DNA of 64,000 nt from Candidatus Kerfeldbacteria bacterium (GTDB taxonomy: Bacteria; Patescibacteriota; Patescibacteriia; SBBC01; CAIJZX01), in NCBI GenBank assembly GCA_016193315.1, contig JACPSJ010000001.1, positions 791,478 through 855,477 on the forward strand. Direction: 5' to 3'. Position 1 is the first letter of the stretch. Each line of letters begins with the position of its first letter. Below the pieces are notes generated by a model that ran no database searches, had not been told where the DNA came from, and saw only the letters and a program-made list of their open reading frames with translations. Made by a program: the position numbers and the translations under genes. This document shows, one piece after another, positions 1 to 64,000 of this stretch.

Positions 1-1
1 T

Positions 2-1120
2 CACCAGCTTGACAAAACGGTGCGACTTAGCGTCGGCTTTCTCCTGCCAATGAGGCTCGAAGACGTGTACCTGGACTGGGAACGAATCGAGGGGAACGGG
101 CGCAATGAAGTCCTACTCGCGACCACACCCCGAGTCATAGTCGATGCCTACCGCCAAGCCGCGGACAAGGCTGGTGTGAATATCACCGCGGTGGAGTTTC
201 ACCCTCTCAGCTTGACCCGGGTGCTAGATGTACCAGACGTGCAAGCCCGGTTGTACATCATGCCGGACGCATCAACCACTACCTTCAGCATCATTCAGGG
301 ACGATCGCTCCGATTCTGCCGGGTGGTTCCAAACGAACGTCTAGCCGCCGGCAAGATCGGCGAGGAAATTCGCCGGTTAAGAGCCTTCTACGAATCGCAA
401 CGCGGCCCAGTGGCTGACGTCGTTGACCTAAGTCGAGCCCAAATCCTCGGACTCGTGGCCGCTCATCCACTGACCAGAGAGTCCAGTAACTCCTGGCTAG
501 TCAGCGTCGGCGCGGCGCTCCGTGGACTGATTCCCCGCCGACATGACGTCGCCATCAGTTTGATGGCGATTGGCACCGAGGAGGCGCATGCTCTCCAGAA
601 GGCCAAAGCGCTGGCTGGATTCTGGTCGAGCTTGACCGTCGGTCTGGTCTTCCTTTTCACCCTGGCGTACGTCGGCACCTGGGCGGTCACCGGCTCATTG
701 GCCCGAGCCGCTGCCAAGCAACGACCGCTGCTAACCGCCGCGGCCGGTCCGTCTGATCTCGCCAATCTTGAGCAACGGGCCAAGGATTTCAACGCCATCG
801 TCCGGGCTGCCGATCCCATCCTGCAATCAACGCCGCGGTGGGACGTGCTGCTCGACGACCTAAAGGCTCGCCTCAGCCCGGGAATCACCATTAGCGCGCT
901 AACCATCACTTCCATCCGCGACCCGATTACTCTCGCCGGCCTGGCCGTCACCCGCTCCGACCTCAACGCTTTTCGGCAGAAACTTGTGGACTCGGACTAC
1001 CTAACCGACGTCGCCTTGCCATTGACCAACCTCGAACTCACCGCCAGCATTCCGTTTCAGTTCACCTTTCGACTGACTGATTCCTTGCGCCTAACGCCGG
1101 GATCCCCCAAAAACCAATGA
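2..1120 (+). CDS. PilM-PilN fusion (type IV pilus alignment complex), 5'-truncated by window edge
   Basis: Frame is open to base 2. PilM-like actin-fold segment (YLDW..EVLLATTP..YRQAADKAG..VEFHPLSLTR..VGAALRG), then one TM helix and a PilN-like domain (ITLAGLA.TRSDLNAFRQKL..FTFRL). Confidence 0.75.
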   Translation, partial: HQLDKTVRLSVGFLLPMRLEDVYLDWERIEGNGRNEVLLATTPRVIVDAYRQAADKAGVNITAVEFHPLSLTRVLDVPDVQARLYIMPDASTTTFSIIQGRSLRFCRVVPNERLAAGKIGEEIRRLRAFYESQRGPVADVVDLSRAQILGLVAAHPLTRESSNSWLVSVGAALRGLIPRRHDVAISLMAIGTEEAHALQKAKALAGFWSSLTVGLVFLFTLAYVGTWAVTGSLARAAAKQRPLLTAAAGPSDLANLEQRAKDFNAIVRAADPILQSTPRWDVLLDDLKARLSPGITISALTITSIRDPITLAGLAVTRSDLNAFRQKLVDSDYLTDVALPLTNLELTASIPFQFTFRLTDSLRLTPGSPKNQ

Positions 1121-1677
1121 ACGGAGTTAGGATCCCGCCGGCGGTCCTTAGTTCGCTATCAAAGGCGGTGGTGGCCATGCTGATCGGTGCAGCCGTTATC
1201 TACGTAGCTAGCAACAACATCATCAAACAGGTCAGCCAGATCCAGCAACAACGAATCGCGTTGCGGGTGTTGGACAGACGGTACAACACCGCCGCCAGCT
1301 TGAGGCAGGAGTTATCCCAACTCGGCCCAAACGAAGACCGGATCAAGAAGGCCTTCCTGCCGGTTGAAAACATCCCTGATTTCATTTCGGCCCTCGAAAG
1401 CGTGGCTCGTCAAAGTTCGATCAACCAGACGGTCAAGTTTGGGACGCCAACTCCTTTCCCTCATCCTGAACTTCAACTCTCAACCATTGATTTTGATGTC
1501 GCCTTGGCGGGCACAGTGGACATGTTCCGAAACTATCTGAAAACCTACCAACAACTTCCCTATCTCACCGAAATTGTCTCCCTCACCCTAACCTCGACCA
1601 GTCGCCTCGGCTGGGATGAGTCCGCCACCATTTCTTTTCGGGCCAGGCTGTACACTGGCAGCCTGCAAGAAACATGA
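1117..1677 (+). CDS. PilO-like protein
   Basis: N-terminal TM, coiled coil, then LP..ENIPDFISALE and G....FRNYL..YQQLPYL..I.SL PilO pattern. ATGA overlap with the upstream gene. Confidence 0.7.
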   Translation: MNGVRIPPAVLSSLSKAVVAMLIGAAVIYVASNNIIKQVSQIQQQRIALRVLDRRYNTAASLRQELSQLGPNEDRIKKAFLPVENIPDFISALESVARQSSINQTVKFGTPTPFPHPELQLSTIDFDVALAGTVDMFRNYLKTYQQLPYLTEIVSLTLTSTSRLGWDESATISFRARLYTGSLQET

Positions 1678-1925
1678 ACCAGCCAGATCCGATCCCTAAC
1701 CGCAGCCGTCTCCGACGGGTGATCTACCCGGTCGTCGTCATCACTTACCTAGTCGCGGCCATCATCTTGGCGCTGGTGGCGATACGCTTTCTTTCCACTA
1801 ACCTCGGTCGAGCCATTGCTATTGACCAAGACATCGGACCGTCCCAGACTACTCATCTCGACCTGGAAACCTATCGCCGCGTCGCCAGACGGCTCGGCAT
1901 CCCCCGGGAGCTACCGCCACTCTAG
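1674..1925 (+). CDS. small single-TM hypothetical protein of the pil operon
   Basis: 83 aa, one hydrophobic helix, ATGA overlap with the pilO-like gene. Confidence 0.65.
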   Translation: MNQPDPIPNRSRLRRVIYPVVVITYLVAAIILALVAIRFLSTNLGRAIAIDQDIGPSQTTHLDLETYRRVARRLGIPRELPPL

Positions 1926-2371
1926 ATTTCACTCCAGGACGTGGCCGTAATCTCGCCGCTGGCGTCGAGCGGGTCGAGCGTAACCGACACTCTAATCGTT
2001 CGGATGTTTCGCTTCACCTGACCAACCGAGGTGATGGTCTTGTTGGTGTCGTCCCCTTCCACTGTCAGCCGCGCACAGCCGTCGTTATTCGAACAGCCGG
2101 TGCTGGGAACAAAATCGATAGCATAACACGGATTAGACACGTCACACAGGTACTTCTTGTTGCGGGCGATCCGTTGCAATGCATCGCGCGCTCCAGCTTC
2201 AGCAAAGAACAGCGCCTGTGAGGACTGAGCTGCCCCAGCACTGGTGCTGACCTGGATGAAGGTGCTCGAGGCCAGGCCCACCCCGACCGCCACCATAAAG
2301 ACCACCATGGCCAGGACGGCGGGGAGACTGGCAATGCCGCGGCGGCGGTTGTTTTGGAGAATCATGGCCAC
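1922..2371 (-). CDS. PilX/GspK-like minor pilin
   Basis: RRRG|IASLPAVL class III signal without Glu5; SSQALFFAEAG PilX N-terminal motif. Confidence 0.75.
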   Translation of the reverse strand: MAMILQNNRRRGIASLPAVLAMVVFMVAVGVGLASSTFIQVSTSAGAAQSSQALFFAEAGARDALQRIARNKKYLCDVSNPCYAIDFVPSTGCSNNDGCARLTVEGDDTNKTITSVGQVKRNIRTIRVSVTLDPLDASGEITATSWSEI

Positions 2372-2386
2372 CGGCGTGGTTCGTAA

Positions 2387-2905
2387 CTATCGTAGTGAAG
2401 TGGTCGAAATTTTGCTTTGGGCATATTGATACTCGGGGTTGGCCGTACTGTACTGCTGGGTCAATACCGTCTGAATGGATACCACCGTCCGGTCGAGAGT
2501 CGTATTCTTATTCTCCAGCCGGGTGAAAGTGACATTGGTGACGGTAATAGTCGGTGGGGTGATTGGCTCGGCATTCCGCCTCAGCTGGCCGTCAACCACC
2601 TCATAGGTGACAGTTGGGCCCGCCAGGGTCATAGACAGGATTGACGATTGAGCTCCGGCCGACGGCGGATCAGATACGGCCGATGCCTGTCGGAGGTCAG
2701 TCTCAATACGCTCCATGGCAAACCGCAGTATTGAGTCAACTTCCGCCCGCGCTTCAGCCCGCGCCCGAGCCTGATTGATGGTCGCAAATATGCCGGACAA
2801 GGCGACCGTCACCAGCGATAGCACTGCCACGTAGATCAGCAATTCCAACAACGAAAACCCCGGTCTGCTGATGGCCAAGAATCGTCTGCCTGGCACTGTT
2901 CGCAT
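2387..2905 (-). CDS. PilW/GspJ-like minor pilin
   Basis: RPG|FSLLELLIYVAVL prepilin motif, ..ERIETDLRQA. ATG 2905 chosen to avoid overlap with the upstream gene. Confidence 0.8.
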   Translation of the reverse strand: MRTVPGRRFLAISRPGFSLLELLIYVAVLSLVTVALSGIFATINQARARAEARAEVDSILRFAMERIETDLRQASAVSDPPSAGAQSSILSMTLAGPTVTYEVVDGQLRRNAEPITPPTITVTNVTFTRLENKNTTLDRTVVSIQTVLTQQYSTANPEYQYAQSKISTTSLR

Positions 2906-2910
2906 GGCCG

Positions 2911-5900
2911 TTACGGGCTCCAATTTACGATAATATCGTCCACCCGTGGATAGTTTGAGCCCGAACTCGTACAATCATTTGAGCAGAGCTGTATTTTGTA
3001 CCGGAAGTAACGGTAATTATTGTGCTCGCTATACGATAATGTGACTGGTGTATTAGGGCTGGGGGCATTGTACCAGTCGGTTGAGACGCACGTCGGTCCA
3101 CTTGATACAGCGCAGAAGTTCCATGTACCAGCATCATCACAGGCGGGAGGATTGGTTTTCCCATTTGGACAGTTCGAAGTGGCCAGCTGGAATCGAACCG
3201 TGCCCGTTCCGGCTGCTCCCTGCCACATGACGCTGTTGTACGCCGCCCCGTCGGTCACTTGGGTATCAAAGACGGCTGATGTCAACGTCCCGTAGATCGT
3301 GCCCCCCGGACACGCATTGAAGGTCCAGCTCCCCTGATTTGTGCCAGGAACGTTCGTACCGCCGTTCACCGTGATCGGTACCGTGGCATTCATGTACGAC
3401 ACTGTGACGTCATAGAGTGTGAATGTTCCTGTTCCAGAGATCGAACGGGCCGGTTGCCCAGTGTCCGTCGTTGTCAACGTAATGTCATCGGAATCTGAGC
3501 ATCCATCGCTGTTTCCTCCGACGTCGAGCGTGAGGAGACCGCCACTGGCGACATCGAAGATGCCGCCGAGCATGATGTCGCCAATGGAGGTATTTGCCCA
3601 CTTGCCGTTCGCTCCGATCGTGACGGCGTTCGGCGAACCGTCGACCCTGATGTCTCCCGCTCCCTGCTGCAACTCACCCTGTGTGATGTTGAGGATGCCG
3701 TTCACGCGCAGTTCACTACCGATACCGACGCTCACCGCAGTCGTCGGTTGTGCTTTGCTGATAGTAACGGATGCGAAATCACTGGTGGAACACGAATCGG
3801 CATCGCCGCAGCCTGTGTTGAGCACCGTGGGGGTGGCGCCATCAAACGTAAGAGTCGCGGTACCTTCGTTGAACGTTCCGCTGTTAAACCAGTTCTCGCC
3901 AACGGTCAAGGATGCGGTGGGAGGAGCTGTCAACGTCGATCCATTTCCGATGACGACGTCACCATCGACGTCGACCGCCGTGTTGTTTGTCGCCGCTGTC
4001 ACAGTCACGGGATTCGCTCCACCGGCTGTAAGATCGGAAATTGTCCTGACCGTTCCCGTATCGAACGTGTAGGTTGGATTTCCGCTCGTCGGTCGCAACT
4101 CGAGGTTGTAATACGTTGTGGCGGTGATGTTTGTTGCCGTCGTGCCCGTGTAACGTATGGTTGAACTTGATGGGGTGAACACTTCGCCAGCACCGATGTT
4201 GAAAGGCTGGCCGCTTCCGGAGAGGGTGATGGTGTATGAAGAAGCATTGAACGTGTTCGTACCGCTTGACTGGTTAATCCAGAGCTTGCTTTGGACGGTG
4301 AAGTTTTGGGTGACATTTATGGTTGATGATTCGTCTGCTTTACCGATGTGCAGATTGCCGAACGTTGAGGCTCCTGAACCCCTGATGCTGCTTGGGGCGC
4401 CGGTGAGAGTCGTAACCCTATTCGCGTTCTGAGTTAGCGTGCCAAACGTCACGATTTCGGTGCCAGCAGTAAGATCGTAGTCGTTCAGGGCAAGCGTTCC
4501 AAGGGGGTCAGCGATTGTGACGCCGTCGAGCGCGGCCAGCACCGCCCCGCCCTGCCAGCTCTCAATTTGGCTCGTTGGCGCCGCACCGTTTCCGAACACG
4601 ACGATACCCGGTAAACCTGAAGCTATCGATGAATCAGTCGTTTGGAATTTGAGCTCGTTGTTGATATATAACTTCAGCGTGATGCCGATAACTTCAAGTT
4701 TTATTGTGTCACCAACTGTGGCGGCCGGTATTGTGTCGCCAGGTCCGGGATCGAGCGTCTGGTAAGCGCCACCTAACCATCGGTATACATCCGTCGGACC
4801 AGCGGTGGTATCTGTTGTATAGCAGTATCGATCTAAACCATCGCTGCTTACACGCACACAGACCTGCGCTTCGTTTCCTGGAGAAGCTGCCGCGATGACT
4901 GCCTCTGAATACTGATCAGCACCGACCGGGGATGCCCACGTGGCTGTATTATCTCCAGCCAGCGCGCCACCGAGATCCGAGCTGCTGTAAATCTGCGGGT
5001 CGCCCTGCACATTGTCCGTCCAGCCGGTGCCGAGTCCCGGTCCCGCCCTCTCGAAATCGTCCTGGGATGCGGTCAGGGAGTAGGTTCCGCCGCTGCCCGT
5101 CCAAAGATGGGAGTACGTAGTTGGCGCAACCGTTGCGCCCGTTGCATGGGAGTAGACGACCGTCGAGAAAACCGAATCGAAAACGCCCGGCGTGGTTAAG
5201 GAACCGTCAATAACGAACGGCGTTCCATTTCCTTCAATGGTCAGCACGTACGTATCGGCATCGAGCGTTCCGTCAACTTCGAGTGCAAAGGTGGTGACAT
5301 TGCCGTTGAGCGTGTAGGTATTTCCGGCCCTGATGTACAATTCCTCGCGCGCTGACGAGCCGTTATTATCAACAATCAGGTTGTTGCTTACATCAACGTC
5401 GTGGAACACGTCCGCATCCGGTGATACCGAGTCGTCATATGAACCGAGATTCGAACTGGAGAGCGACTGATTGTCATCACTCCCGATCGTCAGGTGTTCT
5501 TTGTACAAAGTAACGCCGGTGATATCCCCTGAACCGTCGTATTTCGTCACCGCAACCGCCCGATCGGTCGTCAAACCGGTCGAGATATCAATGAAGACGG
5601 TGACGACCGCTCCGCTTGCGGGTGCCGGAACGCTAGCGATGCTCCAGCTTCCTGCGACCGTTGGTTGGTTTTGGGATTGCAGCGTGTCATTGACAGCGAC
5701 GGCAATGGTCCCCACGTCTGCACAGGCAGTCGTTTGATCAAATGCGTTGCACGTTCCGGAGATATTCATGGTAGGTGGTGCTGCCGGCACGTACTCAACG
5801 AGCAGCCACATGGTTGTAACAGCAAGGATCGATCCACCGCGGGTCAGACGGACACCGATTTGTGTATTGTCAAGAACGCTCGGCGTCCAGGCAGAGGACG

Positions 5901-8900
5901 TGAATGGACGGTCGTACGCGGTAATGCTGTACAAACTCGGAATTGAGGTGTCGTTTGTCACCCACGCCGTTGAGGTAATGGCTTCAGTATCGCCTTCAAT
6001 GGCCGGTGCATTGGCACTGTCTTTAAGTCGGACAACGAGATCGGCTTGCGTGGAAGTCGTATTCGTGAACCGAATTCCGACCTGGGTCAGATTCACGAGT
6101 GCTCCGGCTGGTATCACCCCCGCAGTGTCTGTAACGTTTACATCGGCAGTTGCGTTGAGACTTGAGGCAGCCATGTAATGGCCACCAGTTCCGTCATTCG
6201 GAGTAATCTCGCTGGTACAGTCCCAGTTTGCCGTACATCCACCCTGATTGGTCCACTGTGAAAAATCTCCTGGTGGTGCATTGGGTCGTAGGTGGACAAC
6301 GCTGCCCGGCCCGGGGTAGCCGTTCTGCGTGGCACCGATCCCCTTGTTCACCGCGACGTCGTCGATGTACCAGTCACCGCCCTGCCCTCCATTAAACCCC
6401 GTGTTGCCGCCAACAGCAAGGTTCATTACACCATTGGCAATGTTCCGCGTTGAGCTCGTTGCAAAAACGGTGCCGTCGATCCGCGCTTCGACAATGTCGG
6501 TTGATCCCGATCCACGGGTGTCTAACTTCATCTCGATAAAGTACCACCTGTTGGTTGAGAGCACGCCCGAGGTGCCAATTGTTCCAACCTGGTCCCAGAG
6601 ATCGAGCAATCCAGTGGGTCTGATGGTAATTCCGGCTTGCCACGTTCCGCTGGAATCCTGAAAGTGCATGATCATACTGTCCTGCAAGCCGGTTGGAGGT
6701 GAGACAACGTAGAGGTACATCCGGGCGTAAAACGGTCCGTCATTATTCGCCGCCTCAAAATCATGTCCGATTCCCTTACGATCGAGTAAGGTTAATCCGT
6801 TGATCCGCATCGACGCGGCACCGGAGTGTTTCGTTGTGGTGTTGATGAGCGAGATGCCGTAGACTGTCTGGAACTCCACGCCGCTGGTCTCCGACTGCAG
6901 CTCGAACCCGGACGTCCACAGCCGTCCGCCCTCGGCCGGCACGTACTCTACCACGAGCCAGAGCGTGGTGACGAAGGTGTCCTCTGATGATGTAATGTCT
7001 CGAAGGCCGATCCGAGCGCTGTCGATGTCAGTCTTGGTTATCGGGTCTCCGTCCGCGGAGCCTGACTGATTAAAGAGGGTCAGCCGATAATTCTTCGGGT
7101 TGCTGACTGCGTTCGTCGTCCAGCCGGGAACGCTTTCGCCTGGACTGATGTATTCTTCTAAAGCATTCGTCCCTGGGATATTGATCCGAAGACCATACTG
7201 GGTGAGCGGGGTATCACCGTGAGAGTAACGAACGCCAACCTGCGCGAGCTTCACCTGATCGCCGTCGACGATACTCCACGTCGATGCATTTTGGACATCC
7301 ACCGTAATAATATCGCCTGTCGTGCACTCAGCAGAGTCAAGCTCATCATCGATCGGCGTCACCTCGTTGATAATGTCCCAGGCTGTGCTGCCGCCAGTGC
7401 AGGTATTCGAGACGTTGCCGTTCGGGAGCAGGTGGACGACCTTCCCCTCGCCCGGCCAATTCTGGTCATTGCCGCCGCTGTCGTCATTGATCGCGATGTC
7501 GTCAAAGTACATATCGCCCGTAACGCCGGTCGTGTAGTAGCCGAAGTAGAGATCGAGTGCTCCGCTGGTAAAATCTTGGTCAAGCCGAGACGCGAAAGAT
7601 GCGCCGTCAAGCCTGGCTTCAAGTTCGTCGTTGAGACCGGCGCCGTCAGTCGAGTCGAATCTCATCTCAAGCCGATACCACGTGTTGAGCAAGAGCGGCG
7701 ACGAAGATCCGATCAGAATGCCATCTTCTTCATTCCGAAGATCAAGGGTCAGGTTAGTGTTCAGTCGAATACTCGCCTTAGTGCTTGGCGCTGAATTGAC
7801 AAATGCCACAATGAGGGTTTGGGCTGAAGGAGCAGTGGTAATCCGAATGAATGTCCGGACGTAGATGTCGTCGGGGAGATTCGCCGCCGCGTAGCGATAG
7901 CGAATGTTTTCAACGGCAGCCGAGCTGGTTACTTGGGTTCGCAACGACGCCGCGCCTGATCTGACATAGCTGGGGCTGGTGTTGATCGCCGGTAATCCGT
8001 TGGTCGCGGTAATCTCCATGCCCGCAGACAGGCTCTGCAGCTCAAACCCGATGGTTGTCAGCCGACTTCCCGAGGCCGACCCGCCGACCGAGTCCAAGGC
8101 AACCTGCCACGGCCGTGACTCGCTGAACTCTCCCAGCGCGAGCGGACCGAGGAGGTACAGGGCCGGGGCAATGTCCGGAAAATCAATGGTGTACTCGAAC
8201 TCGTGCGTTTCGCCCGTTCTCCAGTCGACGTTCCAGGCAATTTCCTGCTCAAGATCGCTCACTGGTTGCACGGCACCTTCGTCAGACACCGATTTCAGTA
8301 TGAAGTCGGACGGAACACGTTCTCGAACGGTTCCGCGATAATTGCTGTTGGCTGTGATCGTCAGCTTCACGTTGTAATCAACCACCGGGAAGACGCGGGT
8401 GGGGAAGGTGGTGCGCTCGATATCGAAGGGAACCGTGTCGCGCACCTCAAAGAAGTCGTCAATTGACCGCGTTCCGTTGATGTTTGTGGCCGTGACCCGG
8501 AGCCGGTAAATTCCGCTTTGTCCGGCGCGGTACGAGGCGGCGTAGTCGGGGTTGATGGTGACGCCCTTGTCAACGCACTCGGGGTCCGGCCGAATGGTTC
8601 CATCCGATGTGGAGAAACGTTGGTTCCGACCTGCGGGGTCTGTGACGACCAGTTCGACGCCCGCGCTACACTGGGTGTGTCCGGTATCATCCAGTACGGT
8701 CATGCCGATCTCGGTGGTGGTGTCCGGCCGGATGATGGAGCGGCGGACGTTGACGCCGATCACCCCCCAGAAGAATGTTCTGTTCACAACCATGGTCTTG
8801 CCGTTCGGTGCGCGAAACTGAACGCGGGCGGTGTAGCGGCCGGGACGCAGGCCGGCGGTGGAAAACCGGAGAACGGTATCTGCATCGCGACCGCGTCGAC

Positions 8901-9219
8901 GAACTTCTTCTGTGAACGCCTGCTGCAAGATACTGTCATCTGGACTGACGAGCGTCACGTCATCGATCTTCCAGGGTCCGGTCGACGCTCTCAGCAACCG
9001 CGGCTGTAGTGCGTTCGATGAAATGGCGATCGTCGGTTGCTCGGTCACTCGGAATGCGCGATCTTCTGATCGGGCTGACGATCTGATTTGTTGCGTACTC
9101 GATGTCTGTCGGAAAACGACAACCGTCACTATGGCTGCCAGTGCTAGGAGCGTCGCTCCGACTGCGCCGGGGCTGATGATGGAAACATGTGACGATTGCT
9201 TTGTCCTTGATCGTCTCAT
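2911..9219 (-). CDS. giant (2102 aa) membrane-anchored surface protein / putative adhesin
   Basis: ATG 9219 overlaps the upstream TGA. N-terminal TM, beta-rich Ig-like and LamG/ConA-like domains, G/T/N-rich beta-helix-like region, C-terminal GTLTSAVFDT..YRYFRYKI..VNWSP domain. Confidence 0.85.
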   Translation of the reverse strand: MRRSRTKQSSHVSIISPGAVGATLLALAAIVTVVVFRQTSSTQQIRSSARSEDRAFRVTEQPTIAISSNALQPRLLRASTGPWKIDDVTLVSPDDSILQQAFTEEVRRRGRDADTVLRFSTAGLRPGRYTARVQFRAPNGKTMVVNRTFFWGVIGVNVRRSIIRPDTTTEIGMTVLDDTGHTQCSAGVELVVTDPAGRNQRFSTSDGTIRPDPECVDKGVTINPDYAASYRAGQSGIYRLRVTATNINGTRSIDDFFEVRDTVPFDIERTTFPTRVFPVVDYNVKLTITANSNYRGTVRERVPSDFILKSVSDEGAVQPVSDLEQEIAWNVDWRTGETHEFEYTIDFPDIAPALYLLGPLALGEFSESRPWQVALDSVGGSASGSRLTTIGFELQSLSAGMEITATNGLPAINTSPSYVRSGAASLRTQVTSSAAVENIRYRYAAANLPDDIYVRTFIRITTAPSAQTLIVAFVNSAPSTKASIRLNTNLTLDLRNEEDGILIGSSSPLLLNTWYRLEMRFDSTDGAGLNDELEARLDGASFASRLDQDFTSGALDLYFGYYTTGVTGDMYFDDIAINDDSGGNDQNWPGEGKVVHLLPNGNVSNTCTGGSTAWDIINEVTPIDDELDSAECTTGDIITVDVQNASTWSIVDGDQVKLAQVGVRYSHGDTPLTQYGLRINIPGTNALEEYISPGESVPGWTTNAVSNPKNYRLTLFNQSGSADGDPITKTDIDSARIGLRDITSSEDTFVTTLWLVVEYVPAEGGRLWTSGFELQSETSGVEFQTVYGISLINTTTKHSGAASMRINGLTLLDRKGIGHDFEAANNDGPFYARMYLYVVSPPTGLQDSMIMHFQDSSGTWQAGITIRPTGLLDLWDQVGTIGTSGVLSTNRWYFIEMKLDTRGSGSTDIVEARIDGTVFATSSTRNIANGVMNLAVGGNTGFNGGQGGDWYIDDVAVNKGIGATQNGYPGPGSVVHLRPNAPPGDFSQWTNQGGCTANWDCTSEITPNDGTGGHYMAASSLNATADVNVTDTAGVIPAGALVNLTQVGIRFTNTTSTQADLVVRLKDSANAPAIEGDTEAITSTAWVTNDTSIPSLYSITAYDRPFTSSAWTPSVLDNTQIGVRLTRGGSILAVTTMWLLVEYVPAAPPTMNISGTCNAFDQTTACADVGTIAVAVNDTLQSQNQPTVAGSWSIASVPAPASGAVVTVFIDISTGLTTDRAVAVTKYDGSGDITGVTLYKEHLTIGSDDNQSLSSSNLGSYDDSVSPDADVFHDVDVSNNLIVDNNGSSAREELYIRAGNTYTLNGNVTTFALEVDGTLDADTYVLTIEGNGTPFVIDGSLTTPGVFDSVFSTVVYSHATGATVAPTTYSHLWTGSGGTYSLTASQDDFERAGPGLGTGWTDNVQGDPQIYSSSDLGGALAGDNTATWASPVGADQYSEAVIAAASPGNEAQVCVRVSSDGLDRYCYTTDTTAGPTDVYRWLGGAYQTLDPGPGDTIPAATVGDTIKLEVIGITLKLYINNELKFQTTDSSIASGLPGIVVFGNGAAPTSQIESWQGGAVLAALDGVTIADPLGTLALNDYDLTAGTEIVTFGTLTQNANRVTTLTGAPSSIRGSGASTFGNLHIGKADESSTINVTQNFTVQSKLWINQSSGTNTFNASSYTITLSGSGQPFNIGAGEVFTPSSSTIRYTGTTATNITATTYYNLELRPTSGNPTYTFDTGTVRTISDLTAGGANPVTVTAATNNTAVDVDGDVVIGNGSTLTAPPTASLTVGENWFNSGTFNEGTATLTFDGATPTVLNTGCGDADSCSTSDFASVTISKAQPTTAVSVGIGSELRVNGILNITQGELQQGAGDIRVDGSPNAVTIGANGKWANTSIGDIMLGGIFDVASGGLLTLDVGGNSDGCSDSDDITLTTTDTGQPARSISGTGTFTLYDVTVSYMNATVPITVNGGTNVPGTNQGSWTFNACPGGTIYGTLTSAVFDTQVTDGAAYNSVMWQGAAGTGTVRFQLATSNCPNGKTNPPACDDAGTWNFCAVSSGPTCVSTDWYNAPSPNTPVTLSYSEHNNYRYFRYKIQLCSNDCTSSGSNYPRVDDIIVNWSP
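5781..8067 (-). repeat. two tandem ~380-aa protein repeats within the giant adhesin (8067-6931, 6930-5781)
   Basis: RLTTIGFELQS..SGAASLR..EARLDG..YFDDIAIN..PGEGKVVHLLPN..TTLWLVVEYVPA versus RLWTSGFELQS..SGAASMR..EARIDG..YIDDVAVN..PGPGSVVHLRPN..TTMWLLVEYVPA. Confidence 0.9.
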
Positions 9220-9926
9220 GGTGTGATCGTGATGCTCCCGGGAGTGGTAGTGTAGTCGATGTTTGTCCGCGTGTCGAAGCTGCCGCTGTTGATGTCGCGC
9301 AGGTTTGCACCATCCTCCTGCGTCGTCCATGTAGATTCGACACCCGCTCTATTGGGCCAACGCGTAACGTAGTCACTCGCGCTCAGCGCTGCCGCCCCAG
9401 GCCAGCTCACCGCGACAGAAATCTTTTGCGTTGACGGATCGTGTCGATTCGACGGCGGCGTGCACGTGACTCCCGTGCCATTGGAGTTGGTGACACCAAC
9501 AATTGCCCCGCTACCGTCTCGACACACGTTCTGCACCCGAAAAGAACGCGTGTAATCGACGCCGTTGATGGAAAGTATTTCAGACCCTTCATTCGACGGA
9601 TGAGAGATTACCCACGCTCCCGAGGGGTAGGTCGGTGGCAGTTGACCAGTATTCTTTATGGGATGATATGGAACATCCTTCTGACGATCAAAGATGTTTA
9701 TCCAGTTTTCGGTTGCGGCCGCATGCACCGCTTCAAAGGTTTCTTGCATCAGACCGTTGGCGACGTTTCTCTCGGTCGCAATCTTGTTCCCCCGCAGGCT
9801 GACGACTACAATCTGACCGCCCGCGCCAAGAATCACCATGGCCACGGCGATGGTAATGAGTATTTCTAGCAGGAGCTGACCGTTCCGGTGTCGATGGTCA
9901 TGCCTGATGGAGGTGCGTATGGCCAC
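9216..9926 (-). CDS. PilV/GspI-like minor pilin
   Basis: RNG|QLLLEILITIAV prepilin motif; YTRSF.V..DPSTQKISVAVSW. Confidence 0.8.
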   Translation of the reverse strand: MAIRTSIRHDHRHRNGQLLLEILITIAVAMVILGAGGQIVVVSLRGNKIATERNVANGLMQETFEAVHAAATENWINIFDRQKDVPYHPIKNTGQLPPTYPSGAWVISHPSNEGSEILSINGVDYTRSFRVQNVCRDGSGAIVGVTNSNGTGVTCTPPSNRHDPSTQKISVAVSWPGAAALSASDYVTRWPNRAGVESTWTTQEDGANLRDINSGSFDTRTNIDYTTTPGSITITP

Positions 9927-9938
9927 AGAACCTAGACG

Positions 9939-10466
9939 CTAGTATATATTTCCGTTCGTCGTCACGGTAATATCCTGAGCTCGTCCTTCAGATTGGATGG
10001 TAATAAGCCTGTTCGGATTGGTGGTCCCGTGAAGACGGTCAAAAATTACGTCCATGGTTGGGGCGGCGAATGTCATACTGCCCGGCAGGTAGATGGTTTC
10101 CTTGACTGTGCGGCCGATATAGTCCGTGGTTGAAAAGTTTTCATAGTAGTCGGAACCGGCCGCGTTGACAAAACGAATGCCCCAGTGGCTCGCATCTTCA
10201 CTGGCAATCGCTTTGGCCTGCGCCTGACGGAGATCGAAGATGATTGATTTTCTTGCTTCTTCCAGCTCCGAAGTTTTCGCATAGTTCCGGTAGTAAGCCA
10301 CACCGCCGACACCGATGACGGCGAGAACCGCAATGGTCAGCAGGGCTTCAACCAGGGAAAACCCGTGGCGTTGCCCCCCCTTGGCTAGCAGGGGGAAAGC
10401 CGGCGCAACACAGTCTGCGTCTGCTGCCTGCGACAGACCGACACGATCCGCCGGGATGAGACTCAT
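9939..10466 (-). CDS. FimT/GspH-like minor pilin
   Basis: RHG|FSLVEALLTIAVL; DLRQAQAKAI; ends ..VTTNGNI. Start uncertain. Confidence 0.8.
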   Translation of the reverse strand: MSLIPADRVGLSQAADADCVAPAFPLLAKGGQRHGFSLVEALLTIAVLAVIGVGGVAYYRNYAKTSELEEARKSIIFDLRQAQAKAIASEDASHWGIRFVNAAGSDYYENFSTTDYIGRTVKETIYLPGSMTFAAPTMDVIFDRLHGTTNPNRLITIQSEGRAQDITVTTNGNIY

Positions 10467-10483
10467 TCGTAGATACGCTAGCC

Positions 10484-11689
10484 TCAGGTGAAGCTGCCGA
10501 TGAATTGGTAGATCGGCAAGAGAATCGACAACGCCACGATTCCCACCACCGCCCCCATGAACAGCAGCAAGGCCGGCTCCAGAAAGGTGGTCAAGTCCTT
10601 GATGGTCGTGTCGATCTCGGCATCATAGAATTCGGAAAAGGATCGGAGAACTTCCTCGGTGGTGCCCGACTTCTCGCCGGCCGCCACCAGGCTGGAAAAG
10701 AAGCGCGGGAACAGCTTCGGGTGCTCTTTGAGCGTTTGGGAGAGCGGCACGCCGTTGGCCACCCGTTCCGCCGCTTGGTCCAAGACCCGTTGATAAGTCT
10801 CGTTGCCCACGGCTTGACCGGCGAGCTGCACCGCCTCGGTGATTGACACCCCACTCCTGAGCATGCTGCCGAGGGAACGAGAGAATCTCACCAGGGCTAG
10901 TTTCTTCATAAGTTCGCGGGCCACTGGCAAGATCGAGATCAAGCGGATCAGAAACCTGCGCCCGGGACGGCGAAACTGGATGACCAACCACACTATGACC
11001 GCCAGCCCAAGCACATCCAGCAGCGGGTATTTGGTCACGGCCGTGCTGATAACCAACAACACCTTGGTCATGGCTGGCAACTCAACATTGGCCTGATAGA
11101 AAGCCTTGGTGATTCGCGGCAGGACAAAGGTCAGCAGCAACACCACCACCCCCAGCGTGCCCGCCAGCAGCAGCACCGGATACGAGAGCGCGGACTTGAT
11201 CCGATGGTTGATGAGGTGGATCTTCTCCGAGTACTGCGCTAGCTCGTCGAGCGTTTGCGCCAGCTGCCCCGACGCTTCCGCCGCTCTGAGCATCCCCACG
11301 TAGATTGGCGGGAAATAACGATGGTATCTCTGGAACGTGGTCGACAGCGGCAGGCCATTCTGAACGTTGGTCTTGGCATCCAGCAGTATGGCTCGCGCTG
11401 TCTGCTTGGTCGCGTCGGCGACCAAGATATCCAGCGATTCGGTCAGATTGACCCCGGCCTGGACAGTGGCGCCGAGGTTCCGCATCATCACGATGCGATC
11501 AATCGCGGTGAAACGCTCAAACGGGCGGACCCAAAAAGCAGGCCGCGACCCGCCAACTTCCTCGATAACCATCGGCGTCAAGTGGTGGCTCAACAGATAG
11601 CCAATCGCCTCCTGGCGATTAGCCGCGGCCAGTACTCCTTTGATCGCCTGGCCAGCCTGGTTGACTGCTTCGTAGGAGTAGGTGGCCAT
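10484..11689 (-). CDS. pilC: type IV pilus platform protein PilC/GspF
   Basis: MATYSYEA..G; two T2SSF repeats (AEASGQL..IKSALSYP; GEKSG..FLEPALL..ILLPIY). Confidence 0.93.
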   Translation of the reverse strand: MATYSYEAVNQAGQAIKGVLAAANRQEAIGYLLSHHLTPMVIEEVGGSRPAFWVRPFERFTAIDRIVMMRNLGATVQAGVNLTESLDILVADATKQTARAILLDAKTNVQNGLPLSTTFQRYHRYFPPIYVGMLRAAEASGQLAQTLDELAQYSEKIHLINHRIKSALSYPVLLLAGTLGVVVLLLTFVLPRITKAFYQANVELPAMTKVLLVISTAVTKYPLLDVLGLAVIVWLVIQFRRPGRRFLIRLISILPVARELMKKLALVRFSRSLGSMLRSGVSITEAVQLAGQAVGNETYQRVLDQAAERVANGVPLSQTLKEHPKLFPRFFSSLVAAGEKSGTTEEVLRSFSEFYDAEIDTTIKDLTTFLEPALLLFMGAVVGIVALSILLPIYQFIGSFT

Positions 11690-11691
11690 GG

Positions 11692-13404
11692 CTATTCTCG
11701 AACCACCCGGACTACCTCATCAAGTGTGGTCACGCCGCGCTCGATCTTCCGCAGCCCATCCTCGAACATAGTAACCATGCCATCCTGCATCGCCCGCTGT
11801 CTAATCTCGCTCGCCGGCGCTCGGCGGATGATCAGTTGGCGAATCGCTTCGGACACTGGCAGGACTTCGAAAATCCCGATCTGTCCTTGATAGCCGGAAT
11901 GACCGCAGACTGAACAACCAGTGCCGGCGAACAACTGGCTGGGTGGTCGAATTGCCACCGGACGACCAAACATTGACAGCTGGGCCGCCAACAAACGTTC
12001 AACTTCCGGCGTTCGTGGCAAGGTGGTGATGCACGAGCGGCAGATCTTCCGCACCAGACGTTGGGCGATGACGAGATTGACCGTTGACGAAACCAGAAAG
12101 GGCTGGGCGCTCATGTCGAGGAGCCGCGGGAATGTTGAGGGCGCATCATTGGTGTGAAGCGTAGTCAAAACCAGGTGCCCGGTCAGGGCGGCGTGAACTG
12201 AGATACCCACGGTCTCGTTATCGCGAATCTCCCCGACCATGAGGATGTCGGGGTTCTGGCGCAGGAGCGACCGCAGGCCGGTGGCAAAAGTAATGCCAGC
12301 TTTGGGGTTGACCTGGGTCTGGTTGACCCGCGCGATCTCGTACTCGATCGGATCTTCAATCGTTGTAATGTTGACCGTCGGGGTATTGAGAATATGCAGG
12401 ATGGCATAGAGCGTAGTTGTTTTCCCGGCGCCGGTCGGTCCAGTGGCCAGGATCATGCCGTGGGGCTTTTGGATTTCTTGCCGGATAGCGGCGGCTTGAT
12501 CGGGCGAGAGTCCCAGGTCCTCCAAGGTGAATGGCCGGTTCGCTGGTTTCAACAGTCGCATCTCGATTTTCTCGCCATGCAAGACCGGTAACACGCTGAC
12601 GCGAATGTCGATTTGCCCACTCCCCAAGTCAACACGAAAGCGGCCGTCTTGGGGTGTCCGGTGTTCATCGATCTGGAGGTTGGCCAAGACCTTCACCCGG
12701 GCGACCAGCGTCGGGGCGATGATTTTGTTCAGGCTAAGAATTTCATGGAGCACGCCGTCAATGCGGTAGCGCACCAGCACCTCCTGGTTCAGCGGTTCAA
12801 AGTGGATATCAGAAGCGTTGAGCACGACTGCGTTTTCGATGATGCTGTCGACGATACTGACAATCGGTACGGCCGCCGCCAGCTTTGATAGGTTGGCTTC
12901 GCCTGAGCTGGGGAGGAAGGTCTTGACTTGTTGTTGGATGACGTCATGAAACTGCTGCCCCATCGACCGCTGGTACTGGGCCAAGCCAAACCGAAGACTG
13001 CTCGGCTTGACGAGATACGGTTCCACCCAAGCATTCAGCTTGACCCGCAAGAACTCGATGGTTTCATAATCAAGCGGATCGACCATCGCCACCTTGACTA
13101 CGTGCCGTGACTGATCGGAGGAGAATGCCACCACCCCGCGGGCTTTGGCCAAAGCCTCAGGAACCAGTTCGAGCGTGGCCGCGGGGATAGTAATCGTCTT
13201 AAGATCAACAACTGGCACACCAAAATACGGCTCCAAAAGCTCAACTAGATACTCCTCAGTTATCGCCCCGCGCCCGATCAAGACCTCAGTGATCGGTTGG
13301 CCCAGCCGCTCAGACTCGGCTGCAGCCTGCTGAAACGTCTGGCGGTCAACCACCCCAGGGGCGGCGGTCAAGATGTTTTCCAGTGCCGGTCTTGAGATGT
13401 GCAC
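11692..13404 (-). CDS. pilB: type IV pilus assembly ATPase PilB/GspE
   Basis: ASDIHFEP, PQDGR, Walker A GPTGAGKTTT, TIEDPIE, LRQNPDILMVGEIRD, TGHLVLTTLHTN, tetracysteine motif. Confidence 0.96.
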   Translation of the reverse strand: MHISRPALENILTAAPGVVDRQTFQQAAAESERLGQPITEVLIGRGAITEEYLVELLEPYFGVPVVDLKTITIPAATLELVPEALAKARGVVAFSSDQSRHVVKVAMVDPLDYETIEFLRVKLNAWVEPYLVKPSSLRFGLAQYQRSMGQQFHDVIQQQVKTFLPSSGEANLSKLAAAVPIVSIVDSIIENAVVLNASDIHFEPLNQEVLVRYRIDGVLHEILSLNKIIAPTLVARVKVLANLQIDEHRTPQDGRFRVDLGSGQIDIRVSVLPVLHGEKIEMRLLKPANRPFTLEDLGLSPDQAAAIRQEIQKPHGMILATGPTGAGKTTTLYAILHILNTPTVNITTIEDPIEYEIARVNQTQVNPKAGITFATGLRSLLRQNPDILMVGEIRDNETVGISVHAALTGHLVLTTLHTNDAPSTFPRLLDMSAQPFLVSSTVNLVIAQRLVRKICRSCITTLPRTPEVERLLAAQLSMFGRPVAIRPPSQLFAGTGCSVCGHSGYQGQIGIFEVLPVSEAIRQLIIRRAPASEIRQRAMQDGMVTMFEDGLRKIERGVTTLDEVVRVVRE

Positions 13405-13410
13405 AACACC

Positions 13411-13439
13411 AGACTACCAAAAATGGCCCTAATTGTCAG
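13411..13439 (-). promoter_or_regulatory. sigma70 promoter of pilB operon (leaderless geometry)
   Basis: CTGACA-N17-TAGTCT with extended TGn; -10 ends 6 nt before the GTG start. Confidence 0.55.
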
Positions 13440-13577
13440 GGTTTCACCAGCATCAGGTCGGTCTGGCCTGTCCGCCCAACCACTGTTTGCTTACCCTGAC
13501 CGGCGCCGGAGCGGGCGCGATCAATGGAGCCGGGTGCAGCGCGATCCCGAAGAGAATACTGTTCTTGCGGCCAAGCC

Positions 13578-14157
13578 CTAGACTCGAAGCGTGCCCAGAT
13601 CAAGCATCGTTACTAGTGGATCTCCGAGAAACATGGTTATTAGGGCGGACAGCAACAACGGCTCAGCGAGCGACGTGTAGGGCTGTTTCATGACCACCAG
13701 CCTGAAGACCGAGAACATCACCACCAGCAGTAATCCCAGCGGAATGAACACTACCACCTTCGGCCAGCCAACAGCCACCGCGGTTAGCAGTCCCAACTCG
13801 AGCTCGCCGGGATGGAAGAGCCTCCGGCGATATCGATGTATCAATCTCAAGACCGCGTAGAAACCGGCGGCTACCAGGATGCTGATTAGCGGGGCTCAGT
13901 GGAGCTTCAAGCAAGTACCTGGTAAACTCGCCGTTCGACCACACATAGTATTGGGCGGCAGTCAGGACCGCCGCAAAAATGACCCGCACCGCCATCGCCG
14001 CCAGACTGAGTCGACCGAGTATGGTGGGCAATGACAGCTGCCGGCGGGCGTAGAACAAGAACACCGCGGCCGCCAACAAGACTCCTAGCACGAGTTGAAG
14101 CAACCACGCTAAATCTGGAAGGCGAGCCCCGGCCGGAATCACTTCAGATAACGACAC
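13578..14157 (-). pseudogene. frameshifted multi-TM protein resembling a degenerate prepilin-peptidase (A24-like) fold
   Basis: Hydrophobic N-half (..QYYVW..LLEAPLSP) continues only in the +1 frame from ~13890 (LISILVAAGFYAVLRLI..FHPGELELG..VGWP..SLAEPLLLSAL). Confidence 0.6.
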
Positions 14158-14276
14158 CGATGAATTGTATCAAGAACCACTCTGACTGTCAGCGCTCTGC
14201 CGAATGCGCCCAGTCCAACAACCGAAAGCAGCTTCCGCGATCAGAAGCTGCTTTGACTGCTGACAATTCCCAGCGA

Positions 14277-15104
14277 CTAGTAATTGGTGTCGTTGCCCAT
14301 CAGGCGGACACTGGTCCCAACCTCATACAGCGTGCCCTGATCACCGCCGTCCTTAGCTGCTTTGTCATCCGCGCCATTCGGCCCAAACTCGGCACTCTCC
14401 AACCGCGCATTGAGCTCAAAGACGTTCTGTGGTTCGAGTGGGGGGGTGTCTGTAACTTTCTGACAGGCGTAACGATAGACATAGTCCGTATTCGCCGGTG
14501 CGGTCACGTTGGCCACTGTATTGGTCGGATCAACAGGTAGACTCGAGAGCGGTGAACCGCCAGTGATAGTGGTCAAGTCAACCGGAATCCAGCCGCTCCC
14601 ATCAACCTTGGCGTTGTTAGCCAACGCCACGGCGGTGCATGAATCTCCGGCCGCACCCGTCCCGCCAAAGGAGGATCCGCCCTCCACATCATCCCCTTCA
14701 GGGACGTTTGCTGTGCAGTCGGGCTCGGTCCCGGTGTGCGGCAGACTGTAGTAGATTACGGCACTGGTAACATCCCCCGGTAAAGTACTATCGTAACCGA
14801 GACAATTGGCTGTCGGTCCGAGCGACGGGTCGGTGACAGTGGTAGCGTAGATCGCCAGCACTGTCTTCAGCGTGGTCAAATCAGAAATTCGCTGCGAATC
14901 TCTCGATTTCTTCAGGGTTTCGGAAGGGTTCAGCACCAGGATCAGAACCACGGCTAGGACCGCCATTACCGCCACCACCAGCAGCAATTCAAGCAAGGTG
15001 AAACCGCCGCGATTGCGGCTGGTCGGGCTAACTTCGACCGTCGGTGGGGTAAGCGACGATCTCCTAAATGTTGATATCCGCCCCAGCAATTGTCTCAAAA
15101 CCAT
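14277..15104 (-). CDS. type IV pilin, probable major pilin
   Basis: RGG|FTLLELLLVVAVMAVL..LNP..KSRDSQRISDL..LPVDP; has its own strong promoter. Confidence 0.88.
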   Translation of the reverse strand: MVLRQLLGRISTFRRSSLTPPTVEVSPTSRNRGGFTLLELLLVVAVMAVLAVVLILVLNPSETLKKSRDSQRISDLTTLKTVLAIYATTVTDPSLGPTANCLGYDSTLPGDVTSAVIYYSLPHTGTEPDCTANVPEGDDVEGGSSFGGTGAAGDSCTAVALANNAKVDGSGWIPVDLTTITGGSPLSSLPVDPTNTVANVTAPANTDYVYRYACQKVTDTPPLEPQNVFELNARLESAEFGPNGADDKAAKDGGDQGTLYEVGTSVRLMGNDTNY

Positions 15105-15154
15105 AGGGGTCGTAGTTTTAGTTTGTGCTCGTAAGTTTAGCTATACTTATACAC

Positions 15155-15183
15155 AGCATACCACAATTCCGTGCGCAATTCAA
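15155..15183 (-). promoter_or_regulatory. sigma70 promoter of pilin gene
   Basis: TTGAAT-N17-TATGCT with extended TGn. Confidence 0.6.
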
Positions 15184-15211
15184 GAGCGAACGGGTAACCT
15201 TGACTGTCGTC

Positions 15212-15592
15212 CTAGGACTCAGATTGGGAGTAACTGCTGACCAGCCCGACCACATCGTGGAGTCTGACATTCGCCTTGATGATATAATCAGTCGCACCCA
15301 GCGCCATACCGCGATCGATTTCCTGCGATTGGCCAAGATTACTCATGATCACCACCGGGGTTTCCCGCCACCGCTCATTCGCCCGAATAGCGGCCAGCAC
15401 GTCAAAACCGCTGACTCCAGGCAACATCAAGTCAAGGAGCACCGCCTGCGGTGGGTCACCTGATAGCAAGTCCATCGCCTGACTACCATTCTCAGCGACC
15501 GCCACGTCATAGCCCTCTGCTCCAAACTTAAGCCGCAGGGCCTTGGCTAGAAACTGGTCGTCTTCGACCACCAGGACTTTCTTTCGAACCAT
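15212..15592 (-). CDS. stand-alone response regulator receiver (CheY-like)
   Basis: KVLVVEDD, LLDLMLP phospho-Asp, IMSNL, GATDYIIK. Confidence 0.93.
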   Translation of the reverse strand: MVRKKVLVVEDDQFLAKALRLKFGAEGYDVAVAENGSQAMDLLSGDPPQAVLLDLMLPGVSGFDVLAAIRANERWRETPVVIMSNLGQSQEIDRGMALGATDYIIKANVRLHDVVGLVSSYSQSES

Positions 15593-15597
15593 AACGT

Positions 15598-17472
15598 TCA
15601 GAGGGAATGTGAGGCTCGTGATTCGCCGTGCTCAAATAGGATATCTGCAGTATACCACGGGGCTGGTTGCCTGTTGAACCGTATCGGCTGCCCTTGGGCG
15701 GCTAATCTTGGATACAAAAAGAGCGAGACCTGGGTTGGTCTCGCTCGGGAAGAGGTTGAAAGAGCTGCCGTGCGGATGACTTTCATCCGCACCTTGATCG
15801 TCCCGCTCAGTCGAAAGTGCGGCGCTGCCCCGGGCCGGTCTTCGAGCTGCGGAACGTTGAGCCCGAAGTAGAGTTCCTTGCCCGACGGGTGGGCCGGTTT
15901 GAAAGTCCAGCCAGCGTACCCGACGTACATCGGGTCCGCCGAAAGCCCGTGTCTGAGAAGCAGGGCTCCGGCTGGCAGAGAAGCGCGGATACAGTTGGAG
16001 GCAAACCAGGCGTTGCTATTCTCGGGGGTCACCCGGCAATGCCTTACCGGGTCGATGATGCCGCCAGTGGAAACCTCACCTGGAGCGCCATGCCGGTCGT
16101 AACTGGTGTAGGTGCTGTCCGTCACCAGCCCGGAGACGTACTGGCCGGGTTGCAGGATGACGTGGCTTCGGTACCAACCGATGCCAGCCGGCATCTCCAC
16201 TTCCACCCAGCCGCCGGGGAGGCGACGGATGGGCAGCGGCTCCTGGGGCTCGGGGATGTAGCCGTCCCCGATCTTGCGAGGATTCGGCAACAGTTCGAAC
16301 CCGACCGCCTTGTCCACCGCCGCATTCAGATCATGAACGGGTGCCGTAGTGATTTTCGACCCCCACTCATAATGCTGAACCATCAGCCAGAACAGAGCGA
16401 TGACCAGGGCTAGCAACGCGACCCCGAACAACGTCTGTCCCCACGTCCGGCGACGGTAGTCGCGGATGGGGGGGAACTGGTAGGCCATTCTCCCCGCACC
16501 CGCCGCTGGCTGGCGCGAAAGACGTGCCAGATGGATCGTCCACCACAGCTGGACCACGAAAATCACTGTGGCCAGAGAGCGGATGACCCACGTCAGCCAA
16601 CTGTGAACCTTGGCCGGATCACTGGGCCAGAGCGCATCCTTGAACTCCGGCCACATCAGCCAGAGGGTGATGTCGCCGATCGTGAAGGCAGTGGCCCAGT
16701 TGGTCCACCACCAGAACGGTCCCCGTGCCGGACCCGGCCGGTAGGACACGTGGGTCCAGAACAGCACCGGGATGAGCAGCGCCGCCACGTACTTCATTGG
16801 CGGATGGTTGTGGAATGGCGCCAGAGCGTACCAGAAGGCTCCGATGGAGAAGAACATCGCGATGCGCGCCACGATCTTCCACCATCCGTCGAGCCACTGA
16901 AGGCCGGTCTTCCCGCCGGATAGCAGGAACGACGGAAGGGACCTCAGGTACCCCCACGACAGTTCCTTTTCCCCGATCGCGGTTAAAGCCCCAGCGCCAG
17001 CCCCGACAGCCGCAACCAACGGCGCCAGCTTGGCCCACCCGAACATCGCCAAGAGCGACACCGCCACCAGATCCCACATCATCCACCAGGCCCGGTCGTC
17101 GATCTGGTTGAACCTCGTGATCCACATGATACCGGCCATGCCCAGTCCCAGTAGCAGGACCAGGCCCCAGATCACGCACCGTCGCAGGAGGATGTACGAC
17201 CGCATCGACCAGTCGTAGACCCGAGCGGCGATCTGCTCGCCATACTGCATCCGCGCATAGTGGTAGAACTCGGTGATCAGGTCTCGCCCCTCGCGGGTCA
17301 AGACCAACGGGATCAGCGCGACGGCGCCGACTCCGTATGGCGCCAACTTCTTGATTGCCGCGATGACCTCATCCTTGATTTCATCGAAGAAGGCCCAGAA
17401 GCCGGTGGCCGTCCTGGCCGCCGTCCCTTCGGGCTGGTTACCCTGCGGGGTCCTCGGATTCTGATCAGCCAT
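15598..17472 (-). CDS. hypothetical polytopic membrane protein with C-terminal beta-sandwich (LecA/PA-IL-like pattern)
   Basis: About 9-10 hydrophobic segments, then W.RS..ILQPGQ.V..GALLLR.G..PMYVG..ELYFGLN..SGTIKV. Confidence 0.65.
   Translation of the reverse strand: MADQNPRTPQGNQPEGTAARTATGFWAFFDEIKDEVIAAIKKLAPYGVGAVALIPLVLTREGRDLITEFYHYARMQYGEQIAARVYDWSMRSYILLRRCVIWGLVLLLGLGMAGIMWITRFNQIDDRAWWMMWDLVAVSLLAMFGWAKLAPLVAAVGAGAGALTAIGEKELSWGYLRSLPSFLLSGGKTGLQWLDGWWKIVARIAMFFSIGAFWYALAPFHNHPPMKYVAALLIPVLFWTHVSYRPGPARGPFWWWTNWATAFTIGDITLWLMWPEFKDALWPSDPAKVHSWLTWVIRSLATVIFVVQLWWTIHLARLSRQPAAGAGRMAYQFPPIRDYRRRTWGQTLFGVALLALVIALFWLMVQHYEWGSKITTAPVHDLNAAVDKAVGFELLPNPRKIGDGYIPEPQEPLPIRRLPGGWVEVEMPAGIGWYRSHVILQPGQYVSGLVTDSTYTSYDRHGAPGEVSTGGIIDPVRHCRVTPENSNAWFASNCIRASLPAGALLLRHGLSADPMYVGYAGWTFKPAHPSGKELYFGLNVPQLEDRPGAAPHFRLSGTIKVRMKVIRTAALSTSSRARPTQVSLFLYPRLAAQGQPIRFNRQPAPWYTADILFEHGESRASHSL
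15716..15746 (-). terminator. intrinsic terminator
   Basis: GAGCGAGACC-AACCCA-GGTCTCGCTC-TTTTT: perfect 10-bp stem plus U-tract. Confidence 0.75.
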
Positions 17473-18793
17473 TGACAGTTCTCCTTCCGCGCACGATCAG
17501 TGCCGCGGTGATGACGAGGGCCGCCGTCAGTACGACCCCGCCGATCCACCAGTAGTTTCCGCGAAGGATCTCCTGAATCGCCAGGGTTCCAACCGCGAAC
17601 GACCCGGCCGCGACGACTGCCAGGAACACCATCCATTGGTGCTTCCGAGAGCTCGACCGCTCGTGAGCGAGTCGAAGCGGGTCGTCCGGCTTGAGAAGGT
17701 TGCGACGATGCGGGTACTTCTTGAGGTTGGCCGGACTGAAGAACTCGACTTTCCAGTTCGGCCGGTCCAGGTAGCCCGGATCGAGCTCTTCGTTCCTCTC
17801 GGCCAGCCAATCCGTCATCTCGCCCACGGGATCGGAGAAATACTTCCTCCAAAGCACCCGCAGCTGCCGACGCTGACGACGAGTCAGCGGGAATCGCCAC
17901 TCATTCATGCTGTTGACTGCGCGCAAGAACGTCAAGCGCTCGTCCGTCTGCTCGGATGGATCGGTCTGTCCAGTCTCCGCCAGGCGGTTGGTAGGTTCGG
18001 GATCCGGATGACGAATCTCAACGACTTCGCCGCTGGCGTTGACCACCTGCGTCTCCGGCGCAAGTACTTCCTCGGCCGGCCTGATTCCCTGGGTCAGTCG
18101 GGGAGAACCGGGGTCGAGAAGCAGAAGCCGTCCCATCTCCCCGGCCTCGTTGACGGCCCGGAGCGCGGGTTGGAGTTCGTGACGGACACGCTGAGGCAGG
18201 CCCATCCACCACTGACTGAAGTCGATCATCGCTTCCGGCCCGAGCTCGGTCGTGGCCTTGGCCACTAGGAATCCTTGCCGGAATTCGAGGAAGTCCTTGA
18301 CGAATCCGCCCCGCATCCAGTTGCGGAACGTGTTCATCCCCTCTCTCAGGTACCTGTTCAGCCGACCCGCAATCCGCTCGAAGTCTCCTGGTTGCGGTCC
18401 GGGGTAGCCCGCCGGGAAAACGCTGTCCGGCTGCTCCTCGAAATACTCCCGCAGGGTGAACGGCAGGTCCTCCATGAGCGTGGTGACGCCTTCGTTCGTG
18501 ACGTGACCGATGGCGCCTGTCCGGGCGGCCAGCCAGTCGGCAAAGAATTCCGCCGCCGTCAGGCCCCCAAGCATCAAGTTCCGGAACGTCTCGGCGCGGT
18601 CGGGCTCGCGCTTGTGGTACCAGACCGCTGCCAGCCAGGCTGGCTCGTCAGTCTGACGTAGAAGGTCGAGCCGCCGGCGTAGGAACCGCTTAAACGGCCG
18701 CCGGATGATGTTGCCGGTGATGACCTCGAAGCCTTCGAGGAAACCTTTTTCTCCCCTAGCTTCAGCCACTTTCTTGCTCCTTTCACGCGACAC
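17465..18793 (-). CDS. hypothetical protein with two C-terminal TM helices
   Basis: 442-aa ORF with GC-rich third positions, overlapping the next gene by 8 nt; no motif recognised. Confidence 0.65.
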   Translation of the reverse strand: MSRERSKKVAEARGEKGFLEGFEVITGNIIRRPFKRFLRRRLDLLRQTDEPAWLAAVWYHKREPDRAETFRNLMLGGLTAAEFFADWLAARTGAIGHVTNEGVTTLMEDLPFTLREYFEEQPDSVFPAGYPGPQPGDFERIAGRLNRYLREGMNTFRNWMRGGFVKDFLEFRQGFLVAKATTELGPEAMIDFSQWWMGLPQRVRHELQPALRAVNEAGEMGRLLLLDPGSPRLTQGIRPAEEVLAPETQVVNASGEVVEIRHPDPEPTNRLAETGQTDPSEQTDERLTFLRAVNSMNEWRFPLTRRQRRQLRVLWRKYFSDPVGEMTDWLAERNEELDPGYLDRPNWKVEFFSPANLKKYPHRRNLLKPDDPLRLAHERSSSRKHQWMVFLAVVAAGSFAVGTLAIQEILRGNYWWIGGVVLTAALVITAALIVRGRRTVNG

Positions 18794-18937
18794 CCGAATG
18801 ATCGGGTCGCAGTTGTGCGTGATCGATACAGCTCAGCGCCTTAGGTCGGCGCGTTTCTTCGATATTACTTCAATTGTCAAGTTGCGCTCGGAAACAACTA
18901 ATTCCAGATCGCAGTGACCCCTGACGCTAGCACAAAC

Positions 18938-19792
18938 TTACGTTTTTGTCAAGCGCCAATTTCCGCGTCCGTCAGTTTCAAATTCCAACGTCCCTTCCAA
19001 ATCCGTCCGGTGGACCTCAACCCGGAAGTATTCCAGCCGTCTTAGGGTCGTCGGATGCGGATGGTGATAGCGGTTTCTTGACCCAACCGAAATCACTGCT
19101 ATCCTCGGCTGCACTGCCCGCAACCAACTGTGGCTGGTCGAAAACCGCGATCCGTGATGACCGACTTTCAACAGCGACGCTCGCACGTTAACCCCGCTGG
19201 CGGTAATCCGTTCCTCGACCTCACTCGACGCGTCGCCGACCATCACCGTAGTACTGCCAGCACAGGTCAAACTAATACCAACTGACCACTCATTGGTCGC
19301 GGTGGTACGTGAATTCCGTACGGCGTCCAGAAACGGCCACAGTATTTCCAGTTTTAGGTACGAACCGAGCTGGAATTGTTCGCCTTGCTGTACAACGCGC
19401 TCGTCTACGCTTCGTTCCGCGAGCACTTTCCGCCAGGCGTGCCAGGTGGCAGTGTCGGTGCTGACGCCGGACGTCAAGAGGGTCATAATCTCAAACCGTT
19501 TTGCCACCGACACCAGGCCGGTCAGGTGATCGCTGTCAGGATGGGTCAGCACTATCAGTTCCAGGTTTCGGTTCCCCGAACCGAGGTAGTGGGGCAAGAG
19601 TTCGACAATCTTTGACGATGGTCCGCCATCAACGAGCATGTCTTGATGATCAGGTGTCTGAATGAGGATGGCGTCACCCTGGCCGACATCAAGAATGGTT
19701 AATCGACAAGCCGGACTGACATCAGTCGGCCAAAACTGAACCGCCAGCCACAGCCCGAAAACCAGACTAAGCCAGAGGACTTTCAGTCGCAT
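18938..19792 (-). CDS. ComEC-type metallo-beta-lactamase-fold protein
   Basis: LDVGQGDAILI, VDGG, THPDSDHLTG, LKVGHHGS, ISVG..NRYHHP, RTDLEG. Confidence 0.92.
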   Translation of the reverse strand: MRLKVLWLSLVFGLWLAVQFWPTDVSPACRLTILDVGQGDAILIQTPDHQDMLVDGGPSSKIVELLPHYLGSGNRNLELIVLTHPDSDHLTGLVSVAKRFEIMTLLTSGVSTDTATWHAWRKVLAERSVDERVVQQGEQFQLGSYLKLEILWPFLDAVRNSRTTATNEWSVGISLTCAGSTTVMVGDASSEVEERITASGVNVRASLLKVGHHGSRFSTSHSWLRAVQPRIAVISVGSRNRYHHPHPTTLRRLEYFRVEVHRTDLEGTLEFETDGRGNWRLTKT

Positions 19793-21191
19793 GGTTTCGA
19801 GTCATCAGATGAAACGCAAACCAAACCGCTAGCGCCGCAGTCAAGGCGACCAGCCAACCGGACAACTGAACAGCGGCGTTCGGCAGTGTTGCACCCCAGT
19901 GAATGATGGATAAAATTCCGCGGACCACCGTATCCGTGGCCGGCCCCAGTAGACCAACAAACAGCGCGCCGAACCCCAACCCCATACCGAGTGGGATGAG
20001 CGGCAACACGCTGGTGTTGACCAGCGGCGCCACGAGTGACAGGCGGCCGAAGTGCCACAGCAGCAACGGCTCGGTCATCAGCATCGCCGCCAGTGTCGTG
20101 GCCAGGTTGTCGCGCAGACCAAAAGCTTCGGGCACCCACGGCAACCGTTCAGCTAAGGGTTTAGCCACGCCCACCAGCCCGATGGTCGCCAAGAATGAGA
20201 GTTGAAAGCCGAGATCATGAAGCAGGATGAGCGGATTGTTCCAGGTCATCACCAGCAGTGTGTAGCCGAGCAGCCTAGCCATGGCGATCGGCCGGCCGAG
20301 CCGGCTGGCCAACACTACCATCATGACCATCAGGCCAGCGCGGGTGACCGAAGCCGAAGCGCCGGTCATGATAACAAATCCGATGACCAAAAACACGGTT
20401 GGCAACCAGGCCCAGCGGCGGCCGATTATTCGAATCAGTACGGTTGAAGCGGCGGTCACGATGATGGTCACGTTGAAACCGGATAGCGCCACCAGGTGAG
20501 TCGTGCCGGTCAGTCGAAACTCTTGCCGCAGTGCGTAGGGCATGTCGGCTTGGGCGCCGAGAAGCAAACCGACCAGAAACGAAGCGGCGGGTTCGTTGAA
20601 ACTAGTCTCGATTCGCCGTCGGGCCCACTCCCTGACGTACGCCAAGACCAGCCGTGGACTGAGCCGAGCTCGTTCTTGATGTACGATCCTGGCTCCCAGA
20701 CACTCAGTCGTCAAACCGTGAACCATCTGGGACCACCGTCGATCGGATCTGATCGGAACTGGTTGACAACGCATCGTCACCCGATCGCCAACGGAAACCA
20801 TGGTCCCGGGCAGCAGGTCAACCGCTGTTTTGCCTGACCGACGCTCTCCGTCCATCCGTAGATCGCTCAGTTCAACCGTCATCTCGCGAGATTCGGTGGA
20901 CGGGCGTTCGAGTATGAGACCAGAAATAGCTACCGGCTGGTTGATTCTGGAGACCAGATTGTGTGGGCTTGGTGCTACCCAGCCAGCCCAGCGTCCCAAA
21001 CCAAAACTCATCCCAATTACCACGCAACTGACCAGACGCAGCCGAGACCACGGCCAGAATCCAAAACCGGTAACCAGCAGCCCGCCAGCCGGCCACCAAG
21101 TCAGGCCGGTTAACTCAGCCAGCATCAACCCGCCCAAGAAACCCGCCAGTGTCGATAACAAATAGGACCGAGGCATAGACGCTTCGGCCAC
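19767..21191 (-). CDS. comEC: ComEC competence channel (membrane part)
   Basis: GLLLG, TGTTHLVALSGFN, GASASVTRAGLM, DLGFQLSFLAT. Confidence 0.92.
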   Translation of the reverse strand: MAEASMPRSYLLSTLAGFLGGLMLAELTGLTWWPAGGLLVTGFGFWPWSRLRLVSCVVIGMSFGLGRWAGWVAPSPHNLVSRINQPVAISGLILERPSTESREMTVELSDLRMDGERRSGKTAVDLLPGTMVSVGDRVTMRCQPVPIRSDRRWSQMVHGLTTECLGARIVHQERARLSPRLVLAYVREWARRRIETSFNEPAASFLVGLLLGAQADMPYALRQEFRLTGTTHLVALSGFNVTIIVTAASTVLIRIIGRRWAWLPTVFLVIGFVIMTGASASVTRAGLMVMMVVLASRLGRPIAMARLLGYTLLVMTWNNPLILLHDLGFQLSFLATIGLVGVAKPLAERLPWVPEAFGLRDNLATTLAAMLMTEPLLLWHFGRLSLVAPLVNTSVLPLIPLGMGLGFGALFVGLLGPATDTVVRGILSIIHWGATLPNAAVQLSGWLVALTAALAVWFAFHLMTRNHATESPLA

Positions 21192-21207
21192 CAGACTTGT
21201 CGAGCTA

Positions 21208-21236
21208 AACCTAGACGATCACTGGACGAATGTCAA
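21208..21236 (-). promoter_or_regulatory. sigma70 promoter of comEC
   Basis: TTGACA-N17-TAGGTT. Confidence 0.55.
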
Positions 21237-21275
21237 GCCTAACCACGATCCAAACGCCGGCACCGTGAGCACGGT

Positions 21276-23150
21276 TCATTCCACGGTCACCGACTTGGCC
21301 AGCCCGCGCGGCTGGTCAACGTCGCAACCGCGGAGCACGGCCACGTGGTACGCCAAGAGCTGACAGTAGACGCCGGCCAGAATGGGCGTGAACATGGCCC
21401 GGGTGTGCGGCATCCAGAGCACGTGATCGATCTTGCCCTCCGCTTGCAACGCCTGGGGATGCTCATCGCCCCGACTGGCAATCAGCGTCACGCGCCCGCG
21501 GCGGGCCGCCACTTCCTCCAGGTTGGCCATCACCTTCGGGTAGGTGACCTCGCTCTCCCCCTCCTGCGGGGCAATGACTACCACCGGCATGCGCTCGTCA
21601 ATCAAGGCAATCGGACCGTGTTTCATCTCCCCGGCCGGATAGCCCTCGGCGTGAATGTAACTGATCTCCTTGAGTTTCAGTGCTCCTTCTAAAGCGGTGG
21701 GGAAATTATAACCCCGACCGAGAAACAGGCAGTTGGTAGCCGACTTGAATTCCGGTGCCAATTGTCGAACGGCATCGTCAGCCGCCAAGATCTGGGCCAC
21801 CTGATCCGGCAACGCCTTCAGGGCCGTCTCAATGTCAGCGCGGCCTTGGTCCGTCAGGTTTGAGGGGCGCAGCTCGGCCAGACAGAGCGCAAACAGAGAC
21901 AGAGCGGCCACCTGGGCCGTAAAGGCTTTGGTTGATGCCACCCCGATTTCCGGTCCGACATGGAGATACATCCCGGCGTCGGCCACTCGCGTCAGCGACG
22001 CGCCAACGACATTGCCGATATTCCACACCACGGCACCCTGAGTCTTGGCCCGGCGGGCCGCGGCGATCGTATCTTTCGTCTCGCCGGATTGGGATATCGC
22101 GATGCACAGCGTCCGCCCGTCGATGTAGCTGAAACCGGTGGCCAGCTCGGAAGCGTACTCAACGCTGACTGGTAAACCGAGGATTTTTTCCAGCATCCGC
22201 TTACCGATCAGCCCGGCGTGCCAGGACGTGCCGCAGGCGGTAATGACTACCCGCTCCAGTTTCTCGACCAGGAACGGTCGGATCCGTTCGAGTCCTCCCA
22301 GCACGACCCGAGCGTTACCGTCGGCCGACAGCCGGCCGGCCAGGGTGCGTCGCAGCGCCTCTGGCTGTTCCATGATTTCTTTGAGCATGAAGTGGGGATA
22401 ACCGCCTTTCATGATCTGTTCGACCGTCCACTCCAGGCGCTCGACTTCCTTCGTAATAGACTGGTTCTCTAAAGTCAGCGGGGTGAACTCCCGTTCGTGC
22501 ATGACCGCCATCTCCCCGTCCTCGAGGTAGACCACCCGATCGGTTTGCGACCGGAAGGCGGTGGCATCTGAGGCCACGAACATCCCGTGGTCAGCCACAC
22601 CTAAGACCAGCGGGCTGCCGTGACGAGCCGCGACTAATCGGCCCGGTTCGCGATTAGTCATGACGACGATGCCGTAGGCGCCGGACACCACGGCGTGCAT
22701 TTTCTGAACGGCCTGTACCAGGCCGTCTCCCTGGTCGAGGAACCGTTCGATCAGGTGGACGAGCACCTCACTGTCGGTGTCAGAACGGAACGTGTGACCC
22801 TCGGCTTCGAGGGTAGTTCGTAGTTCGCGGAAATTGTCAATCGTACCGTTGTGGACCAGTACCACGTCGTGACGACAGGAGGCGTGGGGATGAGCATTGA
22901 CGTCGGACGGCACGCCGTGCGTGGCCCAGCGGGTGTGAGCGAGACCGACGGTGCTCGTGGTCGACTGCCCGCTCAACGCGGACACCAACTCCGCGACTTT
23001 GCCTTGGCGTTTACGGACGACAATCTGTCCGGGCGGCTCAAGCCAGGCCACGCCGGCTGAATCATAACCCCGATACTCGACCCGCTCCAACCCCTGGACT
23101 AGCAGCGGCAGCACCGGACGCTGACCAATGTACCCGACTATACCACACAT
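21276..23150 (-). CDS. glmS: glutamine--fructose-6-phosphate aminotransferase
   Basis: MCGIVG start, EYRGYDSAG, HTRWATHG, SQSGET, EGALKLKE, ends PRGLAKSVTVE. Confidence 0.97.
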   Translation of the reverse strand: MCGIVGYIGQRPVLPLLVQGLERVEYRGYDSAGVAWLEPPGQIVVRKRQGKVAELVSALSGQSTTSTVGLAHTRWATHGVPSDVNAHPHASCRHDVVLVHNGTIDNFRELRTTLEAEGHTFRSDTDSEVLVHLIERFLDQGDGLVQAVQKMHAVVSGAYGIVVMTNREPGRLVAARHGSPLVLGVADHGMFVASDATAFRSQTDRVVYLEDGEMAVMHEREFTPLTLENQSITKEVERLEWTVEQIMKGGYPHFMLKEIMEQPEALRRTLAGRLSADGNARVVLGGLERIRPFLVEKLERVVITACGTSWHAGLIGKRMLEKILGLPVSVEYASELATGFSYIDGRTLCIAISQSGETKDTIAAARRAKTQGAVVWNIGNVVGASLTRVADAGMYLHVGPEIGVASTKAFTAQVAALSLFALCLAELRPSNLTDQGRADIETALKALPDQVAQILAADDAVRQLAPEFKSATNCLFLGRGYNFPTALEGALKLKEISYIHAEGYPAGEMKHGPIALIDERMPVVVIAPQEGESEVTYPKVMANLEEVAARRGRVTLIASRGDEHPQALQAEGKIDHVLWMPHTRAMFTPILAGVYCQLLAYHVAVLRGCDVDQPRGLAKSVTVE

Positions 23151-23193
23151 ACGATTTTCATCGAGCCTACCAAAGCCAGCGTCGTAGGTCAAC

Positions 23194-23330
23194 TAGAACC
23201 TATCCTAAAAATCCATTCCGGCGCTGCGGCTCGGAATTTCGGGCTGCGGGGCTTCGCCTCGGACGCAAAATATCTCGATATTCCTCGTCCTCCGGCTCGC
23301 CCCTCGCCCGCGAAATTCCGTTCCTCGGCT
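23194..23330. repeat. palindromic element copy A (MITE/RPE-like)
   Basis: First 93 bp match the reverse complement of 63421-63513 at 87/93. Nested stems CGGAATTTCG/CGAAATTCCG, GGGGC/GCCCC, GGACG/CGTCC, AATATC/GATATT. Confidence 0.9.
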
Positions 23331-24378
23331 CGACAGCAGTTGGCCGTCCAGCACTGCGTCGACCTGAGCAGTCTCATGCTTGGTGCGGTGATCCTTGACT
23401 AAACGGTAGGGCTGGAGGACGTAGGAACGGATTTGATTACCCCAGGCCGCCTCGTGAAACTCGCCACGGAGCTGCTGTTTCTCGGCACTCTGTTTCTCCA
23501 GCTCAAGCCGATGCAGCTTGGCTTTCAGAATCTTTAACGCCGTTTCCTTGTTCTGCTGCTGCGAGCGCTCGTTCTGGACGGAGACCATGGTCTTGGTTGG
23601 CAGGTGGACGATCCGCACGGCCGAGTACGTAGTCTGCACGCTCTGACCACCGTGCCCCGAAGATAGAAAGGTGTCAATCCGCAGGTCTTTTGGATCAATC
23701 TTGATCTCTTCGACCGCTTCGAGTTCGGGTAACACTTCTACTAGCGCAAACGACGTGTGGCGCATCGCTTCGGCGTCGAACGGAGATATTCGGACCAAGC
23801 GGTGGACGCCGGCCTCGGACTTCAGATACCCGAAGGCATACCGACCCGCGACCTCGAAGGTAGTGCTCTTGATCCCGGCTTCTTGACCACGAGACTCATC
23901 AACCACTCGGGCCGGCCAGCCGCGGCGCTCGCAAAACCGGAGGTACATGCGGCGGAGCATCTCCACCCAATCTTGGGCGTCAGTGCCGCCGGCGCCGGCG
24001 TGGATGGCAACAATGGCGCTCCGCTCGTCATACCGATCAGCCAAGAGAAGTTGAAACTCGAGCTGTTGGAACCGCTCTTCCAGCTCAGCTACGTGCTGTT
24101 CGACCTCGGCCCGCTGGTCATTCTCAGCCACGCCGGCCAATTCAATCCACGCTCCAACATCCTTTTCGATCCGCTCCCAAGCATCAACTTCTTCCTTCAG
24201 TTCGCTCAGCCGCCGACTGTCAGCTTTGGCCCGAGGGCGGTTAACCCAAAAATCCGGCTGACTCATGGCCGCCTCGAGTTCAAGGATTATCTGTCGCCTT
24301 TGATCTAGGTCAAAGCAGCCTTCGCGAGGCAGCGGTTTTCTCGCGAAGGTGTTCCAAGCGTTTTACCAAGTCAGACAT
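23205..24378 (-). CDS. prfB: peptide chain release factor 2, +1 programmed frameshift
   Basis: MSDLVKRLEHLREKTAASRRLL then CTT-TGA-C, resuming DLDQRRQ..MSQPDFW; SPF and GGQ motifs; WGNQIRSY. Confidence 0.96.
24309..24315 (-). other. prfB +1 frameshift site CTTTGAC
   Basis: Canonical RF2 autoregulatory site at codon 22-23. Confidence 0.92.
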
Positions 24379-24393
24379 TAGACCCAGTCTAGC

Positions 24394-25164
24394 CTAACCC
24401 ACTGCCTTCGGCAAGGGACCGATAGCTCCCAAGCAGGACTGGAGTTTATCGGTAGCAGTCCATCCGCATTCCCCATTCTGCTGCCGTTCACATCGCGCCG
24501 TCCGATAGCAAGCGTACTCCTCGCGGTACTCGCACGTCGTCACCACTTCTTGATCGCTGCAGACCTGGCCGCTACAACCGGTGACCACACAACCTTCGCG
24601 GGTCCGACGATTCACGTTCGTGCCTGAGCGAGTCGCCCGGGAAAAGCGGAATGAGCCTAGCAGGCGCTCAAGCTGCTGGAGATGCCGACCACCAGCCATA
24701 ATAACCAGTGTCTGACCACGTAGATCAATCAGTACCTCCTGCAACCGGTCTTCAATGCCTTGAACGACATTCGACTTTTTCGCCGTCCGGCCGCCAACCA
24801 CCAAATCAGTGAAGGTCCGTGACGGCAAGAAACGCTTCTCGTCGGCCTCGACCTGGGTAAGTGATTCGGGTCTGACGGCCACGGTCAGTTCATCCTGACC
24901 AGCGACAATCGGTTCGCCGCGCTGATGTGGCGGAGACAGCACCAGCAACCGATCATCATTCTTATCCGTCGGCACGAATGGCTGCCACTCACCATGGTAC
25001 TGAAAACTGAACCCATAATCTTTGTTCCGATAATCAACAAACCGTAGCGACGAACTGCCCGGGCCAGGCTGGATCGCAAAATTCATGACCGCCAAGAACG
25101 CCGTCACCCCCAACAAGCCAATCAATACGGGGGTTAAGGGAGTGGTGGTACCTAGCGACGACAT
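24394..25164 (-). CDS. membrane-anchored PsbP-like protein with C-terminal cysteine-cluster domain
   Basis: TM, Y.NKDYGFSFQY..W..SFRF PsbP-like pattern, GCVVTGCSGQVC..TTCEY..ACY..RCE..ECGW. Confidence 0.75.
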   Translation of the reverse strand: MSSLGTTTPLTPVLIGLLGVTAFLAVMNFAIQPGPGSSSLRFVDYRNKDYGFSFQYHGEWQPFVPTDKNDDRLLVLSPPHQRGEPIVAGQDELTVAVRPESLTQVEADEKRFLPSRTFTDLVVGGRTAKKSNVVQGIEDRLQEVLIDLRGQTLVIMAGGRHLQQLERLLGSFRFSRATRSGTNVNRRTREGCVVTGCSGQVCSDQEVVTTCEYREEYACYRTARCERQQNGECGWTATDKLQSCLGAIGPLPKAVG

Positions 25165-25785
25165 TTAAGGTCGGAGGTGAAAGGTGTCGAGCATTCCGTT
25201 TTCCTCCATTCGGCCGACAGTCACGACATACAGCCGGCCATTAGTCTTGATACCAATGTAGTCCGTTCCGAGGCCGGAGAAACGGACCCGTTTACCCGCC
25301 ACCCCGTCCAAAGTGAAGTCCGTCACCCGATAACCGGCTTCACCTTCATAGACGGTGGCCCATTGAGTAATGGTTTGGACCGTGCCGATTGATTTAATCG
25401 CCTCGCGGGTTTCGGTTGCGACCCCATCCCAAAAAACGATTTCTTCGGCCGCGGACCGCGACTGGTCGACCGACCAGCCCGGTGGTAACTTCAGGTCAAA
25501 CCCCAAATCGGAATTGCCGTAGTCCGTCCAGCCGGCGGTGGGGTTAATCACCGTATTCGTAACATTCGCATTTTCATTCCTCTCAATGGTGTTCACCACG
25601 ATCATCTCATTCACGTTCTCATAGCCTGGGACTGGGACGTAGGAAGACGTAATGCCCGCGTTGCGGTTCGTAGGACTACTATTCTTTGCCGTCGGGATGG
25701 AAAGATTCAAGACTACTAAAAACGCGGCCACCGCCAGGAGGCTGACAATGATCGGCGTCAGGACGACCGAGGCGCGACGGTCCAC
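25165..25785 (-). CDS. membrane-anchored PsbP-like protein
   Basis: TM, Asn-rich linker, WTDY.NSDLGFDLKLP.GW..MLDTFHL. Confidence 0.75.
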   Translation of the reverse strand: MDRRASVVLTPIIVSLLAVAAFLVVLNLSIPTAKNSSPTNRNAGITSSYVPVPGYENVNEMIVVNTIERNENANVTNTVINPTAGWTDYGNSDLGFDLKLPPGWSVDQSRSAAEEIVFWDGVATETREAIKSIGTVQTITQWATVYEGEAGYRVTDFTLDGVAGKRVRFSGLGTDYIGIKTNGRLYVVTVGRMEENGMLDTFHLRP

Positions 25786-25789
25786 AATC

Positions 25790-25900
25790 CTAGAACGCTA
25801 GGCTCATGACAATAATAAAAGCGCCGATGGCGATAAAGATGACCAGCGCCGGGACGAGCGAAAAGCTACTTTTTTTGCTCCCTTTTTGTGTTAGATCCAT
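25790..25900 (-). CDS. 36-aa single-helix membrane peptide (below ORF-track cutoff)
   Basis: MDLTQKGSKKSSFSLVPALVIFIAIGAFIIVMSLAF*. TGGTATACT promoter at 25933-25941; helix matches those of the two downstream genes. Confidence 0.8.
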   Translation of the reverse strand: MDLTQKGSKKSSFSLVPALVIFIAIGAFIIVMSLAF

Positions 25901-25955
25901 CGTTCGATGGTAGTTACTAATCAATAATTCTTAGTATACCACTTCTGTGACGACG

Positions 25956-26021
25956 TTACGATTTGTAGATAACCACCGGCGTCCCCCCCTCGGCCCAGTC
26001 AAATAACCAGGCCGCCGTGTC
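25956..26021 (-). pseudogene. orphan 3' end of a second L,D-transpeptidase allele
   Basis: Encodes DTAAWLFDWAEGGTPVVIYKS* versus DTAAWLFDWADVGTPVVIYKS* at 26137-26202; 29-bp identical core. Confidence 0.85.
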
Positions 26022-26055
26022 AGTGGGTCCGAGCCGCACCCGGCTGCGCCGGGTA

Positions 26056-26120
26056 GCAGGCAAACTGCTTTGCCTGCGGCGGCGAGGACGAGGGCGGCGA
26101 TCCCCCGACTTGATCGGGGG
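26056..26120. repeat. two short REP-like hairpins
   Basis: GCAGGCAAA-CTGC-TTTGCCTGC and CCCCCGA-CTTGA-TCGGGGG. Confidence 0.7.
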
Positions 26121-26136
26121 CGCCGCGCCCAGGAAA

Positions 26137-27549
26137 CTAGCTTTTGTAAATCACCACCGGAGTACCAACATCCGCCCAGTCAAATAACCAGGCCGCCGTG
26201 TCGAGTGGCTGCCCCACGCAGCCGTGGCTGCGCGGCCGAATGCCAAAATCATTGTGCCAGTACACGCCGTGCAGTGAGTAGTCGCCCTTGAACCATAAGA
26301 TATTCGGCACGTTCGGAACGTAATAATCCGGGCCGGACATCTTCTGTTTCTTAGTCTTGGCATAGACACGAAAACTGCCAGTCGGCGTCCAGTCATTAAT
26401 GCCAGTTGAAACCTTGGAAGAATAAACTAGCGTCCCATCCTGGTAGACAAATTCCATTTGCTTGCTAATGTCGACGGCGATGACTTTGCCGGTCGGCAGC
26501 GGTGCGGGCGGCGTAGTCGCATGCAGGGTCGGGGCTGGGACCTCATCCATTGGCAGTTCCGGGGCAGCCAGGGCCGGGTTGAGAACGGCCGTGCTAACCA
26601 AGGCCACAGATTGTGGCACATTCAACCGCCGTCCTGAGCTGCCAGGGGTGATGGTTTCGGTATTATTGGCGCTGACCAGCACCTGTTGCGGTTGCGGTTC
26701 AACATTCACCTTGGTGGCCAAAGAAAATATATAGCTGCCGATGGCCGCCTCATTAACGGCGATGGCTACCTGGCCTGGCTGTTCGACGGCGGTGTCGTAT
26801 TGAAACCATCCGGCTAACGTTCCGGTATCAATGGGGAAATCTTGCCCGTTTACCCGGAGCGTCAGTGGTTGGCCCAATCGCGCTTCCGCCTGGGCGATGG
26901 CCGGAACGAAATCTCCCGCCTCGACATCTGGCCACTCGATTTTTGGCTCGAGCGCCAGCGTCGCCGCTTGCCCCAGCCTAGCCGCCGCGTGCAGTTGTTC
27001 TTGAAACGCTTCATCATCGATCACCAGGCCGGCTCGCGCCAGGCTGACCACCAAGTGACCGTCCCGGAACGTGACTGCTGGTTCGACCGGCGGGGAACCG
27101 ACGGCAGCAATGATCTGAGACAAGTAACGAACCAGCCCATCGTTAGTCCAGGTGTAGCTGATGGGAATCGCTTGTCGTCGCACCTCAACCGCGAACCACC
27201 GTGGCAGCGGGCTGAAACGCCCAATGCCGTAGGCCTGATGAAGCGGCGGCACCAGATCGAAAACGAGACCGAGGTCGCGGTAGGATGGTTTCCAGGTACG
27301 ATCTTGGTAGACCAGCGTCACCTGGCGGCTGGCCAGTTCTTGTTCCAGCCGGTGTTTGGCCTCGGCTAAGGTCAACCCACCGACGGGTACGTTACCGATC
27401 CGGACACCAGGCAGAATGCGCGGTCCAAAGGCGTGACCAATCCCAACTAACCCGGTGGCCACCACCAGGCCGACTGCCAACCACCACCATCGCGCGTGAT
27501 CAGCGCTTGGCGATCGTGGCTGCAGCTGGGTTTTTCTTGGCCGCGGCAT
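26137..27549 (-). CDS. L,D-transpeptidase (YkuD family) with peptidoglycan-binding repeats
   Basis: TM, ILPGVRIG.VPVGGLT, VDISKQ..VSTG..TPTG.F..LHGVYWH..SHGCV catalytic motif. Confidence 0.92.
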   Translation of the reverse strand: MPRPRKTQLQPRSPSADHARWWWLAVGLVVATGLVGIGHAFGPRILPGVRIGNVPVGGLTLAEAKHRLEQELASRQVTLVYQDRTWKPSYRDLGLVFDLVPPLHQAYGIGRFSPLPRWFAVEVRRQAIPISYTWTNDGLVRYLSQIIAAVGSPPVEPAVTFRDGHLVVSLARAGLVIDDEAFQEQLHAAARLGQAATLALEPKIEWPDVEAGDFVPAIAQAEARLGQPLTLRVNGQDFPIDTGTLAGWFQYDTAVEQPGQVAIAVNEAAIGSYIFSLATKVNVEPQPQQVLVSANNTETITPGSSGRRLNVPQSVALVSTAVLNPALAAPELPMDEVPAPTLHATTPPAPLPTGKVIAVDISKQMEFVYQDGTLVYSSKVSTGINDWTPTGSFRVYAKTKKQKMSGPDYYVPNVPNILWFKGDYSLHGVYWHNDFGIRPRSHGCVGQPLDTAAWLFDWADVGTPVVIYKS

Positions 27550-27643
27550 ACCGAACTACTGGTCAAGTCGCCACCATGGTAACACACTGCCCCTCGGCTT
27601 CCAACCGCACGTGCGGCAGCCAGGAGAAGTTCGGAGTGACGAT

Positions 27644-28840
27644 CTATTCAGACCGTCGCTCGAGCGTGACCGGCAATTCTTTGGTTTGTCCGTCGTGGTG
27701 GACCTTGAGCGTAATGGACTGGCCAGGATTGTACTTGGCGAGTAGGCCAGCCAGGGAATGTTCGGTGGTAATCTTTTCGCCATTCACCTCCAGGATGATG
27801 TCGTTCTCCTTGAGACCGGCTTTGTCGGCTGGGCTACCAGCGATCACTGCTGGTTCGCCTTGCTCGCCCGGCTGGATGTAAGCGCCCTCCTTGACTGGTA
27901 ACTCGTTCTGTGCGGCCAAGGTTTCGGTAATGAGTACATACCGCACCCCCAGGAAGGGTCGAACGATCGTCCCAAATTCGCGAACTGATTCAAGATCGCG
28001 CTTGACCACACTGATTGGCACGGCGAACCCAATCAGCTGTCCTTCTTGGCTCACGGCCGTGTTGACGGCAATGACCTGCCCGGCCAAGTTGAGTAATGGG
28101 CCGCCCGAATTACCGGGGTTAATGGCGGCGTCAGTCTGGAAAACATCTTCCAGCGTCTCCGCCTGCCCACTGCCGTCGCTGGCGGTGATGGTACGCGATT
28201 TTCCGGAAATAATGCCTTTGGTCACCGAACTACGAAAACGAAGCGGGTCGCCGATGGCGATGACGGTCTGGCCGATCTTGACTGCGTCCGAATCGCCGAG
28301 GGGCAGGGCCTGAAGATTATCCGCCTCGATCTTCAGCACGGCGACGTCATTTGCAGGATCTTTGGCCAACACTTTGGCGCTGACCGTACGGTTATCGTTG
28401 AGCGTGACGGAATACTGGGCTTGGTCGTTGTCGACCACGTGTTTATTGGTGACGATCAAGCCACTCTGGTCGACAATGAAGCCGCTGGCTTGCGTCACTT
28501 CCTCGCGGTCCTGGGGTTGGGAGAAAGGAAAGTTGAAGAAGAAATCGTCGAAGGGCGAGGCTGGCCGGCTGTTGCTGGCCAACGTCGATCGGCCAATGAC
28601 GCTGACCACCGCCGGCAAGGCTTTATTGACCACCTCCACGGTGGCCGAGTCCTCTTCGACTCGTAGCGTGGAACCCGAACTGATCAGGCTCGAAGTATTC
28701 GTCCCGGGGGACCGCTTGGCCGCCAGGCTGTACCCAACCAGACCGCCCGACACCCCGCCCATGATCAGGCTGACGAGAACGACCGGGACGAGGACCGACG
28801 GCGGCCGCGGTGTGGATAACGACGGCGGCGGAGAACTCAT
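27644..28840 (-). CDS. htrA: HtrA/DegP-family serine protease with PDZ domain
   Basis: SGFIV..TNKHVV, DVAVLK, QTDAAINPGNSGGPL, PDZ (GSPADKAGL). Confidence 0.93.
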   Translation of the reverse strand: MSSPPPSLSTPRPPSVLVPVVLVSLIMGGVSGGLVGYSLAAKRSPGTNTSSLISSGSTLRVEEDSATVEVVNKALPAVVSVIGRSTLASNSRPASPFDDFFFNFPFSQPQDREEVTQASGFIVDQSGLIVTNKHVVDNDQAQYSVTLNDNRTVSAKVLAKDPANDVAVLKIEADNLQALPLGDSDAVKIGQTVIAIGDPLRFRSSVTKGIISGKSRTITASDGSGQAETLEDVFQTDAAINPGNSGGPLLNLAGQVIAVNTAVSQEGQLIGFAVPISVVKRDLESVREFGTIVRPFLGVRYVLITETLAAQNELPVKEGAYIQPGEQGEPAVIAGSPADKAGLKENDIILEVNGEKITTEHSLAGLLAKYNPGQSITLKVHHDGQTKELPVTLERRSE

Positions 28841-28841
28841 G

Positions 28842-28877
28842 CTACTACATAATGTAGTAGACTGGTTTCGGTGTCAA
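28842..28877 (-). promoter_or_regulatory. htrA promoter with overlapping perfect inverted repeat
   Basis: TTGACA at 28877-28872; CTACTACAT-A-ATGTAGTAG at 28842-28860 covers the -10/+1 region. Confidence 0.55.
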
Positions 28878-28927
28878 CCCCATCAGAAATTATTACGTGG
28901 GCAGTCAGCAATGAAGTGGACTGCCAA

Positions 28928-29494
28928 CTATTGCATAGTGAACTGGGGCGAGTAGACGTATCGGGCATCTGGGAGCAACCAATCGTGTTCGTCCACCTGT
29001 CGGCCACGGAGAAAGGGAACTGCTATCCGGTAGACACCTGTCGGGGCCTGGCCGTAAACTTCCCCCAGCTGATTTACGCGAATCAGTCCGTCCCACTGGG
29101 CCGTCTTGAGATCGTGGCGGGGAAATTCGGCCGACCCAAAGCTGGCCGCTTCACAGGTTTGGCCAGTCAGGTTGACGGCCGCCGAGGCATCATCCTCTAC
29201 CTGCTCCAATCGCCACCACGAGGTCGCACAGCCGTCGGCCCGCTCCGCCAGCCAAATCTTCACTGGGCTATTGTTGCGGAGCGAAATGAGCACCGGTTCA
29301 CCGGGCTGATAAACATCTTTGTCAACCCGCAGCAGAAGCCGGACTCCGCGCGGCAACGGCGGCGGCGCTGTTTCGTCGACCTGCGCACCGAGAATCTCGT
29401 TCGAGGCCTGAAAGATTAATAACAGCATGATCCCCCACCCCAGCAGCAGGGCGATGACCACCGCAAAGCTTACCCGTTGGGTGACTATCGCCAT
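28928..29494 (-). CDS. membrane-anchored hypothetical Ig-like protein
   Basis: TM, then DKDVYQPGEPV.I.L.N..W....G.YRI beta-sandwich pattern. Confidence 0.7.
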   Translation of the reverse strand: MAIVTQRVSFAVVIALLLGWGIMLLLIFQASNEILGAQVDETAPPPLPRGVRLLLRVDKDVYQPGEPVLISLRNNSPVKIWLAERADGCATSWWRLEQVEDDASAAVNLTGQTCEAASFGSAEFPRHDLKTAQWDGLIRVNQLGEVYGQAPTGVYRIAVPFLRGRQVDEHDWLLPDARYVYSPQFTMQ

Positions 29495-30382
29495 TTAGGA
29501 TGTTAATAAGTCGCTGAGACTGTGGAATTCGTAGCCCTTAGCCTTGAGATCCCGAATGATCAGACCAACTGCCTGGGGGGTGACATCGAACCCGGCGCTG
29601 AGCATAATGATGGCCCCCGGCTTCGCCTTATCGACTACCCGTTTCCGTACCTGGTCCGCGGTCATCCCCTCTTGCCAGTCGAAGGCATCAACCGTCCAAA
29701 GAATAGTGCAGTAGCCTTGGCTTTTGGCCGTGGCGACTACCGACTCATTACTGTCACCGTAGGGCGGCCGGAGGAACGGTTTTGAGGATCGGCCGGTCGC
29801 GGCGCTAATGGCTTGGTCGGCCTTGGCTAACTGGTCCACGACCTCGCCCTCGGTCAGCGACGTCAAGCGGGGGTTATCGTAGGTTCGATTGTAGATACCG
29901 AAACCGGCGCGGGCCAGGTTGGCCACAAAGTCCTGGTGTTGCTCAGCCACCCGGCCGCTGACGAAGAAAGTGCCGGCCGTATTCTGTTGAGTTAAGAGGT
30001 CAGCCACCTCGAGTGCCTGGTCGTTCGTCGCCACCAGGTTGAACGTCAGGCTGACCGCTGATGTGGTACCGGATTGTGAGATCGGACCGGCGCATCGATC
30101 AACGGAAAATGTGGCCACGTCAGGTGGGTTGATCGGGCCCGAGGCCGCGTTGGTGTTGGCCGCGGCATTCGTATTGCTGTTCGTATTCGTGTTGCCATTG
30201 GCCCGGTCTGAAAGTAGCGAGACTTCGTTGTCGTTGTTGGCATTTGGGGACGGACTACCGCTGAAGAGGGCCCGACCAAGAACGATAATCATCAAGGCGC
30301 CGATGGTCCATACTCCAATCCGACGCCAGCGAGAAGCGCTGGAGACTCCACGGCGCGGTTGATAGCGAAGGTAGTCAGCCAT
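29495..30382 (-). CDS. polysaccharide deacetylase (CE4/NodB) homolog, degenerate active site
   Basis: TFF, LRPPYG, ILWTVD..DW, PGAII retained; TFDD replaced by TFNL and HxxxH by RTYDN. Confidence 0.85.
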   Translation of the reverse strand: MADYLRYQPRRGVSSASRWRRIGVWTIGALMIIVLGRALFSGSPSPNANNDNEVSLLSDRANGNTNTNSNTNAAANTNAASGPINPPDVATFSVDRCAGPISQSGTTSAVSLTFNLVATNDQALEVADLLTQQNTAGTFFVSGRVAEQHQDFVANLARAGFGIYNRTYDNPRLTSLTEGEVVDQLAKADQAISAATGRSSKPFLRPPYGDSNESVVATAKSQGYCTILWTVDAFDWQEGMTADQVRKRVVDKAKPGAIIMLSAGFDVTPQAVGLIIRDLKAKGYEFHSLSDLLTS

Positions 30383-30971
30383 TGATCAACGCCGAGTTGG
30401 CGGCCCGTTGACGTTGTCCTAAGTATAGCACAACCGTGTGGTGGAGACCAAAGAAGAGACCGCTGTAGAATAGATCGCCGAGGAGCGTGTAGCGGAAGAA
30501 CGGCCAGCCAGCGACATAGGCCGCGACCAAGCCCGGCCAGGTGTGCGGGTAGAGTGTCCCGAACCACCACACCGCCGCGTTCGTCACCAAGAAGAAAAAC
30601 GCCGCCCCAGCCAACGCCGCCCCAGCCAGGCGCCGCCACCCTCTCGGCCCCAGGCTCAGGCTTTCTGGCCGGTGCCGAACCCAGAACCCCAGGGCGCAGC
30701 TGACGAGAAAGCTGCCGTAGACCGAGATCATGATCGGCCACGAGTAGAAACCAATCGCCATATCGCTGATAAACATCAACCCGAGCGGGACAATAACCGC
30801 CAGACGCCGCGGGAGGTAAGCGCTGCTGAACATCGCTAAGGCGCTGACCGGCGCGAAATTCGGTGGCAAATCAATCAGCCCATAATGACGGAGCACTCGC
30901 AGGCTGGCCCCACCCAGGATCAGGAAGAGGACAAACCACCATCGCCAACGGTTGGCCTGCCGCGTGGTCAT
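30375..30971 (-). CDS. DUF6580-type membrane protein, putative cobalamin S-component
   Basis: PPNFAPV.ALAMF..PL..MFISD..FFLVTN.AVW..Y..G.PFF..TLLGDL.Y; lies downstream of a B12 riboswitch. Confidence 0.8.
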   Translation of the reverse strand: MTTRQANRWRWWFVLFLILGGASLRVLRHYGLIDLPPNFAPVSALAMFSSAYLPRRLAVIVPLGLMFISDMAIGFYSWPIMISVYGSFLVSCALGFWVRHRPESLSLGPRGWRRLAGAALAGAAFFFLVTNAAVWWFGTLYPHTWPGLVAAYVAGWPFFRYTLLGDLFYSGLFFGLHHTVVLYLGQRQRAANSALING

Positions 30972-31597
30972 GGTTTTGGACCAAGCACCCAGGAGACGAG
31001 CATCGTGTCGCCAGCCGTTAATTCCGCGGCGGCTAGATCAATAACCTCCTGCCCATTGAGTCTGATGTCCCAGTGCCCGCGGCCGGCATTCGGGAGACCA
31101 AGAAACTGATCCAGGTATGTGCTGTCCCCCCGACTGCGGTATGACATTTCTTGGCGTCGTTCCGCTGCGACCTGAGCTAGTGCTTCGAGGAGATGACCGG
31201 TCTTCGTCACCACCGTCCGGCGCTCGACAAGCCCAGGGGTCACGACCTCAACGCTGACCCCCAGCGGTTGCGTAGTGTGCGCGCCGAGCACGGATCCTGA
31301 CCAGCGATGATTTCTGACACCGGGACGCACCAAGGGCCCCAAGAAGGCGGTACTCATCCCCACCGCCAGCAGCGCCGACCAAGCCCAAACGCGCCAATCC
31401 CGTCCGGCCGTGACCGAACGACGCCCCTCACCGACGGTAACGACTGCCGCCAGCCTTGCTCGTGCCGGCGCCACCGCGGCCCGATGGTGGACCTGGTGAG
31501 CGACAACGGCCGTCGAAACGCGCGCTCGAGTCGGTCTAGAACTTCTCAAGTTTCCACTCGATCGTGTCGCGGCTCTTCGTTTGGTACTCTTTGGCAC
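30968..31597 (-). CDS. TM-anchored DUF4430-like (transcobalamin C-terminal-like) protein
   Basis: LLEAL..YLDQFLGL.N..HWDIRLNG..AAE..L..GD....W. Start uncertain. Confidence 0.6.
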   Translation of the reverse strand: MPKSTKRRAATRSSGNLRSSRPTRARVSTAVVAHQVHHRAAVAPARARLAAVVTVGEGRRSVTAGRDWRVWAWSALLAVGMSTAFLGPLVRPGVRNHRWSGSVLGAHTTQPLGVSVEVVTPGLVERRTVVTKTGHLLEALAQVAAERRQEMSYRSRGDSTYLDQFLGLPNAGRGHWDIRLNGQEVIDLAAAELTAGDTMLVSWVLGPKP

Positions 31598-31913
31598 CGA
31601 CGTCGGCTAGTTTGCCATTGACGTAAAAGGCCCAGTATTCACGATCGCCGGGCGGCCGGCTGTCAATGGCGTTGACGAATCCCTGGTCCGAAACATCGAC
31701 CTGGTGTTCGGCTTGGAGCAGTTCGAGGGCGTTCTTACCATCCTCCCCGGCGTAGCGGACCCCCTGGGCCTGGTTGGCCTTGGCATTCGCGGCGTTGACA
31801 TTGCTGTCACCTTGCGAGTTAGTGCTGACCTTGACAGTTTGGGTGAAGGAACAGCCGGCGCCGAGCAAGAAAATGCTCAGAACGACGGATGGGATGATTT
31901 TCTTCGTGTTCAC
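31536..31913 (-). CDS. DUF4430 lipoprotein, putative B12-binding
   Basis: Lipobox LGAGC; NALELL..GFVNAID..YWAFYVNGK.ADVGAKEY..D.IEW. Confidence 0.85.
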   Translation of the reverse strand: MNTKKIIPSVVLSIFLLGAGCSFTQTVKVSTNSQGDSNVNAANAKANQAQGVRYAGEDGKNALELLQAEHQVDVSDQGFVNAIDSRPPGDREYWAFYVNGKLADVGAKEYQTKSRDTIEWKLEKF

Positions 31914-31974
31914 GGCATGATGAACAATGAATAAAGTTCCCGCCGTCGTAGAACTGCAGGGATCAATGAGATCC

Positions 31975-32079
31975 GTGCCTTTCCACGAAGGACTTGTCTT
32001 TAGGGCCGATCGACATTCGACCCAGGTGTCGGACTATACCGCGGCGGGACCGTTCCGGGATTCAACCGGATTACCTTGT
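31975..32079 (-). ncRNA. cobalamin riboswitch (compact class II-like)
   Basis: AAGGTAA-TCCGG-TTGAATC-CCGGA-A-CGG-TCCCG-CCG-CGG-TATAGT-CCG-ACACCT, plus downstream CCTTC-GTG-GAAAGG P13-like hairpin; sits upstream of B12-uptake-type genes. Confidence 0.85.
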
Positions 32080-32085
32080 GGATTG

Positions 32086-32114
32086 ATTGTACGTGCTTCT
32101 CATCAACTGGTCAA
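32086..32114 (-). promoter_or_regulatory. sigma70 promoter of riboswitch operon
   Basis: TTGACC-N17-TACAAT. Confidence 0.7.
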
Positions 32115-32358
32115 TGCGATCCAGCAATAAACGGTCCAATAAAGAAGAATCGGGCTATGCCGAGCGTCAGGAATGCAAGCGTTAAGGTAAACACTTGGTA
32201 GACCTTTCCAATCCGATCGTCGTCAGGGCGATGGCAAAAGTAAAGAGAGCGAGCATTGCCACCCACCACATGCCCTCACCCGGACGCAGAGCAAACTGCC
32301 AGGTTAAAATGATACCGATCGCACTCACTAGGAGTATGTATATATTAGAGTTTTTCAT
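32111..32358 (-). pseudogene. small 3-TM protein, apparently frameshifted
   Basis: MKNSNIYILLVSAIGIILTWQF..WWVAMLALFTFAIALT stops at codon 59; a third helix (RIGKVYQVFTLTLAFLTLGIARFFFIGPF) lies in another frame. Confidence 0.4.
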
Positions 32359-32391
32359 TTTATCGTCGAATCCGGCTCGTGGCGCTCCGTG

Positions 32392-34434
32392 TTATTCTTC
32401 GATTGTTTGCTTACCCGGGGCGGCGGAACGGTAGGTCAACCTAAGATTCGCGGATGATGTCAGCGCCGGGTCGAATGTATTCTGTGCGGTAAAGCTGTAC
32501 GCAGCCGAACCTTCCGGCGACCCTTCCTTCGGCGTCAGTGTATACCAGACCGCATCCGTCTGCCCGGCGGCGATCGATAACTGTGTGGCATTCGATCGGA
32601 CCGTCCAACCAGCGGTCAATGCCGGGTCCGGTTGAACGACGACGCTTGAAGCCGGGCAGGCGCCTGTATCATGATTGGTAACCAGCATTTGCACTGAAAC
32701 CGACGTCTGGCCGGTGCTCCGATCCAGCCCGGCGCTAGCCGGCTGGAAAATCGCGGTTGGTGCTTGCTCGACACACGGAGTTCCGCTGAATTGAATCTCA
32801 ATATCCGTGCCTTCGGGCGAAACCGCCACCGTCCGAAGCGTAGCCAGGCCGAATGTCCGAGATTGCCCGGCCGGTAGCGGTGCGTTATACAAATCGGAAT
32901 AGTCGTTCGGTCCGATGCTCGGTTGCCCGTTCCACAGAAGGTTAGGAGTAAAATCCAGCAGGTACGACGAGTCATCCGGCGGGGCGAACTGATTCCGAAC
33001 TTCGTGGTGGATGAGCGGTCCGGTCGCCCCGCCGTAGTTCCGCAAAAAGCCAAAAGCATCATTGTCGAATCCAATCGGCTGGCGAAATTCGAGATACAGA
33101 TATTCGTGCGTGTTAGCTCCCACCGGAACGCGGAGAAGTTTGACGCCGGACGAGGCCGTTTCAAGGGGTTCGATGTGATACGTACCGCTTTGCGTGATCG
33201 TCTGAACCCGGTCGTTCTGAAGCCACCCCAGCCGCCGCTTGTGCGGGCCGGTGTGGTGGAAGTACCCGGCGAACGGGCTGTACGGCTCGAATTTCTTCAA
33301 ACATCCAAACGGCGCATAGATTTCGGTGTGGCATTCCCACGCCCAGGCATGATCCAGTCCAAGATTATGGCTTAGCTCGTGGATCATCGTGTAATTCCCG
33401 GTTTGCATCGCTTGCGTCGTCACGACGTACGCAACGGTCAGAGATACGTCCCCATCTTGCGTCTGGAACGGTTGCGGCACGAATGATGAGTTGCCAGTGT
33501 AACCGCATGACAAGGTGTGTGGAGCCAAAACAAGGACATCCGTGTACGCGCCGTAGTCGATTGATGCATCGGCCGCGGCAATCGCCGCTAGCTCGACTGT
33601 GTGTTCGTTACACGTCGCGTTGAGATTGAGCGGAAACCAGCCGAACACATCTCCAGACAGCTCAAGACGGGCATAGGAGCTTTCACCGAACTGGGAAGCG
33701 ACGGACGCCGGGCCGGTCAGGACGAATGCATTGACTTGAGCCGGAGTCCATGATTGCTCGAGCATATCCGAGAAACGACCCATAATCACCGCCAGCTTTC
33801 TGGACGTCGCGGCTTGCGGCTGGATCGTGACCGACTGCGTTTCGTCGATACTGACCGCCAAAAAGCGATCGTCAACCAGAAATCCTTCGACGGTCACGCT
33901 TTCGGCTGGCTTGATCGCTTGCAACACCGCATCATCCCCGACCACCCGGACGTTTTTATTATCGGCGACGATATATTGCCGGCGTCCACTCGTGTGGCGC
34001 GCGGTATCATCCCAATGGCGGAATGCCCAGGTTCCGGTCATTGATGTCCGCTGGTCTATCCGGGTGCCCAGACTTTGCGCCAGTTTTTGTTCTTGCGCGG
34101 CCGTCAACAATCCCCGGAGCGCATCCTGCGGTTTAGTCCTGACCAGCGATCGGAACACGGCTCGCCGGCGTTCAGCCGCCTGCTGCAATTGTTTTTCTGC
34201 TTCGGCCCGGCTGGCACCGGAACTCACATTCCATTGAGTATACGCGGCCAGTAATGCTACGTTTTGTTGTCGCAATCCCTCCTCAGAATTACGAAGGGTC
34301 GGCGAAGTACGAAACTGCAACCAGGCGACGTAGCCGGCCGCAGCCGAACCGAAAATCCCCAGTGTGATCAGTAAGATCGGCACAACGAGACGAAGTTTAA
34401 TTTTTTCACGAATCGTTGGCACGGGCTGGAACAT
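32392..34434 (-). CDS. membrane-anchored metzincin metalloprotease (M11/M6-like) with C-terminal Ig-like domain
   Basis: HELSHNLGLDH zinc motif, HK.RLGW, YLEFRQ.IGFD; N-terminal TM. Confidence 0.85.
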   Translation of the reverse strand: MFQPVPTIREKIKLRLVVPILLITLGIFGSAAAGYVAWLQFRTSPTLRNSEEGLRQQNVALLAAYTQWNVSSGASRAEAEKQLQQAAERRRAVFRSLVRTKPQDALRGLLTAAQEQKLAQSLGTRIDQRTSMTGTWAFRHWDDTARHTSGRRQYIVADNKNVRVVGDDAVLQAIKPAESVTVEGFLVDDRFLAVSIDETQSVTIQPQAATSRKLAVIMGRFSDMLEQSWTPAQVNAFVLTGPASVASQFGESSYARLELSGDVFGWFPLNLNATCNEHTVELAAIAAADASIDYGAYTDVLVLAPHTLSCGYTGNSSFVPQPFQTQDGDVSLTVAYVVTTQAMQTGNYTMIHELSHNLGLDHAWAWECHTEIYAPFGCLKKFEPYSPFAGYFHHTGPHKRRLGWLQNDRVQTITQSGTYHIEPLETASSGVKLLRVPVGANTHEYLYLEFRQPIGFDNDAFGFLRNYGGATGPLIHHEVRNQFAPPDDSSYLLDFTPNLLWNGQPSIGPNDYSDLYNAPLPAGQSRTFGLATLRTVAVSPEGTDIEIQFSGTPCVEQAPTAIFQPASAGLDRSTGQTSVSVQMLVTNHDTGACPASSVVVQPDPALTAGWTVRSNATQLSIAAGQTDAVWYTLTPKEGSPEGSAAYSFTAQNTFDPALTSSANLRLTYRSAAPGKQTIEE

Positions 34435-34440
34435 GCGGCA

Positions 34441-35019
34441 TTAGTAGTCTAATCCCCTCGTCGCAATAATTCCCTTGTAATACGGATGCTTGATCATTTT
34501 CATCTCCGTCACCAAGTCAGCATATTTCAACATCCATTTGATTTTCTGGTGGCCGGTCCAAATGAGGTGAACCATTTTCGCTTTCTTGTCCTGAGCTCGG
34601 TCTTTCAAGAACTTTTCCACCGGTTGTCGATCCAGGATTTGTTCTTCCACTGCCGACCCGAGTTCGTCAGCCACAACGAGTTGGTATTGTCCGGAAAAAA
34701 CTTTTTTCCGCAGCACAGCTAAGGCTTTCAACGCGGCGGCCTGATGCTGCTCTTCCGGTTTGCGGTCATTAAGAATCTTGTAGAACCCTTCGCCGAGCAC
34801 CAGAACTTCAACCCCCAGTTTCCGCAGACTCTGCCGTTCCCCGCTCGGCCATGGCGGTGATTTCATGAATTGGATGAAACTCACCCGCCAGCCGTAGCCG
34901 GCGGCACGCACTGCTACGCCGACTGCGGCCGTTGTCTTCCCTTTTCCATCACCAATGTAAGCGTGCGTTAGACCCCTGTCGGCCGGCCGGAGTTTCTTTG
35001 GGGCTTTATGTACGGGCAT
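34441..35019 (-). CDS. cobO: cob(I)alamin adenosyltransferase CobO/BtuR
   Basis: GDGKGKTTAA.G..RAAG.G..IQFMK, ADEL, TG..ADLVTEM..KHPY.KG..G.DY. Confidence 0.92.
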   Translation of the reverse strand: MPVHKAPKKLRPADRGLTHAYIGDGKGKTTAAVGVAVRAAGYGWRVSFIQFMKSPPWPSGERQSLRKLGVEVLVLGEGFYKILNDRKPEEQHQAAALKALAVLRKKVFSGQYQLVVADELGSAVEEQILDRQPVEKFLKDRAQDKKAKMVHLIWTGHQKIKWMLKYADLVTEMKMIKHPYYKGIIATRGLDY

Positions 35020-35500
35020 GATGCACAAATAAACGAATGGCCGCCCGCCCATGCGGCGTGGTTTTCGCGTCCGGCATCCGTTGGATATCATCAACCGATA
35101 ACCAGCTTCCGCCGGCCGAATGAACAGTGTTGATTCGCGGTATCGTGTCACCCTGGCCAACATAGAATGTCACCAGCTCGTTCTCAGTCTCGTCTTCAAT
35201 GTGTTCTTCGCCAAGGAATTCTAGTTTCACATCCAGTCCTAAAAAATCTTTTAGCGCCTCGGTCGCCGCCGGCTCGGGACTTTGCCCGGCGAACACATGT
35301 TGTCCAACCGAGCTCGACCACCTGCCGGGAGAGAGTTCTTTGTCGCCCGCGCGTTGGCGTAAGAAAACTCGGCCGGCTTGATCGAAAATCAAAATATGCA
35401 CGGCGCGGTGCAAGAGATGCTGGGCATGAACCTGGCTTCCCGACCGGGTGCGTGGAATCGCTTCCCCGATGACCACCAGCGGTTTCTCAAAATCGGACAT
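35006..35500 (-). CDS. Nudix-fold protein (IDI/YfcD-like), degenerate Nudix box
   Basis: VH..LLHRAVHILIF..G..LRQR..K..PGRW.SSVG.HV; box reads ATEALKDFLG. Confidence 0.8.
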   Translation of the reverse strand: MSDFEKPLVVIGEAIPRTRSGSQVHAQHLLHRAVHILIFDQAGRVFLRQRAGDKELSPGRWSSSVGQHVFAGQSPEPAATEALKDFLGLDVKLEFLGEEHIEDETENELVTFYVGQGDTIPRINTVHSAGGSWLSVDDIQRMPDAKTTPHGRAAIRLFVHHART

Positions 35501-35545
35501 CTGGGATGTTAGAATTCTCCCTGATGACGAAGTTGGCGGCTCGGG

Positions 35546-35896
35546 TTATAGTTTTATTTTCTCACTCAACCGATACACCAAAGGAATCTCATACCGCCGA
35601 CCGCGCCAGGCGTTGAGAAACCCAACGATCATCGCCACCCAGACCAGGAAACCGAGGATCCAGCCTAAGATGGGGATGATCCAGACGAGGTGGGCGATAA
35701 GAAGTACTAGTCCCTGCTTGGCGTGAAATTTTACAAAGTCGTCTTTTGGCCTGGCCAAAAGCATAACCAAGCTGACGATCCAAGCGTACGACAAGGCGGC
35801 CAGCAGATTTTGATCGCTGGTGGGCGGAATTTTGTCTACTTCTTTCTTGATTTCTTCCTTCACCTTTTGGGTTTTTGATGGTTTTGGGTCGGGCAT
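35546..35896 (-). CDS. DUF4870-type membrane protein
   Basis: LAALSY..FVKFHAKQGLVL..IPILGW..A..G..YEIP. Confidence 0.85.
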   Translation of the reverse strand: MPDPKPSKTQKVKEEIKKEVDKIPPTSDQNLLAALSYAWIVSLVMLLARPKDDFVKFHAKQGLVLLIAHLVWIIPILGWILGFLVWVAMIVGFLNAWRGRRYEIPLVYRLSEKIKL

Positions 35897-35913
35897 ATTG
35901 GTACTATACCACA

Positions 35914-35974
35914 ACCCTCCCCCTGTGGCCCCCTCCCCATGCCGCAGGCATGGGGAGGGGGCTGGGGGTGGGGG
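35914..35974. repeat. GC-rich REP-like palindrome downstream of nrdJ
   Basis: Perfect 16-bp stem GCCCCCTCCCCATGCC-GCA-GGCATGGGGAGGGGGC (35928-35962) with imperfect extension; no U-tract on the minus strand. Confidence 0.75.
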
Positions 35975-35994
35975 TGTTTTGGTTCAAATGCGCG

Positions 35995-38900
35995 CTAGCT
36001 ACAACCAGTCGTGGTGCCACACTCCATACAGATCTGGCACGAACCGTTGCGTTTCATCTTCATCGAGCCGCAGCTGGCGCAGGTGTCGCCGGTGTAGCCC
36101 TGGGCTTTGGCCGTCAGCGCTTGGTTGGCCGCCTGGCTTGGTTCGATCGGGATTGAGGCCGCTACGACGGTCGGTGCAACTGCCGTTTCTGTCTTGGCCG
36201 TCTCGGTGGTCAGCGCGGTGGGGCTGGCTAGCTCCTGGTTCTGCCCGCTCCCTGGCTTGATCTGAACAAGATCTTCGCGATTGAGGTACTCATAACCGAG
36301 CATCCGGAAGACGAAGTCGAGAATCGAGGTAGCCATTTTCACGTTGGGGTGGCCGATGACCGGGCCAGCCGGCTCGAAACGGGTGAAGGTGAAGGTATCG
36401 ACGAACTCTTCGAGCGGTACGCCGCGCTGGAGACTCTTCGAAATGGCAATGGCGAAGCAATTGATAAGCGAACGATAGGCCGCGCCTTCTTTGTACATGT
36501 CGATGAAGATTTCGCCCAGCCGGCCATCGTGATACTCGCCGGTGCGCAAGAAGACTTTGTGGCCGCCGACGATCGCTTCTTGCGTCCAGCCCACCCGCTT
36601 GGCCGGCAGTTTTTCCTTGGCCCCGCGGACGGCGACGATGTCGTTCATCATTTGCGGTGTCGGCTCGGCGACATTATCGTCGGCGGCCCCCAGGGCGGCA
36701 ATTTCATCGTCAGCGTTGACGCTGTTGAGTGGTTGGGATAGCTTTGAGCCGTCGCGGTAGAGGGCGATGGCTTTGAGCATGAATTTCCAAGCGTCCCCGT
36801 GGACTTTCTTGACATCTTCAAGCGTTGCCTCGTTCGGCATGTTGATCGTTTTCGAAATGGCGCCGGACAGGAACGGCTGAACAGCCGCCATCATTTTGAT
36901 GTGGGCCGGGTAGGGAATGTAGCGTTTGCCTTTGACGCCGCACTTGTTGGCGCAATCGAAAATCGGGTAATGTTCTTCCTTTAGGTGCGGTGCGCCTTCG
37001 ATGGTCATCGTTCCGACCACGTACTCGTTGGCGGCCTCAATCTCCTCCTGGCTGAACCCTAGCGCCTCGAGCACTTGAAAAGCGGGCTTGCCCGCCGCCG
37101 CACCCAACCCAATCCGCTCCATCGTCTCGGGACCGAGGGTGGTCGGGTTGATGACGAAGCGGATGTCAAAGGTTCCCTCCAGCGCCAGTTCAATCTTGGC
37201 CAGATCGTCGCCGGTAAAGCCTTTGGTCTTCAGCGCGGCGTGGTTGATGTGTGGCGCATCGGCCAGCGTCCCATGGCCTTGGCAGTAATCCTCGATGTCC
37301 TTGATTTGTTCATCCGAGTAGCCGAGCCGCTTCAATGACTTACTGACCGAGGCGTTGACGATCTTGAAGTATCCACCGCCGGCCAGTTTTTTGAACTTGA
37401 CAATGGCAAAATCCGGTTCGACGCCCGTCGTATCACAATCCATCACCAGCCCGATCGTCCCGGTGGGCGCAATCAGCGTGGCTTGGGCGTTGCGGAAGCC
37501 ATGCTCCTTCCCCCATTGCAGGGCTTTGTCCCACGCTTCGCGGGCAGCCTTGATCAGCGGTTCCGGTGCTTGTTTCGGATCCAGCCCCAGGGGCGTGATG
37601 GTCAAGCCTTCATATTCGCCGGGCGGAGCATTATAGGCTGCGCGACGATGATTCCGGATGACCCGCAGCATCTGCTCACGATTACGTTCATAGGCTGGAA
37701 ATGGACCGAGCAGACTGGCCAACTCGGCACTCGTGGCGTAGCTTTCGCCGGACATGATGGCCGTCAACGCCCCGGCAATCGCCAGGGCCGGCGGCGAATC
37801 GTATGGCACGCCCATGGTCATCAGCACCGTCCCCAGGTTGGCGTACCCGAGTCCGAGCGTGCGGTACAGGTACGACAAGCGGGCAATCTCTCTGCTTGGG
37901 AACTGAGCCATCAGCACGGAAATTTCCAAGACGATCGTCCATAGCCGCGTGGCGTGCTTGAAGGCCTCGAGCGAGAACGTCCCACTGTCGGCATTGTAGA
38001 AGTGCGCCAGGTTGATGGACGCTAGATTGCAGGCCGTATCGTCGAGGAACATATACTCGGAACACGGATTCGAGGCGGTAATCCGCCCGTCAGCCGGACA
38101 GGTGTGCCACTCGTTGACAGTCGTGTCGAACTGGAGACCAGGATCGGCGGACATCCAGGCCGCCTGGGCGATGTCATCCCACAGTCGCCGAGCCTTGTAG
38201 GTGGCGGCTGGCTGGCCGTTCGTTCGCCACCGCGTCTGCCAATCTTCGTTCCGCTCAACGGCCCGCATGAATTCGTTCGGGACCCGAATCGAATTATTGG
38301 AATTCTGGCCGGAGACGGTCAAATACGCTTCGCCTTCGAAGTGGGTGTCGAAGACTGGGAAATCGATCGACGATTGGCCCTGGGCGACCAGCGCCAAGCA
38401 ACGCAAGATGTAATTCAGCGGCACCCGACGCTGGAGGGCGTGGCGAACGGCTGTTTTCAGGGCCGCGTTGGTGTGGTAATCGGTGGTATTCTGTTCAGTC
38501 GCCACTCGCATGATGCCATTCAAGGCCTGGGCGTTGATCATGCTGCCGGTCACCAAGTCGGCCACCTTCTGCTCTTCCTTTGCTTTCCACCAAATGAAGT
38601 CCGTTACATCCGGATGATCGATATTAACCACCACCATTTTGGCCGCCCGGCGCGTGGTCCCGCCGGACTGAATGGCGCCGGCCGAACGGTCAAAAATCTT
38701 CAAGAACGACATCAGGCCTGAGCTATACCCCCCGCCGGACAGCTTTTCATGACGGCTGCGGAGCGAGGAAAAATTACTGCCCGTGCCGGAGCCATACTTG
38801 AACAGCCGCGCTTCCCGCGTCACCAAATCAAAAATGCCTCCTTCGTTGACCAAATCGTCTTCCAGTCGCTGAATGAAGCAGGCGTGCGGTTGCGGATGGG

Positions 38901-39519
38901 TATAGGCGTCCGCGGATCGTTTCAACACCGCCGTCCCCGGGTCGACGTAGTAATGGCCTTGCGGTGTACCGGTAATTCCGTAGGCCCAATTGAGTCCGGT
39001 GTTAAACCACTGCGGTGAATTCGGCGCGCCCATCTGTCGGATAAGCATGTGTTCCATCTCGTCCTGAAAGGCCTGCGCGTCCTCCGGCGAAAAAAAATAA
39101 CCGTGCTGCTCCCCCCACCAGCGCCAGGCCCCGGCCATCCGTCGGACCACCTCCTTGACGCTTCGCTCCGAGCCGAGGATGGGCTGACCGTCCGGGCCCA
39201 GCCGGGGCTGGCCATGTCGATCTCGCTGCGGAACCCCGGCTTTGCGGAAATACTTTTGGGCCACGATGTCCGTCGCCACCTGACTCCAGCCGACCGGCAC
39301 CTCGACGTCACGGATTTCTTTGATCACCGAGCCGTCCGGATTCTTGATCACCGAATGCCGACGCTCGTACTGCACCTGTTCGAGCGGATCCTGGCCGGCC
39401 ACAGTGAACAGGCGCTCGATTTTCAGCCCGGCCCCTCGGCGTGGCGGGGGCGGAGCCACCCGTTGGCCGGGCGCCGTTGAAATTGGCGTACGCTCGCTGG
39501 TGAGTGTCTTGGTGGTCAT
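35995..39519 (-). CDS. nrdJ: class II (adenosylcobalamin-dependent) ribonucleotide reductase
   Basis: [51 protein letters not shown]; C-terminal TSCPD-like domain and Cys4 ribbon. Confidence 0.97.
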
Positions 39520-39533
39520 GGACAGCGCATGGT

Positions 39534-40034
39534 TTACGACTGTTTTTGTGGCTTCGGGCGGGCCGGAGATGGACGTCGTCGACGCTTGCGGAGCAGCCGG
39601 TTGAGCTCCTGGCGGAAGGTCTCGACGTCTTGAAATTGACGGTAAACGGAAGCGAACCGAATGTAGGCGATCTGGTCAATCCGCTGCAGCCGTTTGATCA
39701 CGATGGCGCCGATATCTTGCGAGGTGATCTCGGCCCGGCCCCGGAGTTGAATATCGCGCTCGATTTGGCCGACCAAGCGTTTGAACGTCTGGACCGTAAT
39801 GGGCCGTTTTTCGAGCGCCTTCCGCAGACCACCCTCCAGTTTCTCGCGGCTATAAGGCTCGCGCCGACCGTCTCGCTTGACCACGGTTAGGTTGAGAATC
39901 TCCACTTCCTCGATGGTTGAGAAACGGAACCCACAGCGATCACAGACCCGCCGGCGTCGGATGGCCAGGCCCTCATCGGTTACTCGGGAATCCATGACGC
40001 TCGTGTCAGCGTGGTGGCAAGAGGGGCATTTCAT
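39534..40034 (-). CDS. nrdR: transcriptional repressor NrdR
   Basis: MKCPSC..DSR..IRRRR.C..C..RFST.E, ATP-cone, AYIRFASVY. Confidence 0.97.
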
Positions 40035-40199
40035 GAACTAAACCTCAACAAAACAAGGGTTGGCGACCAAACATGAGCGGCCGGAACAGCCGATCACGAG
40101 CTCACGGCTGCTGAGGAAGGATGTTTTTCAATGTTCTTGTGGGTTTTGTTTTTCCGGTCGGTCTGGACGCTGGTCAGCACTGGTCAGAAATCTAGCGAA

Positions 40200-40256
40200 C
40201 CTCAAGATCTAGTAGTCAACCTGGGTAGTATACCACTAGATGTTGGGTGCGGTCAA
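40200..40256 (-). promoter_or_regulatory. tandem NrdR boxes overlapping the nrdR-nrdJ promoter
   Basis: CCTCAAGATCTAGTAG (40200-40215) and ACCACTAGATGTTGGG (40232-40247), 32 bp apart; TTGACC-N18-TATACT. Confidence 0.85.
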
Positions 40257-40361
40257 GATGGCAGAATCTCCTTCGCTCGGCTCGCCACGACCGGAAATAC
40301 TAAGGAATTCCGATCAACTCGGTCAGCCGTCGCGTCCAAGGTGTGGAAAACCAACAGTTTT

Positions 40362-41912
40362 TTAGCGCCCCAGGATATTGGTCGGCCAAACCGGCTCTGG
40401 TTCAATGACCGCACCAACGCGTTCGAACAGCCAGACCCGCTCGGCGTGGTAGCGCTGCCGATACCCCCTGGAATCCCGGAGCCAAGGAATAAGTTGTTCG
40501 AGCATGATACGTTCGTTGCGCCGATGAGCGTCTGTTTTAGTGTTTGGGCCGAACTTGCGCTCCAGAATCGCCACGTATTCCACCTGTTGAAGCCCGTTGG
40601 GGACGATTTGGACGACTGGATGCTCGTTGATATGGGCGCCGAGGTTTTGGGTGATAGCAACTGCCTTGGCTTGAGACGGAATCATGGCCAGCGCTTCAGC
40701 CACCTGCGGGGCCAGCTCTTCCTTCCAGGCTACCTGTGGCCAACGTGTTTGTGGGCTCCAAGGCCAGGGACTGAATTTCCACAGACTCAGTAGACTACCA
40801 ACGAGCACCGCTGCCACCCACATCGCTCGACCCCAACGCCAACCTGACGGCCACCGCCACTCAAACCAGCGTCTGAGGACTCGCCAGCTGAACACTAGAC
40901 CGAGGAATAAAAAAGGAATGAATAGGGCGTGGTAGTGGAAGAATAGGGTCTGGGGGTTTGGACTGTCCCACCACCAATAGAGCAGCAGTTCCGGCAACAA
41001 GAGCGCCGTGATTGGCGCCAGGAGCGGCCAGACGATGCCGAGTGGGAGTAAGAGTTGCGCCACCGCCTGAAGATGGACTCGGGTGGCCAGCAGCTCCCAA
41101 GCCCGCCGGGGGTGGAAAAGCGTGTTCAGGATCGTCCCCGGACTGGATTCCGCCTCGACGTATTTCTCAAAGATGAAATGGCTGGTCTGACCTGGTCGCG
41201 AGAGTGGGATGAAGAAAAATATTTGCGACGCCGTCCACAGCCAGGGGACCACCAGCGCCCATCCGGCCCGGCCACGATTGCCCCGCCACCAGTAGAGACC
41301 GCTGCCGAGCAAACCGAGGGTAATACCAACCTGTTCTTTCGTGATCACCGCCAACGCCACCCATAGCCAAAACATCCGATCGCGGCGATGAACGACCGCG
41401 TCGGCGGCCGCCAAAAAGAACGTTATCGCTAGCGTGACCGAGTGAAAATCAAAAAGGTTGGCGAACTGTAAGGGTGGGTAGGCGAGATAGACGAGCCCCA
41501 AGAAGACACCCAGCCAGGCTGACTTGGTCAACATTTTCGTTAACCGAAAGACAATCCACGCACCCGCGGCGAGCACCAGGGTTTGAAAAACCAGCAGGTT
41601 ATCGGCGGTCCGCCCGAACCAACTCAGCGGCGCCAAGAGAACGAGCAAGTAGTCAGCGTGAATGGCGGAACGAAGCATATTCGTTCCATGGACGCCACCC
41701 GGGCCGATTTCAGGGTTGGTAAAGGTAAAACCGCGTCCGTGGCCGACATTCCAGACCGTCTGTGACATGATCCCCAGATCGTACCAGCCGGCGTTGAAAT
41801 TGTGGGCGCGGCCGAGGGAAAACCACGAGATGATGACGATGTAGAAGACGAGACCCAGCCAGAGGATAATCTCCGGCCACGGCCACCGACGCCCGGGGGC
41901 AGTGTTCATCAT
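40362..41912 (-). CDS. DUF2079 membrane protein (GT-C-like), copy 3
   Basis: YDLG.M.Q.VWN..GRGF..HAD..LLAPL..LL..Q..FDFH..TKEQ. Confidence 0.85.
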   Translation of the reverse strand: MMNTAPGRRWPWPEIILWLGLVFYIVIISWFSLGRAHNFNAGWYDLGIMSQTVWNVGHGRGFTFTNPEIGPGGVHGTNMLRSAIHADYLLVLLAPLSWFGRTADNLLVFQTLVLAAGAWIVFRLTKMLTKSAWLGVFLGLVYLAYPPLQFANLFDFHSVTLAITFFLAAADAVVHRRDRMFWLWVALAVITKEQVGITLGLLGSGLYWWRGNRGRAGWALVVPWLWTASQIFFFIPLSRPGQTSHFIFEKYVEAESSPGTILNTLFHPRRAWELLATRVHLQAVAQLLLPLGIVWPLLAPITALLLPELLLYWWWDSPNPQTLFFHYHALFIPFLFLGLVFSWRVLRRWFEWRWPSGWRWGRAMWVAAVLVGSLLSLWKFSPWPWSPQTRWPQVAWKEELAPQVAEALAMIPSQAKAVAITQNLGAHINEHPVVQIVPNGLQQVEYVAILERKFGPNTKTDAHRRNERIMLEQLIPWLRDSRGYRQRYHAERVWLFERVGAVIEPEPVWPTNILGR

Positions 41913-43435
41913 ATAGTCCGTGGTCCGTTGAGGTAATCGGCAAAGATCGGTGGCAGGGGTTCTGGTTGGCGGTGGCGCAATCGTTGGAAGACCGTTCCGC
42001 GCTCGTGGCGAGCGACCGCCACAAACGCCGCCGACCGGGCGAAATAGTCCTGCCACACCAACAGGTTTTGCTGCTGGTTTACCATTGGTGGGTCGGCTGG
42101 CCGAGGTTCAGCCGGCCAATAGAGGACCGCGTAATCTGAGCTCGTCAAGCCGTCTGGCAGGAGATAGGCGGTCTGGCGGCTGCGCACATATTGACCAATC
42201 CCCAAACTGTAGCTAACGACCGCCGCTGTTGGCAGCCCTTCGACCAGCTGGGCGAAGGAAGTCAATTTGGGATCGTCATCAAGTGAATGTGGCTTGAAAT
42301 ACAGACTCCAGGGATTAGGACTGACCAAAACTGATCCGAAAATAGTCATCGCCGCCAAGGCCGCGGCCAGCGCCGTGCGCCCGACCGGCCGACGCCGCAG
42401 CCGTTGCTGCCACCACCGCCAGCCAAAGACCAACCCGAGGAACAAGAAGGGGATGGCCAGGACGTGGTTATGGAACTCAACCGAACGAGCTTCGGCCACC
42501 GACGACAACCAGTGGGGCAGGAGGGCGACTACGGCCAGCCAGATCCAGCGACTGAAGACGGGAAGCGCGGCCAGCGGCACAAGCAAGAGCGCGGTCGTGG
42601 TTAACATCGCCGGCCGCCACAGGCGAGCCATGAGGATTGACGGGTTAAGTAGGGAGCTTAGCTGCGCGACCGGGCTGTGGCCGAGTGTGCCGAAGTAATA
42701 GTTCATCAACAAGCCCTTCGCGCCGGCCGGTTGGAAGGTAGGGATGACCCACCAGAAATGAACAAGCGAGTAGCTGATGCCCACCAGCAAGCTCGCCCAG
42801 GCCACCGATGGTGACCGCCGTAACCACCACAACAGGAAACTCGCTGGGCCAATCAGCAAACCTATTTGCTCTTTGCTGATCAGTGCTAGACCAAACCAGA
42901 GCCAAAAAATGCCTGACCGGCGACCGGCGATGATGGCCTCAGCCGAGGCGAGGATAAATGTTGACGCCAAGGTCACGGCGTGGAACTGCCAGACCACGGC
43001 CAACTGGAGCGGGCCGTAGGTTAGATAGGCTAGCCCGGCCAGGACGGCGAACGGCCGCTGACGGACGACCAGCCAAGCCAAGCGGTAGACAAACCATCCG
43101 CCGGCCGCCACCACGGCGGCCTGAACGATTAGCAGGCTGCTGGCCGAGCGGGTGATCCAACTTAGTGGCGCCAGTAGAATCAGCAGGTAATCGGCGTGGA
43201 CGGCCAGACGGGAAACGTTCTGGCCCAAGCCGGTACTGGTGAAGGTAAAACCGTGGCCATGTCCGACATTCCAAACCGTCTGCCACATATTGCCGAGATC
43301 ACTCGAGTACCAATCGAAGACCGCCGCCTTACGAATACTGAACCAGGAGAAATAGAGGCTAAACAATCCCATCGCTAGGACCATCAACCCGGCTGATATC
43401 GTCGGTCTGTGACGAGGGGTGCCTGGTTCAGTCAT
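41909..43435 (-). CDS. DUF2079 membrane protein (GT-C-like), copy 2
   Basis: SDLGNMWQTVWN..RLAVHADY..QFH..SKEQ. Confidence 0.85.
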   Translation of the reverse strand: MTEPGTPRHRPTISAGLMVLAMGLFSLYFSWFSIRKAAVFDWYSSDLGNMWQTVWNVGHGHGFTFTSTGLGQNVSRLAVHADYLLILLAPLSWITRSASSLLIVQAAVVAAGGWFVYRLAWLVVRQRPFAVLAGLAYLTYGPLQLAVVWQFHAVTLASTFILASAEAIIAGRRSGIFWLWFGLALISKEQIGLLIGPASFLLWWLRRSPSVAWASLLVGISYSLVHFWWVIPTFQPAGAKGLLMNYYFGTLGHSPVAQLSSLLNPSILMARLWRPAMLTTTALLLVPLAALPVFSRWIWLAVVALLPHWLSSVAEARSVEFHNHVLAIPFLFLGLVFGWRWWQQRLRRRPVGRTALAAALAAMTIFGSVLVSPNPWSLYFKPHSLDDDPKLTSFAQLVEGLPTAAVVSYSLGIGQYVRSRQTAYLLPDGLTSSDYAVLYWPAEPRPADPPMVNQQQNLLVWQDYFARSAAFVAVARHERGTVFQRLRHRQPEPLPPIFADYLNGPRTI

Positions 43436-43528
43436 TCTCGCCCATTATCATGGCGACGAAATTCATACTTGACAAGCCGCTTGGTCAAACCAGATGGTCA
43501 TCGATGGCGAAACTTATTTCGGCCGTGT

Positions 43529-45058
43529 TCATGGCGGTTTGAGTTCAACCGGCCAATCCCCTGGCCACGCGCCCGGGCTTTTTCGATACAGTTGAAAATG
43601 TTCGTCAGCGTAGACGGCGGCGTAGGCCGGGGAAGTCTGGAGAAATTTCCGCAGCCGGTCAAGAAAAAGTTCCTCCTGACGCGGCCAGGAAAAGATTGGT
43701 TTGTAGAGGGCGACGACGTCAGCCTGCTGAGCGCCGCGCGGCAAGAACCAGGCAGTTTGCCGATCCTTCATCAACAGGGCTAGCCCCCGGCTGTAGGCGA
43801 CGCGGTCGGTGGGACGGATGAACTCCTCTTTTTTCCGTCGGACGACTGCCAGTTCGGGATCTCGAAGCAGGTAGGCGCTATCAAAAGTCCGCGACCAAGG
43901 AAGCAAGCCGATCAGCGTTGAACCGACGACCACCCACAGCACCAGATAACCGGTCACCACCGGGGGACGATGTCGGAACATAGCTGGCCACCAACGCTGA
44001 ATTCGCTCCCATCCGTGCATCGCCCCAAGCCATAGAAAGGGAATCGCCAGCACGTGATTGTGATAGAGCACGCTGCTCGGCGTCCAGCCTTGGGCTAACC
44101 AGTGAGGCACGAGAGCCAGAAAAGCGAAGACCATCCACGGGCTGAACAGCGGCAGAAACCCGATCGGAACGAGCAGGTAGAGGGCACTCGCAAATTCCCT
44201 GGGGCCGAAACGATCAAGCCACGTGGCCGGGTTAAAGATACTAGTCATCTGAGCGATGAGTCCTGATCCGAGGTCGCCGTAGTAAAATTGGAGGACGAAG
44301 TGTTGGCCATTCGGTGCCTGGCTGGGGATAATGAAGAAAAAATGGGCGGCGGAATATACCCAAGCCAAACCGAGGCTGGTCCAGGCCAACGCCCGACGCC
44401 CGCGGCGCCACCATAGCCACCAGCTGAGCGGCCCGACGATGAATCCGACCTGCTCCTTCGTGATCAGCAGCAGGACCAACCACAGCCAAAATACCCAGAC
44501 CCGTCGCCCGGATACCACCGCCTCGACCAGCCCGAGAATGAATGTCGGAGCCAGAGTGATTGCGTGGAATTGGTAGGTCACGGCCGTCTGCAGTGGACCA
44601 TAGAATAAATAACTGATCGCCAGGATGACCGCTGTGGTAGGCCGACCTAGGCGGCGACGCGCTAGTCGATAGACGAACCAGGCACCAGCGCCAGCAACCG
44701 CCGCCTGACTGACCAGCAACAATTCCGGGCGCGGCCAGATTCGAACCAGCGGCGCAAACGCCATCAGAAGGTAGTCGGCGTGAACAGCTAAACGGGGGGT
44801 GTTTATCCCCCATTCCTGGTGGGTGAAACTGAAGCCCTGGCCATGAGCCACGTTCCAGACCGTCTGCCACATGTTGGCCAAGTCATGCGACTGGGCATCG
44901 TACACCGCGGCGCGCCGGATGCTGAGCCAGGAAAAATAGAGTGCGAAAAGACCGATCGCCGTAATGACGGCCGCCACGGCCAGTTGGTCGACGCCCGGGC
45001 GACGGGTCAGAAGTGAGCCGGATTGTGACAGCGGGCGCCCATGGTCCGTTGAGACCAT
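43529..45058 (-). CDS. DUF2079 membrane protein (GT-C-like), copy 1
   Basis: HDLANMWQTVWN..RLAVHADY..QFH..TKEQ. Confidence 0.85.
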   Translation of the reverse strand: MVSTDHGRPLSQSGSLLTRRPGVDQLAVAAVITAIGLFALYFSWLSIRRAAVYDAQSHDLANMWQTVWNVAHGQGFSFTHQEWGINTPRLAVHADYLLMAFAPLVRIWPRPELLLVSQAAVAGAGAWFVYRLARRRLGRPTTAVILAISYLFYGPLQTAVTYQFHAITLAPTFILGLVEAVVSGRRVWVFWLWLVLLLITKEQVGFIVGPLSWWLWWRRGRRALAWTSLGLAWVYSAAHFFFIIPSQAPNGQHFVLQFYYGDLGSGLIAQMTSIFNPATWLDRFGPREFASALYLLVPIGFLPLFSPWMVFAFLALVPHWLAQGWTPSSVLYHNHVLAIPFLWLGAMHGWERIQRWWPAMFRHRPPVVTGYLVLWVVVGSTLIGLLPWSRTFDSAYLLRDPELAVVRRKKEEFIRPTDRVAYSRGLALLMKDRQTAWFLPRGAQQADVVALYKPIFSWPRQEELFLDRLRKFLQTSPAYAAVYADEHFQLYRKSPGAWPGDWPVELKPP

Positions 45059-45064
45059 GGTCGA

Positions 45065-46225
45065 CTACATCATTTTCTTCCGGATGAAGGCGGGAATCTC
45101 GAGGTCCTCTTCCTCTTTTTGTTTGGGGGTAGTTTTCGGTGCCGTCAATGGCGTCATCGGTTTTGGGCTGGGGCTGACCGGTGCGGCCATCGGTCGCTCT
45201 TGAATCGGGCGGGCTTCAAATGTTCCGCTGAGGTTGGCTTTCTTGGCTGGCCGAGATGTACCCTTGCCAAAGCCAGTGGCAATGACGGTGATTTTTAGTT
45301 CGTCTTTCAACGATTCGTCAATCACGGCACCGAAGATAATCTTGGCGTTGCTATCGGCTGATTGGGTAATGACCCGGGCCGCTTCGTTGACTTCGTACAT
45401 GCTGAGCGAGGGCCCGCCGGTGACCGTGAAGAGGATGCCGCGCGCACCGTCAATCGGCATTTCCAATAACGGGGAGTCAATCGCCGCCTTGGCTGCTTCC
45501 ACGGCCCGATTCTCGCCGGTCGCCTTGCCGATCCCCATCAGGGCCGTGCCCTGATCCTTCATGATCGACTTAACGTCGGCGAAATCAACGTTGATCAACC
45601 CCGGTACCGTGATCAACTCGGCAATCCCTTGAATCCCCTGCCGGAGCACATCATCAACCACGCTGAAGGCCTCCAGCAACGAGGTCTTCTTGTCAATAAT
45701 CTGCAGCAGGCGGTCATTCGGAATGGTAATAATCGTGTCCACCTTGTCCGCCAGTTCGGTATGACCCTGGTCAGCAATATTCTTCCGCTGGGCGCCCTCG
45801 AAGCTGAATGGTTTGGTCACCACCGCCACGGTCAAGGCCCCGACGTCCCTGGCCATGTCGGCGATCAGCGGCATGGCGCCGGTGCCGGTTCCGCCACCGA
45901 GACCGCAGGTTAGAAAAACCATGTCACTCCCCTTGACGAGTTCGTGAATCTCTTCTTGGTCTTCTTCGGCCGCTTTGCGCCCTAGCTCCGGGTCCATGCC
46001 CGCCCCCAAGCCTCGGGTGGTCGACTTGCCAATGTGGATTTTTGTCGGGGCGGCATTGTGATGCAAGGCCTGGGCGTCGGTGTTGATGGCTACGAAGTCA
46101 ATGCCGCGGATACGGTGCAGCATCATGCGGTTGACGGCCGAGCCGCCCGACCCGCCGACGCCAACCACCTTGATTTTAGCAAAGGTTTCGATCTCCGGCT
46201 TCACTTCCATACGATTGCGTGGCAT
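45065..46225 (-). CDS. ftsZ: cell division protein FtsZ
   Basis: [24 protein letters not shown]-terminal [10 protein letters not shown]. Confidence 0.98.
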
Positions 46226-46276
46226 GATGCGATTAGTCTATCAGACGAAATCGTCAGGTGCAATGGCCGTTGTTTC

Positions 46277-46299
46277 AGTGAACACCTAGGGTGTTCACT
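46277..46299. promoter_or_regulatory. inverted repeat TGAACAC-N5-GTGTTCA between ftsA and ftsZ
   Basis: AGTGAACACC-TAG-GGTGTTCACT. Confidence 0.55.
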
Positions 46300-46303
46300 T
46301 GGC

Positions 46304-47548
46304 CTACGGTAAGAAGCTCTTAAACCAGCGTCGCATCCGGTCGATGGTGTCATTGACGGCCGTCAGTCGGAGCGGCAAGTGACTTAGCACTCCTCCCTTG
46401 GCATGCATCTCGGCACTCCAGCTAGCCAAACCGAGAGCGGTGGTAAAATCGGGATCTTGAATTTTGTCAATCGCGCTGGTGTAGCCGGTGGGAACTCCAA
46501 TCGTCACCGGCAACCGGAACTCCCGTTTCCCGACCTCGACCAAACCCGACAGTTTCGCGCCGCCGCCGGTGATGATGACGCCGGCCGGCAACAACCCGGA
46601 GCGATCGATGTGTTGCAATTCTCGATCGACCATTTTGAAAATCTCCTCGACCCGGGCCTCAATAATCTCAGCGATGTGGCGACGTGAGACGGCCGTGGCT
46701 TCCCCGCCGATCTCACCGAGGTTAACTTCCTCGCGCTTCTGCACTTCTTCCGACCAGGCGGTTCCGAATTCAAGCTTCACCCGCTCGGCCAGGTCGATCC
46801 CAATCCGCAAACCAATGGCCACATCGTTGGTAATGTGGCTGGCGCCAACCGGGAGAATCTTCGTGTGCATCACCTCGCCTTCCTCGAAGACCATCAGACT
46901 GGCTGTGGTCGCCCCGAGGTTCAGCACGGCCACGCCCAGCTCTTTCTGTCGCTTGCTGGCACAGGCCAGTGACGAGGCCAGGACGGCTAAAACGAGATCA
47001 TCAATGTTGACGCCGGTTCGATAGATCGCTTTTTGGAGATTTTTCATCTGGGCGCTCAGGCCTTGAATGATTTGCGCGTCGACCTCGAGCCGCATCCCAG
47101 ACATGCCGATCGGGTCTTTCACCCCATGATGGTTGTCGACCGTAAAGGACCGCGGAACGACGTGGAGAATCTCGTAGTTCGGCGGCGTGGCCACGGCTTG
47201 GGCGGCTTCGATCACTCGGTCGACATCGTTCTGCCGAATCTCTCCGTCCGCCTTAGCCACCGCCACGATGCCGTGGCTCTCTTGTGAAACGATGTGGGTG
47301 CCATTGATGGAGACGGCCGCCTGTTCAACCGGAACGCCGGTCATCCGTTCGACTTTCTCCAGGGTGGAGGAAATCGAAGACACCGCATCTTCGATGCTCG
47401 TGATGGTCCCCTTGGAAATACCTTCGGCCGGCCCTTCGGCCGCGCCGAGAATCTGCAGCCCTTCTTCGGTTGGGTGGCGTTGACCGACGACCACTCGAAC
47501 CATCGCGCTTCCAACGTCCAGTCCCGTGTGTAAATCAGCCCGTGCCAT
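46304..47548 (-). CDS. ftsA: cell division protein FtsA
   Basis: GLDVGS..GISKG.I, ILHVVP, DPIGM.G.RLE, HITND, AERVK, EARVEEI, TGGGAKL. Confidence 0.96.
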   Translation of the reverse strand: MARADLHTGLDVGSAMVRVVVGQRHPTEEGLQILGAAEGPAEGISKGTITSIEDAVSSISSTLEKVERMTGVPVEQAAVSINGTHIVSQESHGIVAVAKADGEIRQNDVDRVIEAAQAVATPPNYEILHVVPRSFTVDNHHGVKDPIGMSGMRLEVDAQIIQGLSAQMKNLQKAIYRTGVNIDDLVLAVLASSLACASKRQKELGVAVLNLGATTASLMVFEEGEVMHTKILPVGASHITNDVAIGLRIGIDLAERVKLEFGTAWSEEVQKREEVNLGEIGGEATAVSRRHIAEIIEARVEEIFKMVDRELQHIDRSGLLPAGVIITGGGAKLSGLVEVGKREFRLPVTIGVPTGYTSAIDKIQDPDFTTALGLASWSAEMHAKGGVLSHLPLRLTAVNDTIDRMRRWFKSFLP

Positions 47549-47618
47549 GCGACCAATCAATTAGCTGAAGACGCGTCATGGCTGTAGTATAGGATACCGA
47601 AGATAAAAATGCGAGGGC

Positions 47619-47652
47619 TGTGGATAACACACTGAACACTTCAAGTGTTCAG
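47619..47652. promoter_or_regulatory. perfect DnaA box plus second TGAACAC-N5-GTGTTCA repeat upstream of ftsA
   Basis: TGTGGATAA (47619-47627); CTGAACACT-TCA-AGTGTTCAG (47632-47652); TATACT -10 at 47591-47586. Confidence 0.6.
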
Positions 47653-48011
47653 AATAATTGCACCAGTTGGGGACCAAGAATCAGCAGCCCAATGGCGATC
47701 GCGGCCACGGCGGTGATGAGGACGGCGGCCGCCAGCAGATCTTTGATCAAGCCAGCGTAGGGGTGGATACGCGGCTCCAGGAGATCAACAAACCGTTCGA
47801 CCACTGTATTCACCAATTCTAGGGTCAGGATGCTGCTGATGAGGAAGATAATCAGAGCCGCTTGAACCCGGTCGAGCCCGGTGGCCAGGAGCAGGACCAC
47901 CACCACAATCGCCACCGCCAGGTGCAGGCGGAAGTTGTTTTCGCTGTCGAGCGCCCAGCGCAGTCCACGACCGGCGTGACGGAGGCTGGAAAAGAATTGT
48001 TTGAGACTCAT
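47649..48011 (-). CDS. dgkA: diacylglycerol/undecaprenol kinase family protein
   Basis: A.RGL..E.NFRLH, LELVNT.VE..VD, IKD..AAAVL. Confidence 0.9.
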   Translation of the reverse strand: MSLKQFFSSLRHAGRGLRWALDSENNFRLHLAVAIVVVVLLLATGLDRVQAALIIFLISSILTLELVNTVVERFVDLLEPRIHPYAGLIKDLLAAAVLITAVAAIAIGLLILGPQLVQLF

Positions 48012-48472
48012 GACTGAACGGTGATCGCTTCCTCTCGCTGTCGCCAGCGCTCGGCCGCCGCCGGCGTGTGGTGGTCAAAACCGCAGAGATGCATCAGGCC
48101 ATGGACCAGCAGGGAACGAAAATGCTGGGCGTAGGTCCGCCGGTATCGACGGTACTCACGACGCACCATCGCCGGACACAACACGATTTCACCCCACTGG
48201 CGTTCCGCCGGCGACGGGCGAAAAACATCGGGCGTAGACAGTCGCCAACTCAACACGTTGGTTGGCCGATCGATGCCCCGCCAGCGTCGATTGAGCCGGC
48301 GGCTGGCAGTGGGCTTCACGACGGCGATCGAGAGTTCGCCAGCCGGGCTGGCCAAGCGGCGACGGACCGTCTGCGCCCAGCGGCGGATAGCGGTCGTTGG
48401 GAGACCGGCCGAAACCTGACAATGAATGGCAACCGGGTATCGCCCAGGGCGGTTAGCTCGTGGCCGCGACAA
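48008..48472 (-). CDS. ybeY: rRNA maturation RNase YbeY
   Basis: LNRRWRG.DRPTNVLS, GEIVLC, HGLMHLCGFDH. Confidence 0.9.
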   Translation of the reverse strand: MSRPRANRPGRYPVAIHCQVSAGLPTTAIRRWAQTVRRRLASPAGELSIAVVKPTASRRLNRRWRGIDRPTNVLSWRLSTPDVFRPSPAERQWGEIVLCPAMVRREYRRYRRTYAQHFRSLLVHGLMHLCGFDHHTPAAAERWRQREEAITVQS

Positions 48473-49625
48473 GCTTGAAGCTCCGAACCATCATCTCAAA
48501 GGTAGTCCAGTAGTTGACTTGGGTCAACGAACCAGTGGTGTACTGGAGACTGTACACCTTCGTGTCGCGGAAGAGGTAGACGGCGCTTTCGTCTTCGCTA
48601 TAGATCCCTTCGAAGCCACCGAAGGTAATGGTCTTCAGACTGTTGACGTTAGCGTTTGGGTTAGCGCTTTGATACCAAGCCTCGGGGGTTTGACGCGTGG
48701 CATTGTCATGAATCCGCACTTGGAAGAACTCTCCCGTGGCTTGCGACGGGTTGATGAGGATGCCACCGGACTGATCCTGAACGCCAGTCCAGGTGCTGGG
48801 GATGAGCAGGCTGTAGGTATTGGTACCGTTCAGCTGCCGCTTGACGAGGGTCGAATCTTCGAGGCGACCGGAACCTTTGGGGTTGTAGCCATTATAGACC
48901 TCGCCGATCACGGTGCCATCGGACCGTTCCTGCTTACCGTCGATGAAACTGTCCTGATCGCTGTCCGGCTTGCTCGAGTCGGTGCCGTAGACGACCTCTT
49001 CGATATCGGTCAAGCCGTCACGATCACCGTCAGCCGACGATGGCAGCGGCGTCAAGCGCGGGGTGTTGGTGTTGGCATTGCCGTTAGCATTGGCATTCGT
49101 GTTCGCATTTGCGGCGTTAGTGTTGGCGTTGGCGTTGGCGTTGGCATTCCCGTTGACGTTGAGGTTGCCGTTCGTCGCACCGTTGACATTACCATTGGCG
49201 TTTCCATTGGCATTCCCGTTGATGTTTCCATTGGCCGGGCTATTGGTGTTGAAGTTCTGGTTTCGGTTTTGATTGACGACCGAGCCGTTGGTGTTATCAT
49301 TGGCCGGCTGGTTAAACACGTTTTGGAAAACGTACAGGCCCGCTACCCCCAGACCGGCCAAGACCAGAACCACGATGAGGATGATCAGGAGGCGTTTTGT
49401 TTTCCGTCCGCCGCCGGTGGGGCCAGGGGTGACCGACCGGAACTTTTCGGGCATGGTAAAAACTTTGGGCTGAGCCGCGCTGGGCTGGCTGGGTGGGGTC
49501 ATTGGCGAAGGTGGTGGGGGGGGAGGTGGCGGGTTGAAGGTCGGCGGAGGCGGTGGTGGGGGGGTGAAACTTGGTGGCGGTGGCGTCATTGGTCCCACTG
49601 GCGGGACAGTCGGGTTGTCAAACAT
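48453..49625 (-). CDS. membrane protein: Pro-rich N-terminus, TM, Asn-rich linker, Ca-binding DxDGDGL repeats
   Basis: Poly-Pro tract, VFTMPEKF, TM, about 85-aa NxN tract, DGDRDGLTDIEE..GTD..PDSDQD. Confidence 0.85.
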   Translation of the reverse strand: MFDNPTVPPVGPMTPPPPSFTPPPPPPPTFNPPPPPPPPSPMTPPSQPSAAQPKVFTMPEKFRSVTPGPTGGGRKTKRLLIILIVVLVLAGLGVAGLYVFQNVFNQPANDNTNGSVVNQNRNQNFNTNSPANGNINGNANGNANGNVNGATNGNLNVNGNANANANANTNAANANTNANANGNANTNTPRLTPLPSSADGDRDGLTDIEEVVYGTDSSKPDSDQDSFIDGKQERSDGTVIGEVYNGYNPKGSGRLEDSTLVKRQLNGTNTYSLLIPSTWTGVQDQSGGILINPSQATGEFFQVRIHDNATRQTPEAWYQSANPNANVNSLKTITFGGFEGIYSEDESAVYLFRDTKVYSLQYTTGSLTQVNYWTTFEMMVRSFKLVAATS

Positions 49626-49637
49626 AGGCTCCAAAGT

Positions 49638-50150
49638 TTATTGGTTTGATAGTTGTTGAATGGCTTCGTTCAAATTGCGGAGACTGCCGCTGCCAAGTGG
49701 GTTATCACCACGGGCAATTTCTTGACCGTCGGTCCCTCCGTCCCCGTCGGAGTCCTGAAGACGAGGGTTGGTCTGGTAGACGCTGGTTTCCTCGCGGTCG
49801 CTCAAGCCGTCGCCATCGCTGTCCGCCAAATCCGGATCTGTTCCCAAACGTTGTTCTTCGTCGTCCGCCAGCCCGTCACCGTCGCCGTCGTTGAGTATGA
49901 CTACTGGAAATCGTTCAAAGGTTGGGCGGGTGGTTCGATTCGTGGCGTTTGTTTGGTCGGTCGATGCGGCCGGGCGATCATTGACCTCCGTGGATGGCCG
50001 CCGTGACCACCATTGCTGAACTAGCAGTCCGCCCAGACCAACCAGGATCGCTACCCCCAGTATAAAGAATATTCTGGACCTTGCCAACCAGGACCTGCCC
50101 TCCCCGCCTGGGGACGGTGGCGTGGGTAGAGATAGCGACGGGTCAGGCAT
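49638..50150 (-). CDS. membrane-anchored protein with thrombospondin type 3-like Ca-binding repeats
   Basis: Three DxDGDG(L)xDxxE repeats after a TM helix. Confidence 0.85.
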   Translation of the reverse strand: MPDPSLSLPTPPSPGGEGRSWLARSRIFFILGVAILVGLGGLLVQQWWSRRPSTEVNDRPAASTDQTNATNRTTRPTFERFPVVILNDGDGDGLADDEEQRLGTDPDLADSDGDGLSDREETSVYQTNPRLQDSDGDGGTDGQEIARGDNPLGSGSLRNLNEAIQQLSNQ

Positions 50151-50152
50151 GG

Positions 50153-53100
50153 CTAGGGCCGGAGGGCATAATTAAAGCAGGAGCAGTTGCTGCCAGGAAT
50201 GCCGCTGCACGGGTTCGACCCCGGGGCATTGATAAAGTTGCCGGGACGGGTGTACTGCATGTTGGCGTAGAGAGTGTACGTGCGGCCGTCGGATTGGTAA
50301 GCATAAATGGTTGAACCGGACGGGCATTGAAAGGCCTTCCGCAGCTCCGACCAACAGCTGTCGGCTTCATAGCGGTCGTCAACCGAGACCTCCGGCGGCT
50401 TGCATTCCGGAATGAAAACATTGGCCGGATCTTCGGGCAGCGCCCGTCCCAGGGCGTTCCCCAGCGTCTGTTGCCAGGATGGCCAGCGCGAGGTCGACAT
50501 CCCGATCAGGAACGACCCGGCGGTTAGCTTCGGATATTCGTCGTTCTCCTCGTGGTAGTCTTTCAGGGCGGCCTTTATTGCTGCCAGGTCTTGAACGCGC
50601 CTGGTGTCGTCGCGGAGAATCGGGCGCCAACCGGCTCCCGGCAAGTTGGTGTTAAATACCACGGAGTTGATCATCTGATTGAAAATGTTCTTCGTTTCCG
50701 GTGCGGCCGCGTTGGAGTTGTAGTCGATAACGAAGATGAAGCCTTCGAGCGGTCCGCCGTCAGTGATATCGGTCACCCCGATGTAGGCGGTGGTGCCAGT
50801 CCGAAACGCCGGGTAGCCGCCGATGGTGGTCGAACTGCCACCGCTGTCGAGCGGAAAACGTTGACGAAACCACTCGTACGGCGGGAGCAAGTCCGGGTTG
50901 CGATAGATAAGCAACCCGATGACGTCACGGCTGGTGGCCGATTCTTTAAAGAACATGCTCTTGACCCGATTAGGGTCGGCGGCATTCTGACCTTCGATGA
51001 CGCCGAGCCGACCATTTGAACCGGTGTAAATGAAATCGGGGAGCAGCGGCCCGCCGCTTTTCCCCCGGCAGTAGGACATGGTGAAATGGTAATCCGGACA
51101 CGGTGCCCGGCTGTCGCAATTGCCGACGGCGTCGGTAAAGCCGCTCTGGTCGGCATCGACGTAGGCCCATGGGTTCTCACAGAAATCAACAATAGCATCG
51201 GCGTCACCGCAAATCTTTTTACCCTCGTCGCTGCCAACGCTGTCCTCCGTCACATTGGCGCAGGCCTGAATCGTCGTCGCACCATTGGCGCGGGCGGTAA
51301 CGTTGGCAAACGTGAAGTTCCGGTCATCGGGCCCGGCCATCGATGCGCTGGCCACGCCCTCATTGCTGCTCTTCCAGCCCCACTTCCAGGCGTAGACGCC
51401 GGGCACATTGCTGACTCCCTCACCGCGCTCCGATAGGGCCCCGGCCCAAAAAAAATGGACTTCATCCTGGGCGGAAAATCGCCAAAAGTTCGGGCTCACT
51501 TGGATGTCGGCCACCCGACAAATGCTATCGCCGGTTGTATAGGTTATCGGACTGGTGATCGCGCTCGTGGTAACGTTGGCCCGAACGCCGTTCGTCCCGC
51601 GGATGAGCGTATCCCCACCGTAAGTGATTTTTTCGACTTTGATATCATCGCACCAGGTCTTGGCGCCCCACCAAGCGTAGCAGTCAATATGCAATTTCGA
51701 GGCCGGGAAAGCGCGATTCGTTTTGGCCACCACGACTTCAATGAATTTCCATCCACCCGAGGGACCGGAGAACACTCCTGGGGCGGCGTCAACGAGATCG
51801 AAACCGCAGTTATTGAAATCGTGACAGACGACAATGAGCCCATTTTTTTTGCCTGGCGTCGACCCCTCAACTTTGACCCAGCCGGTGACGCGGTAGAGCA
51901 CATCAAAGTCTTCCGTCCCATCAATCGTTTGCGCCTCCCATGATTGATCCCCGGCCGGGCAACCGCTGCAGTCCGCAAAGCCGGAAAATCCGGTGTGGTC
52001 GGGTGGAACGTCTCGGGACTGCTTCCCGTTTCGGTTACCCCAGATGGTCGGGACGCCATTGACATCGGCCTCCTCAAAGCTGGGATTGCCGAACGCAAGG
52101 ACCGTTGTCGTGCTGCGGGTCGTCAGGTGGAACGTTTGGAGCGCGCTCGGGGACAGGATGCCGGGGCTGTAGAGTAACCGCCCACTCGAACCGTCATTGA
52201 GAACACGGGATGAGCCGAACACAACGCGACCCTTATCGAGGTACTGAACCGTCTCGCCGGTGACTGAGGCTTCATCGATCGGCTGGTCGAACGTCACCTC
52301 GAGGCGGGTGTTGCGACAGATGCCCGTCGCCCCGTCGGCCGGACTGGTACCACTGATCGTTGGCCGGGGCCGGCAGCAGAAGTCGCGAGCGCAGCCATAA
52401 TCTTCGGTGGAGTATTCCGGCGCGCAGTGGTCGTCGATGGCGCAGCGCTTGGTGGTGCAGCTCAACGCGCCGGGATCGCTGACTTCGAACGGCCAGGGGT
52501 TTGAGCCGACGTCTTCGTTCTTCACTCGTACCTCGCTCGGACCGACGGCCGCGTCGGTCGGGATCTGGGTGCCAATCTTGGTGTCTTCCCAGCTAGCGTA
52601 GGTTGACATGATCGCCAGGGAGCCCGAGCCAAGGTGAATAATATTGGCCTGGTCATGATCGGTCCGCTTCGCCGGTTCGTCGTCGCCGAAGCGGGCGCCG
52701 CTCGCGGTCACGCCGGTCAAGATCGGGCCCCGCGTTGGGTTGAGGCGACAAAGGCCAGGCGTGAGGGCGTCACTGTTGACCGTGAAATCCGGCCCGTCAG
52801 CCTGCCGGTCGTCGAAACGGTTCACCCTGACCGGGCCGCTGACGGCGTCGTCGCCGCCATCGGGCGTGCTGCGGTTCGGGACCTCGCGAACGATCCGCTC
52901 GTTGGTCCACGTTGCCGCCGGTGAGAGACAAATATCAGAATCGGGGGCAATTCCTTCGCGATCGTCGGCATCACCGGCGGCCCCGAGGAAGATGACCTTG
53001 CTCTTGGCGCCGTCGTAGCCACCGAACCAGCAGCCTTTGACCGTTGTCCAGGTACCAATCGGGCCGGCGGTGGGGTCAAGTCCGTTGACCACCGGCGTGC

Positions 53101-56100
53101 ATCGATTATCCTCGCAGGTGGATCCTGGACAAGCTTCCCCGAAGCGGTTCGTCCGGCAGTCATCGCTCGATCGACACGAGGTCGGATCATAAAGAATGCG
53201 CACCGCGCGGGAGGTTTTTCCCTCCGTAGCCACGGTCGTGTCCGTTGATCCGCCCGCCACCGGATCCGCCGGATTAAACGCTAGCACGCTCCGACCAGAG
53301 CGGCCACTCAGTTCGGCGGCATCGCTATTATTGGTATCCCAGGCATAAGTCAAGCTGCCGGCATCCAGCAGGCGGCATTCCGCATCCAGCGGCTGGGCGC
53401 TCATGTTGACACCATACGGCGTCTCCCGGAAAGTGTAGCTGATCGGACTGGCCGCCACCGCGGTGCCAAAGGCGACCGAGGAATTGATGACTACGCTGGC
53501 GATCGGGCACGGTGCGCCGTCGGCCTTGGTGGTAAACTGCCATACATACGGACCGGCCAGTGGGATGTCGGTTGCGCTTTTGACCCCGGTGGTAATCGAG
53601 GCTTGGTAGTTCGTGGAGGCGGACAGGCCGCCGGTCGGATGGAGGCTGCAGCCTGGATCGCATTTCTCCAAGTAGATGTTGCCGGTAGTGAAGGTGGTGG
53701 TATTCATGTCGACCGTGAAACGGGCCGTGACGTCGCTGTTCAAACAGACGTCGACATCTGACCGGCGGGGGCTCGGGCTCGGCAAGATGCCACCCTCAAG
53801 ATCGCAACTTGCTTCTTCCGCCACTCGCGGCGTCGTGTCTCCTGGTCCGGCCGGAGCGGTGACTGAGTAGGGCAAAGCATTACTCACGGCACCATCGCCT
53901 CGCCGGACGGTCAGGAGCGCGCTCAGCGGCGCCGGCGTAGTGGCTGGGATCTGAGCATTTCGAATCTGTTCTTCTGACCAGGTCGCCGCGCTGACGTTAC
54001 CGAGTTTCGGTGGTGGCGCCGGCGAGAATAAGACGGCACTGTTGCCGGGGTCGTAGCTGCCAAAACGTTTACCGCCCAAGGTGGTGTAAGACTCCGGGGG
54101 ACCGCTATTGGGAGTAACGGACAGCAAGCACACCCCGTCGCTACCATCGCCGGCCTGGAGAAAGAGGTTTTCCTCGTTGCTTTCCAACGGACCGATCGGA
54201 TCATCATACTTGACGGTCACCTTGTATGGATGCGTTTTGTCGAACTCACCGGCGTCGAACGGCGGGTCCGGCGTTGTCACCTCGGACACGATAACGTTAT
54301 TCTGCCAGCCCAGCACCGGCTGATCGGTCCCCTCGAGTTGAACAATGTCGCCGGGGTTCTGCCCATCGCTCTCTCGCACGGCCGCTCCCGGCGGCTTCTT
54401 CTCGAAGTAATTGCCGACCACGGAGACGCAAGCTCCAGTTTGTCCGCTACTGGGGTCTAGGCGATCAATGTATGGCGGCTGGACGCAGCTTTCGGCCGTA
54501 CCGGTGGTAAAGCTCCAGGTGCGGCTGAGTTTCGTGCCTTCACGATCGATGACCAGATCGGTATTGACCGTGGCCGTATGTGGCGTCTCCGGGCTAAGCA
54601 GCAGCGTCTCTGGCACAAAGCCGTACTTCGTACAACTCCGTTCTGGATGTTCTGAATCGAGCGGGTCGAGCACCCGAAAGCCGCGGCCCGGATTCGGGGA
54701 CAAGGTCCCGTCGCGAACCAGGCTGCCACCGCCAGGTTCGCAGTCTGGTTCGCCGATCTTCCACATCGAAGTGGCGAACTTGACGAACACTTCGCTGGCA
54801 GGACAGATGGTCCCGGCCAAGGGGTAAACGAATTTAATGCCAGCCACGACATCGTTCGTTTCAAACACCCATTCGTACGGTGTCGCCTGTTTCGTGCCGC
54901 ACAGGGAATAGAAATCCTTAGCCACAATCTTGTACCACGTAAACGGCTCGAGGCGGACGCCGTCTTTGAGCTGCAGCCAGGCGCCGGTGCCGAACGGCTC
55001 GACCGTGTAATCACTAGACGGGAGCGGCGTCGGATCAACCGTCCCGCCGGTACCATCATCCGGATCCGGCGCCGTGGTAAACTTGAATAGTTGAATATTG
55101 TCATTCGTCACCAGGTTCGTGTCAATGGCGTTGTTGAATTCAACCTTGAACGGATATCGCTCGCGGTCGACGTTGCGGTCCGGTTTGCCGACCCCGGTGA
55201 GGTAGGTCGAGCTTGGCAGCGTTGACGATGCTTCTAGCGCTGGACCGGACACATCGGTGCCCACGCTGAAGGTCCAGTAAATCAAGTTGTTTGTCTCGTC
55301 CACCTTGCAATTTTCGCCTGGCACAGCATCCCCCTCGATCGGTTCACCAGCGCTGTTGCGCTGACACTTCTGCAGCGTTCGGCCCGGATCAGTCGTGTCT
55401 TTGATGGCGGTGGGGGCGTCGCGGGCCGGAACGATCAACCGGTAGGTGGTGTTGGTGGCGAACCAGCGGTTGTCCGGGCTGGCTTCATCCTCGCTGAACG
55501 AACGATGGTAAAAAGTGATAGCTTTGCCCTTGGCTACCCACTCGGCTTTGGTGTCGCCAGCCGCGCCAGTCGGCCGGTCGCCGGAGAAAACCTGGGGGCT
55601 GATCTTGCTGCCAGCTGGCAGACTAAACTCGCCGTCTTCGCAAATGTCATCGCCTACGCCGTCGCCTCTGACATCACTACACTCCAAAATCACCAGATTG
55701 GGATCGCCATCGGCCAAGTCGTCCTCCACCGCCGCTCTGACGGTGTCGATATCCAGATCGTGGTTGAAGTACAAGGCCGCGGCGCTCGAGCGCGGCACGT
55801 TGGTGTCGTAATCCGGACGGACGGCACAGGTGGTGACGCCGGTCAGGTCGAACGTCCGTTCGCCCGACCCCAGACAGCCGAAACCGACGCAGCCACCGCC
55901 GCGATCGCTATTGCTGCTGGTCGTCACCCGCTGGAACGTCCGGACGACAAAGAAGACGATCGCCCAGGCCAGGAGAATAATCACTAGGCCGATGAGCGCC
56001 TGCAGAATGACTTCTTTCGCCTTCTCCACCCGCTGCTCGTTGCCGCCGGCGGTCAGCCACAAGTAGCCACCATAGATGAGATAGGCCACCGCCACCAGGG

Positions 56101-56320
56101 TCACCAAGCCGAGCAGGATGCGGATGAGATTGATGATGACCTGCCGCAGGTCGGCGCTGCCCAAACCGATCCGGCTGCCGATCGACTCGACGCTAAAGGT
56201 GGTCGCCGTTTGGGCCGAGACCGTGCCGCTGGCAAAGGCCCACCAGCCGAGCAGCAGGCCGGCCACGAGCACCCCAGTCACGAGCAGGGCGCGTCGGTTC
56301 ATCCCAGGCAAGGCGGACAT
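50153..56320 (-). CDS. giant (2055 aa) surface protein: VirB2/TrbC-like pilin, Ig-like/IPT repeats, CBM-like domain, GspG-like C-terminus
   Basis: IYGGYLWLTAGGNEQRVEKAK..ALIGL; multiple W.F.T Ig ends and P..G..G..V.V.G..F IPT starts; RDDTRRVQDL..YP..LPEDP. Confidence 0.88.
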   Translation of the reverse strand: MSALPGMNRRALLVTGVLVAGLLLGWWAFASGTVSAQTATTFSVESIGSRIGLGSADLRQVIINLIRILLGLVTLVAVAYLIYGGYLWLTAGGNEQRVEKAKEVILQALIGLVIILLAWAIVFFVVRTFQRVTTSSNSDRGGGCVGFGCLGSGERTFDLTGVTTCAVRPDYDTNVPRSSAAALYFNHDLDIDTVRAAVEDDLADGDPNLVILECSDVRGDGVGDDICEDGEFSLPAGSKISPQVFSGDRPTGAAGDTKAEWVAKGKAITFYHRSFSEDEASPDNRWFATNTTYRLIVPARDAPTAIKDTTDPGRTLQKCQRNSAGEPIEGDAVPGENCKVDETNNLIYWTFSVGTDVSGPALEASSTLPSSTYLTGVGKPDRNVDRERYPFKVEFNNAIDTNLVTNDNIQLFKFTTAPDPDDGTGGTVDPTPLPSSDYTVEPFGTGAWLQLKDGVRLEPFTWYKIVAKDFYSLCGTKQATPYEWVFETNDVVAGIKFVYPLAGTICPASEVFVKFATSMWKIGEPDCEPGGGSLVRDGTLSPNPGRGFRVLDPLDSEHPERSCTKYGFVPETLLLSPETPHTATVNTDLVIDREGTKLSRTWSFTTGTAESCVQPPYIDRLDPSSGQTGACVSVVGNYFEKKPPGAAVRESDGQNPGDIVQLEGTDQPVLGWQNNVIVSEVTTPDPPFDAGEFDKTHPYKVTVKYDDPIGPLESNEENLFLQAGDGSDGVCLLSVTPNSGPPESYTTLGGKRFGSYDPGNSAVLFSPAPPPKLGNVSAATWSEEQIRNAQIPATTPAPLSALLTVRRGDGAVSNALPYSVTAPAGPGDTTPRVAEEASCDLEGGILPSPSPRRSDVDVCLNSDVTARFTVDMNTTTFTTGNIYLEKCDPGCSLHPTGGLSASTNYQASITTGVKSATDIPLAGPYVWQFTTKADGAPCPIASVVINSSVAFGTAVAASPISYTFRETPYGVNMSAQPLDAECRLLDAGSLTYAWDTNNSDAAELSGRSGRSVLAFNPADPVAGGSTDTTVATEGKTSRAVRILYDPTSCRSSDDCRTNRFGEACPGSTCEDNRCTPVVNGLDPTAGPIGTWTTVKGCWFGGYDGAKSKVIFLGAAGDADDREGIAPDSDICLSPAATWTNERIVREVPNRSTPDGGDDAVSGPVRVNRFDDRQADGPDFTVNSDALTPGLCRLNPTRGPILTGVTASGARFGDDEPAKRTDHDQANIIHLGSGSLAIMSTYASWEDTKIGTQIPTDAAVGPSEVRVKNEDVGSNPWPFEVSDPGALSCTTKRCAIDDHCAPEYSTEDYGCARDFCCRPRPTISGTSPADGATGICRNTRLEVTFDQPIDEASVTGETVQYLDKGRVVFGSSRVLNDGSSGRLLYSPGILSPSALQTFHLTTRSTTTVLAFGNPSFEEADVNGVPTIWGNRNGKQSRDVPPDHTGFSGFADCSGCPAGDQSWEAQTIDGTEDFDVLYRVTGWVKVEGSTPGKKNGLIVVCHDFNNCGFDLVDAAPGVFSGPSGGWKFIEVVVAKTNRAFPASKLHIDCYAWWGAKTWCDDIKVEKITYGGDTLIRGTNGVRANVTTSAITSPITYTTGDSICRVADIQVSPNFWRFSAQDEVHFFWAGALSERGEGVSNVPGVYAWKWGWKSSNEGVASASMAGPDDRNFTFANVTARANGATTIQACANVTEDSVGSDEGKKICGDADAIVDFCENPWAYVDADQSGFTDAVGNCDSRAPCPDYHFTMSYCRGKSGGPLLPDFIYTGSNGRLGVIEGQNAADPNRVKSMFFKESATSRDVIGLLIYRNPDLLPPYEWFRQRFPLDSGGSSTTIGGYPAFRTGTTAYIGVTDITDGGPLEGFIFVIDYNSNAAAPETKNIFNQMINSVVFNTNLPGAGWRPILRDDTRRVQDLAAIKAALKDYHEENDEYPKLTAGSFLIGMSTSRWPSWQQTLGNALGRALPEDPANVFIPECKPPEVSVDDRYEADSCWSELRKAFQCPSGSTIYAYQSDGRTYTLYANMQYTRPGNFINAPGSNPCSGIPGSNCSCFNYALRP

Positions 56321-56354
56321 GGTTCTGGTGTTTGGTCTTTGGTCGTCGGGCTGG

Positions 56355-56795
56355 TTAGCGCAAAAGGGTTTTGACGGTCGCCGATACTCGCTCGCCTTCG
56401 GCCTGGCCCTTAATTTTTTTCATCACCGATCCCATGACGCGACCGAAATCACCCGGTCTAGCCTTCAGTTCAGCGATCGTTTCTTTTACCACCGTCTCGA
56501 GTTCCTGGTCGCTGTACTGAGTCGGCAAGTAGTACATCAGTTCTTGAAGTTCGGCTTGCTCTTTGGCGGCCAGGTCGGCCCGCCCCCCCTGCTGGTAGAG
56601 AGCTAAGGCTTCGCGTCGGCGTTTGGCCTCAGTGGTCAGAACGGCGATGATTTCCTCATCATTGAGGTTGTGCCGGGCGGCGATCTCGGCGTTCTTGATG
56701 GCCGATTTTAAGAGCCGTAGCACGTCAATCTTGACCCGCTGGTGGGCTTTGAACGCTTGCTTGTAGTCGTGTTCAATTTTTTCCATCAAAGCCAT
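56355..56795 (-). CDS. yqeY: GatB/YqeY domain protein
   Basis: K.A.KA..LRLLKSAIKN.EI..KRRRE..Y..GGR.DLA..E..YLP.Q..FGRVMG. Confidence 0.9.
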   Translation of the reverse strand: MALMEKIEHDYKQAFKAHQRVKIDVLRLLKSAIKNAEIAARHNLNDEEIIAVLTTEAKRRREALALYQQGGRADLAAKEQAELQELMYYLPTQYSDQELETVVKETIAELKARPGDFGRVMGSVMKKIKGQAEGERVSATVKTLLR

Positions 56796-56806
56796 CGCAC
56801 GGGCGG

Positions 56807-57082
56807 TTAGCTGACGGGGATGGTCGGTAATCGCTTGCGCCGACGGGGACGATTTTTCAAATCAAATTCTTCCAGCTTGCCGAGTTTGCGTAGTAACTCC
56901 CGCTCTTGGCGGATGGATTGGCGCCGCAGCGCATCCACGCGAATTGCCCGTTTGTTCTTCGGCGGCTCGTAGAACCGCCGCTTCTTGGCTCGCAGGAGAA
57001 CGCCACTCTGCTGGATACGTTTTGAGAACCGCCGGAGTAGGCTTTCGCTTGATTCATTGTTTCGTCGCCGGACTTCGATCAT
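56807..57082 (-). CDS. rpsU: 30S ribosomal protein S21
   Basis: EV.R..NES.ESLLRRF.K....G.L...K.RRFYE.P; upstream of yqeY. Confidence 0.85.
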   Translation of the reverse strand: MIEVRRRNNESSESLLRRFSKRIQQSGVLLRAKKRRFYEPPKNKRAIRVDALRRQSIRQERELLRKLGKLEEFDLKNRPRRRKRLPTIPVS

Positions 57083-57159
57083 GCGCTTACAAGCTTGGAG
57101 TTCAGATGGGAGTGAAGTTGATGTCCGGGGTACCTTTTTCGAGGGCCGCCGGCGTCGCT

Positions 57160-57188
57160 ACTCTACCACCTTCGGCGTCGAAAGTCAA
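57160..57188 (-). promoter_or_regulatory. sigma70 promoter of rpsU
   Basis: TTGACT-N17-TAGAGT with extended TGn. Confidence 0.6.
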
Positions 57189-57322
57189 ACTCCATAATCC
57201 CGTTAGAAGCAGCCGAGAAAAATCAAAGACCAAAAGCTAATTCCCCGAATCCATCCGCTTCATCCACAATGCCACCACCCGGACCGATTCTACTGGGAAA
57301 CCTCTGACCACGGTCAACCTCT

Positions 57323-57673
57323 TCAAGCCATCGGGCCGAGCCGCCGGCCACCCAACAAATGAAGGTGGAGGTGATCGACCTCTTGACCACCGTGGCGACG
57401 GACATTAAATACCAGTCGGTAACCAGCCTCCGCTATCCCCTGCCCTTCGGCCAGTAGTTTCGCCCGCCAGAGCATCTGTCCGAGGAGACGCTGGTTGGCT
57501 TCGCTCATCGCGGCGATTGAGGTCACCACGTGGTCTTTCGGGATGATCAAGATGTGGGTTGGCGCTTTGGGGTGAATGTCCGGAAAAGCCAGCAACTCGT
57601 CGTCCTCATAGATTTTCGTCATCGGCAGCTGGCCGCTAGCCAAGCGGCAAAAAATGCAGTCTTGGTTACGCAT
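57323..57673 (-). CDS. histidine triad (HIT) nucleotide-binding protein
   Basis: DCIFC, AFPDIHPKAPTHILIIPK, GGQEVDHLHLHLLGG. Confidence 0.93.
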   Translation of the reverse strand: MRNQDCIFCRLASGQLPMTKIYEDDELLAFPDIHPKAPTHILIIPKDHVVTSIAAMSEANQRLLGQMLWRAKLLAEGQGIAEAGYRLVFNVRRHGGQEVDHLHLHLLGGRRLGPMA

Positions 57674-59054
57674 CGTCGGCCGTTGATTCGTCCGTCGAGT
57701 CGGCGACCTGGCGGGGGTCAAACCGTTCCGGTTTGACCAGCCCCGGCATGGGCTTGGTGCCGTTGGCCTTTGCTTTGGCCAGTCGCTTCTCCATCTCGAC
57801 CACCGCTTTCCCGTAGGCCACCACCTCTTGCATGCCGTTTTCCATGTCACGAATGAGGACGGTGTCGTCCATCAATTCTTTCTGGCCAATAATGAGCGTG
57901 TAGTGCGCGCCGAGTTTGCCGGCCACTTCCAGTTGCTGTTTTAAGCCGTCCTTGGTCATGCTTTCCGCCACCCGCAGGCCGGCTCGCCGCAAGTCCTCAA
58001 ACAACCGTAACATTTTCTTCCGCGCTGGTTCACCGAGCTGCGCCACGTACAGTTGGGGTGGTTCCGCTCGCGGCGGTTGAATCTGTCGCTCTTTCAGTTT
58101 CAGCAGCAGGCGATCGACGCCGCCGGCGAACCCGACGGCCGGGGTTGGTCGGCCACCGAGCTCTTCGACCAAGGTGTCATATCGACCGCCGCCGCCGAGG
58201 CTGGCCTGTCCGCTTTCATCATCAGTCGGCCAGAATTCCCACACCGTTCGACGATAGTAGTCGAGGCCGCGAACGAGACGGGGGTTCAAGACAAACGGAA
58301 TGTCGAGCTCATCGAGGTACTCAACCACCGCGGCGAAGTGCTGCTTAGAAGGTTCGTCGAGGTAGTCAAGGATTTGCGGCGCGCCGTCGAGCAGGGTGTG
58401 GAGGTGCGGATCGTGACTGTCTAGCAAACGGAGCGGGTTACGCTGCAGCTGTAGGCGCTGGTCCTCAGATAATTCTGATTTCCGCGTTTTGAACCAGGCT
58501 TGGAACGCTTTAATATACTGCTCGCGCACCGTCGGATCGCCGAGGCTGTTGAGCTGGAGTGACGTCTCCAAACCAAGGGTGCTGAAGAGGGCGCGGGCCA
58601 TCAGGATGAGCTGGCACTCCATTACCGGTTGTGGCGCCCCAAAGACTTCGAACCCGAACTGCCAAAACTGCCGGTACCGGCCGGACTGTGGCCGATCGTG
58701 GCGGAAGAAAGGACCAAAGTACCACAGCTTGACCGGCTGCGGCTGGTTGAGCATGCCGTGTTCGATGTAAGCCCGAACCACACCAGTCGTCCCCTCTGGC
58801 CGGAGGGCGACGCTTTCACCGTTCTTGTCGGGAAAACTGTACATTTCCTTCTGCACAATGTCCGTGGTCTCGCCGACCGACCGCGTAAAGAGGCTGGTCG
58901 ACTCGAGAATTGGCGTTTCAATTCGTTCGAAACTAAAATCGGTGGCCAAGCGCCGCAGCGTATCAAACAACCACCACCAATACGGCTGATCGAGTGGCAG
59001 GATATCTTTCATCCCGCGCAGGAGCTGAGGCGGAGCAGTTGGATCTTTCGACAT
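57666..59054 (-). CDS. hisS: histidine--tRNA ligase
   Basis: RGMKDILP, KEMYSF, LRPEGT, RPQSGRYRQF, LVRGLDYY, GGGRYD. Confidence 0.97.
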   Translation of the reverse strand: MSKDPTAPPQLLRGMKDILPLDQPYWWWLFDTLRRLATDFSFERIETPILESTSLFTRSVGETTDIVQKEMYSFPDKNGESVALRPEGTTGVVRAYIEHGMLNQPQPVKLWYFGPFFRHDRPQSGRYRQFWQFGFEVFGAPQPVMECQLILMARALFSTLGLETSLQLNSLGDPTVREQYIKAFQAWFKTRKSELSEDQRLQLQRNPLRLLDSHDPHLHTLLDGAPQILDYLDEPSKQHFAAVVEYLDELDIPFVLNPRLVRGLDYYRRTVWEFWPTDDESGQASLGGGGRYDTLVEELGGRPTPAVGFAGGVDRLLLKLKERQIQPPRAEPPQLYVAQLGEPARKKMLRLFEDLRRAGLRVAESMTKDGLKQQLEVAGKLGAHYTLIIGQKELMDDTVLIRDMENGMQEVVAYGKAVVEMEKRLAKAKANGTKPMPGLVKPERFDPRQVADSTDESTADDA

Positions 59055-59066
59055 CGTGACCGATCC

Positions 59067-59789
59067 TTAAGTCGCCGCGGGCGACGGTAACGGATAGGTC
59101 GGCGTCTGGAACGTTTGGGCGCGATAGATCGGCCAGGCCCGGACGGCTGTTCGGCCGACGATGGCCCGTCGCTCAATCGGACCGAACGTCCGTGAGTCGA
59201 GGCTGGCGGTCCGATTGTCGCCGAGGACGTAATATTCTTCCACCCCCAAAGTCACCTCGGTGTGCCCGGGCGTGAACGACCCGGACGACAGGTAGGCGGA
59301 CTCATCGAGCGCCTGCCCGTCCGGATGGACCGCATCGAAAACCGTGATTCGCCCGTCGGCAATCAGCAGTCGGTCAGCCGGCAAGCCAATAATCCGCTTG
59401 ATGAAGAACTCATCTGGTTGAAACGGGTTGCGGATGACGACTACGTCCCCCCGACGTGGGTCATGGAGCCGGTACGACAGTTGATCGACGATCAGGTATT
59501 CGTTGTTCCGAAAGGTCGGTTCCATCGACGCCCCCTTGACATAGAACGGTTGCAGCAGAAAAGCATGGATGGGTTTGATGATCAGCAGGGCAATGATGAT
59601 AATCTTGGCCACCTCGATCACAAAGCCGCCGAATGAACGACTAAAGCTCGGCAGGAATTCTGATTTCTTGGTTGACTCGGCTAGTTTCTGAAGGTTGGTG
59701 CGGTAGCCGCGAAAGGCACGGGGGTCACCGAGCGGATTGTCCTGAGCGCCGTGCGTTTCTTGTTCTTCTTCTTTCTTCCGGATAGGCAT
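59067..59789 (-). CDS. lepB: signal peptidase I
   Basis: V.G.SMEPT, RGDVVV, IKRIIGLP, GDNR..S.DSR.FG. Confidence 0.95.
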   Translation of the reverse strand: MPIRKKEEEQETHGAQDNPLGDPRAFRGYRTNLQKLAESTKKSEFLPSFSRSFGGFVIEVAKIIIIALLIIKPIHAFLLQPFYVKGASMEPTFRNNEYLIVDQLSYRLHDPRRGDVVVIRNPFQPDEFFIKRIIGLPADRLLIADGRITVFDAVHPDGQALDESAYLSSGSFTPGHTEVTLGVEEYYVLGDNRTASLDSRTFGPIERRAIVGRTAVRAWPIYRAQTFQTPTYPLPSPAAT

Positions 59790-59831
59790 GCGGATGGAAA
59801 CTTCTAGCCATGGTGTCGTTGATCTGCCCGC

Positions 59832-59908
59832 TGGTGGTCGCACCTGGACTCGGACCAGGGACCTTACGGATGTGAACCGTACGCTCTAACCAACTGAGCT
59901 ATGCGACC
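59832..59908 (-). tRNA. tRNA-Val(CAC)
   Basis: GGTCGCA..GCTC..GAGC..TACGG-TT-CAC-AT-CCGTA..CCTGG-TCCGAGT-CCAGG-TGCGACC-A-CCA, 77 nt, all four stems pair. Confidence 0.95.
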
Positions 59909-60812
59909 GCCGACAGGCGGGTATGCCCAGTGGCGGCGGACTGCTGACCGAACTTATCTGACTGCCCGCCACGCTCCGGTGGCAGCGACGATGGTGAGAA
60001 TAGACAGATCTAGAACTCATTTCAAAACCTGCTTTCAGGGCGAAATGGCAGATTTCGCGGGCGCGGCGCCGCGGCGGAGGGTGAAATGTATTGGAGATAC
60101 ATTGAACCCGAGCCGCCAGCCGGAGCCCGAAATCGGGCCTGGCAGCCGAACGCAGGTCTTCCCACATGATCGGCCAGGAGAACTTCGATTGCCCATGTTG
60201 ACGATCGCGGAACATGAGCGGAACTTCAACCATCCTGGCTAGCAACCGCTTCGCCTGCCACTTCATCTCGATCAGGCAGGCGTACCCGACTGTCTGCGCC
60301 GGTTGCGCCAATACCTGACGAAGTATCCCCGCCCGCCAAGCGCAGTAACCAGAGCTCCAGTCGTGGAGCTCTGGTCCGAGCAGCCGACGGAGGTACCAAT
60401 TGCCGACCAGGCTGATGACTTGCCGGTACCAAGGGATGCGGATGGCTCCGCCGGGCACGTAGCGCGAGGCTACCACCAGCTCGGTCGTGCCGAGCTGGTT
60501 GATCATCGCCGGGATCAATTCCGGATCATGCGATTGGTCAGCATCGAGATGGATGATCTTCGTCGCCCCACGGTCTAGGGCCAGCGACAGGCCCTGACGG
60601 TAGGCCGGACCAAGCCCTGTTTTCTCGGGTCGGTGGAGAACCGCCAGTCGCGGCCAGCGCGACCGTAGCGTCTCAGCCAGTTGTCCGGTGCCGTCGGGTG
60701 AATGATCGTCGACCACGAGCACAAAAAGATCGGGGTGCTGAAAAAGTTTTGTCACCATCGGTTCGAGATTTGGCCGCTCGTTGTACGTCGGCAGAACTAC
60801 CCAGGTCGGCAT
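59886..60812 (-). CDS. polyprenol monophosphomannose synthase-like GT2, with abnormal C-terminal extension
   Basis: PTYNE, VVDD.SPDGT, K.GLG.AY, DAD.SH.P, SRYVPGG, FRDR..G.SK; the tail after WEDL is repeat-derived. Confidence 0.88.
   Translation of the reverse strand: MPTWVVLPTYNERPNLEPMVTKLFQHPDLFVLVVDDHSPDGTGQLAETLRSRWPRLAVLHRPEKTGLGPAYRQGLSLALDRGATKIIHLDADQSHDPELIPAMINQLGTTELVVASRYVPGGAIRIPWYRQVISLVGNWYLRRLLGPELHDWSSGYCAWRAGILRQVLAQPAQTVGYACLIEMKWQAKRLLARMVEVPLMFRDRQHGQSKFSWPIMWEDLRSAARPDFGLRLAARVQCISNTFHPPPRRRAREICHFALKAGFEMSSRSVYSHHRRCHRSVAGSQISSVSSPPPLGIPACRRSHSSVG
60011..60160. repeat. palindromic element copy C (diverged relative of A/B)
   Basis: Begins TAGAACTCATTTCAAAA; stems ACCTGC/GCAGGT, GATTTCG/CGAAATC, GCGGC/GCCGC, GGGT/ACCC, AATGTAT/ATACATT. 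Confidence 0.75.
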
Positions 60813-60863
60813 TGGTCTCAACTCAGACTAACCTCAGGATCGGGGACTCAGTGCAGGATTTGA

Positions 60864-62255
60864 TCAGGAAGCGAGCGGCGGCGGGCTAGGCGCGGTCGGT
60901 GGCGGGCTGAACGGGCCGGTGGCCGCGTCGTGGCCGAGATTCTGATGAATCAGCTTTTCGGCCCGGCGAATTTCTTCCATTTCTCGTTGCAAGGCGGCGG
61001 CCTTCTTCCGCGCGTCCCGTTCCAGCGTCTCCAAGTCGCGGCGGAAGGTGGTTCGAATCCGCACCCGTCGCAAGACCCAGTAGCCGGTACTCGCCGCCAC
61101 CAGAACGCCCAGCCCGATAATCATGGCGTTGGCAACGGCAGGATTATTGAGTAAGGGGATCCGCGCCAGGAACGGTAAGGCGCCGGCGACGACCCGTAAT
61201 GTGACTGCCCCCTCAGTGGCATTACCGGCGCGGTCAACGGCTCGGACAATGAACGTGTATTTGCCGGCTGGATGCGGCTGAATGGTGTAGGGGCTGATGG
61301 CCTCGACGAACAGTGTGTCCCCGCCCCGACCATCGCCTGGTACCTCCTTGACTTCGTAATGATCCAGCCCGGAGGCGGCGTCACTGGTCAGGAAGCTGAG
61401 GAGAACCGTGTCTTCCTTGGTCGCCACCTCGTGATCGAGATGGGGAGAAAATTCGGCCGGCGGGCTAGTATCGATCCGGACGGTGTAGGTCGTCACCCCG
61501 CCCCAGATTTCGGCCTCGGCCCGGAGATGGAAGTACCAAATGCCGTCGGACTTCGTCTTGACCGTCGTCGCCGTGGAGGTGGTATCGACTTCTTCATCAG
61601 GTATGCCTTTCGGGTTTTGGTCGAAAGAAAAACTGTAACCGGTGATGCCGGACAGACCTTCCCAGGTGAACTGAATGCTTGGGTTATTGTACCACTGGTT
61701 GCTGTCCGGGTGGGATGGGCTGTTGACCACCGGGCCGGCTGGCGGCGGGTTCTTGAGGGTGTATTCGGCGCTGCTGGTGGCGGTCAGAATATTAGTCCCC
61801 TCGGCGTCATTGCGCAGCACCTGCGACGTCGGGGCGTACTTGATAATGGCCTTGCCAGCCGACTTGACACGGAAGGTAACGGTGCTGACAACGCCGGCGT
61901 TGGTTCGGATGCCGGGGTTCGGCAGGCCGCCTTGAAAACTGATGGTGCCGTCAGTGTTTGAGTAGGTCGGTGAGGTTACCCAGACGGTCACAAAGGAGGT
62001 GCTGGCCACCGGATTAACCACCTGGAGCTTGTCCGGCGGGAACAAAACGTCGGCGCTGATGGCGTTGACCGCATCACCGCCGGTATCGAGCACGAACGAC
62101 ACGTCGACCAGACTGCCGACTTCAAAGATACCAGAGCTGGGGGAGACTTTCAGGCTGGCCGCCGACTCTTGCGCCCACAAACGTACTGGCACCAGCCACC
62201 AGGCCAGGCCGAACACGGAGATGAACGAAATGGTGGCCCATGATCTTCTATCCAT
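60864..62255 (-). CDS. cohesin-domain surface protein with Ig-like domains and C-terminal TM/coiled coil
   Basis: ASLKVSPSSG..V.F.LDTGG..VNA....FPPDKLQV..F.GG.P..VL.ND.EGT; SHPD..WY; IDTSPP..F. Confidence 0.8.
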   Translation of the reverse strand: MDRRSWATISFISVFGLAWWLVPVRLWAQESAASLKVSPSSGIFEVGSLVDVSFVLDTGGDAVNAISADVLFPPDKLQVVNPVASTSFVTVWVTSPTYSNTDGTISFQGGLPNPGIRTNAGVVSTVTFRVKSAGKAIIKYAPTSQVLRNDAEGTNILTATSSAEYTLKNPPPAGPVVNSPSHPDSNQWYNNPSIQFTWEGLSGITGYSFSFDQNPKGIPDEEVDTTSTATTVKTKSDGIWYFHLRAEAEIWGGVTTYTVRIDTSPPAEFSPHLDHEVATKEDTVLLSFLTSDAASGLDHYEVKEVPGDGRGGDTLFVEAISPYTIQPHPAGKYTFIVRAVDRAGNATEGAVTLRVVAGALPFLARIPLLNNPAVANAMIIGLGVLVAASTGYWVLRRVRIRTTFRRDLETLERDARKKAAALQREMEEIRRAEKLIHQNLGHDAATGPFSPPPTAPSPPPLAS

Positions 62256-62300
62256 TGCCGTCACGGTACGAACGACTGTCAGTATACCAGGATTCCGTTC

Positions 62301-63527
62301 CTATGGCGACGAGCGCCGTGCGACGCGGACGATGAACCACCCGGCCGCGGCCATGATCGCGGCCAGTCCAGTTATCCAGATGGCTACCGAAAAAAATGCC
62401 GGGCCGCGCCGGGGCGGTAACCAGCTGGCCACCCGCATATTGCCCGCGCCGTCGACGGCGGTGATGGTAATCGTCTGGTCTTGCCACTCGGGTCGGATTC
62501 GGAGCGGACTCGCCACACGACCGGCCGGCTGACGGTTGACGGTCAGGAGCTGCGCCTCAACTCCGGACATTGCATCGGACACCTGCCAGGCCAGCACGGC
62601 CTGCTGGCCGACGGTGTCCGGATCGAGCAGCCGGAGACTGAAGGCTGTCGGTGGCGTACTGTCGAGGAGAAATCGACGCTGGGTTAAGTCAGTCCACAAC
62701 CCCCCGCTGGTGCGGCGCTTGATGGAAAAGTAGTAGACCCCATCCGCCAGGGCCGGGTACGATCGTTGCCCGATTTGAGATTCGGGGACGTCATCTGGGA
62801 CACCAGTCATATCGGAATCGAAGACATAACTGTACTCGGTTTCGGCGGCCACGGCCCAGTGCACTTCCACTGCCTGTCCGGTCGACCAGGTCCGTGGATC
62901 AGGATGAGTGGTCGACTCGAGCGGAATGCCGGTCACGAAATCACTGGCCAGGTCAAGTTCGAGCGGCGCCGAGCCGACGCTCAGTGGGCTGGCCGCTTCA
63001 TCGTGCCGATAGACTCGAGATCGGTCCAGGTCGAGCATGAAAACTACGTGGCCGCTCTGCCGCGCGCGAAAATACAGCGTCGCCACGGTCGCGTCGACGG
63101 CATAGATTCCCCCCGGACGACCGGCCACCAGCGTCATGGTGCCGACCGGATTGGTCCACTGCGGTTCCTCCGGCCAGAGGGTGAAGATTGATTGCTCGCG
63201 CCCCACCCGCAGGACTTCCAGGCTGTCGGCTGGGTAGGCGATGAACAGGTCGGCGGCATTAACACTCTGCCCTTGGCTGTTGAGACGAACTTCAACGGTG
63301 AACACCTGTCCGAGTTTGACCAGGCCGCGCGGACCGACGAGCTGGATCTCCGGCCGCGGCGCTTGGGCCGCGACTAACGGTGGCCAGAGGCCGATGACCA
63401 AGCCGGCCCCCACCACGAATGAGGAATATCGAGATATTTTACGGCCGCGGCGAAGCCCGGCAGCCCGAAATTCCGAGCCGCCGCGCCGGAATGGATTTTT
63501 AGGATGGGTTCTAATCAGTCGGTCCAT
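62301..63527 (-). CDS. cohesin-domain surface protein (paralog)
   Basis: GQVFTVEVRL..SVNA....YP.D.LEV..SIFTLW.E.P..GRPGG; THPD..WS; LDSTPP..F; C-terminal TM. Confidence 0.8.
   Translation of the reverse strand: MDRLIRTHPKNPFRRGGSEFRAAGLRRGRKISRYSSFVVGAGLVIGLWPPLVAAQAPRPEIQLVGPRGLVKLGQVFTVEVRLNSQGQSVNAADLFIAYPADSLEVLRVGREQSIFTLWPEEPQWTNPVGTMTLVAGRPGGIYAVDATVATLYFRARQSGHVVFMLDLDRSRVYRHDEAASPLSVGSAPLELDLASDFVTGIPLESTTHPDPRTWSTGQAVEVHWAVAAETEYSYVFDSDMTGVPDDVPESQIGQRSYPALADGVYYFSIKRRTSGGLWTDLTQRRFLLDSTPPTAFSLRLLDPDTVGQQAVLAWQVSDAMSGVEAQLLTVNRQPAGRVASPLRIRPEWQDQTITITAVDGAGNMRVASWLPPRRGPAFFSVAIWITGLAAIMAAAGWFIVRVARRSSP
63421..63513. repeat. palindromic element copy B (half element)
   Basis: 87/93 identical to 23194-23286 in inverted orientation. 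Confidence 0.9.
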
Positions 63528-64000
63528 TGGAAAAGCATAATGCTGAAATCAACAATCGCCACTCGACCATCCTGGTTAATGTCCGCTCGCGGATTCTCTG
63601 GGCTGGTGTCTTGCCAGAAGTACAGCAGGATGCTGAAGTCAGTGAGATCTACTCGTCCATCTCGGTTCAGGTCTGACGCGGCCAACTCGGCCGGTCGTCC
63701 ACCCGGGCTGACCGTCAGCGTGGCGGTCCGACTTGGTTTGGACTGACCGCCATCGGGGGCGACGGCCACCGCTACGAACGTGTGGCTGCCGACACCGAGG
63801 CTGGCGGTGTTGAGGGACATGGTCCAGTGCCCAAGATCGTTCGCCGCGGCCGTGAATTTCCTGGCCCCAGGGGCGGCGGTCACGGTTATCAGGCTGCGCG
63901 GTACGGTCCGGCCATTAACCGTGACCAACGCGCCGAGCCGCTTGGCCCCCTGATCCAGACTGATGGTCGGACCGAGGAATATTCCCGACACGAGGGTGGT
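63515..64000 (-). CDS. Ig-like + dockerin-domain protein, 5'-truncated by window edge
   Basis: Duplicated Ca-loop DLNRDGRVDLTDFSILL / DINQDGRVAIVDFSIML; frame open to the window end. Confidence 0.85.
   Translation of the reverse strand, partial: TTLVSGIFLGPTISLDQGAKRLGALVTVNGRTVPRSLITVTAAPGARKFTAAANDLGHWTMSLNTASLGVGSHTFVAVAVAPDGGQSKPSRTATLTVSPGGRPAELAASDLNRDGRVDLTDFSILLYFWQDTSPENPRADINQDGRVAIVDFSIMLFQWTD

Follow-up and report, generated by a model that had tools for sequence, protein, structure and literature searches.

Three adjacent genes of a Patescibacteria genome begin with the same type of membrane helix, and in the first of them little follows the helix but the stop codon. The locus raises the question of whether this helix is a plain anchor or a segment through which different proteins are assembled at the cell surface and, if the latter, what a protein that is hardly more than the helix contributes. 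The window, the whole stretch of 64,000 nucleotides that was analysed, corresponds to G000:C1:791478-855477, where G000 denotes the window's own genome (1.15 Mb in 6 contigs). An earlier note on this DNA had proposed a short helical major subunit that co-assembles with two domain-bearing minor subunits. The sequence comparisons described below suggest instead that many surface proteins with unrelated outer domains, together with a helix-only protein, likely pack into one cell-surface assembly. The attachment of Patescibacteria to hosts and their choice of host are poorly understood, and for most of their surface proteins the function is not known (PMC6744442). The helix family ties dozens of such proteins to one common module, plus a conserved microprotein.

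The three-gene unit and its shared helix

The promoter, the 36-residue ORF and the two tightly packed genes described earlier were recovered with the same coordinates and translations (Table 1). All three ORFs lie on the minus strand, between an L,D-transpeptidase gene, itself preceded by the gene of an HtrA-like protease, on one side and prfB on the other. Gene 2 has a GTG start 4 nt past the stop codon of the small ORF, and gene 3 abuts gene 2. The small ORF can also be read as a 44-residue protein from a TTG start at 25924, and the ATG start is preferred because it leaves room past the -10 motif, as in relatives. Four sequencing runs, which may themselves be the source of the assembly, were checked: contigs of three of them span window positions 23334-26600 with zero differences, and the fourth run covers the region with two overlapping pieces. 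Since the contigs of the four runs are identical at the small ORF, its early stop is not an assembly slip. The word TGGTATACT occurs 28 times in the genome, where an order-2 Markov model predicts 3.3 copies, and for 23 of these copies a same-strand gene start lies nearby; by frequency and placement it is a real promoter-type word of this genome. It goes unlisted in a standard sigma-70 scan because that scan demands a -35 box. Similar -10 motifs were seen by eye 5' of the helix-only ORFs in four relatives (G001, G003, G009 and G011).

Table 1. Features of the three-gene unit, in window positions
Feature	Coordinates	Strand	Supporting observation
Extended -10 promoter motif TGGTATACT	25933..25941	-	Copy number and similar -10 motifs in relatives
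36-aa helix-only ORF: short basic leader, then family helix up to the stop codon	25790..25900	-	Counterparts in 7 other genomes
Family helix of the small ORF, residues 15-36, after a KKSS/F junction resembling a prepilin site, Pro at +5	25793..25858	-	
Gene 2, 206 aa: family helix, Asn/Thr-rich linker, probable PsbP-like head; paralog of G000:C1:788397-789020	25165..25785	-	
Family helix of gene 2, residues 9-30	25696..25761	-	
Gene 3, 256 aa: family helix, PsbP-like head, eight-cysteine domain	24394..25164	-	
Family helix of gene 3, residues 10-31; preceding Gly/Ala/Ser prepilin-like site absent	25072..25137	-	
PsbP-like domain of gene 3, about residues 35-176	24637..25062	-	Predicted-structure look-alikes
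Eight-cysteine-cluster domain of gene 3, about residues 190-248	24421..24597	-	TIGR04289 and TIGR04292, below cut-off

The three 22-residue helices of the window share 8, 8 and 12 of 22 positions in pairwise comparison. When the small-ORF helix was ranked without gaps against the 1105 predicted membrane segments of the genome, its top three matches were gene 2 (BLOSUM score 50), gene 3 (42) and a fourth paralog (52), with the next segment at 37 and the mean at 12 (sd 7); the three helices that had been aligned in the earlier note are mutual best matches in this set. A helix-column profile built from 25 longer members, all from other genomes, places the small ORF 4th among 27,154 six-frame segments of G000, after three paralogs, at a weak E=0.069, the next match having E=2.5. 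In neither ranking does the motif behave as a generic signal anchor at background frequency, which had been named as a possible objection. The fourth helix copy lies about 2.5 kb ahead of the window start, between smpB and infC. It is paralogous to gene 2 along the whole gene (protein identity 37% over 196 aa; nucleotide identity 74% over 223 bp), so that paralogy alone explains some of the gapless likeness. The likeness between genes 2 and 3 is essentially limited to the helix and a few residues after it.

The outer domains are of several kinds. The head of gene 3 has zero Pfam matches, while its relatives within the helix family pass PF18933; its predicted structure has look-alikes at TM 0.63-0.70, including PsbP and PsbP_2 clusters, and on this model the head has a PsbP fold. 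The head of gene 2 is probably PsbP-like too, with a weak match to NF040946 (E=0.052) and a single-sequence model that is unusable (pLDDT 41), and the PsbP-like heads claimed for both genes thus stand for gene 3 and are weaker for gene 2. The cysteine cluster near the C-terminus of gene 3 matches TIGR04289 (E=1.2e-8, model positions 6-52) and TIGR04292 (E=3.6e-9), but remains below cut-off in both, with 35.5 bits against the 50 required by the former. Relatives of the whole gene 3 protein were found in 14 of the 61 genomes searched, mostly via this domain. Pfam assigned PsbP_2 or PsbP at E<=0.01 to 16 of 42 longer helix-family members and no family to 23. Past the helix, the members carry Asn/Thr-rich low-complexity linkers followed by varied heads.

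Distribution of the family and its helix-only genes

The helix family is present in 11 of the 12 genomes of G000's Patescibacteria family, which as related genomes are non-independent samples, and in two other families of the class. The organisms that carry it are ultrasmall groundwater bacteria. A 10-row helix profile matched 10 of the 11 other same-family genomes and, elsewhere in the order, 1 of 9 genomes, and a 34-row profile again matched 10 of the 11. In a sample of the class, 28 of 301 genomes matched at E<=0.01, 20 of them outside G000's family; on reading, 5 of these 20 genomes were accepted, 5 had weak matches that were read as ordinary SecE genes, and the rest had generic or doubtful anchors. 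A SecE identity of the helix family itself, which would call for the SecE profile and the conserved segment ahead of its helix, was also considered and rejected, the single weak matches (E 0.04-0.1) being judged generic likeness. Two genomes of another family of the class (G196 and G159) have a helix-only ORF followed by a gene with the helix and the eight-cysteine domain, and three genomes of family f37 have one long helix member apiece; later profile matches to these five are circular because all five were already in the alignment. Of the 401 genomes sampled across the phylum, 10 had a match at E<=0.005; the matches of the eight outside the family are weak (E>=3e-4) and were read as generic anchors. 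Family members occupy four genomic slots, which we take to be htrA-prfB, rplU-recR, smpB-infC and ftsA-ftsZ (the gene names were read from the sequences), often as tandem arrays. The flanks are housekeeping genes that vary with the slot. In metagenomes, a scan that used an independent neighbouring gene as its anchor recovered 3 loci, with the slot visible in the single locus of sufficient length.

Helix-only ORFs were found in 6 of the 12 family genomes (G000, G001, G003, G008, G009 and G011, from four of seven genera) and in G196 and G159. One helix-only homolog from the same family carries the label Candidatus Kerfeldbacteria, and others are labelled Patescibacteria. The stop codon falls 0-2 residues past the 22-residue helix in all eight. 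Operons led by the small ORF, which the earlier note expected from a helix-profile search, are borne out in five genomes (G000, G001, G003, G159 and G196), where the helix-only ORF leads an array of longer members with a promoter-like site directly 5' or forms the head of a pair. G003 repeats the gene order of the window, with the L,D-transpeptidase gene followed by the small ORF, two helix-plus-domain genes, the eight-cysteine domain and prfB. The expectation fails in G008, G009 and G011, where the ORF stands alone; a terminator-like hairpin lies 3' of it in G009 and G011, placing these two between a promoter-like and a terminator-like site. Headless forms with Asn/Thr tails of 38-53 residues occur in G004, G002 and the metagenome locus L158. 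When the helix-only alignment served as the query at E<=0.5, a first look that tiny ORFs can escape, no helix-only form was found in G006, G007, G002, G010 and G005 (99, 100, 100, 88 and 86% complete), nor was one found in the three f37 genomes mentioned above; the near-complete genomes without a detected helix-only form do hold several longer members.

Over 22 codons, four orthologue pairs of helix-only ORFs gave pN/pS of 0.19/0.86, 0.24/0.83, 0.25/0.79 and 0.19/0.68, with pS near saturation, so that exact dN/dS is not derivable. Judged from these codon comparisons, the ORF type is conserved and under purifying selection, as the selection check proposed earlier anticipated, and its recurrence in eight genomes speaks against an unconserved truncated paralog. 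The window's own small ORF, which is without a close relative for a dN/dS of its own, gave 0.33/0.79 against G009 and 0.37/0.69 against G001, and against the most distant members its pN reaches or exceeds pS (G003 0.53/0.52; G196 0.59/0.53). A conserved 36-residue microprotein is easily missed by gene callers.

Two of the top three matches of the window peptide are helix-only ORFs of other genomes, and its own paralogs come 8th of 41. The likeness of helix-only helices to same-genome neighbours is 0.38, as it is to other genera, and the best match lies in the same genome for only one of seven. On a 22-column tree, which is weak (22 of 39 inner branches open) and places the window's small ORF on a long branch, the helix-only label needs 7 changes, a count that shuffles match (192 of 500 as low). 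A complex prediction for four copies of the small protein from a 40-row alignment scored 0.11, against a mark of 0.42, and was counted neither way; the ESM Atlas gave only matches under 0.9 for this protein.

Leader, helix and candidate assemblies

Prepilin peptidases require Gly, Ala or Ser at -1 (PMC4371748, PMC4471445). A basic-x-Gly motif stands right before the hydrophobic stretch in 20 of 35 longer members, in 0 of 8 helix-only forms and in 4 of 68 ordinary single-pass anchors of G000, two of the latter four being located in pilin operons. The counts rise to 24, 3 and 6 when Ala is allowed, and to 26, 5 and 12 when Ser is allowed too. In the window, the -1 residue is Ser in the small ORF and Ala or Ser in gene 2, and gene 3 has none. 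Two canonical pilins of G000 have Ser at -1, so the KKSS/F junction of the small ORF could be cut by a prepilin peptidase. About 21 mostly hydrophobic residues, a criterion taken from PMC4471445, follow the putative site in the family. Glu or Asp at +5 is absent, and Pro is found instead at +4 to +6, being present in 42 of 43 aligned rows. Among further proteins, Gly (17) or Ala (7) precedes this Pro by four residues in 24 of 26, and across the family the spacing varies from 3 to 5 residues. The pilin G|FxxxE signature, reported as absent in the earlier note, is indeed missing in its Glu5, but a pilin-like leader with Pro in Glu5's place had been overlooked.

Profile searches place the family apart from known pilins. 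No pilin match was obtained in Pfam or NCBIfam for 34 family members up to E=1, and none was among the PDB matches of the helix profile up to E=10, the best of which, a transmembrane segment of the TNF-receptor family (E=0.021), was judged chance. When compared with a profile made from 19 local Glu5 pilins, family members reach no more than 8.4 bits, and the 11 matches of G000 to PF07963, the N-methyl motif, all lie away from helix-family genes. Glu5-less PilX-type leaders align in register with the family profile at a score of 16.8 (four control anchors, 3-13; Glu5 pilins, 8) and an hhalign probability of just 4%; one PilX-type pilin in a pilin operon of G000 also has Pro at +5. G000 encodes one prepilin peptidase, at about 305,100-306,040 of G000:C1, along with six PilB-like and two PilT-like ATPases (separated by length and context), 11 canonical pilin motifs, and platform proteins recognised from position and sequence rather than by profile. 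None of the helix-family genes adjoins this pilus machinery.

Evidence that the family helix exceeds a plain anchor is mixed. The cross-genus identity of the helix over the whole family is 0.37 (450 pairs), above that of unrelated anchors (0.14 at fixed register, 0.24 at best shift); among ordinary anchors compared across genera, it is close to HtrA (0.35), below a neighbouring hypothetical protein (0.48) and above two others (0.23 and 0.29). Helices within one genome are more alike (0.46). Tests for periodicity along one helix face were not significant, either for small residues (shuffle p 0.60) or for conservation (0.25). Among 8000 scored candidates, a search for longer proteins produced 42 matches, of which 27 remained after exclusion of the fourth paralog and 14 proteins with training-set helices. 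The helices of these 27 are 68% identical, and 85% over the first 13 positions, figures that come from a word-seeded search favouring near-identical helices and from sequences that may be close kin. Among 25 of these proteins, 177 of the 300 ectodomain pairs are without BLAST similarity, and in these pairs the helices are 69% identical, compared with 37% in 19 mixed canonical pilins. With positions counted from the conserved Pro, all 27 proteins have small residues at +7, +10 and +18, and Pro0 and Phe11 are kept in 24. The earlier claim of conservation beyond the needs of an anchor therefore holds in that the helix is kept across dissimilar ectodomains, which fits a shared assembly role, but not in its cross-genus identity, and part of the likeness is paralogy.

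The explanation favoured here, with confidence a little short of even, is that this family of lineage-restricted single-helix surface proteins is packed into a mixed surface assembly by a degenerate prepilin-type helix, and that the 36-residue protein is a headless accessory subunit rather than the main block of a fibre. Members would insert with the N-terminus inside and the C-terminus outside, and the short leader would be trimmed by prepilin peptidase in those that keep the site. Contacts between helices may involve the small side chains at +7, +10 and +18 together with Phe at +11. PsbP-like and disulfide-rich heads would be displayed on the Asn/Thr-rich linkers as adhesion or binding modules, and the headless subunit might space or fill the assembly. 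A bolder form of this proposal, which must be considered doubtful, describes a new Patescibacteria surface apparatus in which the Glu5-less, proline-marked helix polymerises by itself, headless microproteins act as a scaffold, and interchangeable PsbP-like or disulfide-rich heads set host specificity, as a bacterial counterpart of the archaeal bindosome.

Equally doubtful is the view that the longer members act as minor pilins or adhesins without Glu5, cut by prepilin peptidase and loaded on ordinary type IV pili, with the helix-only proteins staying in the membrane to compete with or regulate loading. The Gly or Ala at a fixed position after basic residues in the new proteins, the Pro at +5 of the PilX-type pilin and the six PilB-like ATPases agree with this, as does the report that Glu5 is dispensable for cleavage and that Glu5 mutants enter mixed filaments (PMC4471445). 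It is opposed by the low-complexity linker that follows the helix where a pilin head would be, by the lack of pilin matches in Pfam, NCBIfam and PDB, by the low scores against the local Glu5 profile, by the 15 of 35 longer members without the Gly site, and by the unlinked pilus operons. The major subunit of the earlier note, an extruded filament or coat made mainly of the helix-only peptide and decorated by domain-bearing members, is very unlikely. The model fails where it should be strongest, because its supposed main subunit has the weakest processing site (no Gly in any of the eight forms), no outer surface and a patchy distribution. With 0-2 residues past the helix, a fibre of this peptide would be without a polar surface; Glu5 is needed for homopolymers in bacteria, where the mutants form none (PMC4471445). 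The helix-only form was not found in G006, G007, G002 and the three f37 genomes, its label does not cluster on the weak tree, and matches to Flp pilins in G000 and to phage coats are absent. Set against this are the leading position of the small ORF in five of eight genomes, the purifying selection on it, and the headless members with short Asn/Thr tails.

Two further readings dispense with assembly. In one, which is quite unlikely, the helix serves as a recognition tag that a distinct partner (a chaperone, a protease, or a machine for glycosylation or sorting) reads within the membrane; the members would then not assemble with one another, and the helix-only protein would act on that partner as a decoy or regulator. 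A tag would account for strong conservation without periodicity, for gene positions scattered over four slots and for stand-alone small genes, but no candidate partner gene travelling with the family was found in the loci read, where the flanks are slot-dependent housekeeping genes. A role of the hydrophobic domain beyond pilus assembly is reported for Haloferax (PMC4371748) and agrees with this reading. Least likely of all is an ordinary signal anchor spread by duplication and domain shuffling, with the helix-only ORFs as tolerated remnants. The whole-gene paralogy of gene 2 and the fourth copy, the greater likeness of helices within genomes than across genera, where it equals that of some ordinary anchors, and the scatter of helix-only forms on the tree are what such a history would leave; a stop codon 0-2 residues past the helix in 8 of 8 ORFs, pN far below pS, promoter-like and terminator-like sites belonging to the helix-only genes, retention of the helix where ectodomains share nothing, and small ORFs that are rarely most like the paralogs of their own genome are not. 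If the helix of the favoured mixed assembly does drive co-assembly, it would represent a new route for the display of variable adhesins, and bacteria would make wider use of Glu5-less pilin-type helices than the standard definition provides for.

Comparison with known systems

Flp/Tad pilins and inovirus major coat proteins resemble the helix-only peptide in being very short and mostly helical. No PF04964 (Flp) match was found in G000, while the Caulobacter control gave one, and in contrast to Flp/Tad pilins the helix family has no Glu5. Six helix-only proteins had no PHROG match better than E=0.08, the flanks being housekeeping rather than phage genes, and Pfam, PHROG and PDB gave zero Flp or inovirus-coat matches for the family. 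The basic end of the helix-only peptide is N-terminal, the reverse of the arrangement in inovirus coats. The window peptide has about 24 residues past the putative site, whereas the shortest type IVb prepilin named in PMC4471445 has 44. By these sequence measures the family belongs neither to the bacterial type IV pilins, from which Glu5 and profile separate it, nor to Flp pilins or inovirus coats. No description of it was found in the mainly open literature, although the CPR protein-family tables of PMC6744442 may list some longer members; the helix family with its microprotein is a real, lineage-restricted and apparently undescribed module.

Among filaments of related bacteria, the Pam pili of Candidatus Mycosynbacter amalyticus are likewise CPR-specific; they are non-type-IV pili with Ig-like pilins of 39-55 kDa joined by donor-strand exchange, and their description, as far as accessible, contains nothing resembling this helix family (PMC13278184). 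PilX-type minor pilins of Patescibacteria, such as the modular PilX1 and PilX2 of Nanosynbacter lyticus (PMC11623550), also have a basic-x-Gly leader, accessory domains and no Glu5, and their leaders are the best profile match among those tried, at only the 4% probability given above. They differ in being encoded in pilus operons, and the pilins of N. lyticus are described with a lollipop pilin fold (PMC11623550), whereas the helix family has a low-complexity linker after the helix and sits in unrelated slots.

By analogy, the helix family would work most like the PilA set of Haloferax volcanii and the bindosome of Sulfolobus, in which one pilin-type hydrophobic segment is common to several proteins. 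The hydrophobic domain is almost fully conserved among PilA1-6, which are archaeal pilins each able to form pili (PMC4371748). Here, PsbP-like or cysteine-rich heads stand on long linkers beside a headless member, the family is known from sequence, and the Pfam, NCBIfam and PDB searches gave no match to Haloferax-type pilins. In the Sulfolobus bindosome, a pilin-type N-terminal signal is likewise fused to unrelated binding domains (PMC4371748, PMC4471445) in a proposed surface assembly, which had not been visualised as of a 2014 review. Its subunits are ABC-type binding proteins served by a dedicated bas operon, whereas the helix family belongs to a bacterium, its putative machinery is unlinked, and a headless subunit is present.

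Sequences flanking the operon

Immediately upstream of the operon promoter, the L,D-transpeptidase gene has its 3' end duplicated over 60 nt (87% identical). Palindromic repeats sit between the two copies, and the duplicate is backed by read contigs. The window also encodes a conserved single-pass protein of 188 amino acids, in which the GWG of the membrane helix and two cysteines are invariant and for which a Pfam search returned no match.

Features of the window, the source genome (contigs C1 and C5) and the related genome G010
Feature	Location	Strand
PilX-type pilin lacking Glu5	window 1922-2371	-
142-bp repeat, apparent prfB end	window 23193-23334	
Identical copy of this repeat	C1:17140-17281	
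CTT TGA C	window about 24308-24322	-
L,D-transpeptidase 3'-end copies	window 25962-26021, 26143-26202	
188-aa protein gene	window 28928-29494	
PilB-like ATPases	C1:17857, 41595, 298857, 461410, 803169; C5:61752	
Short palindromic repeats and MITE-like element (examples)	C1:316160-316239, C1:82438-82463, C5:70219-70242	
Surface gene array, G010	L087:4364-11160	

Helix subtypes, repeats and pilus genes

The helix family comprises two subtypes, the LTP/LIP type and the PIAVMAF type, which are present together in most genomes of the family (loci L017, L020, L021, L082, L083, L093 and L095). The headless member often belongs to the subtype absent from its neighbours, as in the related genomes G003, G004 and G008. 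In G010, six helix-led surface genes form an array between rplU and recR; three of these share almost identical N-termini and carry a variant of the helix.

The source genome (1.15 Mb) contains several families of short palindromic repeats at many sites, together with a MITE-like element whose copies have diverged. It encodes six PilB-like ATPases against one prepilin peptidase, and two of the six ATPases have no adjoining pilin or platform gene. The pilin cluster in the window includes a PilX-type pilin lacking Glu5, with Pro at +5.

The two ends of prfB

The apparent end of prfB is a repeat found identically elsewhere on C1. Since contigs of three runs diverge at position 23334 of the window, continuing with 97 different letters beyond the repeat, this end is probably an assembly mis-join at the repeat and not a genuine replaced C-terminus. 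Close to the prfB start lies CTT TGA C, which matches the site at which release factor 2 genes undergo programmed +1 frameshifting.
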